This document shows, piece after piece, positions 1-63,706 of a stretch of 63,706 nt of DNA. Positions within the stretch are counted from its first letter, which is position 1. Each line of letters begins with the position of its first letter. The position numbers and the translations under genes were made by a program. Location of the stretch: positions 35,216,295 through 35,280,000 of the forward strand of contig JANJGN010000024.1 of NCBI GenBank assembly GCA_026770705.1. The letters run 5' to 3'. Source of the stretch: Isurus oxyrinchus. Taxonomy: Eukaryota. The notes beneath the pieces were generated by a model. It saw only the letters and a list, made by a program, of their open reading frames with translations. It was not told the origin of the DNA and made no database searches.

Positions 1-11695: not shown

Positions 11696-14180
11696 GGGCA
11701 GAGTTTCCCATTCTGGAGGCTGATTGCGTTCTGCATGCCGGAAGGTCGGAGTGATTCCCACCGGACGGCAGGGCGTGCGAGATTGTCTGCTTTTCAGCTC
11801 ATTATTTATGCGCGAACGAGCAACTTGTTGAACCTGGTGGTGGGGGTGGGAGGGCTGAGATTCACCCACCTCCACCGTTAATTCATGGGGCTGAAGGTCC
11901 AGCTGCCATATTTAAACAACATCCACACACACACACACACACCACACACACATTCAATCTCTGCAGCCCAGAGCCCAAGTCCAATGACGAACCTCTGGAA
12001 TCGGCCCTCAGGGAACTCTTGGAGCTCCAAACACGGGCAGGGGGCAACAGGCAGGGCTGTCAGAGGCCTTCAGCAGATTCGAACGAAGGTTGGAGGAGTC
12101 TGTCCCCGTTCTGTCTGATGTCATGGCACCGACATGCCAGTGCATCGAGGTCACCGTTGGAAAGGTGGCATTCGCCATGGAGACACTGGTCCACCAGATG
12201 TGTTGTCAGAACCACACACCTGCATTGTAGCCTTGAGTGAGATCCATCAGTGCCTAGTTGAGAGGGGGGTGGGACTCCCTCAGGAGTCCCTTCTCCTCAA
12301 GGAGTCAGGGAGGAGCACTCGGTCACCCAAAGGGAGGACCATCAGCTGCATGCCCCGGAGCAATCCAGGGGTGTCCTGAAGTCTCCTCTGCCTGTGAGCC
12401 CCATCAACTCCAGCTGGTCCGGCCAAGAAGGGTGTCCCTGCCCCTGAGCAGGAGACCCTTATCAGGCCAGGGCCCTCTAGGCCTGGTTCAGTGTCTGGTC
12501 AATGGTAATCTCCAGGATGCTGATAGAGGGAGAATCAGTGAGAGGCCTCCAGAGGACACATGCCAAGGTCATCTCAGACAACAGGGCATGGCAGTCAGCA
12601 GGCTGCCTCCACCTCTGCTGCAGATGTTGGGAATGCACCTGGACATGGTGGCAGGGTTAGAAAAGTTAAGAACCACAAAGTGTGGCACAGATGTTCATTC
12701 ATTGTATATGCTTTGCACATCTGTAAGTATATTTTGCTTTTCTGCCTCAAAGCCCCAGCTAGTCAATCACTCTTCCCTGTGATGCAATGTTCTGAGGTCA
12801 TCCAAGTGTAATGGATCCCCCCCACCACCACAGCATCCCCCCCAGCTTCCTCAAGTATCCCCCATCGTGTCCCTCAGCTCCATGGTGTCTCGCTCAACCT
12901 CAGCTCAGTCAGCCACTTTTATGTCCACAGAAGTTACCTGAACAAAGCCAGTTGCTCTATGAACATGGTGGTTGGAGAATGCACATGTAAGACTTGCATC
13001 AGAGTGGCCTCTGTGGCTATGTGGCCTCATACAATGTGGCCTCATGAGTGTAGATCTTGGAAAGTTTTTGATGATTCTGATGCTGCTTCACTGAACCCTG
13101 TTCTCTGTGGATGTTGTAGGTTTTAAACCCGACCCACCTTGGAGTCATTCCAACCAAGCGAACTTTTCAATGGCCTCCCTGTAATGACTATCAGTTTGGG
13201 TGTGGCTTATGGTGTAAGTAATCATCGGCCTTTCATACCAGCCTGCAGCGTTAACTCATGACCATGTTTACATGGCTAAACATTACCCCTATAATAGTTC
13301 TCATTCTACACCTGCATGATGCAGAGCAATGGATCTAATTCGCACTTGGTGACTCTTGAAATGACTGATCCATGGGCATGACTATGGGATGGTTTTGGTG
13401 TGTGCCTGGCCTCATGAAGCCTGGCCTATTACATGTAAGGATGCACCTAAAGATCTGGCTACTGTGATTTGACAGAATCCCTGTGCTAGCTGGTCATAAT
13501 GACAATTGACATGGTTATCTGATTGTGACAACGCCATCAGTTTCTTAGGCTTACTCGTACATCTCCCAATCTGCTTGAATAAAAATGTGAAGGCCTGTAA
13601 TGGAATGAGAGTGAAGCATTGCCCCAAGGGCTGTCGAACACTTATCCCCCCACCTCCACCGTCTTCCCTTAAACTGCCCCCACCCCAGTCATGTGTCTCT
13701 GTCCACCCCTCCCGTGCTCCAGTCACCACCCCCTGCCCGCCCCTCTCCAGGTCGAACACCTGTCTTCCACCCTATTCCCTTCCCGCTGCTCTTGCCTGAG
13801 CAGCTGTGGCATGGAGTGGGAGCAGCTGCGAGGACAGTCCAGCGACAGGCAGTCGGACACCACGCGTAACAAAACGCAAAGTCAGGAGCGAAATGCATTT
13901 CGCCAGGTGCGCGTCACTTATATTCGTCCGTGGATCAGGCGAGTCTAATAAAGCTGCTGGTGGGGCAAATAGATTCGGAGTGCGAACGTGATTTCAGCAA
14001 ACTGAACTTTTACTGATCATTCGTGAGATGCAAATGCAGTTCCCGACATGGAGCAGTGGAAAACGGCATGAAGGTCTGGAGGGGAAGATTCCAACTTATT
14101 TTCCCCCCCAGCAGAAATCTGACTTTTGCCATCGCTCCAAATTTGGTGCCCCTACCCACCGAGGACCGGAAAATCAGCCC
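11696..14180. mobile_element. PIF/Harbinger-type non-autonomous DNA transposon (~2.5 kb)
   Basis: Terminal inverted repeats GGGCAGAGTTTCC (11696) and GGAAAATCAGCCC (14168-14180), 11/13 match. GC-rich decayed interior with no intact ORF. Confidence 0.5.
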
Positions 14181-14339
14181 AGCAACTTGGCTGACTGTCC
14201 ACTAGCAGCATTGCATCCTATTGGTCATTGAGCCTGCCCTCTGGTCAATAGTCAGCCACTCCAGGGAGAAGCACAATGTGTAATTGTTCCCTACTCACTG
14301 CAGGCTTCTGTTCACCATTTCAATTCTGAGTTTTAAAAA

Positions 14340-14625
14340 TTCATTCATGGGAATGTGGGCTGGCTGGGCCAGAACTTATTGCCCATCCCTAGTTGCCCTG
14401 GAGCGGTGGTGGTGAGCTGCCTTCTTGAGCCGCTGGTACACCCCCAGTGCAGTTAGGGAGGGAGATCCAGGATTTTGACCCTGTGAAGGAATGGCAATCT
14501 ATTTCCAAGTCAGGATGGTGAGTGGGTTGGAGGGGAACTTGGAGGTGTTGAGTTTCCCTGAGTCTGCTGCCCTTGTCCTTCCAGATGGTAGCAGCAGTGG
14601 GTTTGGAAGGTGCTGTCAACGGATG
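14340..14625 (-). mobile_element. CR1/L2-group LINE 3' fragment
   Basis: Same tail family as 6745-7013. Confidence 0.75.
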
Positions 14626-15234
14626 GCAGGATTCATAAGCCAGCAAGAAAAATCCAGCCCAGGGTGCAGTCTCGCTCAGTGGGAGTGTTAGCCACAAGGT
14701 CAAGAGCAGCTTGGGTATTTTAACCCAATAATATAAATCCATTGATAGCACATTCTGGCACTTTCCTCCACTGTCCTTTCTCACCCCCTATTTTCTGGGG
14801 GCATCATCATTTCCTTTGGGGAATGCTGCCACAGATGTCAATTTGCCTTCCTTAATACAGGATTCTGGTGTTGGCACAGTATTCAATTGGGGAGGGTATC
14901 TCAGCCGAGTCCAATTCCATCCTCAACAGGCAACCAGATAGATCCGGAGTCAGTGATCAGGACTGTGAGCACTGACTGACTTGATTTTCTTCTCTTTGTT
15001 TATTTGATTGGAGGGGATTATAATGCTGTCTGTACCCAAAGGTTCACATATGGACAGTTTTATTCTCACTTTTTATTCTTACTCAGTATTTACAGCTGTT
15101 TAAAGGTGGCCCAGAGAATAAAATACAAAACAATAAACGGCTTGAATTAACACCTCTGGAACTGTGTGCTCCCACGGACAGCAATGAGACCGATTCCTAG
15201 CTCATCTGTTTTGGGATGTTGCTGAAAGGTTTGT

Positions 15235-15605
15235 TTTTCTTCGTTCTTCCATGGGATGTGGACATCACTGGCCAGGTCAGCATTTGGTCGTTCCTTGAAC
15301 TGAATGGTTGCTCAGCCATTTCAGAGAGCACTTTGCGAGTCAGCCACGTTGTTGTGGTCACGTATAGACCAGACCGGGTAAGGATGGCAGATTTCCTTCC
15401 CTAAAGGACATTAGTGAACCAGATGGGTTTTTACAACAATCAATGATAGTCTCATGGTCACACTTACTGAGACTAGCTTTATGTTCCAGATTCATGGATG
15501 AATTTAAATTCCACCAGTTGCCATGATGTGATTTGAACCCATACCCCCAAAGCATAACCTGGTCTCTGGATTACTAGTCCAGTGACATTACCACAATGCC
15601 ACCAT
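15235..15605 (-). mobile_element. tRNA-derived SINE sharing its 3' tail with the CR1/L2-group LINE
   Basis: Minus-strand head GGTGGCATTGTGGTAATGTCACTGGACTAGTAATCCAGA (A-box-like) and GGGTTCAAATC (B-box-like). Tail matches the LINE tail. Second copy at 39180-39475. Confidence 0.75.
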
Positions 15606-15989
15606 TTTCCCTGTGGGTCTGGACTGGAGAACTCTTTTCCCCTCATCCATAGTATTGTGAGTTCGACAATGCCAACCAAGCTACCTGAACAGGTAGACAT
15701 GAGGTTGGCACTAAGAGATATCAGACCTGTGTGCTCATCTTCATGTGCTGGTATAACAATGACAGTTTGAGCTCAGTGGTAAGGGGGGTCCAAGTGATAG
15801 AACAGGATAGACATCCACAACCATTCATAAATAGTCAGGAAAACAACATCTGGCCCTTTGAGCCTATTCTGCAGGGTTGTGATGCCTGAAACATCAGGAT
15901 TAAACACGCTTACCTATAAGGAACTTTGTGTTCTCCTGGGAGAGGCAATGAAACGGACAAAAAAAAACCAAGGTCAATTTTGGGGAAAG

Positions 15990-16285
15990 AAATCCTCTCA
16001 AACCACTACCATCAAGAAGGGCAAGGGCAACAGATAGATGGGAACATCGCCACCTGCAAGTTCACCTCCAAGTCATTCACCATCCTGACTTGGAAACATA
16101 TTGCCGTTCCTTCACTGTCACTGTGTCAAAATGCCCTTACAGCACTGTGGTTGTACCTACATCACATGGACTGCAGCGGTTCAAGAAGGCAGCTCACCAC
16201 CACCTTCTCAAGGGCAATTGGGGATGGGCAATAAATGCTGGCCCAGCCAGCGAAGTCCAACTTCCATGAATGAATTAAAAAAAAG
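15990..16285 (+). mobile_element. CR1/L2-group LINE 3' fragment
   Basis: Same tail family, ending CCATGAATGAATTAAAAAAAA. Confidence 0.75.
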
Positions 16286-17799
16286 ATGCCCTTGGGCAAT
16301 CAATACTAATCCAGGAGATCACACTGACCATGATTTGTGTTAGCTAATATTCCACCTAGCTCTTTGTAGGCGATCTTGCCCTGGACTATGAACTGCTCTA
16401 GCTAGCTTTCAACGGTTTGCTGTGAATGAGCCGCCATTACATGAGCTGCCAACTTTCTCTTCATTCAGATTTTGTTTCTTCCACTCCCTCTCTCTTTCCC
16501 AATTTTTCTCCAGCTCTTTCTTTCCTCATTCAGTCTCTTTCTCTCTTATTTGAGCTCCTTTATTCACGTTCATCCTCTCTCTATATATCCAAATTCTGTT
16601 CCTCTTTTCTCCATTCCTTGCCTCATTCAACTCGTTCTCTGTTTTATCTTCTTTAAAACTCTTGCTGTTACCACAGATTATCTCAATCAATGTATGAACT
16701 CTATAAAGGCTGAGGCTGGAATGTTTACACAATCTTTTTTAAATTCTTTATTCACAGAATGTAGGCGTCGCTGGCAAGGCCTGTGTTTATTGACTATCAC
16801 TAGTTGCCTTTGCCAAGCCAATGACATTAATTAGCACAGTCCTTTGGTATGATCCAACTAGTATTCTTTTACATGTCTGCGGGTTACAGTCTAATATTGG
16901 TTAATTTAGGTTGGCTTGTGATCAGTCAAGTGTGACTTGATGAGCTGTAATTATAGTAAGTGTTGCTGCCAGCATCTTGAAATTTTAAGCCTCCTCACTG
17001 ACCAGCTGCCTGTGGAGGCCCAACAAGTGTCTGAAGCTCACCAGCCTCACCTCCAATATTGGGTGGGCCTGGGGCCTGGGGCCTGCCCAGTTCAGGCACA
17101 GGAATCCCAGGCTGGTGTGAACCAATTCCTAGGCCAATGTTCTGACTTCCAACCTCACGGTGCATCAACTTTGACGCACTCACCAAACAAAAACAACCCT
17201 TCCCCAGCACGGAAACTGTGTTCATGCAAATATAAAATTCTGTGAATACCCCTTATTTTTTCTCTATAAATGAATCACACCATATAACTGAATTACATAA
17301 ACATGTTATAGATGAATGTTTATACAATACTCCTTATTATTTTAAACATCCAATTTAATCTGATATAACCCCATTCCTTTTGTTAATTAGCCTCTACAAT
17401 TATTTAAAACTTTGCAACATACAATTCCATGTAGTTTTTGAAATACATTTATTTCAAATTCTGTGCATTTTTCTCCAGTATTTAATCTACTTTACCTTTA
17501 TATTTACTAACAACTCCTTTGCTCCCTAAAGCTAACTAAAATGTATACATTCACCATTTCCATGTCAATCTTTCGCTTGTCATCAAACACATCATCCTAC
17601 TTTCAATGAGTCACAGAGCCACAATATATTGATACAATCGCCACCAAATCTTTTACCAGGGCTTGAGACAAAGTGTAGATGAAGTGTCCAGGAATTGGCA
17701 CAATACCAGCTCCCCACTCAGCCCTGAAGAGCTTCTGTTGGGGCCAAAGGTGGGAAATACTTCGACACATATGCTGGAAGACCCCATCAACAAGAAAGA

Positions 17800-18200
17800 A
17801 TTAATGAAAAAAGATTTGCACCCTTTACAATCTCAGGAATCCCAAAGTGCTAAAACCAATCAAGTACCTTAAAATATATTTTGGGAAATGCCATAGTCAA
17901 TCTGCGCACAGCAAGCTCCCACAAAGAGCAATGTGATAGTGAGGAGATCATCTGTTTTAGTGATGTTAGTTGAGTGATAAGTGTTGGCCAGAACAAGTAG
18001 AACTCCTCTACTCTTCTTAGAATAGTAACATGGGACCTTTTACGTCCGCCAGCCAGCCTCGGTTTAACAGCTCATCTGAAAATCAGTAGCTCCGACAAGG
18101 CAGCACTCCCTCAGCACCACACTGGAGTGTCAGCCTAGATTTTGTGCTCTGTCCTTTGAAATGGGAGTTGAATCCACAACGTTCTGACCAGGATAGAGTG
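17800..18200 (-). mobile_element. Deu-domain SINE, decayed
   Basis: CCTCGGTTTAACAGCTCATCTGAAA...GCAGCACTCCCTCAG is the reverse complement of the Deu core; B-box-like sequence near 18165. Confidence 0.6.
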
Positions 18201-18825
18201 GCCAGCCGTAGGGAGCAGAGAGATGTTTGTAGGACCAAGAGGGGCATTCAGGATCCACAACAATCAGGGCCACGCATCTCTTTTGAGAGTTTAGGAGCAG
18301 CCTTTTAACTTTTAAAAGCCATTGATTAAGCTGCCCTATACACTGATACAATCGATTGTGATACCCAGTATTCATTTTACATCTCTTGTTACGTGAAAAT
18401 TCTATCGGCACCTGGAAACTGGTGCAGGACTCCAATTTACATACTTAAATAAGGCTCCTTTCCACAGGCCTGTTTTGGGCCATTTCATTTAAAATTGGAT
18501 CAGGCAGTCTGGTGATCAGGAAATTTAAAAACTCATTTGCCAACCACCCTGTTTTCAGCATGAAAGGCCAGAGATACGTCCCACAGGAACGTTAATGGGG
18601 CTACCAACCTGAGAATTTGAAGTATTTCTAATAACTGTATACACTCAATATTACAGTAATGACTCTTGTCCTGATCTCCAAATATTGCTTAAAGACAGAA
18701 GAAATTGGGGTAGGAGTAGGCCACACAGCCCCTCAAGCCTTCTCAATTCACCTTATTTCAGTTTCACAGTGACTTTTAGACTCATTCTCGGGATGTGGGC
18801 ATTGTGGCAGAGCTGAAATTTATTG

Positions 18826-19001
18826 AAAACAAAAACAGAATTACCTGGAAAAACTCAGCAGGTCCGGCAGCATCGGTGGAGAAGAAAAGAGTTGACGTTT
18901 CGAGTCCTCATGACCCTTCGACAGAACTACAGTTCTGAGTTTTTCCAGGTAATTCTGTTTTTGTTTTGGATTTCCAGCATCCGCAGTTTTTTTGTTTTTT
19001 C
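18826..19001. mobile_element. Miniature inverted Penelope insertion (hammerhead + tail on minus strand, tail on plus strand)
   Basis: 18826-18928 is the reverse complement of the pLTR end and 18934-19001 is the pLTR tail in forward orientation. Flanks GCTGAAATTTATTG and GCCGATATTTATTG (12/14) look like a TSD. Confidence 0.8.
18890..18928 (-). ncRNA. Minimal type I hammerhead ribozyme (CUGUCGA variant)
   Basis: Same 39-nt motif as 8693-8731. Confidence 0.75.
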
Positions 19002-20815
19002 GCCGATATTTATTGCCCATTCCTAATTGCTCTTTAGAACATAGGAACAGGAGTAGGCCATTTAGCCTGTCAAATGAGAAGGTTGAGATAAGACTCCTCC
19101 TTGAACAACCGCAGTCTAGATAGTGAAGGTGTTCTAAAGCGCAGGCTATTAGGAAGTTCCGGGTTTCTGACCTAGCACCGATGAAGGAATAGTGATATGA
19201 ATCCGAACAGAGATGATGTGGTGACTTGGTGGAAGAGTTGAGGTGATGGTGCTCCCATGGACTTGCTATACTTGTACTTGTAATTGATGGTGACCAGGGA
19301 TTTTGGAGGTGCAGCTGAAGGAGCCTTGGTGGGTTGATGCGGTGAATCCTGTAGCTAGTACACAATTTAGCCGAGGTGTGCCTGAGGTGAAGGGATAGGA
19401 TGTTTAGGAGATGGATGAGCTGCCAATGAGACAAACTGCTTTGACCTGGATAATGATCTGTGACTAAAAATGATCTTTAAAATATTTAGCATAGGAAACC
19501 TGTATTTTGTGCAAGTCTGCAACTGCAATATGTTCTTATCGTGCTTTATCCAAAAGTCTTTATTCGAATCAAATCAATTGCAGCCAAAAGGGGAAAAACT
19601 GCTTATAGCCACAAGATTACACATCCTTAACCTCCTGCAAAACAACAGAGGGTTGAATCACACCACCAATTACCTCAATGCCTTCCTGCTCAATGTACTT
19701 CCTACAAAACAGACAGTGCCTTATACCTATTCTTAAGCAGCTATAATTCACCTGGAGTAACCAAAAAAGAAGCCTAAACTATTATTTAATTGATGAACTT
19801 TCTACTTTCAAAGTGGAGGAAAATATTCCACCAGATACTGAAGATGTTGATCAGATTATGTCATCCAAATTGAAGTTATTATAGTTGGCCACTCTAAAGA
19901 AGAAGCACCTAGAGTGATAACCAAAAATGTGGGTGGCAGAAATGTTCTAGGTCGCTTGGATTTGAACTTTACTAATTGCTTTATGCTTCATCAAAACCAA
20001 CCCTGAAGATTTCAATTCCAGCAAGTATAACCGATACAGTTAATACAATCTTTAATCTATGGAGGGAGTTTAGTTGTTGCTATTTTAAAACTAATTTGCC
20101 TTTCATGGTTTACCAAGACAAACGGTTACCTTGTGGGAACAATATTTTGCTGAAAGTTGGGGATGGATTCAGACAGTAAAGTGTGAAACTAAATTTTTAT
20201 ACAGCAAGCGATGAAATGACAGAGACAAAAACCTCAAAAAAGCAACATGCAAGTCCAGCAGATAATGACCTACTTCTGTTACTTTAATCTTTAGCAAGCA
20301 GTAAAAATAAGAAACGAAATTGTCATTGTAATTGAATCGAGAGGTTGAGATTGTGTTGTTCAATACACTGACAACTCGCCAGATGTAGCAAATTGACTGC
20401 ACACGTGACAAATTGAAATTCTCTTGAAGAAACTAGTGACACTAAGGGATAGTAACTGAAGAGCTTGGTTTTGCTTAGCCGCTGCTTGGTGTCTTTCACA
20501 AAACTGTTGAGATGCATGAGTCGTGGGCAACACTGCACTGCTGCCCATGAGGATTGAAATGTCCAATTTTGACAAACTGCAGCGGTGCAGCGATATCCAA
20601 ATATGTTCAGCCTTCACCTTAATGAATCTATTGAAAGGATTGATTTATGGAATAGAGTGCTACTGATGTAAAAGGTCATCACAGGTCACGAGCCAAACGT
20701 TTGTTAAACGTCTGGAAACTGTGTTCGGATGGCACGTGACAGAGTGTAAGCAAGGCAAGATTCAGATTACAGAAGCCAATGCATAGAGATTTGTTGATTC
20801 TTTTTCCCTCTCCTA

Positions 20816-21376
20816 AGCCGGGACTTTTCCCATGGCAGGCGGGCTGAGGTGGGCACGGAACTGATCGCCACCCGCGATCGGCAGTGCGCCGCCATTTTAC
20901 GTGGGCGGGCCAATTAAGGCCAGCCCAGCGTAATATGCGGCCGGCAGCACTCAGCACTACCTGTGCGGGCAGGGGGAGGAGGGGGAGAGTCGGGGCCAAT
21001 TTTCTTTCGTGCATGTGCGCAGAGCTGCCCCAGGCAGATTGAATGGATCTTAATAGGATTGAATAAGTAAATTAAAAGTTTATTTAAACATGTCGCCTCA
21101 TGTGATTGTGTCATGACGTTTCCTGAAAAACGCAAAGGCCGCTTGTGCCTTTCACCTGCCCGCCAACCTTAAGTTTGAACAGGCAGCATTCTAAAGTGCT
21201 TTAATTACACTCTTAATGGCCTTAATTGGCCGTTGACATTTCAGTGGGCATGTGCTGGAGTTGGCTGTGCGGCCGCCGGACAAAATATCAAAATGGCGTG
21301 CGATGACATCGGCTTGTCATTTTACACGTCAGCGTGTCGGGCCTGGCTCTGCACACCAACTGGAAAATTCTGCCCC
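20816..21376. mobile_element. Harbinger-type MITE (~560 bp)
   Basis: Ends GGAAAATTCTGCCC. Interior is homologous to 50346-50955 and, inverted, to 32711-33300 (CGCCGCCATTTTACGTGGGCGGGCCAATTAAGGCC). Confidence 0.75.
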
Positions 21377-22194
21377 TAGTCTCCTAATATATCTCAAAAT
21401 AGAGACTGTTTACTCTGAATGAAATGTGTTTTGTTTTTAATAAATTGGAGCACAATATCATGGACAGAACACTTCAGTTAACAGATTGCCAATACTTTTT
21501 GAGAGTGTATACAGTTGGCTTGCTTTGTGGACCAGTTGGATTGCAAAACTCTTTTTGAAGCTGTTCTTCTAGCTCAGTCAGTGTGTATATCAGTCTTGAC
21601 TGCTCACAGTTCTAAACCTTAAACATATTTTCAAAAGATTGGGCATTTGTTTTGTTAATATTGCAGACATTTTGTATCATGGGCCACCACACTTCAAGGA
21701 GAGCTTCAGAGAGTCTTTGAGAGTCTGTGCTCCCCTAGAATGCTGGTCAACAGTAGCTCTAGAATATTCTGGCGAATCTGTGTTGCACCCTTCCTCCAAA
21801 GTCAATATAACCTTCCTGACATGCCCAAAATTAAACACAATATTCAGATGTCTATCCAGAGCTCTGTACAGCTGCAATATAATTTCTAGCCATTTGAAAT
21901 TTTGTTCTCTCAAGAGACATTCCGCACTTAAATTACTTAAAAATTGGCCAAGCATGTATCATGTATCACTGGATGACTAAACATTTTTTCATAATTACTA
22001 ACAACTGCTGGTAGCAAAGAAAAGAACAACACAGGGCAGAGCATAACAGAGCATAACTGGTGTTAATGATAACACTTAATATTTCTGGTTCAGAAAAAAA
22101 AAGCAAAATTCAGGGGTAATGAAATGCAAGAAGTGTGATCATTTATAAAGTTAGGAATACAGCTTTAGGACAAAATGGGATTTTTTATAAAAAA

Positions 22195-22835
22195 TACTTT
22201 CACAAGATGTGGGCGTCGCTGACCAGGCCAGCATTTATTCCTCAACCCTAATTGCCCTTGAGAAGGTGGTGGTGAGCTACCTTCTTGAACCGCTACAGTC
22301 CATGTGGTGTAGGTACACCCATGGTGCTGTTAGGGCAGGACTTTCAGGATTTTGACCCAGTGACAGTGAAGGAACGATGATATATTTCCAAGTCAGGATG
22401 GTGTGTGGCTTGGAGGGGAACTTATAGGTGGTGGCGTTCCCATGTGTCCGCTGCCCTTGTCCTTCCAGGTGGTAGAGCATGGGTTTGGAAGGTGCTGTCT
22501 AAGGACCCTTGTAGATGTTACACACTGCTGCCACTGTGCGTTGGTGGTGGAGGGACTGAATGTTTAAGGTGGTGGATGAGGTATCAGTCAAGTGGGCTGC
22601 TTTGTCCTGGATGGTGTCGAGCTTCTTGAGCGTTGTGGGAGCTGCACTCATCCATGCAAGTGGAGAATATTCCATCACACTCCTGGCTTGTTCCTTGTGG
22701 ACAGGCTTTGAAGTCAGGAGGTGAGTTATTTGCTGCAGGATTCCTAGCCTCTGATCTGCTCTTGTAGCCACAGTATTTATATAGCTAGTCCAGTTCAGTT
22801 TCTGGTCAATGGTAACTCCCAGGATGTTGATAGAG
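22195..22835 (-). mobile_element. CR1/L2-group LINE 3' fragment (RT C-terminus + tail)
   Basis: ORF 22499-22870 contains ILGVTIDQKLNWTSYIN...RSVMEYSPLAW, typical of the non-LTR RT thumb and C-terminal region, followed by the shared tail. Confidence 0.85.
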
Positions 22836-23087
22836 TTGATTTGTTGCCCAAGTTCTATATACAAATACATATAGCATAAGGAACATAAAAAAACAAATTA
22901 GAAGCGCTAATCCGTTTTAAAGGATATGATGTAATGGCCATCACTGGTTACAAACTGAGCATGAAATATTCCAGGTTATATGGTCTCTGGAAAGGACAGG
23001 AAAATTGGAAAAGGAGGAGTAGCAATATTGATAAAGGATTCTACTGCAGTATCGGAAAGAATGATATATGACCAGCCAATAGACTTT

Positions 23088-23683
23088 GGGCCTGATTTTC
23101 AAATGTCAGTGGAGTCAGGATCTGGAATAGGCACAATCTGAAAACTGGGGCCCTGAGATTCATTTCAGGATTCTGATGCCTTTGAAAATTTCAAAGGGCT
23201 GGTGGTGGGTGGGGGAGGAAGGGGGTGGGGTGTGGGAAATGGGAAACCCATTTGCCACCAATTAATGGCCCATTCGGTTGGGAATGTGCATTTTAATATT
23301 TATTTTGGCCAACCCAAAGGGTGAAATTTTACAGCCCCACCTCGTCGGCGGGATTTTCCCATCCCGCCAAAGTCAGTGGGCTTTGGAATGGCTCGCTGCA
23401 TGTTAGGGTCCTGCCCCCTGCCACGACACGGCTGTAAAATTCTGCTCAAAGAGTCTGGCGCATTTTAGTACCCAGCTGTCGGGTTTATGGCGGGGACACC
23501 AGAAAGCTTATCTCTACTCTTGGAGCCAGAAGTTTGATGGCCAATAAACTATTCCTTTTCTTTGTTTGAACTGCTACTTTCCACCATGTTTCATCTCCTG
23601 GCCTTTTAAGGTTCTGCCTCCTCTACATAGCAAGGCAGTGGCAAGACCCAACTTGCCTGACCCTGCTTTGAAAATCTGATCCT
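23088..23683. mobile_element. Harbinger-type MITE containing a nested 129-bp MITE
   Basis: Termini GGGCCTGATTTTCAAA and TTTGAAAATCTGATCC. Confidence 0.5.
23319..23447. mobile_element. 129-bp MITE
   Basis: TIRs GGGTGAAATTTTACAGCC and GGCTGTAAAATTCTGCTC, with AAA on both flanks (3-bp TSD). Confidence 0.7.
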
Positions 23684-24709
23684 AGGGGGAGAATCGAGGA
23701 ACAGAAAAGACTTTGGTGCGAGTTTACAGACAACCCGATAGCAGCAAAATAAAGTAACAGGATTGCATAAACACAAAGGTCAGGCAGCTTATTGCAAAAA
23801 CAGTGACTGCAAAGGGAAATTTTAATTTTCAGAACAGTTTGAGTCCCAAATCTAATGTATTCAAGACTGTTTCCTGTGAAAGGTATACACTTAAACCAAT
23901 AAGAGAAAAAAAAATTAAACTCAATGCTATCTAATGAATTTTAATTATTTAAGGATCTCATGGTAAGAGGGTACCTAGAAATTTGTGGCAATAATGTGAA
24001 CGAACTTAGGTTTAAGAGGGAGAGGTTTTAAATTTAGCAAGTCTATATAGAGTATCGTACATAACAGCTCTACATGTGTAACGGTCAAAAAGAGAAGTGA
24101 GAACGGGTATAAAACTAAAAGGCTTAGATAAATGCAAAGAACAGAAGAGATATAAAGAACAGCAAAGGGATATAAAGGAAGTAGTAAGAGCTGCAAAGGG
24201 GAATATGAGAAAAACATATTGCAAGGGTTATCAAGGACAACACTAACATTTTTTCCAAATATATTAAAACATAAATGGATATGGATAACATGGGGCCTGT
24301 GGAGGCAGACACAGATATTGGAATTGAAAATAGGGAAATGTCAGATTTATTTATCTTGTATTGATCTTTAAAATAGAAGAAGAGAATAAAATACCAAAGA
24401 TAAGAAAAACTAAAAATATGTCACGGGAGAAAGTTAGTAGTTTTAATATGACTAAACATGATAATAATGGGGAAAATAATAAGACTAACGATAGCAGTCT
24501 CCAAGACCTGTTGTTTTCTACACAGGCTATTAAAAAAAGCAGATGAGGAAATTACAAATGCTTTAGCCATGATTTTCCACAAATCCCCTGAATCAGAAAT
24601 TGGCTCTTTGAATTGGAACATTGCCAATGTCTCGATGATGCAATAAAATTCAGCTGAAGTGCTTCTGATGTTCTTTTGCAACCTTTTGTTGCAACCATTT
24701 CACCTGATA

Positions 24710-24880
24710 CGGCTGCTGGAACCTCAGTTTAATGACTTGCCCAAAAGACATTACCTCTGGAAGTGCAACACTCCCTCAGTACTGCACTGGAATGTCAGCC
24801 TAGATTCCATGATCTGGACTGAGGCTCAACCCACGGCCTGCTGATAGTGAGGCAAGAATACAACCACTTGGCCACAGCTG
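24710..24880 (-). mobile_element. Deu-domain SINE 5' part
   Basis: CCTCAGTTTAATGAC...GTGCAACACTCCCTCAGTACTGCACTGG...GTCAGCCTAGATT, homologous to the other Deu copies. Confidence 0.55.
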
Positions 24881-25234
24881 ACATCCTGACAGCAAGTGTT
24901 AACATTAAACTAAATGACACCGTAATTTTAGTGCATAGTGTAATTCCAAATCTCTTCAGATTTATACTTTCAGAACCAACAGGTTAGATTCTAGCCAGTT
25001 GGCCTAGCCTCACAGTGCCCTTAGTGAAATAGGCCTCAGTTAACCCAACATCCTGATAGGTCATTGAAAGTTAGAAGGATGGCAGACTCAACTTAAGGAT
25101 GACACTTTTTGTATTATTTAAACATTGATGGGGCAATACCTGCGTGTGGAAATCAAACATTAAAAAATTAACATGGATCTGCACAAAACCAGTCAACTTG
25201 GTCGCAAAAATGGCTTTGCCTGTGTATTTTTAAA

Positions 25235-25400
25235 ATTCATTTATGGGATGTGGGCATCGCTGGCTAGGCCTACATTTAAGGACCCTTCCTAATTGCCCTT
25301 GAGGAGGTGGTGGTGAGTTGACTTCTTGAACTGCTGCAGTCCATATGGTGTAGGTACATCCACAGTGCTGTTAGGGAGGAAGTTCCAGGAATTTGAAATC
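25235..25400 (-). mobile_element. CR1/L2-group LINE tail fragment
   Basis: Same tail family as 6745-7013. Confidence 0.7.
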
Positions 25401-25538
25401 ATGTGTGAAGTCTGAGTTTGTGGTGACCAACTCCAATACCTGACTATCCTGTCATAAAACCAGGTCTAGGTCCAGAAACAAAAACAGAATTACCTGGAAA
25501 AACTCAGCAGGTCTGGCAGCATCGGCGGAGAAGAAAAG

Positions 25539-25577
25539 AGTTGACGTTTCGAGTCCTCATGACCCTTCGACAGAACT
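25539..25577 (-). ncRNA. Minimal type I hammerhead ribozyme (CUGUCGA variant), left pLTR
   Basis: Reverse complement of AGTTCTGTCGAAGGGTCATGAGGACTCGAAACGTCAACT. Confidence 0.78.
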
Positions 25578-25935
25578 TGAGTTCGAGTCCAAGAAAGTTG
25601 AAATATAAGCTGGTTTAAGGTGTGTGTGTGGGGGGCGGAGAGATAGAGAGAGAGAGAGGTGTGGTTGTATGGACAGAAGCAGATCATCAAAAGATGTCAA
25701 CGACAATAGTACAATAGAACACATAGGTGTTAAAGTTAAAGTTGGTGATATTATCTAAACGAATGTGCTAATTAAGAATGGATGGTAGGGCACTCAAGGT
25801 ATAGCTCTAGTGGGGGTGTTTTTTTTTAATTTTTTTTATATAATGGAAATAGGTGGGAAAAGGAAAATCTTTATAATTTATTGGAAAAAAAAAGGAAGGG
25901 GGAAACAGAAAAGGGGTGGGGATGGGGGAGGGAGC

Positions 25936-27083
25936 TCACGACCTAAAGTTGTTGAATTCAATATTCAGTCCGGAAGGCTGTAAGGTGCCTAGTCGGAAGA
26001 TGAGGTGTTGTTCCTCCAGTTTGCGTTGGGCTTCACTGGAACAATGCAGCAAGCCAAGGACAGACATGTGGGCAAGAGAGCAGGGTGGAGTCTTAAAATG
26101 GCAAGCGACAGGGAGGTTTGGGTCATTCTTGCGGACAGACCGCAGGTGTTCTGCAAAGCGGTCGCCCAGTTTACGTTTGGTCTCTCCAATGTAGAGGAGA
26201 CCACATTGGGAGCAACGAATGCAGCAGACTAAGTTGGGGGAAATGCAAGTGAAATGCTGCTTCACTTGAAAGGAGTGTTTGGGCCCTTGGACGGTGAGAA
26301 GAGAGGAAGTGAAGGGGCAGGTGTTACATCTTTTACGTGGGCATGGGGTGGTGCCATAGGAGGGGGTTGAGGAGTAGGGGGTGATGGAGGAGTGGACCAC
26401 GGTGTCCCGGAGGGAGCGATCCCTACGGAATGCCGATAAGGGGGGTGAAGGGAAGATGTGTTTGGTGGTGACATCATGCTGGAGTTGGCGGAAATGGCGG
26501 AGGATGATCCTTTGAATGCGGAGGCTGTTGGGGTGATAAGTGAGGACAAGGGGGACCCTATCATGTTTCTGGGAGGGAGGAGAAGGCATGAGGGCGGATG
26601 CGCGGGAGATGGGCCGGACACGGTTGAGGGCCCTGTCAACGTCCGTGGGTGGAAAACCTCGGTTAAGGAAGAAGGAGGACATGTCAGAGGAACTGTTTTT
26701 GAAGATAGCATCATCGGAACAGATGCGACGGAGGCGAAGGAACTGGGAGAATGGGATGGAGTCCTTACAGGAAGCGGGGTGTGAGGAGCTGTAGACGAGG
26801 TAGCTATGGGAGTCGGTGGGTTTGTAATGGATATTGGTGGACAGTCTATCACCAGAGATTGAGACAGAGAGGTCAAGGAAGGGAAGGGAAGTGTCAGAGA
26901 TGGACCACGTGAAAATGATGGAGGGGTGGAGATTGGAAGCAAAATTAATAAATTTTTCCAAGTCCCGACGAGAGCATGAAGCGGCACCGAAGTAATCATC
27001 GATGTACCGGAGAAAAAGTTGTGGAAGGGAGCAGGAGTAGGACTGCAACAAGGAATGTTCCACGTACGCCATAGCTGGGGCCC
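25936..27083 (-). CDS. Penelope-like RT-GIY-YIG polyprotein, 5'-truncated (left arm)
   Basis: FLRYIDD (RT catalytic motif), LPFLD, YKPTDSHSYL, CPRKRCNTC linker, NLVCCIRCSQCGLLYIGET (GIY-YIG), GLN at the C-terminus. Frame is open. The ORF-track N-terminus is read-through from the opposite arm. Confidence 0.9.
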
Positions 27084-28239
27084 CAGCTATGCCTGTCTCT
27101 TTATGGGGTATGTGGAACATTCCTTGTTGCAGTCCTACTCCGGCCCCCTTCCACAACTTTTTCTCCGGTACATCGATGATTACTTCGGTGCCGCTTCATG
27201 CTCTCGTCGGGACTTGGAAAAATTTATTAATTTTGCTTCCAATCTCCACCCCTCCATCATTTTCACGTGGTCCATCTCTGACACTTCCCTTCCCTTCCTT
27301 GACCTCTCTGTCTCAATCTCTGGTGATAGACTGTCCACCAATATCCATTACAAACCCACCGACTCCCACAGCTACCTCGACTACAGCTCCTCACACCCCG
27401 CTTCCTGTAAGGACTCCATCCCATTCTCCCAGTTCCTTCGCCTCCGTCGCATCTGTTCCGATGATGCTATCTTCAAAAACAGTTCCTCTGACATGTCCTC
27501 CTTCTTCCTTAACCGAGGTTTTCCACCCACGGTCGTTGACAGGGCCCTCAACCGTGTCCGGCCCATCTCCCGCGCATCCGCCCTCACGCCTTCTCCTCCC
27601 TCCCAGAAACATGATAGGGTCCCCCTTGTCCTCACTTATCACCCCACCAGCCTCCGCATTCAAAGGATCATCCTCCGCCATTTCCGCCAACTCCAGCATG
27701 ATGCCACCACCAAACACATCTTCCCTTCACCCCCCTTATCGGCATTCCGTAGGGATCGTTCCCTCCGGGACACCCTGGTCCACTCCTCCATCACCCCCTA
27801 CTCCTCAACCCCCTCCTATGGCACCACCCCATGCCCACGTAAAAGATGTAACACCTGCCCCTTCACTTCCTCTCTCCTCACCGTCCAATGGCCCAAACAC
27901 TCCTTTCAAGTGAAGCAGCATTTCACTTGCATTTCCCCCAACTTAGTCTACTGCATTCGTTGCTCCCAATGTGGTCTCCTCTACGTTGGAGAGACCAAAC
28001 GTAAACTGGGCGACCGCTTTGCAGAACACCTGCGGTCTGTCCGCAAGAATGACCCAAACCTCCCTGTCACTTGCCATTTTAAGACTCCACCCTGCTCTCT
28101 TGCCCACATGTCTGTCCTTGGCTTGCTGCATTGTTCCAGTGAAGCCCAACGCAAACCGGAGGAACAACACCTCATCTTCCGACTAGGCACCTTACAGCCT
28201 TCCGGACTGAATATTGAATTCAACAACTTTAGGTCATGA
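27078..28239 (+). CDS. Penelope-like RT-GIY-YIG polyprotein, 5'-truncated (right arm)
   Basis: GPSYACLFMG (RT motif B'), FLRYIDD, Cys-rich linker CPRKRCNTC, NLVYCIRCSQCGLLYVGET...RFAEH (GIY-YIG). Frame is open to the stop at 28239. Confidence 0.92.
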
Positions 28240-28622
28240 GCTCCCTCCCCCATCCCCACCCCCTTTCTGTTTCCTCCTTCCTTTTTTTTTCCAATAAATT
28301 ATAAAGATTTTCCTTTTCCCACCTATTTCCATTATAAAAAAAAACACCCCCACTAGAGCTATACCTTGAGTGCCCTATCATCCATTCTTAATTAGCACAT
28401 TCGTTTAGATAATATCACCAACTTTAACTTTAACACCTATGTGTTCTATTGTACTATTGTCGTTGACATCTTTTGATGATCTGCTTCTATCACTGCTTGT
28501 TTGTCCACACAACCACATCACCCCCACCCCCCCCAACCCCTCTCTCTCTCTCTCTTTCTCCGCCTCCCACACACACACCTTAAACCAGCTTATATTTCAA
28601 CTCTTTCCTGGACTCGAACTCA

Positions 28623-28661
28623 AGTTCTGTCGAAGGGTCATGAGGACTCGAAACGTCAACT
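28623..28661 (+). ncRNA. Minimal type I hammerhead ribozyme (CUGUCGA variant), right pLTR
   Basis: Stem I AGTT/AACT, core CTGTCGA (28627-28633), stem II GGGTC/GACTC, GAAA (28650-28653), ACGT palindrome; predicted cleavage after C28657. Confidence 0.78.
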
Positions 28662-29479
28662 CTTTTCTTCTCCGCTGATGCTGCCAGACCTGCTGAGTTT
28701 TTCCAGGTAATTCTGTTTTTGTTTTGGATTTCCAGCATCTGCAGTTTTTTTGTTTTTATCTCTAGGTCCAGAAACATCTGTCTACTTTGCATGTTGTTTC
28801 TACATGCATGAGCAGTATTATGGTGGCTATTTTCAAAGCTGTAACTTAGCCGTCAATGTGTACAGAATGTACTGGTTTGCTAATGTGAGATTGGATTTTT
28901 TAAATATTTTGGGGGATATCGTGCTATTCTGTAAAGGAGGCTGGGTGATTGTGTGTATGTGTGTGTGTGTGTGTGTATATGAATTAATTAAGCTGGGAAG
29001 AGTTTGAAAGGTGTCAGGTTGTCTGGGAGTTTGGAGACATGAAAAGGATAGAGGTGTTAAGTTGAAGTATAAGCAAATAGGTTAGATTTAACATTTGCAT
29101 TTTTAGATAAGTTGAGAGTTTGTTTTAATATCAAAGAGAGTCAGAGGTTAAAGGAAAATGTTTGCATCTTACAGGAGTTCATAGGTAAACAAGTAATGGA
29201 GATATGGTATTTTTATTGACCCCAAAGCAAAGACAAGATGGAAACATGAAAGATCTTATTTTTGGAAGGCTTTGAGTTTCAAAGAGGTGTGAGAACAATA
29301 GAAAGGAGATGAAAGGTAAAAAGGTTATATTAGAGCTACTGTGAATAGCTTGGGATAGCTGTTGAAATAGCTGGAGCTCTGGGCTCGGAGAGAATGCAAT
29401 TTGAATCACCCATCCAGTCAAGCCAGAGATGTATTGGGCTGCAACAAGCAGTTTTATTCTGAAGTGGATTCCATAGCAA

Positions 29480-29869
29480 AGTGGAAGAAGGTAAAGGTCA
29501 TCTGGTATACCTTTATTGAAACTACAGCAGGTTGCCTTGTGTAATATTATAATATTGCTGGATTTCATATTTAAACATCTATAATGTTGTGCTGCCTGGG
29601 AAGTGTTTTCTTGTGGGTTTGACCAAGTATAGAATTTTGAGGAAGTGTTTTCTAAGACTAACCTTAATTGTGTAACTGTAGTCTTAAGTGCTCAGGTTGT
29701 CCTTTATTTTTTGTTAATGAAATGTTTACTTTTATTTTTTAAAAACCCCTTACTGCTGAGATCAGAGCGTCTTCTTCTTGGTTTTAGAAAAAAAGGTTGT
29801 GGTCCGTAAGCCAAATTTCCCTCTGGGATTTGGTTTGTGCAGTAATTAACACCGGCTGTGGTCATAACA
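29480..29869 (+). repeat. 5' LTR (portion shared with the 3' copy)
   Basis: Colinear with 33862-34267; ends CACCGGCTGTGGTCATAACA. Confidence 0.85.
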
Positions 29870-29873
29870 AATT

Positions 29874-29892
29874 TGGGGGCTCTTTGCAGGAT
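29874..29892 (+). promoter_or_regulatory. Primer binding site, tRNA-Pro type (degenerate)
   Basis: TGGGGGCTC-TTTGCAGGAT immediately after the LTR resembles the tRNA-Pro PBS TGGGGGCTCGTCCGGGAT. Confidence 0.7.
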
Positions 29893-29999
29893 TATTAAAA
29901 TACCTTGATTGGGTTGGAGTTTGTGAACCCAAGGGATATGAGCACAAAAAGAACACTGAACTCAGAAGTTTTGTGTTGAGGGGTTTTAAAGTGGTCAGA

Positions 30000-31400
30000 C
30001 TGAAAAATGACTTGAGCAATTGCTATGACTTTTCTGGGAGTGGAAAATTATCTGTGGAGCATTCGAAATCTCCGTTTGAAGCTCAGTTGAGAGAATTAGC
30101 GGATGAAGTGCAGGTGGAGATAAAAGCGGAATTTCGTCAGGCAGATATGGTTAAAGTACTTACCCAGCATTTAAATTGGAGGAAGGGATACCTGTATCCT
30201 GAAGGGATAGCTGTGTGCCACAGCTGGAGGCAGTAAGGCTTCAGTTGCAAATTAAGCAGCTTGATACAGAAGGAGATAGACAAAGGAAAAAGCTTGAACT
30301 GGAAGAAAGAGAAATGAAAAAACTCAAAAAAGAAAAGGAGAGATTGAAAGACCTAGAAATAAAAAAACATTCAATGGGAAAGAGAGCAGCAGGAAAATGA
30401 AAAAAAAAGATTATAAGAAATAGAAATGTGAAGGCATGAACTTGAGCTTCGGAGAGAGAAGTTAACAATTGAGTAAAGAGAAGTGGAAAGAGATAGGGAA
30501 CTTCAGAAAATGTAAGAAGCCACTCATTATGAATTGGAACTTAGAATTAAGGAAGAAAGTAGTGATAGTGATTCAGATGGTGATTTTGATTCCTTTGAGG
30601 AATTTAATTTAACTAAAAACCTGTGGTCAGTGCCCAAGAGGATGGAGTTGAAAAATATTTTACCTCGTTTGCAAAGTTAGCTATGAAATTGAATTGGCCA
30701 AGACATGCTTGCGCTATCATGTTAGAATGTTTTTTTCAGGTACAGCAATGAATGTATATGTAAGCTTCTCAGAGGACCAATGAGCAGATTACAAAACAGT
30801 AAAGTAGACGATAGTAAATGCTTAACAAAAACAAAAACCTATATAAATTATATATAAATTTTAAATGCTTATAAGCTTGTCCCTGAAGCTTATCAGTTGA
30901 AGTTTAGAGCTTTAAGGAAAATACTTAATCAGACTTATATAGATTTTTCAAGAGAAAAATAAATTATCTGGGACCAATGGTTCAGGGCATTAAAGTTAGA
31001 TAAGACTTTTGAAAATGTAAGTGAGATTATGATTATGGAAGAATTTAGAAATAGCATTCCAGTAAACATCAAGATATATTTAGATGAAAGACAAAGCAAA
31101 AAGATCAGAGAAGCTGCATAGCCGATATGTATGATATTTCACATAAACAGTTAAATGTAGGAATAGGGTCATATGGAAATCATCAGACAAGTCGGAAATT
31201 TAGAAAACTGAATGATGGTAAAAATGTTAGTAATAAAGACCAAGCTGGAGAACACCAGTCTATTAAAGATGGAAAGTTGGAAATTAGGATTGAAGGAAGG
31301 AAATTGATATGCTACTATTGTAATAAGGCGGGACACACAAGATCAAGTTGTTGGAGGTTAAACAAGAAACCAATTGCAGTAACTGGAACTCAGAAAGTTT
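30000..31400 (+). pseudogene. gag: Gypsy gag remnant with CCHC zinc knuckle
   Basis: Coiled-coil E/K/R-rich stretch, VEKYFTSFAKLAMKLNWP and AYKLVPEAY motifs, CYYCNKAGHTRSSC knuckle near 31310-31350. Many stops and frameshifts. Confidence 0.75.
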
Positions 31401-31559
31401 CAGGAAGTAAGATACTGTGGGCTCTGATATGCAGAGGCAAGAAAAAACAGTGGTTTATGTACAAGTGGAGCAGGAAGAATCAGTGGTGGCTAAAGAAGTG
31501 GGAATGTATTTGCAACGTACCCAAGGGAGTTCTGAAGGGCAGCTGCAGAGTGGTTTAAA

Positions 31560-31900
31560 GATTTTATATGCAAAGGCAAAATGTATCCATGTGTACAGGA
31601 AAGAGCAGGAAAGGGTGTCAAAATGTTTAGGGGTACTGGGGCTAGCCAGTCCTTAATGTTATGGGATAGTGCTATCTGTTGTCCAGAAGGGCTATTGCAG
31701 AACAAAATATTAATTAAGGGAATCCATGGTGAAGTCAAGCCTATTTCATTGTGTAGGGTGAATTTAAAACAGGAAAGGTGATTGTTGGGGTAGTGGAGAA
31801 ATTGCCCATTGCAGGGGTTCAATTTATCCTAGGGAATGAAATAGCTGTATCACAGATATAGGCAATGCCTACTGTAGTAGAGCAGCCTGTTGAGACACAA
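31560..31900 (+). pseudogene. Gypsy aspartic protease remnant
   Basis: VKMFRGTGASQSL (degenerate RDTGA) and downstream VGVVEKLPIAGVQFILGNE. Confidence 0.7.
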
Positions 31901-32269
31901 GCAACAGAGGTGTTACACAAAGAGCATGCTGGATTGTTTCTAGATTGTATGGTAGCGAGATCACAGCACACAAGTTTAAACAGGAAGAGGAGCAGTCTAA
32001 AAGACAGGGGGAGGATACTGAAATTCAGTTGGCTGGATCGATCTTTGAAAAGATTACTCGGGGGGGGGGGGGAGATTAAAGAAGATGAGGTTGAGATGTT
32101 TCGTTCTGTGCAATTAATGGGAATTACAGCCAAAGGATTCAGATTTAAAGAAATTGTATCAGACAGCTTATTCTGAAACAGGAGCAGAATTCATTCCAGA
32201 GAATTATTACTTTAAGAACAATGTGCTGATGAGCAAATGGAGACTGCCTCGTATTCCCGCAAATAAAAA

Positions 32270-33875
32270 GCGAGTGGTAGTGCACCAAGTGGTAACACCG
32301 TCTGGGTAGCGGAATGAAATTTTGAGAATGGCTCATGAAATTCCAATGGCTGGACACTTGGGAATTCGGAAAGCTCAAACTAAGATACAAAAACATTTCT
32401 ATTGGCCTGAACTACAGAAAGATATCAGCTGATAGGAAAGCCTCAGGCAGTGATTAAGTCTGTACCTTTAATTCCAATTCCAGCATTTGAGCAACTTTTT
32501 AACAGGGTCCTAATTGATTGTGTGTGACCCCTGCCAAAGACTAAAAGTGGAAATCAGTACTACTGACAATCACAGATGTATCCATCAGATTTCCAGAAGC
32601 AATACCTTTCAGGAAAATGACAGCAAAGGTGATTGTAGAACAGTTAACCAAATTCTTTACAAGTTATGGATTACCAAAAGAAATACAGTCAGCTCAGGGA
32701 TTGGATTTCATGGGTAGAATCTTCGGCTCGATGAGCAGGCCCTGCCCCCGCTCGCCGAGGTGTAAAATGAAGCGTGGTGATGTCAGGTGTGTGTCCTGAC
32801 CTCACCGTGTGTCATTTAGATTTTCAGTTCAGCAGACGCGCTGTTAAGGCCATTTAAAAAGTCAATAAGGCAATTACCTGAGCTGCCCGTCCAACCTTAA
32901 AGTTGACGGGGCAGACGAAGAGACCAGGCGGCCTTCACATTTTTCATGGAACCTCATCCACGGGCGGGATGAGGCTTCATGAACGTTTTTGAAGTGTTTG
33001 AAAAATTTTTAATAAAATTAACGGACATGACCCAGGCCATGTGACAGTTTCACATGAGGGGACATGTCCTTAATTTTTTTTTATCTTTATTCAATGTTTT
33101 ATAAGTGAAAGTAATCTTTCTGAAGTACCTCTGTGCCTCAGGGAGATTTCTGCGCTTTTTCACGCGTATGCCTGACTTGGGCAACCAACCCTAACCCTGC
33201 CCACATAAAATGGCGGCACCCAGCCGATTGGGGGCGCTGATTGGCTGCACGCCCGCCCGCGCCCCCACACAAGTCCCCCAATGGGGAGAAAATTCTCCTC
33301 CACATCACAGCTGTTTAAAGAGGTAATGAACAACCTAGGAATAAAGCAATTTACATCGCACATCTATCACCCTGAGTCACGAGGAGCCTTAGAAAGATGG
33401 CATCAGACATTAAAGTCAATTATTAGTGCATTTACTCAAAACTGTCCACATGATTAGCATCCAGGAATTCCATTCTTGCTATTTGTTATTAGGGTCACCC
33501 CTAATGAGTCAACAGGGTTCAGTCCTTTCGAGTTAATTTATGGTAATTAATTAAGGGGACCACTCAAACTGATTCAGCAGAAATTAGCAAATCAAAGTTC
33601 TGAACCAACTCTCCTGGATTAAGTGATGAAATTCAGAGAGAGACTGAGTAAGGCGTATCAATTAGCTAGAAGATACTTAAAGAAAATTCAACAAGTGATG
33701 AAAGCGAGGGCAGGCAAGAGGGCAAGGCTTGTAGTTTTGTGGTTGAGGAAAAAGTGTTAATATTGTTGCCAGTATCAGGCAAACCATTGAAGGCAAGGTT
33801 TAGCGGATCATATCAGATTGAAAAGAAACTGAGTGAAGTAAACTACATAGTAAATACCTCAGAAAGTAGGAAGAG
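32270..33875 (+). pseudogene. Gypsy integrase remnant, split by a MITE
   Basis: AHEIPMAGHLGIRK...FYWP (zinc-binding), FPEAIP...GLPKEIQSAQGLDF, then after the MITE YHPESRGALERWHQTLK, TGFSPFEL, and KARFSGSYQI (GPY/F). Confidence 0.85.
32711..33300. mobile_element. Harbinger-type MITE inserted in the Gypsy integrase
   Basis: TIRs GGGTAGAATCTT and AAAATTCTCCTC with flanks CAT/CAC. Removing the element and one 3-bp flank restores the D-F-T-S-Q reading frame. Confidence 0.8.
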
Positions 33876-34267
33876 GGTAAAGGTCATGTGGTATACATTT
33901 ATTGAAACTACAACAGTTTGCCTTGTGTAATATTGGATTTCATAGTTAAACATCTATGAGGGAGTGTTGCCTATAAGGTGTTTATTTGTGAGTTTGACCA
34001 TGTAGAGAGTTTTTCGGGAAACGTTTTGAAAGACCAACATTAATTGTGTAACTGTAATCTTGTGTGCTTAAGTTTTCTTTTTTTGTGTGTGAATAAAACT
34101 TTTATTTTTAATTTTTAAAATCACAGAAGTGTTACTGGACCTCTTACTGCTGAGATCGATACATCTTCTAAGTTTCAGAACACAAAACAAAAGGTTGTGG
34201 CCCATAAGCCAAGTTTCCCTCTGGGATTTGGTTTGTGCAGCAACTAACACCGGCTGTGGTCATTACA
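33862..34267 (+). repeat. 3' LTR (5'-truncated)
   Basis: Direct repeat of 29480-29869 with AATAAA near 34092; ends GGTCATTACA. Confidence 0.85.
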
Positions 34268-34574
34268 TTAGTTAAGCCTGTCTTTCCTTAACTATTAATC
34301 CTGTTGCCTGATATCCTTAAATTTTAAATCCTGGTTGAGTAACTTTGTGTGTTTATCTCGTTTTATCAGTCAGAAAGAGGATCAAAATGGAACTGTCAAA
34401 ATCAGGCGAGGTAAGAACATCACCTCATTCACCAATATATTTGTAAAAATGTGCTCCACAAACCCTGACTTATTTGTTTAAGATCAAAATTGTGTTGCAA
34501 AATGTTATAATGAAGAAATAATTTGCTTCTCCCTTCCCCTTAGATAATGTTGTGGTTCGTTGCTGTTTAAATCC

Positions 34575-35260
34575 AAAGCAAAATGCTGCGGACATCTGAA
34601 ATAAAAACAGAAAATGCTGAAAATACTCAGCAGGTCTGGCAGCACCTGTGGAGAGAGAAACAGAGTTAACGTTTCAGGTCGATGACCTTTCACCAGAACT
34701 GGGAAAAGTTAGGAATGTAATAGGCTTTAAGCAAGTGAAAGGAGAAGGTGAGAAAAGAACAAAAGGAAAGGTCTGTGATTGGGTGGAAGGCAGGAGAGAT
34801 TAAATAACAAAAGATTTGGAGGTGAAGGATCAAAGGGACAGTGGGACAAGTAAACAAACAACAGTAGGTGAAAAGCAGAATGACAAACATCTACCATCTG
34901 AAATCAAAACAAGATAAAAATGAGAGTAAAACTGAAACCTGCAAGCTCAAAGGAAACAACATGGGGCCAAGGATGATGGTCTGAAATTGTTGAACTCAGC
35001 TTTAAGTCTGGAAGGCTGCAAAGTGCCTAATTTTAAAAACTGATGTGTTCCCCGAGCTTACATTGAGATTCATTGAATGCTGCGGGAGGTCGAGAACAGA
35101 GAGCAAGGTGGGGAATTAAAATGACAGGTGACTCAAAGTTTGGGGTCACGTTTACGGTCTGAATGGAGATGTTCTACAAAGCGGCCACCCGTTCTGCGCT
35201 TGGTCTCCCCAGTGCACCACAGACTGCATCGTGAAAAGCAAATACAGTTTGCCCATGTGT
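34575..35260 (-). mobile_element. Penelope-like element 3' fragment (second family), decayed, with hammerhead
   Basis: GIY-YIG remnants (HWGDQ/GET-like, EFNNF) on the minus strand. Hammerhead AGTT-CTGGTGA-A-AGGTC-ATC-GACCT-GAAA-CGTT-AACT at 34664-34700. Confidence 0.75.
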
Positions 35261-36194
35261 TGTTGAAGTGTGTGATCTTTCAACCTGAAGGGAAGAGAAA
35301 AAGATTTTGTTAAAGAATCTAAGGCCCAAAATACTGCTTCCAAGTAAAACAAAGATTTACTTTGTTCAATTTAGCAGTGGAGGTGGGGAGGAGTAGGGAG
35401 TGTGGGGGTAGTTCAGTCTGCCAGCTGGTTAGCATGTGGTTCAGAATAATGCCAATAACACAGGTTCAAGCAGACTTGGGTCCTCCCTCCCCACCTGCCC
35501 CAGCTTGATGCACAGTAGTGCCCCTCAAGCTAGATGATCAATTGTCTCTCTCTCTCTTTCTGTCTTAAAGAGAGAGATGCCTACAGTCCCTTGTGGACTA
35601 TACCTAACTACCTACCTAACTTTCAGTTCAGTAAACTATATTCATTGCTCATAATGCAGTCTGTTCTACACTGGGGAGACCAAACACAGATTGGGTGGCC
35701 TCCATCCAAGTCAGCAAGCATGACCCCATGTTTTCGGTCATCTTTCATTTTAGTTCTCCATCTTGCTCTCACGCATGATTTTATTGAATAGCATAGTAGG
35801 ATTGAGGGGACGATTGGTCTACTCCTGCTCCTGTTTCTTACTTTCTTATCTCTGCCACAGTCAGAAACAGTTCTTGCTCGAAGGAGCTCAGTGAATCAGC
35901 ATTCATCATTGTTCCACTAGGTTTACCACTCCCTGGGAAAAGAACACCTAACCTAAGGGGATATTATGAAAATCTTTTTTCACCCAGAGGGTGGTGGGTG
36001 TCTGGAATTTGATAGTTGAGTCATAAACCTTCAACTCATTCAAAAGGTACCTGGATCTGTAACAGAAGCACTGTAACTTGCAAGGCTCGGCCTTACACGT
36101 CTTGAGTTTGTGACCTCAGCTGCTTTCTAACTGATCCAGTGGAGAAAAAATAAGTCTACACAACATTATCCTTTCATCATCTTATTAATCTCAA

Positions 36195-38718
36195 TCAAAT
36201 CAATTTGCCCACGGCCAAAGTCAGACTGATTGGCCTATAATTACTTGGCCTATCCCTTGCATCCTTTTTAAACAATTGTACTACCTCAAATCCTTTGGTT
36301 CCTCGCCTGTATCTATCTGATTGAAAAATAATCCACAGAGCATCTGTTATTTCCTCCTTGGCTTCCTTTAACAGCCTGGGATACAATCCATCTGGCCCTG
36401 GTGATTTATCCACCTTCAAGGATGCCAGTTTCTCCAGTACCTGCTCTCTTGTTATGCTTATTGTATCTAATATTTCACCCTCTGCCTCATTAGTTAGAAC
36501 GTCTGCATTTTCGCTCTCCTTTGTGAAGATGGAGAAAAAGTACCCATTAATAACCCTGCCCACATCTTTTGCATCAATGCATAAGTTATCTTGTGCATTC
36601 CTGATAGGCCCTACCCTTTCCTTAGTTATCCTCTTGCTTTTAATGTACTGATAAAACAACTTTGGATTTTCCTTGATTTTACTTGCCAATATTCTTTCAT
36701 GTCCTCTCTTTACTTCCTTGATTTCATTTTTTCTTCACCCCTGTATTTTCTATACCCCTCTAGGCTTTCTAACGTATTAATTTTTTGTGACAGTCATAAG
36801 CTTTCCTTTTCTGCTTTTTCTTACCCTGTACACTTCCAGATAACTAGGGGGCTCTAGATTTGGCAGTACTGCTCTTTGACTTTGTGGAAACATGTCTATA
36901 ATGTACCCATAGAATCTCACTTTTGAATGTCTCCCACTGGTCTGATTTCCCTTCAAGTAGCTGTATCCAGTCTACTTTCGCCAGATCACCCCTCAGCTTC
37001 GTAAAGTTTGTCTTTCCCCAATTTAGAACTTTTATTCCTGTTCTATCTTTATCCTTTTCCATAATGATGCTAAATCTAATTGTATTATGGTCACTATCTC
37101 CAAAGTGGTCACCCACTGCTACTTCATCCACTTGCCCAGCTTCATTTCCTAAGACAAAATCTAGAATTGCACCCACTCTGGTTGGGCTTGTTATGTGCTG
37201 GCTAAAAAATTTCTCTTGAATGCAGTTTAAGAATGTTGTGCCCTCTGTGCCTATTACACCGTTTGTATCCCAGTTGATATTCGGGTAGTTGAAGTCCCCA
37301 ACTATTATTGCCCTATTGTTTTTGCACTCAGAAATTTGCCGAAATATTTGCTCTTCTATCTCCCTCTCACTATTTGGGGATACTGAGTACACTCTTGGTA
37401 GTGTCGCTGCCCCTTTTTTATTTCTGAGCTCAACTTATATGGGCCTCATTTGATGCTTCATTTAGTATATCATCTTTCCTCACAGCTGGAATTGATTCTT
37501 TAACCAATAATACAACACCCCAACCTTTTCTAGACCCCTCTTTATCCTATCTGAAAAATCCATATCCAGGGATGTTGAGCTGCTATTTTTGTCCCTCTTT
37601 AAGCCAAGTTTGCATTATAACAATGATATCATGCTGCCAGTTGTCTATCTATGCCCTCACTTTGTTTGCTGTACTCATTGCATTTAAATATATACTTTTT
37701 ATAACACTGCAAAATTCCTGTGCTGTACATTTCTTAACTTTTCTTCTTCTGTCTTGCAGAATCACTTGCTAATTTTCTGTCTCTCACTCCCTGCTCTGAA
37801 TTTGTCCTGTCTGAATCTGATCAGGTTCCCACCCCTCTGCAAATCTAGTTTAAACTCTCCCCAACAACCTGAAAGGACATTTGTGCTGCCCCTCTTAGGT
37901 GTAGATCATCCAGCGATCCCATCTTCACCAAAACAGGTCCCAATGCCATAGAAATCTGAAACGCTCCATCCTGCACCATCTCTCCAGCCACGCATTCACC
38001 TGGTGTATTCTCCTATTTCCATACTCACCAGCGTGTAGCCTTAGGAGTGATCAGGAGATTACTACCTTTGAGGTCCTGCTCGCTAATCTCATTTCTAATT
38101 CACTAAACTTAGCCTGCAGGACCTCATCCCTTTTTCTACCTATGTCTTTGGTACAGTGTGGACCATGACCTCTGGCTGTGCACCCTCAACCTCCAGAATG
38201 GCCTGTAGCCATTTGGTGATATCCTTGACCGTGGCATAGGGGAGGCGACGTACCATCCTGGAATCACATCAGCGACCACAAAAGCACCTAACAAATCCCT
38301 ATCACTACTACTCTTCCCCTCTTCTTTCTCCCCTCCTATACAGCTGAACCACCCATGGTGCCACGAATGTGGCTCTGACTGCATTCCTCTGAGGAACGCA
38401 CGCTCTCACCAGCATCCAAAATGGAAAACCAATTTGACTCAGATGACTCCTGCCTGCTGGTCACTCCATCCCTTTCTGCCACCAGGCCCCTGATCTTTGG
38501 TGTGACCACCTCTCTGAATGTGCTATCCATGTAGCTTTCAGCCTCACACGGATGCACCGCAGTGACTCCAGCCGCAGCTTGAACTCTGAAACCTGGAGCT
38601 CAGTTTTCTGCTGCTGGTGACACTTCCTACACATATGGACATCCCGGACACTGGTAGCATCTATGACTTCCCATATATTACAGGATGTGCATTCCACATG
38701 ACCAAGCTGCCTTGCCAT
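36195..38718 (-). mobile_element. CR1 LINE, 5' part (ORF1 + APE + start of RT), decayed
   Basis: ORF1 start MARQLGHVECTSC...CRKC (zinc finger). ORF2 has IIVGDFNYPNINW, ILDFVL, GDSDH (APE) and KSPGPDGLYPRLLKE, NYRPISLT (RT). Confidence 0.9.
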
Positions 38719-39179
38719 GTCTTAACTTTACTTCATTTACTTTATTTTATTTTACTTTAGTTTACTTAGATTCACTTTATTTTACTTGTCCTAACTTAAT
38801 GAACCTTACAACTCTTGATAAACTTTACCAGTACTGATAAAGCTGAATAATTAGCACACTTTTTACTAGTTGCAATAAACCTTATTTAAAGAAACATCTG
38901 ACCAACCAATGAACTTATGTTTTTCCTGTAATGTCACTATTTGAATGTTTTCAATCTCAGCCAGCTGCTGAGTAGAGGTACTTTTGTGCAGGTCAGGCTT
39001 CTCCCAACTCCCTAAAGGCAGTGAAGACCCAGGGCCTCGCCCTCTATTTATCTGCTGCCCAGTAGATGTGTAGAATTTTGAATAAATTTGACATACTCTC
39101 CATATTTTGAACACTCACTCAGGAGTTCACTCTGGCAATAGTCCTGGAGGACTGCCTGTCTACATTTTTAAAAATTATT

Positions 39180-39475
39180 CATTCATGGGACATGGGCATC
39201 ACTTATTGCATTTATTGCCCATCGCGAATTGCCCTCTTGCTCAGAGGGCATTTAAGACTCAACCACATTGCTGTGGGTCTGGGGTCACATCTAGGTCAGA
39301 CCAGGTAAGGATGACAGATTCCCTTCCCTAAAGAACATTAGTGGGTTTTTACAACAATCGACAATGGTTTCATGGTCACAATTAGACTTTTAATTCCAGC
39401 TTTTTTTTTGATGAATTCAAATTTCACCACCTGCCATGGGCCTCTGGATTACTAGTCCAGTGATAATACCACTAC
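39180..39475 (-). mobile_element. tRNA-derived SINE (same family as 15235-15605)
   Basis: Shared GGTAAGGATG(G/A)CAGATT(T/C)CCTTCCCTAAAG and CTGGATTACTAGTCCAGTGA blocks. Confidence 0.75.
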
Positions 39476-40687
39476 TAGAGAATTGGCCCATTATTGGTTT
39501 GGGTTTTGCTATAACGAATGCAATAATCTGTAGGCCCAGGCTTACAAAATTGACCTGCTGACTCATGGACCTGCAACACACTCATCATGGCTGGAACTTT
39601 ATGACTAAGCACCTTTTCTCCACCGCACCCCTCCTCTCCGCCTTCCAAGACCACCCCTCCAAATGCCCCCCACTACCCCCCCCCCCCCAGCCCTCCAGCA
39701 GCCATAAAATATCCTGGGAGAGGTAATTCAACAGAGAGCAGTCAGGGCCAATAAGGAGAAAATTACTCTGGGAAATTCCTCTCCAACCACCTCAGGAGAT
39801 TGAAAGAGTCCAGGGGATCACATGGATCAGGGGGCAGGAAACAGGAGCCATGACTGTTTCTGGGTCCTGTACCCACTCTTGGGGTTGGAATTTTGACTGG
39901 GGAACCCCCTTAATTGGCCTGTACAATTAATGGAGGTTGACACTCAAAGCCAGATACCCAATCAGAGACCTTCCAGTTTAAGAAGAGCAACCAGTTGCAG
40001 TACAGTATAAGTAACTAGCAGGGCCCTTGAAGGAGGGTAGGACAGGCAATCACTCTACAGGGTGACCTTTGGATATACTCCCATGCAGGCAGGGAGGGTT
40101 TGTAGGCCTGCATGGAGCTCTAGCACATCAACCTACCGGCTGGTGCTTGTCTCCAGGCAGTTAAAGATTCACCCCCACCAGCCCCCCCACCCACACTCCC
40201 ACCACTGCCCTCTTTGTACCAGATAACTGGAGAAAACTGAACAATCCTATGGGGGCCAGCACCCTGACAGTCCAAAAACCACCTCAGCCAAAACGGAACC
40301 AGGACCAGGGAATTGGCATGCCATCCTATCAGAAAATGTTGACACCACTTGACATCACTCATGTTCAACAGTGTTCATTTGTGCTCATTTGACATCATTT
40401 GCATTCAAAGGTGATCATTTTGTCATCATTTGGTATCATTTGCACTCAAAAACAATCATTTAGCTCTCATTTCACATCCCAAGTTACGATCAGCTGACCT
40501 TGCTGGTATTTTCGGGCCCTGTCCACCTCCGTACCCAGCCTCGGTGTTCCCAAAAATCCTGCCCCTGTAAAGCGCCTTTCCGATTGTGTTAATGTCTAGC
40601 TGTGTTACCATGGCAACCTCTCAGGAATGAGAAAGCAATCAGCAATGACATAAGTTATTTGGTAATAACTTTCCCCTCTTTTCCTAG

Positions 40688-40719
40688 GGAAGGCACTTTG
40701 AAGAGGATTCTAACACAAG
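40688..40719 (+). other. Candidate small exon (32 nt)
   Basis: Polypyrimidine tract TTTCCCCTCTTTTCCTAG acceptor and AAG|GTACGT donor in apparently non-repeat DNA. Confidence 0.35.
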
Positions 40720-41355
40720 GTACGTTGCCATTGTTATTGTTGAATCAATAAGATGAAGAATTATGCAGAGATTTAAGTTGAAAGCATTTTTTATGAATTA
40801 TTGGTGCAAGGAGTTAAATTAACATTTAGCTGAGAAACTGAACTGATGTCAGCAAGTTGCAAGAGAAAAAGACTTGCATTGATATAGCACCTTTCATGAC
40901 CTCTGGAAGCTCCAAAGCACTTTACAGAAAATGAAGCACTTTTTGGAAGTGTAGTCACTGCTGTGATGTAGAAAGTGCAGCAGCCAGTCTGCCTTGCAAG
41001 CTATCAAAAACAGCAATGATCTGTAGATAAGGGGACTGAATGACCAAAGGGCCATATTAAAAGTTTCTTGCTCTCATTTTAACTCAAGTAAAGCCAATAG
41101 ACAGCAAAACTTCCATTGGGCTGTTCCCACAATTTAATGTGCAACCGATAAAAAGGCAGACGCATCTTTTCTTACTTTGAGATTGATCAAATTTGCTTCC
41201 TAACAAAATTCTATCATTGGAAGAGGGTGTAAAGATGTTGCCGAGCTCGGTTGTTTATGTCAGGATGTTGCCATCAATATATGCAGAGTAGGCCTAGGCC
41301 TGTTTCCTGGTTTGAGACCTGACTTCACTATAGTTTGATTTTATCTATTTTACAG

Positions 41356-41415
41356 GATTTCTGTGCAAGAACAAGGTTGTTTGGTTAATCCTAGTGCAAC
41401 TGCTAGTTCTACCCA
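41356..41415 (+). other. Candidate small exon (60 nt)
   Basis: TTATCTATTTTACAG acceptor and consensus GTAAGT donor. Two frames stay open when joined to 40688-40719. Confidence 0.4.
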
Positions 41416-42739
41416 GTAAGTAAAGGCCTTTTAATTAGTCACTATAGCCAAGTCGAGTCAATCTTCACCCAGGGTTGACAACTCTGATTGGATGTATTCC
41501 TGGAGGTTTCCTTGCGTTGGCCCATAACTTCCAAGCTTCTAGGAGTTGTAACTCGGGATACCCAAACCTGTGCTGGGGAACCCCCATCTCCCCCACCGGA
41601 GATCCCCAGGTAAGGATTGACCAGCAATTGTCCGGGAAGTTCAAACTTCCGATGGGCAATTGTCCTGCAATTGGAACTATGCAAAAGTTCAATTTAAATT
41701 GCAAACTTTGTATAGTTCCGACTGTCTTACAGTAATAGTTACCCAGGAAAAGTTACAAGAATTAAAACCATTTCCAACTCCAGGGTAACTATAGTACTGA
41801 ACCCCAAAGGGACTCCCCCCACACCCCCACCCCCAAACATTACACAGGAACCCCCTGAACACCTGATCCCTCCAGTAACCACACCCCACACTGATCACCC
41901 GACGCCCCCTGAACAACTGACCCTCCCAAACACTGAGCCCCCTGAACCCCACTGAGCCCCTGACCCCATACCCCTGACCAACCGACTGCCTGCCTCCCTG
42001 AACGTCCTCCAAATCAAGCACACCCTCTGAACAACCGACCCTGTCCCCCGCTACCAACCATACACACCACCCCCTCCGTGACTACCCACCCACCCCCCCT
42101 ACAACCAATGTCTCTGCACTGACCAGCCAACATTCTCACTGCCCAGAACTCCAACCCAATCCTGCCCGCTTACCTCACAAACCTACCTTCCCCCTGGTTT
42201 GAAAGTGGCCGGACTTCGGAACTTACCTGCTTTACTGCAGCTAGTGCTGCAAAAAAAGGGGCGTGGCTTACTTACCTCCGACTTTCCAGCCCCCGACTGA
42301 GGGCGCTGTCCTAACCACTTCCTGCCGGCCTGAGTCAGAATTTTGGGTGAGAAAGGATCACCTGGATTTCGAGGTGGGAAACTAGGAGCTGAGTAGCAAT
42401 CCGACTCTGATCGCCACTCCACAGAAATTCAAGCCCAAGAGTTCCCAACTCCAACTTCCCACCCCCAACGCTAACGCCATTGTTGATATGAACCCCACCC
42501 CCCACATCTCTCCTTCCAGAGCACCACATTCCCAAACCTATTGTAAAGCAATCTACCTTCTAATAATCTGACTGGATGATACTAGAGACTATGAACGTTT
42601 TTATTGTCTTCAATATTTCTATAAAGATTATAATAAATGTTCAAAGAAAATGAAAGATATCACTTTTTAAATGGATGTATCATTCATGTGTAGATAAATT
42701 AATTCGAATCTGCAGAAATGTGCCTTAATAGCAGGCAAC

Positions 42740-43456
42740 CAGTATTTGTGACAAATCACGTCCGGCTGACCTGTTTGAGCTCTTTGATGAAGTAACATCA
42801 TGATGAAGGCAACACAGTAAATCTACAAATGGACTTTCAAAAGGCATTTGTTGAAGTACCACAGCAACAGGCCTATTCAGGAAGTAGAAGCAGATGGTGT
42901 TAAAGGGACAATGGTAACTTGGGTGCATAATTGGCTAACTTAAGCAGTAGGCGGAGAGTGGTAGTAAACTGATATTTTTTTGATTGGAAGGAAGTGTGCA
43001 GTACAGTCCCCAAGGGATCAGTATTAGGCCCATGACCTCTCTTATTGTATAAATAACCTGGACTTGGATGTACGAAGTACAATTTTGAAGCTTCCAGATA
43101 ACACAGCAATGTTGTAAACAGTAAGCAGGACAGTAGCAGACTTCAGGAGGACTTGTCTTAGACAGTCTGAAAAAAGACAAACACATGGCAAATGCAAATT
43201 AATGCAAATGAATAAGAAATGTTGCATTTTGGGAGAAACAACTTGGAGATGCAGGAAAGTGGGACCAGGTAGAAGTCTCTTTCAGACAACCAGTGCAGAC
43301 TCGATGGGCCAAATGGCCTCCTTCTGCATCGTAAAGATTCTGTGATTCTGAGAGGCAGTGTAATCTAAATGGGGCAAAAGCAGAGGGACCTAGAGGTGCA
43401 CATTCACAACCCTTTGAAGATGTAGGGTAAGTTGATAGGGTGGTTAAGAAAGCAGA
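42740..43456 (+). mobile_element. Decayed CR1 RT fragment (left part, interrupted by Tx1)
   Basis: MDFQKAF, VPKGSVLGP and DNT remnants; continues at 48941-49340. Confidence 0.7.
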
Positions 43457-44942
43457 GGGCTGCCTTCATCAAGTGGATCCTGTAGAAGGTTTGTGGATTT
43501 GAAGCGGAGGACATCTACTTTCTGCCAGACTTTCCCAGCACTGGATATTTCAATGTGGGGTTCAAGCAAGTGGCAGCATGCATCAAGTTCCTGAAGGTGT
43601 TTGAGGAGAAGAGAGACCTGCTGGAGATGAAGATCCTGACGGTGGAGCTGCTCCTTTCTCTGCCGTGGCAATGGGACCGTGTGGTGACTGTGCATCTCTA
43701 CAACCCCTACGTCCCTGTCGCCGACGTGTTCACCTTCCTCACCAGGTACCTCGACAAGGTTGGGAGCTGCACCGAGGTTAGAGACGCCTTTGGGATTTGG
43801 ACATGCAAACACCAGGTTAAGGTCACGCTCAAGACTGATGGTAAGGGAGCCATCTCCCACCCTCCTTCCAGCTTCGCAATGGGGGGAAGCCGTGGCTACC
43901 TTGTCTACGCTGGGCAGTCCAAACTTTGTCGCTCATGTGGCAAGTCTGATCATGTGGTGGCCAACTGCAGCGCCGTCCTCTGCAAGAACTGCAAACAGGA
44001 ACGGCACTAGACAAAGCACTGCAAACAGGCTAAGTGCTGCAACCTGTGTGGCGAGGCAGGTCACCTCTACAAAACCTGCCCCAAACGCTGCCTCACTTAT
44101 GCACAGGCAGCCAAAGCCAACGAGGGGGAAGTAGAGGAAATGCTTCATGTCACTACTACCACCAAGGCCCCCAGTGAGAACAACGGGACAAAGGAGGACA
44201 CAGAGAGAGACAAAGTGGAAGAACAGATTGAGGCGACAGACAGCCAAGCAACAGCACTGCCCCTTGAACCTCCCACTCCTCTGGAAAGCGAATCAATGGA
44301 GGAGGAGGAAGCAGCAGAAAATCAGCAGGGGGAGTGGCAGCTGGTGAAGCGAGCCCAAAGGAAGAAGGGGCTAAGAAGGGACCAAGCATTTCCCAGACAA
44401 GTGGCAAGAGGCGTCTCCCATCCAGCACGGATGACAAGAGCAGCAGCTCTTCGGATGAAGATATGCCAGGGCGGCACCTACAGAAGAAGTGGCAAAGCTC
44501 TAGGGAGTTGGAGGGCAAGACACCCGAGCTCCAGAATATTGGAGACAATGAGGAGATAAGCGCACCCCAACTTTGCCCACAACCCAAAGAGGCCAGTGCA
44601 CCCCAGCCCCAGGTATCTGGGAGCAGTGAAGCGCTCAGCGCACCCCAGCTCCGGGAATCTGGGAGCAGTGAAGCGCTCAGCGCACCCCAGCTCCGGGAAG
44701 CCAGGAACAGCAACGCCCCAGAGGGGGAGAGGATTGGAGAAGCTTCTCCAACAGAGGACATTTCAAATCCCACTCTCTGCACGAACCCCCAGATGCCACC
44801 CGAGCAGAACACCGCCAATGGGGAGGTTCAGGATGCTTTCCTCAGCCCATCCCAAGTGAGGCAATTTGTGAACACTATGGGTATGCAGGAGCAGACCAAA
44901 GATCTGGGACTCTCAGAGACAACAGGTTTGCTAAGAGACTAA
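43457..44942 (+). pseudogene. Tx1 ORF1 (gag-like, ZCCHC3-like, three zinc knuckles)
   Basis: VTVHLYNPYVP...GIWT...YAGQSKLCRSCGKSDHVVANC, CKNCKQERH*TKHC, CNLCGEAGHLYKTC. Internal stops and a frameshift. Confidence 0.85.
44598..44700 (+). repeat. 42-bp in-frame tandem repeat (~2.5 copies) in the Tx1 ORF1 tail
   Basis: GCACCCCAG... units start at 44598, 44640 and 44682 and encode APQLRESGSSEALS-like peptides. Confidence 0.85.
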
Positions 44943-44952
44943 ATGCTTTAAA

Positions 44953-47900
44953 ATGGGTGTAAAGATTGTATCCATAAATGTGCGTAGCATTAAATCTACA
45001 CCGCGATGTGTTGCGACCTTGGATTACCTTGCCAGGGTCAAAGCTGACCTGTTGTTTCTGCAGGAGTGTGCGACACTGCACCTCAGCTCCTACAGACAAT
45101 GTGGTCCCATGGTCCATCAACCTGGTCGGGAGGAAACGACTCTCGTTCCTCCGGCCTAGGTATTCTGCAGCAGGGAGGCAGCTTCACTGTCTCCGAGGTT
45201 AAGGAGGTGGTGAGCGGATGCCTCCTTGTAGCAGACGTAATGTACAAGAATGCTCCACTCCAGGTAATTAACGTGTACACCCCGTCACAAAAGGGCGAGC
45301 GGCTGGAGGTTTTTCAGCAGCTCCCACTGCTGCTGGCGACCTCCAGGCCGGTCATTCTGGGCGGTGACTTCAACTGCATCATCGATGCGGCTGGACGATC
45401 CGGCAGGGCCGACAGCAGATTGGACGCTATGTCCAGATCCCTGATGGAAACAGTAAAGGATGCCAAGCTGCACGACGTCTTCAGTAACCCTGCAGATGGA
45501 GCGCAGCGTAGATACACCTGGTCGCGGCCAGACGGGTCCATCCGTTCCAGGATAGACTTCCTGTTTGTATCCCATATGTTCGCAGTCAGATCCACCGACG
45601 TCAAGCCGGTGTTCTTCTCTGACCACTGCCTCCTACTGGCTGACTGTCACTTAGAGGAAGATCAGAGCGTGGGCAGAGGGGCATGGAAGCTAAACGTGCA
45701 ACTGCTGACTCCAGAGAACTTTGAGGAGCTTGAGGGATTACAAAGGTTGGAGAACCATGAAACCCCACTTTGAGTCACTGACACACTGGTGGGAAGCGAT
45801 CAAGGGAAACATCAAAAGGTTTTTCATCCTCAAAGGCACCCAGAAAGCTAGAAAGGAACAGAGGGAAATGTCCCAAATCCAGAAAAACATGCAGGATCTG
45901 CTCCGGCTACAGTCGATGGGGATCGATGTCAAGGAGGAACTCCAAGAGGTCAAGAGCCAGCAAGCCTCGCTCTTTGCCTCGGAGGCCTCCAAGATCATCT
46001 TCCGTTCCAGAGTCCGCTCCGTGGAGCAGGATGAGACATGCTCACGTTTCTTCTTCCAAAAGGTACACAGAGAGATCTCTGTGATCAGCAGCCTGAAGGA
46101 AGAAGACGGCTCAGTAAAGTCATCGCAGTCTGATACTTTGAGGATCAGCAAATCCTTTTATGCCGGATTATATGACGTGAAGCCCACAGACAGCACGGCC
46201 TCCCAGTCTTTTCTGTCCTCTATCACGGAGGTCTTAGATGACAGTACACGGGAGAGTCTGGACAAACCGCTAGCTCCTGACGAACTGACTAAGGCCCTTG
46301 AGTCTTTCGAGAAGAGTAAAACTCCCGGAAGCAACGGCTTGCCGGCGGAGTTGTATTCGGCTCTGTGGGACTGGATCGGCCCAGACCTGCTAGAAGTGTA
46401 TGAGAGTATGCTCCTGGCCGGCAGTATGTCAGAATCCATGAGGAAAGGCATCATCACCCTCATCTACAAGCACAAGGGGGAAAGGGAGGAAATTAGAAAT
46501 TGGCGACCCATTTCATTGTTGAATGTGGGCTATAAAATTCTGTCCAAGGTCATCGCCAATCGGGTCAAGTCCGCTCTGGAATTGGCAATCCACCCTGACC
46601 AGACCTGCACTGTGCCGGGCAGGAAGATCTCTGACAGCCTCGCGCTGCTCAGGGATACGATTGCCTATGTACAGGACAGGGGTGTGGACACCTGCCTCAT
46701 CAGCCTGGATCAGGAGAAGGCCTTTGACAGAATATCGCACACCTACATGGTGGATGTACTCTCCAAAATGGGGTTTGGGGAGGGAATTCGCAATTGGATC
46801 CAACTGCTCTACACTAACATCAGTCGCGCAGTCTCAATCAATGGGTGGGAATCAGATAGCTTTCCGATTAAACCTGGAGTCAGGCAGGGCTGCCCTCTCT
46901 CCCCTGTCCTGTTTGTGTTGCATAGAACCCCTTGTTGAGTCCATCAGGAAGGATCCGGGCATAAGAGGAGTGACGATCCCAGGCAGTGGAGGCACTCAGG
47001 TCAAAGCCTCCCTGTATATGAACAATGTGACTGTCTTCTGCTCAGATCCGCTGTCGGTGCGCAGACTGATCCACATCTGCAACCAGTTCGAACTGGCCTC
47101 GGGAGCCAAGGTAAATCGTGGGAAGAGCGAGACCATGTTCTTTAGGAACTGGGCTGACCGATCCTTTGTCCCCTTCACCGTCAGGGCTGACGGCCTGAAG
47201 GTGCTGGGGATATGGTTTGGAAGAACTGGGGCATACGATAGAAACTGGATGGAGTGAGAGGCTATGTTGGAAAGAAAACTGGGCATGTGGGAGCGACGCT
47301 CCCTCTCCATTGCGGGTAAGAACCTGGTCATCAGGTGTGTGGCACTCTCGCTGTTGCTGTACGTGGCGCAGGTCTGGCCCATTCCAGACTCCTGCGCGAT
47401 GGCGATCACCCGAGCCATCTTTCGCTTTATCTGGAGGTCAAAAATGGATCGTGTCCGTAGGGACGCAATATACAAGCTTCTAGATAAAGGGGGAAAAAAA
47501 CGTGCCCAACATCGCCCTCATCACCTTTGTATGTGGCTGGATCAAGCTGTGCATAGACCCTCGGTACACAAACACCAAGTGTCACTACGTGCTGAGGTTC
47601 TATCTGTCCCCGGTGTTGCGAAGGATGGGTCTGGCCACGTTGCCGCGGAACGCTCCAAGTAGTTGGACCATGCCATACCACCTGTCCCTCGTGGAAATGT
47701 TTATGCAGAGAAACATCTTTGACCACAAGTCCATCAGGCAGTGGTCGGCACATAACATCTTAGAGGCCCTGCGGGAAAAGGAGAGGGTGGATCCTGTGGG
47801 ATAGTTCCCCGAGCAGACTTTTCAAAGTCATTTTACAGAATGCCTAAACGCCAGAACTTTCCAACAAGCACCAAGATGTAGCTTGGCTGGTGGTGAGAAA

Positions 47901-48335
47901 GGCCCTCCCTGTCAGATCTTTCCAACACACCAGGAGTCTCACCCCCTCGACACGTTGCCCTCGAGGTGGCTGTGGTGGGGACGAGACCGTTGTTCACCTC
48001 CTTGTGGATTGTGCCTTTGCAAAGAAGGTCTGGAGAGAGATGCAGTGGTTTCTGTCGAGGTTCATCCCGAGCAGTTCTGTGACACAGGACTCTGCTCTAC
48101 GGGCTGTTCCCAGGGACACACACCGAGACAAACATCAGCTGCAGCTGGAGGATCATCAACTCAGTAAAAGACGCTCTTTGATCTGCCCGAAAGTTGTTGG
48201 TCTTCCAGCGCAAAGAGTTGTCCCCGACCGTGATGCAGACTGGCACATTCCAAAGTCCAGGACTACGTGCTGAGGGATGCACTAAAGCTTGGGGCAGCTG
48301 CTGCAAAGGGGCAATGGGGAAGGGTCACTGTCTAA
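44953..48335 (+). pseudogene. Tx1 ORF2 (APE endonuclease + RT + zinc finger)
   Basis: MGVKIVSINVRS, FLQE, GGDFNC, SRIDF, FSDH (APE); WRPISLLN, SLDQEKAFDR, GVRQGCPLSP, YMNN (degenerate YMDD); CPRGGCGGDETVVHLLVDC. Several frameshifts. Confidence 0.92.
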
Positions 48336-48664
48336 GACCTTTCTGCCACAGTGCACCTAGGGGCTGGGAACTGTTGAGAGCACCTTGGGCTGTACAGCGC
48401 AAAATGAATGCCTGCATTGAATACTAATTGTATTATAATTGTATTGAAGCACCTCAGAGAGCAACATGATGTATGTTGATAACTCCAATCCCATTGTCTG
48501 ATTGTCCGTATTGAAATGATTGGAATATTCATTGATTGTATTGATGCACCTTGTGATCCAAGTGTAAAAGTTGAATCTGATTGTACTTTTGTGATGGTGA
48601 TTTTGAAATGTTTTGGAATGTTCTTCCAGATATTTTACGAATAAAGTATATTTTTCAAAAAAAA

Positions 48665-48943
48665 CGATAGCTACTGCAAAGGTGCAATGGTGAAAGACTA
48701 GTGTATAAGGCCTTTCAGCCATAGTACACCAATGAGCTAGTAATGGTGCAGGACCCTTTGGGATGCAAGCTTGTTCTTAAATGTATATAGTTACTACAAT
48801 TGTTTTGAGGCACACAAAGTGCAACATGCTGTGTGGAAAAAGCTGATTGTTTGTTCTGCTTCCTACTATGACAATTTGAAATGTATTTTATAATGTTCTT
48901 TTAGATGTTTCTTTTAGAATAAAGCATGTTTTGCAAAAAAAAA
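48665..48943 (+). mobile_element. Second, diverged Tx1 3' end stacked behind the first
   Basis: AGCTACTGCAAAGGTGCAATGG...TAAGGCCTTTCAGCCATAGTACACC resembles 48296-48360, and it has its own AATAAA and A-tail. Confidence 0.7.
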
Positions 48944-49340
48944 GCAGATGATATACATAGCTTAGTAAATAAGGACATTGAATATAAAGACAAGAAAGTC
49001 ATGGTAAACATTTGCAAATATCTGGTTAGGCATCAAATGGAATATTGTGTACAACAAGGTCTTGGTACAAGGTACACAGGAAGTTTAACAAGGATGTTAC
49101 CAGGACTGAGGCGATTTAATCGTGTGGAAAGACTGGAGAAGCTGGGATTGATCTTAGAGCAGAGAGGATTAAGGAGAAACCTATTAGATGTTTTGAAACT
49201 GATGAGGCTTTTGATGGAGCCATTGGGAAAAATCCCTTTCCTTTGGTAAGTGGGCAATAATAGATTTAAAAGAATTGGCAAATGAAATGGAGGAAAAATT
49301 AGGAGAATTTTTTCGCACAGAGGGTTGTTAGGATGTAAAA
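48941..49340 (+). mobile_element. Decayed CR1 3' fragment (right part)
   Basis: IEYKDKKVMVNICKYLVRHQMEYCVQ...TRMLPGL...ERLEKLGL, typical CR1 ORF2 C-terminus. Confidence 0.8.
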
Positions 49341-49355
49341 CTTTATGAAACTCCA

Positions 49356-50027
49356 GGTGGAATTTTCCATTCCAGGAATAAGTCCTGTGGCAGGGGCAGG
49401 GACGGGAAGTGTTTCCCGCCATGGGAATTCGTGCCATGTCATGTGACATCGGCCTCATTAACTATGCAGTGGGGTGGGTGGGTGGGGTGGGGTGGGTTTC
49501 CTGACGTTGTGACAGGACAGGATGGATGGCTCATGCCCTGAGTACCGTCTTAAAAGATGCCGGGGCATTATTGAGGATATAAGATGGACTTCCCGAAGAT
49601 AGCAGGTGGACCTCCGGGTAGACTCAGAAGCTGGAAGGTCCACCTGACAGATGCTCCCCCTGACCCACTGCTGCGCGTTACAATGTCCACGACCCCTGGA
49701 GGCCTCCACCCTGATCTCTGCAGGCTGCCCCAGGCCTTCTTCAGCTAAGTCCAGATATCTCCACGCCACGTTGGTGCAGATGTGGGAAGGGTGTGGGTGA
49801 TTCCAGTCTTCTGCACCCCATTAACAGGATACAATTCGATTTCACGTCAGCCCCTGGGGTGGGGGGTCGGGGGGTGGGGTGCTGCAGGAGTGCAAAAATT
49901 TTGTCAACATTTAATGCCAGCGGGAAACCGATTGTTCAGCTCCTAGGGCACTCTTTCCCCCTCTTCCAACACCCCCCTTCCCCAATCACCTTAAACATGC
50001 TGCGGGTGGGACTGGAAAATTCCGGCC
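49356..50027. mobile_element. Harbinger-type MITE
   Basis: Termini GGTGGAATTTTCCA and TGGAAAATTCCGGCC. Confidence 0.55.
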
Positions 50028-50345
50028 ATAATCATGTTATGTTCAAAGTACATTTTGCTGCTCTTTCTTAAATGAACCTCCTTATTAACTGCAGGGATCT
50101 GTTGGTGCCTAATCAGAGTATCCAAAGAAGCATGGAAATGTTTACCAACTGCCTACGTGTTGCACTTCAGTAAGTAGATAATCTCTTGGTCATTATGACT
50201 ATCCCTAGTTTGTTTTACAATCACTACCGCTTGGATCTTGCAAATCCTTGAACCTGGGCTTACAGATGAACCCGCATATTTTCCTTAGCTCTGTGGCTAG
50301 CTCTAACACAGCTGAATCAGAAGTTAAAATCCTACTCCCGAGACA

Positions 50346-50955
50346 TGGGCCTGAATTTTTCAGGTGGCCGGCGGGCTTGGCGGGAGTGGCCGCGGAGTCA
50401 ATCGGCTCCGCGCCGCCATTTTACGCGGACGGGCCAATTAAAGCCCGCCCAGCCTAAGACGCGAGCCATAGCGCTCGGCGCTACCTGAGCGGGCGGCGGG
50501 TGGGGTGGGGGGAGGAGAGTGAGTCGGGGGCCAGCAAGGAGCTGCCTCAGGGAGATTGAACCACCATTCAAATTATTAACTACATGGGTTAAAAATTTAT
50601 TCAAACATGTCCCCTCATGTGACATGAGATGGGGCATGTTTTTATAGTTAGGAAAAAAATTTTCATTTTATTAATAAAAGCTTTAGGAAACCTGATCCCG
50701 CTCGTGGATGAGGTTTCCTAAGAAACGTGAAGGCCGCTTGGCGGACAGCGTTAACAATTAGATTAATCACTACCTTAATGGCCTTAATAGGCCGTTTAAA
50801 TATCGGCGAGCGCGCGGCCAACTCTGGCGCGTGCCCGCCGCGCGAAACATCGCGAGGCAGCGCAATACCGGGACACACGCCCAACATCGTCCCGCGACAC
50901 TTTACACGTCAGTGTGTCGGGCCCCTCCCTGCACGCCAACTGAAAAATCCTGCCC
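50346..50955. mobile_element. Harbinger-type MITE (~610 bp, CpG-rich, relatively young)
   Basis: TIRs GGGCCTGAATTTTTCAG and CTGAAAAATCCTGCC(C), flanked by CAT on both sides; homologous to 20816-21376. Confidence 0.8.
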
Positions 50956-51089
50956 ATGAGCACATAACCTACGTTGACACCTCAGTGCAGTGCTGTACTG
51001 TTGGATGCGCCATCCTTCGGATGAGACGTTAACCCGAGGCCCAGCTGCTCTCACACATGCACGAAGAAGATACCCAAAGCACAGCAGAA

Positions 51090-51540
51090 TCATAACAGCG
51101 GAGCAGAGGCCATTCAGCCCATCAAGTCTTAGCCAGCTCTCTGTAACCTTGAAAATTTCTCATCTTCAAGTGTTTATCCAATTCCCTTTTGAAAGTCACA
51201 AATGAATCTTTCTCCACTGCCCTCTCATGCATAACCATTCTGTACATTTAAAAAACAAATCCTTATGCGTCCTTTGGCTTTCTTTGCCCATCACCTTGAA
51301 TCTGTGTCCTCTGGTTCTTGACCCGTCCACCAATTTTCTCTCACCCTCCATTGTTGAATAATGCATTTGCAACCCTCCAATCCACTGTGACCATTGCACA
51401 ATATATAAGGAATTTTGGAACATCGCAATCACTAAACCCACACTCTCTGCAGTTACCTCTTTCAAAACCCCAGGTTGTAGGCCATTAGTACCAAAGGACT
51501 TATCGGTTTTCAATCCCATTAACATCTCCAGTACTTTTTA
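51090..51540 (-). mobile_element. CR1 fragments
   Basis: Minus strand LKTDKSFGTNGLQPGVLKEV and SRTRGHRFKV motifs. Confidence 0.65.
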
Positions 51541-51872
51541 TGAACTAATATTAAACACTTTAAGCTCCTCACTTTTCAAGTCTTGGCTCCTCATTATTTC
51601 TGGTCTAGTGTCTCTTAATATGCACTCATTGTGCTTGTTTCAGATAAACAAAATAAGTGACAGCCATTTGCTGACTCATTCCTCAGGGCGATGCCTTGAT
51701 AATCAGGGTCAAGCTGCCTGGTTTAAATTTCAAACAATATTGGCAGTCATCATCACTGGGGCATTCTCCATGGCATCGCCTCTACCAATCAGAGTCCACT
51801 TGCTAACCAATCAGCACTCTCTTCACATAGATTATAATTTCTTTTTCTTCTAATACTGGTTATCTTGCGAAA

Positions 51873-51906
51873 TGTCCTGATGAATGCAAGATGAAAAGCT
51901 TTGACA
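51873..51906 (+). ncRNA. Minimal type I hammerhead ribozyme (third family)
   Basis: TGTC-CTGATGA-AT-GCAAG-AT-GAAA-AGCT-TT-GACA: stem I TGTC/GACA, canonical core, 2-bp stem II, AAGCTT palindromic stem III. Preceded by two CCAATCAG boxes. Confidence 0.65.
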
Positions 51907-53309
51907 CGTCTCTCCTTTCGGCAGTAAACATTTATTCCTTAAAAGATGCAAATGGTCACTGACTCATACAAGGCCTTTTGCTCCAGCACTGTCTCTGGAA
52001 CGACATTGTAACAAACTTCCCTGCTCACTCTCTTCATAACAAGTGGCCCTTACGGGAAAGTGCATGCTCATGGACACTGGGTGGGAACAAGAGGACTGTT
52101 CCTGGTTGTAGTACCCTCAACATGGCAGAACCGCTTGCTAATAGTCAATATCTAGCATCATGGAGCACTTGAGCAAGATTAGAGGCAGACAGCACCTGTA
52201 CAAAAGTATAGAATGAGAGTCTAGAGCAAAAGAGGGAAGTAAATTTAGGATTGGAACAACTTCCCTCCTTGCCTAGCACCACCGTTCAACCCCCCTCCCC
52301 CAACCCCCTTCAATCCCCACAACATCTCCCCGAATTTTGCACTATATTTGTAGGTGGTGGCTTCAGTTAACTGTTACTTTACAATAGCACAGCTAAGGTC
52401 AGGAGTCAGTGACATTGTGTATGGGTTGGTGGGGGGTATAGAGGCAAGGTCTGCCTTGGAACACCTCAACCTTCTTACTCTTCGTTTTGAAAGGGCAGAC
52501 TGTTTACAGTGGGTAAAGGTTCAAATAAGATATTTCACCTCTGTTTCTTTTTAATAGGGCATCAGACCAGCAGGACAAAGAAGTGGGAAATTCTAATAAC
52601 CATCACGCAGAATTCTGCACGCTGGTGCTAATTCAGTCCATTAGGTACATTTCTCATAATATACACACTCAGCTGGCTATGTAGCCTCTCTGTGCACCCT
52701 GTTGACTCATTTCTGGTAACAGGATGTGAGGCTGGTTTGAGTTCTTCCTGCTTTATGATGACATGTTAATTACTTTGCAGGAGAGCACTAACTATTTTAC
52801 TTTTTCAGTTTTTATTTCTTGACTTTGGTGAGCGTGTAATAGCTCACAGTTAGCTTCAAGAGTTAGTGTTGTCAGTTCATTCACTCATATCATTCTCCTC
52901 ACCTCCCTGTCAGATGAATTCTGTGACCTTCTCATAACTGCTCTACCAGGGCATTACTTTTTAATTTTGTTCTGGAGATCTGTGGATGTCAGATATTAAA
53001 GTTCAATTTTATCTGCTGGATGCATGTATAGAATTTTTATTTAAAAGCAGTTACAAGGACACTGACTTACAAAGACACTGACTTAAGATGGCTGCCAGAG
53101 GTCACCTGACCTGTCTGCAACTACAAGTTGGTCAAGCTTCTGGAAGCTTCCACCGTGGATTATAAATGGATTGACTAAGACAACCTTCCAGTGGAATTTC
53201 TCTCCTGCTAATACCAATGATTGTTTCAAGGATGGGCTGAAACCTAAAATGACAGCCACAATTTACATCACAATGCAGCTACATTTCATTTCCTCAGGCT
53301 GGAGACAGA

Positions 53310-54634
53310 GGGCAGAATTTTCTGTGCCTGCCGGCATCAGGTCTCATGGCGAGCGCGAGCGGACAATATGGCAGGGTGGTCAAAAATCAGTTTCACGACC
53401 TTGTAAAACCAGTTTGCAATGATCCACTTGCCTGTCAATGCTGGGCTGTCATTCCCACTGCCGCACATCTGGAAATCTTCATTGTAATATGTCTGCATAT
53501 CATTATAAGCCCAGCTCACCAGAACCACGCCCCACGCTGGATCATCTGAACACGTTGGCATGATTGTACCCCGACATCTTTCACAGCTGTACATAAGCAA
53601 CGTGCACTCAGTGGGCTGCACTTGGCTCGGAACTTCAAGGTTTGTTTGCCTACCTGGCTTCGAGCAGCATTCGCAGTCATCAGTGCCAGACAGTGTCACC
53701 TCACTTTTAGGGGGGTTCACAGGCAGGTCCTTAGCTACCAGAGCAGCTGTAAGGCAGAGGGGTGGTTCTTAAATGACTGCAGGGCTAGGGCTTGCTTGGG
53801 GAATAAGTGACCTTGGGGGATAAGTGGCCTCAGGCAAGGGAAGAGGCTGCAGGGCGAGGGCTGTACTGGGGATAGGGGGTTATACGAGGGCGTGTGTGTG
53901 TGTGTGTCTGGGGGTGGGGCGGGGGGGGTGGGGGGGGGGGGTGGGGGGGGGGCACGTGTTGATCTGTGCAAGTGGCCTCAAGATGGTGAGGGCTGAGGAG
54001 ACAGTCTCCAGAGGAGATGAGGCCAGATGGAGATTTGAGGGGGTGTGTGAGGGAGTGAGTGGTGATGTCCCTTGAGCTGGCAGTGAGTGAGATGCCAGTG
54101 AATATGTGATGTGCTTGAGTGTGTGAGTTTAGAGTGATGAGATGGTTTCCTTACAGCGGCAGTATGGAGCAGATCATTCATTCTCTTTCGGCACTGGATG
54201 GCCAACCTCTTCTGTGCAGCATTAGCACTGACCACCACTGCCACCGCCTTCAAAGCCAGAGTGGTGAGATTGCTGGACCTCCTGAGGCCAGAGCTGGGGT
54301 GAAGGACATCATGACAAGCCTCCAAAAGACATTCCAGTAATGGGTCACTGAACTCTGCTTGGCTTTTGGGGCCATGACTTCACTAGAGCAAGGATTGAAA
54401 ACTGGGTGCGCGGCTGCAGTTTAGATATGGCACCCAGAGTGCGGAAACAGTGAGTTAACGTCATGGCGGGCGACTCCGTGGCCGTCCACCAGCGAGACGG
54501 CATGTTTCCTGTGGCTCCATGACTAATGTGGCGGGATTGGGACAATATAGCATGAAAAGCTGCTGTTGCGGCCGGTGGGTGAAACGTCCCGTCTCCCGCC
54601 CGCTACCGCACATTGTGCGAATCTGATTCCCCCC
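53310..54634 (-). mobile_element. Harbinger deletion derivative with Myb/SANT-like remnant
   Basis: Starts GGGCAGAATTTTC, ends GATTCCCCCC, AGA on both flanks. The minus ORF 53978-54325 has AVAVVVSA...KRLAIQCRKRMNDL (trihelix Myb/SANT signature) followed by a GTAAG donor. Confidence 0.65.
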
Positions 54635-55529
54635 AGAGAGCCTACAGGGACAAAGGCTACCTTACAGATGTTGATATTTTTTCCTAGCTCATCAAATGGA
54701 AGAATGGGCTATTCAGAAGTGACTGTCTGGACCTTAAAAAAATTAATTATCTTGTCCAAAACACGGTGGCCAAGATCTGTTCGGACATGAGCTAATAAAG
54801 TACCTTCTGTGGAAAATACCATTGTCATGGAAAGAGAGGTCATGTGATCGAAATCACCCTTTTGAAATTCCTTCAATTAGGACTCTGTTTGCTTTGCAGC
54901 AGTCTACAGAAATAACATCTAGAAAGCAGAAGTACCATCAGAAAGCTGCTTGCCCCTTCTCTCTCAGTTACATTTCAACACTGTGAGCAGCAGACAGGGA
55001 AATTCTGAAGAAGACTTTGATTACCTTGGTACAATTCCAGGAAAGAAGAAACAACAGCTACGGCTTTAAGCTTCACCTCAGCCGAAAACCAAAGCTTTTG
55101 GATTATTACGGACAGACCAGCCATCCACCTACAACCAACAAACTCTTTAAATCTTTGTCTTTTACAATTGAATCTTAATTTGGCCAAAAGTTGACCTCCT
55201 TTATTTCATAGGTTGTATTTTTTTGTGCATGCGCATGCATGCAACAGTGTGTTTACCTTTTAATTTTTTAAAATATTTTTACCTTAGTGGGTTTTTACCA
55301 CAATAAAAATTAACCCTTTACATGTTGAAAGTCAAGAAAGTCCAAGTGAGTTCTTTGCAATCAGAATGTAAGCAGCTAAGTGCATACACTGAATTGGCAT
55401 ATTCATACTTTACTTTTAAACTTCAAAAGCCCTGTTATGATCAACCGAGAAGTGGGAAAAAGAGAGGGAGTCCTTCCACCTTTCCGCACCTGGTGGTAGT
55501 ATCTTGGACTATCATTCAGTCGGCCAGTT

Positions 55530-56900
55530 AGCTTGACGTCTGTCATGGGGAATCAATCATTAAGGAGGTTATAGCTGGGCACTTCGTAGTGCTCAAGACA
55601 ATCGGGAAGAGTCAGCATGGTTTTGTGAAAGGAAAATCATGTTTAACCAAATCATATTTATTGGAGTTTTTTGAAGGAGTAATATGTGCAGTGGATAAAG
55701 GGGAGCCTGTAGATGTACTGCAATTAGATTTCCAGAAGGCATTTAATAAGGTGCTACATCAAAGATTATTAGGGAAAACAAAAGCACATTATTTAGTGGG
55801 TAACATATTAGCATGAATACAAGATCGGCTGGCTGGGAGAAAGCAAAGAGATGCATAAATGGATCTTTTTTGAATTGACAGGATGTGACGAGTGGAGTCC
55901 CACAGAGGTCTGTGCTGGGGCCTCCACTTATTACAATTATGTAAATTGGTGTACAATGACTTAGATGAGGGGAGCGAAGACATGGTAGCTAAATTTGCAG
56001 GTGACACAAAGATAGGTAGGAAAATATGTTGTGAGGAGAACATGAGGAGGTTGCAGATGGATATAGATAGGTTGAGTGAGTGGGCAAAGATCTAAATGGA
56101 GCTTAATGTGGGAAAATGTGAAGTTGTTCACTTTGGCAGGAAGAGCAAAAAAGCAGAGTATTACTTAAATGGAGAACAGCTTCATAACTCTGAGATGCAG
56201 AAGGATCTAGGTGTTCTAGTACATGAGTCACAAAAAGTTAGTATGCAGGTATAGCAAGCAATTAATGGAATGCTATACTTTATTATGAGAGGGATTGATC
56301 ATAAAAGTAAGAATATTATGCTTCAGTTATACAGGGCATTGGTGAGCCCACACCTTGAACATTGTCTGCAGTTTTGGTCTCTTTATTTAAGGAAGGATGT
56401 AAATGCATTGGAGGCGGATCAGAGGAGGTTTACTAGATTGAAACCTGGAATGAGTGGGTTGTCTTATGAGGAAAGGTTGGACAGACTGGGCTTGTTTCCA
56501 CTGGAGTTCAGAAGAATGAGGGGTGATTTGATTGAAGTATACAAGATCCTGAATGGCTTTGACAAGGTGGACGTCAAAAGGATGTTTCCTGTTGTGGGTG
56601 AGTCCAGAACTAGGGGGCAGTGTTTTAAAATTATGGGCCACTCTTTTAGGACGGAGATGAGGAGAATTTTTTTCTCTGATGGTTGTGTGACTTTAAAACT
56701 CTGCCTCAGAAGGCAATGGAAGTGGGGCCATTGAATATTTTTAAGGCAAAGGTAGGTATTGGCAGGGGAATCAAAGGTTATCAGGGTTAGGTGAGAATGT
56801 GGAAATCGAAACACAGATCAGCCATGTTCTCATTGAATGGCGGAGCAGGCTCAAGAGGCCGGACAGTCTACTCTTGTTCCTATTTCTTATGTTCATATGC
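55530..56900 (+). mobile_element. CR1 LINE 3' portion (RT + C-terminus + 3' tail), decayed
   Basis: QHGFVKGKSCLT, LDFQKAFNKV, KFAGDTK (FADD), LYRALVSPHLEHCLQFWS, SRTRG; tail CCTATTTCTTATGTTCATATG. Confidence 0.92.
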
Positions 56901-57789
56901 CCTTAGTAAGAAAACAGAATGGAGCAAATCATTTTTCAAATCAGCAAATCAAAAAGCAAATATATAGGAGATTTTTATTGGTGACCAGGGCCCAGGGTGC
57001 ACAGGACCCAGATTGAAGAGGGTTCAGAGTGAACAGAGCCCAGAGTGGAGAGGGCCCAGAGTGCATCATACTGAGGGGAATTTGCCCTTATTTTAGTGGG
57101 CTCAGTGGATGCATAGTAAGAGGAAGAAAAGAGGATATGTTGTGATTGGCAGGTCATGTGGACTGTTCCATTTGCCTCTTGTCCAGACTATACATCATAG
57201 CTTCCTTTGTGCTGTTGTTATTTAGACCCATAGTGAGCACGCTCAGGCTCTCGTAATTACACACCCCACTCCTGATACCATGTTCCAAGTGGTGGATCAA
57301 ATGGCTTCTGCTCTCAAGCCTTTATACACCAAGGATGACATCAGAAGTGACATGATTATGACAAGCCTCTGGTAAGCCACAGTGCACAACAGCACTTTTC
57401 CAAACAGGTAGTATCCCTGCCTCGGAGCCAGAAGCCGTAGGTTCATTAATGGCTAAGAAAGGTGCGTTCATAATGCAGCTAAACAGTTTGATTATCAACC
57501 TACAAACATTTCCAACACTCGCCACTGGCAGGTGGTAAGAATGGGGGAGATTCCTGGTCAGCCATGTGATGGATAGGATGTCGGAGCCCCTAACATCACT
57601 ATCCATAGCTCCAGACTACAACATCTATGTAAAAGTCAATGCCAATTTTCAGCCCTGCTCTATAAACCTTGGCTCTTCAGCAGGGCTTCTTTGTTTGTCA
57701 ATGTTTCAAAGGATCTTTCTAGGTTGAGACCTGTCAAACTGCAATATTCAATAACTCAATCAATATTCAATAACTCAACTTAAGTCAAA

Positions 57790-58305
57790 AATCGATAAGC
57801 AGAATACTGTAAATGCTGTAAGTCTGAAATAAGAACAGAAAATGTTTGAAGTAATGGACTGAGGACAGAAATGTCAGAAATGCCTATTGCGTTGTTCCAG
57901 TGAAGCTCAACATCAGCCTGAGGAACAGCACCTCATCTTTCAGTTAGGATCCTTTACAGCCTCCTGGGCTCAACATTGAGTTCAACAATTTTTGACTATA
58001 ATCTCTGCTCCATTTTGTTTGCTTTGCTTTTTTGTTTTTTCTCTTATTTTTTGCTTTTGATCAGCAGCACACATGCTGTTTTGTTTCTTTTCTTGTCCCA
58101 TCACCATTCTCTTTGGCCCTGGAGGACTAACTCTTCTCCTGCCTTCTACCCTATTCATAGACTTTTGTCCTTCTCCCACCCGCCCCTTGCTCAAAACCTC
58201 CTTTCCCAGTTCTGATGGAAGGTCACAGGCCTGAACTATTAACTCTTTTTCTGTCCACAGATGATGCCATAATCTGCTAAGTATTTCCAGCATTTTCTGT
58301 TTCTG
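57790..58305 (+). mobile_element. Penelope-like 3' fragment (second family) with degenerate hammerhead and short inverted tail
   Basis: EEQHLIFQLGSLQPPGLNIEFNNF* near 57920-57995; AGTTCTGATGGAAGGTCACAGGCCTGAACTATTAACT near 58208-58244. Confidence 0.75.
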
Positions 58306-58340
58306 ATACTCAAATCAATTCCTGGGTTTGTGTTGGTAAA

Positions 58341-58470
58341 AAAAGACATTTTTTTATCAAAGCTTTTCAAATTACACTCATCAAGACAACCGCAAGTGTA
58401 CCAATGTAAAGCTAATGAATTGTGCTGATGAGCTCAAGATGAAAAGCTTCAACAGAATGTCTTTTTTCAG
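58341..58470. mobile_element. Inverted pair of third-family hammerhead-bearing terminal fragments
   Basis: Plus strand CTGATGAGCTCAAGATGAAAAGCTTCAAC (58425-58453); minus strand GTCTTGATGAGTGTAATTTGAAAAGCTTTGAT near 58356-58387. Both resemble 51873-51906. Confidence 0.6.
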
Positions 58471-60661
58471 CAATACACAAGTTCTGCACAACCAAACAAC
58501 TACTTTGGTTTGTCTTGTGTGCAATCCTCCATTGTCACCACTCATGTATTTTCTACTAATATTCCCTCTAGACAGCTCACGCCCATGTTTCAGAATTTAA
58601 TAGATATCTTTTCTGTTTCTTTAAGATTGGTGCAGCTGTGTCGTCACACTAACCAGGAAGACTACAGAGCTCACTTTGTGCAAGTCCTCCAAAGAACTAT
58701 AAGGTAACTGGTGGAAATCATTCGCAATGCATTCCTACCCACTTCCCATATGCACTGCTGGGCAACAATAACTAGGAGAACAATTTATGTGAGTTAAAAG
58801 GCATGTGATGGTTCGTTCACTGGAGGTGACTGCTGCTGAGGACTTAGATGAGGATGGGACAGCAAGCAGGAGAATGCTAATGCATACTGAGATGTTGGGT
58901 GCACTGACTGATCTACCAGGCAGGGTCCTGTCACTGTCGAGGAGCATGGTGTATTCCAGTTTCACTTGGCAGAGGGCGTGTTGTGAGCTTTTTGAGCCTC
59001 TCTTTGCCTCTGTTCCATCTCCTAGAAGCACTGCCACTATTATCGCCATACCAGTTGCAGTTTTTGGGTGCGAGGCTCACTTGTTCCTCTGCTGCCCCAG
59101 CCTCGTGCAGGCAAATGTAGGACCAAAACACCTAAAAAAAACCACTCCAGTCACTTTGTAATAGAAAAAGTTCTAAGCATTTAATCTGCCAACAATCAGG
59201 GTGTCTGGCCCTTTAAATAGTACTACTGCAGGTGCTACCATGTTTTTTTTCTGATTGATTTTATATTTCCTTCCACCACCTTGTTTAAATGTTTCATAAC
59301 TTCCCTATTTTTTTATTTTTTTGCAAGTACATTTCCTGTTCTGATGTAGCCCATAGTTACCGTCCTGGTCCTGTCTGCCCCAGAACTGGTGATATTGCTC
59401 CACAAATCAGAAAGCCTCCCACTCCTGACACCATACATCATGAGGCATTAAGTTCACTAATCTTCTGATCCTAACCTATTCTAGCACATGGCTGGGGCGT
59501 AATCTGGAGATGACACCCTTGAAGTACTGATCCTAAACCTGCTACTATTATTTCATTGATGATATGGTCAAGCTAATGGCCTGTTCCTTTACAACTGATC
59601 AATTTGATTTCCCTGCTCTACTCTCTTTGTACTTTCTGTATAATGTCTGGATGATAACCTGGTCATGTATACATATGTAAAGTTAGAATTTGATTTCATC
59701 TCGTATGGTCTGGGCTTGTGTTTTTGTTATAAATGGCTTGTGGAATTTTGTACTCCAACTAGAAATAACGAAAGGGTTAAAGTTCATTCACAGAAAGCTT
59801 TATGGTATACAGAGTATAAGTTAGCGGTCTGAGCTATTTAGTTTCTGCTGAGCAGTATGCGTAAATTATGCCTATGACCACATTATGAATCAAGACAGCT
59901 GGATAGGAAGTGAAACTGTAGGCCTGTTAGGAGTAGGACTTTAAGGGGTGGAAATTGCTAAATTATTTATAAAAGACGTGCAAGTGTAGGGAAGGATCAG
60001 AAGTTTGGGGGCTGAATGCTTCATGATGTCAGAAAGGGGATTTCCAGTTTACGAGGCACTGTTACCAGTTCTGGGAAAGACAGGAACTGAACAACAGGTA
60101 TTGTAAACAAGTTGGTTTCTGGTATTTTGAAGAAATTCTCACATTCCTGGAGATCTTGATCACAATAACACTTTCCCTGTCATAATAAATTATTCAGGAG
60201 AGCAAGTGTGAGAAATGGACTATAAGGATGTTGTTCTTTCCGTGATAATTGATGGAGTTGGGGTCATGGAAGTTTCTGCCCAGGAATCAAATGGGATAAT
60301 TAATAACTAATTTCTCCATATATCTATGGCTCAGAAATTGCTTTTCTGAAGGACAGAGTAAAAGGATTACATTGCATTCATTTTTGTTTTGTCAAATTCA
60401 CATTGTCTTTTTGCAGTATTAGAAGACACGTTCACCCCTGTTGCAACGTGAGCAACTCTGCTTCCTGCTCATTTCTCCTAAGCTGCTTCCAGAACCTGTT
60501 GCGGCCCAAATGCAATTCCCCTTTAAGACGTGCAGACTGGCCTTAAGTAGCTCAGGTTAGCTTTGAATGGTATTAGCTTTGCACAATCTTAAGCACCGCC
60601 CCCCCCCCCCCCGCCACTCCCCTGCTGAGGAGTACAATCATTCATCAGCATATTTAAAACT

Positions 60662-61728
60662 AGGGGCAGAATTGTCCCAGAAACCGGCAAAGTCCGATAT
60701 CGAGTAGGGAAATTGGTGCGTGACCTGCTGATGACAATTGTGGCTTTCTCTGTCGTATCATTCTGCAGCCCTAGAGCACTCATTCGAGTTTGAAGTGTGA
60801 TCATGAGGGGTCAACAGTAGATGGACTATCATTGGTACTGTCAGGAATTGTTGCTTAAGTACCGCTTGAGTGGGCACAATTGCTTAACTAGTTTGACTCA
60901 CGTCAATTAAGCTCAAGCTTAATGCTCTCAGCTGCAGAAGAATGCTCATCATTGGCATGTTTTGGCACTTGTCCAGCTGTTTTCTTCCTCCGCCCCCACC
61001 CCCCCGTTGCAGCATGTGCTTGTGTTCAGATTTCAGTCTGTGCTGCCATTGACCTCCCCTTGCATTGTCACCCTTGCCCTGGCACCACAAGCCAGCTATA
61101 AAGAAGCCGTTGTGGAGCTGCTTCATTGCATTGGGATCATCGCAAGCGCTGGGCAAAGTTGTGTGCATTCCCCTCCGAGATCCCCTCGAAATTCAGGTCA
61201 CCAGGCGCATGACGTTTAAAGGTAGTTGTAAATCATGTCGACGTGGGCTTTAAATATGAGGTGGTGATGGGGGTGGGGTGTTGTTGGGCGGGGGGGGGGG
61301 GGGGAGGGGGGGGGGGGTGGTGGAGGTGGTGTTGGGGGTGATTCCGGCATGTGGCCACAATAACGAGATGCAAAGGCATGCAAATTAAGTATCCAATGTT
61401 CGATGGCGGGAAATGTGCCCCGTCATTGGCTGGGCAGAGGGGTCAATCGCAGGAAATGTGCCCCATCATTGGCTGGGCAGAGGGGTCAATCGCAGGAAAT
61501 ATGGCCCGTCATTGGCTGGGCAGAGGGGTCAATCGCAGGAAATGTGCCCTGTCATTGGCTGGGCAGAGGGGTCAATCGCAGGAAATGTGGCCCGTCATTG
61601 GCTGGGCAGAGGGGTCAATCGCTTCCTCAATTCACGACGCCGGGAAACGCACCTCGGGCCTTCTCGCGAGGTTCTCCGTTCTCCTCACTGAACACGCCCG
61701 TCACGATTGAATGCGGAAAATCACGGCC
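60662..61728. mobile_element. Harbinger-type MITE carrying a minisatellite
   Basis: Left CTAGGGGCAGAATTGTCC and right GGAAAATCACGGCCTAG. Confidence 0.45.
61409..61622. repeat. 43-bp minisatellite, 5 copies
   Basis: Unit GGAAATGTGCCCCGTCATTGGCTGGGCAGAGGGGTCAATCGCA; the AAAT register falls at 61411, 61454, 61497, 61540 and 61583. Confidence 0.95.
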
Positions 61729-61837
61729 TAGGCTGCATGCAGCTATCGTGTAAATGAGCAGGGAGCACAAACTCCACGTGCTGCTCACATCAGAATGGGC
61801 TGTCCAATTTTACCACTGACATTTTTGCAACAACACC

Positions 61838-63125
61838 ACCAACAGTTTGTATTTCTACAGTGCTTTTGACATGTTAAAATGTCCCAAGGCACAGAGGCAT
61901 TGTAAATCAAATGTGACACTGAGCCGCATAAGGAAATGTTAGGACAGCTGACCAAAAGCTTGGACAAAGAGGTAGGTTTTAAGGAGCATGTTATAGGAGG
62001 AAATCGAGGTATAGAGGCAGAGTGGTTTAGGGAGGGAATTCCAGAGCTTACGGCCTAGGCAACTGAAGACACGGCCACCAATTAAAAAAGAGTATGCACA
62101 AGAGGGCAGAATTAGAGAAGTGCAGATATCTGTGGGTTTTGGGGCCGGAGTAATTACAGAGATAGGGAGAGGCGAGGCCATAGCAAGATCTGATAACAAT
62201 GATGAGAATTTTTAAATCAAAGCATTGCTTAACCAGAAGCCATTGTAGGTCAGTGAGCAGAGGGGTGATGGGTGAATTGAATGCGGTGTGAGCTATGACC
62301 CAGGCAGCAGAATTTTGTATGACCTCAAATTTACTGAGCATAGAATGTGGGAGGCCAGCCAGAAGAATGTTCGAATAGACAAGTCTGGAGGTAACAAAGG
62401 CATCAATGTGGACTTCTGCAGCCAAAGAGCTGAGGCAGGGACCGAGTCAGGTGATTTTGTTGAGTTGAAAACAGGCAGTATCACAGAAGGTGTATGATAT
62501 GTGGGTGAAAGCTCATTTCTGGATTAAATATGACACCGAGGTTGCGAACAACCTGACTCGGTCCCAGGCAATTGCCAGGGAATATGATGAAGTTAGTGGC
62601 TAGTGAACGGAATTTGTAGCAGGGACCAAAAACAATGGCTTCAGTTTTCCCAATATTTAATTGAGGAATTTTTTTGCTTAACAGTACTGGATGTCAGATA
62701 AGCAGTATGATAGAGTGGAGGGGTCAAGAGAGGTGGTGGTGAAGTAGAGCTCAGTGTGTTCAGCGTTCATGTGGGATCCTACGGTGTGTTTATGGATGAT
62801 GCTGCTGAGTGGCAGCATGTAATTGCGAAAAAGGAGGGGCCCAAGGATAAATCCTTGGGAACAGCAGAGGTGACTGGTTGGGAACTTAGAGTAATCATTA
62901 ATGGCAATTCTCTGGCAACAATTAGATAGAAAAGAATGGAACCAGGTAAGTGCAGTCCTGCAGCTGGACAATGGTGAAGTGGCATTGGAATAGGATGGTG
63001 TAGTCAAGTGTGTTTTCAGGCTGCAGACAGGTTGAGGAGGGATAGTTTAACTTTATCACAGTCACATACGATGTCATTTGTGACATTGTTAAGAGCTGTT
63101 TCGGTACTGTGGCAGGGGTAAAATC
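61838..63125 (-). mobile_element. L2 LINE 3' portion, decayed
   Basis: ALTWFHSFLSN, QGFILGPLLF..YMLPL, AEHTELY (YADDTQLY), AFVTSRLVYSNILLAGLP, IQNSAA, ITPLLTDLQWL: characteristic L2 RT and C-terminus. Confidence 0.88.
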
Positions 63126-63183
63126 CTCTTTAGAGGGATTCAAACGTAGAATCCCGGGAAAGATGGGAACAGATTTGGGAGTG

Positions 63184-63706
63184 TGTAATGACTTGACAGA
63201 CCGGACAGGTTTCAACAAGAAACAGATAAACTTTATTAAAGGGAGCTTTTCAGATGCTACATGCTTGATCAGGACCCTCGTCAGGAAACCCCACACCCTG
63301 AATTATATTCGCTTAGGGCTCATTGGTCAGAGCCTCCGAGAACATCATGTGACCCCTGATAGACAGGAGAGGCTATACCTTCAGTTACTGCATTTCCTCC
63401 CCCTTTAGTTTTTGACAGTCTTTTTACAGAGAACATTTGAATATACAACAACATATACATATATACAACTTCAGGTGATTAAAGAGGTCTCTGAAGTGCT
63501 TTCCTTATTCGGTTAGAGCAATGTAGCCTATCACTTGAGGTTTGTCCACAGGATTGACATGATCAGTAGCAGCAGCACAAGATACATCTTTAGAAAGTGG
63601 CAGTTCAGAGTTAGGCAACTCTACAGAAACACCGGAATGCCTATTTTAGATCGATTGTCACATCAGGAATTGATGGTTCAACGGTAATCACAGGCGGAAT
63701 AGTTGG
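63184..63706 (-). mobile_element. Possible LTR 3' end running off the window
   Basis: Minus strand ends ...GTCATTACA with AATAAA about 45 nt upstream (TTTATT at 63232), like the Gypsy LTR end at 34267. Confidence 0.3.

Follow-up and report, generated by a model that had tools for sequence, protein, structure and literature searches.

A lineage-wide U at core position 6 in the minimal hammerhead motif of a shark Penelope-like retroelement suggests an attenuated ribozyme

A Penelope-like retroelement of Isurus oxyrinchus carries a minimal type I hammerhead motif with U instead of A at position 6 of the conserved core (CUGUCGA rather than CUGANGA), and this substitution is shared by a whole lineage of copies. 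Older subfamilies have A6; U6 arises in copies about 4.5% diverged and persists to the youngest, which are 0.9% diverged. On balance, we lean towards reading the motif as an attenuated hammerhead whose cleavage is dispensable for copying of the element. By analogy with other core variants, A6U likely slows self-cleavage. The novelty lies in the lineage-wide U6 of a Penelope minimal hammerhead; a natural A6C hammerhead has already been published.

The window, the whole stretch of DNA analysed here, comprises 63,706 nucleotides of contig JANJGN010000024.1. One copy of the motif is at 28623-28661 (+), where stem I is formed by AGTT/AACT, the core occupies 28627-28633 (U6 at 28630) and is followed by an extra A at 28634, stem II has five pairs (28635-28639/28645-28649), GAAA is at 28650-28653, and CGU-C precedes the predicted cut after 28657. 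The heptamer CTGTCGA matches eight times in the window. Five of the matches have a hammerhead context, at 8868 and 28627 on the forward strand and at 8721, 18918 and 25567 on the reverse strand; the other three lack such a context. A first-pass annotation had named these five copies and had described an ACGT palindrome with a GUC triplet in four of them, and the sequence agrees on both counts: the exception is 8864-8902 (+), where a G-to-A change at a CpG has produced AUC. The five copies represent only three insertions. The copies at 8693-8731 (-) and 8864-8902 (+) are the two arms of a short inverted pair (8591-8970), the copy at 18890-18928 (-) belongs to a short fold-back copy beginning at stem I (18826-18999), and the copy at 25539-25577 (-) sits in the inverted arm of the larger fold-back (25471-28780) that also contains 28623-28661. 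A shifted register restoring CUGANGA can be ruled out, as there is no A between G5 and A9.

Three further motifs in the window are older. The copy at 11267-11305 (-), which had been presented as a canonical sister, does have a CTGATGA core (stem II AGGTC/GACCT), but it no longer has a cleavage triplet or a stem I 3' strand, and its family is more distant than that description implied. The same older family is represented at 34663-34701 (-) by a copy whose G at position 6 is probably private to it. Finally, a decayed older copy at 58208-58246 (+) has A at position 6.

The host element encodes a reverse transcriptase (RT) and a GIY-YIG endonuclease, and the motif is located in its pseudo-LTRs (pLTRs), as had been proposed from the known Penelope minimal hammerheads. 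In the window, the 3' part of the open reading frame (RT end, Cys linker and GIY-YIG endonuclease) is found at 26980-28239 (+), 5'-truncated near the fold-back junction at 27050, with an inverted twin at 25936-27195 (-) in the second arm of the 25471-28780 insertion. The ORF fragment lies upstream of the motif and ends 384 nt from it. The intervening sequence (28240-28622, +) is the 3' UTR or pseudo-LTR, with the flank of the youngest subfamily just before stem I, and the motif is followed by a conserved leader/tail (28662-28762, +) where the ends of copies concentrate near 28720 or 28750-28762. A candidate splice donor (AG/GTAA) is present at 28700-28712 (L222 4666-4756), behind the motif and before the ORF start. 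Penelope elements keep introns. No spliced joint at this donor was found in four contig sets, the RNA status of three of which was guessed.

We fetched five regions surrounding copies that continued into the ORF. Two of these, L222 and L224, contain uninterrupted frames of 926 codons (918 amino acids from the first Met) with U6 motifs on both sides, and L224 is a tandem array with a unit of about 3.35 kb. The single ORF encodes RT followed by GIY-YIG. In Pfam searches of the full-length ORFs, RVT_1 (E 7e-8) was above the cut-off in one of the two and GIY-YIG was below it (E 9e-4); homologues of the 918-residue protein bear RVT_1 and PF26215. Among the 120 matches listed, the named relatives of highest identity are two shark proteins (64% and 66%). 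A Cys linker, C-x4-C-x2-C, near residue 785 and ahead of the endonuclease, fits the CX2-5CxxC pattern that defines the Neptune clade (PMC8557442). Together, these features point to an autonomous Neptune-type Penelope-like retroelement, the clade being assigned from the Cys linker alone. A non-LTR retrozyme is ruled out, given that the tandem unit encodes 918 amino acids rather than being non-coding.

The window also contains remnants of other elements. A broken LINE at 43486-48273 (+), which we take to be of the L1/Tx1 kind from its look, has a zinc-knuckle ORF1 followed by endonuclease and RT frames in several pieces. Fragments resembling LINE endonuclease and RT at 36195-37434 (-), 22499-22897 (-) and 56255-56734 (-) are presumably CR1/L2-type, and short frames with a CCHC knuckle at 29868-31558 (+) are presumably the decayed gag of an LTR element.

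Genome-wide, an exact 36-mer of the motif occurs 58,078 times in 4.98 Gb and the reversed pattern not at all, so the abundance of the motif is not due to chance. On the same stems, U6 was found 85,234 times and A6 171 times; a looser pattern returned 2,682 A6 copies, mostly with other loops, and 2,413 C6/G6 copies. U6 thus dominates and CUGANGA is not the genome-wide consensus, in keeping with the earlier suggestion that the base change is older than the amplification. The 171 A6 copies are not a surviving canonical master, as they are spread across N7 states and across flanks of both old and young type in the manner of back-mutations. Two near-full-length copies, L220 (3759, 7054) and L221 (4387, 7696), combine a 5' repeat of the A6 type with a 3' repeat of the U6 type. 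Their ORFs are broken and they share a rare flank; they probably represent one back-mutation that was duplicated. A large tandem segmental duplication at G000:C21:86.9-87.7 Mb repeats one old copy nine times at a spacing of roughly 70-120 kb. An independent raw-read run covered the motif deeply, with no majority change listed at 28630. From read runs of related organisms, four reads aligned over the motif from one run and none from two; one contig, labelled as another organism, matched the young subfamily, perhaps through carry-over.

The order of events was obtained from 311 motif sites, picked by pattern rather than as a random sample and sorted by upstream flank into eight groups (194 sites), with 117 sites truncated or unplaced. 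Divergence was expressed as the median at non-CpG positions of the ORF 3' ends, using 50/55 and 42 copies and excluding short copies and one inverted partner. The A6 groups gave 5.6, 4.8 and 4.7%, and a fourth of three copies 3.4%; the A6 groups are not ordered among themselves, and rooting on the oldest is weak, as it has three copies with ORF, one of them misassigned. The U6 groups gave 4.5, 3.8, 2.0, 1.9 and 0.9%. The direction of change is taken to be A to U because the older families and 56 published cores have A6. A hand count of the first 100 of 6,514 matches listed for the transition group gave 59 U6, 36 A6, 3 G6 and 2 C6, and A6 in these 100 was tied to one loop type (20/23 versus 16/77, p=1e-8). 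Thus, the change does precede amplification, as the first-pass annotation had proposed, and it is far older than the recent burst, running through five U6 subfamily groups.

Position 6 changed again in a side branch, amplified later than U6, that has C6 in the core CTGCTGA. This heptamer accounts for 82 of the first 100 C6/G6 matches listed for the looser pattern. Sorted by flank, the first 100 of 6,272 matches listed had C6 in 4/4 copies with AACC, 6/18 with ACCC and 1/78 with ACCT (p=4e-7). Simple decay was rejected as an explanation of C6, which is bound to one flank type and common to both arms of several inverted pairs; one pair has discordant arms.

Outside position 6 the motif has changed little. 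In the majority state, C3, U4, G5, G8, A9, G12, A13, A14, the A15.1-U16.1 pair and an NUH triplet are constant in 8/8 groups, and the extra base between 9 and 10.1, the G10.1-C11.1 pair and the palindromic 15.2-16.2 are all present, the last in four of the five window copies. From the oldest to the youngest U6 group, the changes are at N7, at two loop II bases, from A-U to G-U in stem II and from GUU to GUC. All five are of a kind that hammerheads tolerate (p about 0.001-0.005 under random placement), and they affect 4/7 free sites versus 1/31 constrained sites (p=0.002). Given that the later changes are all at tolerated places, the fold still looks constrained, and we regard its continued constraint as moderately shown by these comparisons. 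The statistics are less decisive when the ORF is used as the yardstick: between the same two groups, 19/138 four-fold sites and 7/269 second positions differ, giving p=0.08 for constrained motif sites against four-fold sites, and zero change across 12-15 core sites has a chance of 0.11-0.17. Recombination is a possible source of two of the five changes, which are also found in A6 sister group B1. In an alignment of 24 rows, hand-picked and pattern-selected, stem II was 100% paired with one G-C/A-U two-sided event and one via G-U, and stem I was 82% paired with no two-sided change. Among the 311 sites, which were found with patterns that select against such changes, none represents an amplified subfamily in which G5, G8, G12 or GAAA is broken.

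In the isolated U6 39-mer, stem II is predicted with a probability of 0.98, and the stability equals that of shuffled sequences (z=0.06). In context, stem II is predicted to be disfavoured in every group (median P 0.00-0.51), with 0.00-0.03 in the young groups versus 0.02-0.51 in the A6 groups (small n). A U6A revertant of the present-day motif is predicted to misfold, with U4-G8 paired to the cleavage strand (-11.3 versus -7.3 kcal/mol), and would therefore be a poor control. The youngest subfamily has gained a 9-nt direct repeat before stem I (28609-28617, repeating 28644-28652) that consists of the stem II 3' strand and GAA and pairs with the core region in predicted read-through RNA folds. 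A role of this repeat as a specific anti-ribozyme found no support, as stem II is disfavoured even in its absence. Rfam hammerhead models gave no match in the window or in eight loci, five of them chosen for their A6 copies. The Rfam miss is therefore not caused by U6, since A6 forms are missed as well; the earlier claim that consensus searches overlook U6 holds for descriptors requiring CUGANGA, which do undercount.

The copies themselves record how they were made. They span the cut site; thus, if they were reverse-transcribed, the template RNA was uncut there. In the raw reads, coverage increases about twofold at 28624, and 5,774 loose ends fall at 28623, partly because of older flanks. Using a three-mismatch proxy for 5' junctions, we counted 5,229 U6 junctions at stem I, an overestimate since about 35 of the first 100 matches listed look like flank variants, versus 231/88,874 at the cut site. 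Thirty of the 231 were inspected and proved to be 19 inversion junctions, seven small deletions and four unrelated flanks. Among 30 consecutive U6 copies, 11 begin at stem I, three within the motif, none at the cut and 16 upstream. For the A6-rich family, 59/4,477 junctions were at the cut site, nine of them from one duplicated region; 30 inspected ones comprised seven unrelated flanks, five inversions and 18 motif-bearing sequences, and of 30 consecutive copies none begins at the cut and seven begin within the motif. After correction, cut-site junctions amount to about 1.1-1.3% in the A6-rich family versus 0.5% in U6, a difference confounded by age, and to about 1.5 times their own background in both families, with a clear peak in neither. 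As the A6-rich family also lacks a cut-site peak, the missing peak does not set U6 apart; cut RNA may simply be destroyed. The 5'-end hot-spot at 28623, the first base of the motif, probably marks the RNA start; Drosophila Penelope carries an internal promoter at this place (PMC2377424). In the inversion junctions of L134, L144, L146, L148 and L154, the end of the inverted arm, the complement of the stem I 5' strand, equals the stem I 3' strand, and we read these inversions as the result of a template switch at the microhomology that stem I of the ribozyme itself provides.

The reading we favour, an attenuated hammerhead, can be put as follows. Element RNA would start at stem I and run through the ORF into the 3' repeat, and reverse transcription would begin in the tail 3' of the motif. 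Only RNA uncut there could then yield a motif-bearing copy. Cutting at the motif would remove the start site or cap, so a cut would not be needed for a copy and may hinder copying. A6 would have changed to U a single time, in the master lineage, damping an already weak ribozyme at little cost; the lineage would tolerate U6 because uncut RNA is the likely template of its copies. What is left of the fold may be maintained because some cutting persists, probably with help from the protein, or because the fold serves the RNA 5' end in a way that does not involve catalysis; the constraint on the other core positions is explained by catalysis no less well than by structure.

Other explanations of U6 deserve consideration. 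It could be purely local, the product of misassembly, of decay in a handful of copies or of a non-autonomous derivative, a suspicion that the window might raise, since five copies there reduce to three insertions; this idea is refuted, and we give it next to no weight, in the face of 58,078 exact copies, intact ORFs that carry U6 and independent reads without a listed majority change at 28630. A doubtful but serious candidate is that U6 is a tolerated working core, with the element protein, dimerisation or cellular metal conditions compensating for A6, and that cleavage matters. The constancy of the other core bases, G10.1-C11.1, the ACGU palindrome and the NUH triplet over five U6 groups speaks for it, as does a triplet that stayed cleavable in going from GUU to GUC. 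Natural A6C is active, though slow, and the PAc hammerhead of a lizard Penelope element cleaves only with its own protein (PMC11167929); the poor predicted folding of stem II in context would oblige every family to rely on such help. Against a working core, position 6 changed twice in amplifying masters, to U and then to C, a pattern more suggestive of relaxed constraint than of tuning; activity is low in minimal Penelope hammerheads even with A6 (PMC4209133), and cut-site junctions are slightly commoner in the A6-rich family, a comparison subject to the age effect noted above. In a more specific form, which we consider unlikely, A6 would no longer be needed because the retroelement protein completes the active fold, so that the RNA cuts only inside the ribonucleoprotein and position 6 has been freed lineage-wide.

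The opposite possibility, a dead ribozyme whose sequence is kept by overlap with a promoter or RNA start and a protein-binding leader, or has had too little time to decay, strikes us as quite improbable. The motif does begin exactly at the 5'-end hot-spot, where the Drosophila internal promoter offers a precedent (PMC2377424), and the leader behind it is also conserved (five changes in 40) though it is not a hammerhead. The unchanged core could be due to chance at the level given above, the 39-mer folds no better than shuffles, and the young groups have the weakest predicted stem II in context. However, the changes spare hammerhead-constrained sites and preserve pairing, and a DNA promoter is not expected to track an RNA consensus; nor did any amplified subfamily among the 311 pattern-selected sites break G5, G8, G12 or GAAA.

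The Penelope hammerhead could be a processing signal, a brake or a passenger. The shark lineage amounts to a natural experiment: one element, with intact coding copies and a dated A6/U6/C6 series on stems that hardly differ. Should U6 prove almost inactive, then a thriving element has spent the greater part of its recorded history with a damped ribozyme, and the damping may even have aided its spread by sparing RNA. Should U6 cut with protein, hammerhead cores would be under a less strict rule in the cell than in vitro. In both cases, a census restricted to CUGANGA misses tens of thousands of these motifs in this genome.

Hammerheads altered at position 6 have been found to cut slowly. A6C cleaves at under 0.1/min (Perreault 2011, PMC3088659), in another hammerhead A6C runs more than 10,000 times slower in Mg than in Mn (Naghdi 2020, PMC7151607), and single mutants of the CUGA turn have low activity (PMC9901934). 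The two A6C papers cover the natural A6C hammerhead of phage Bcep176. In the accessible text of the literature searched on position-6 mutants, we found no cleavage rate for A6U itself. The accessible parts of PMC6765202, PMC11014351 and bioRxiv 10.64898/2026.07.22.740005 contain no position-6 variant, and no natural A6U hammerhead appeared in the accessible text of the literature searched, which did not extend to Lunse et al. 2017 and in which supplements consisting of figures could hide one. The core of the C6 branch, CUGCUGA, is identical to that of Bcep176, a match of sequence alone. The Bcep176 hammerhead is a single intergenic RNA from a phage, and its cleavage, which has been measured, is slow and favoured by Mn, whereas U6 here is inherited lineage-wide and known from sequence.

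The closest structural counterparts are the minimal hammerheads (min-HHR) of Cervera and De la Pena (2014, PMC4209133), which are weakly active even with A6. The shark motif resembles them in being placed in both pLTRs of an RT/GIY-YIG element, in its 4-bp stem I, its extra base 9/10.1, its G10.1-C11.1 pair, its palindromic 15.2-16.2 without loop III and its NUH triplet, and in occurring mostly in truncated single copies. It differs in having U (or C) at position 6, where theirs is A6. All 56 representatives in Fig. S3 of that paper are A6; the descriptor demanded this core, and cartilaginous fish are absent from the figure. The core variant that the paper names is U3-A8. Given that its core departs from CUGANGA, we file the U6 motif as a variant, outside the canonical min-HHR set.

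Among Penelope elements, the Neptune clade is matched by the RT, the CX2-5CxxC linker, the C-terminal GIY-YIG domain, the partial tandems and the inverted truncated copies, with the caution that the placement uses only the linker, which Nematis has too. Naiad elements thrive without canonical hammerheads, elements lacking hammerheads can be more abundant, and the hammerhead role in Penelope is described as an open question (PMC8557442). Poseidon PAc of Anolis carolinensis, in which catalytic mutants leave in vitro insertion unaffected (Frangieh 2024, PMC11167929), likewise has a pLTR hammerhead, tandem repeats and two preferred 3' ends behind the motif, and nothing in the accessible text points to RNA ends at its cut site. 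The two differ in that PAc has a core that cleaves with its protein and an ORF that begins inside the ribozyme; the long ORF of the shark element begins about 170 nt behind the motif and encodes a Neptune-type Cys linker.
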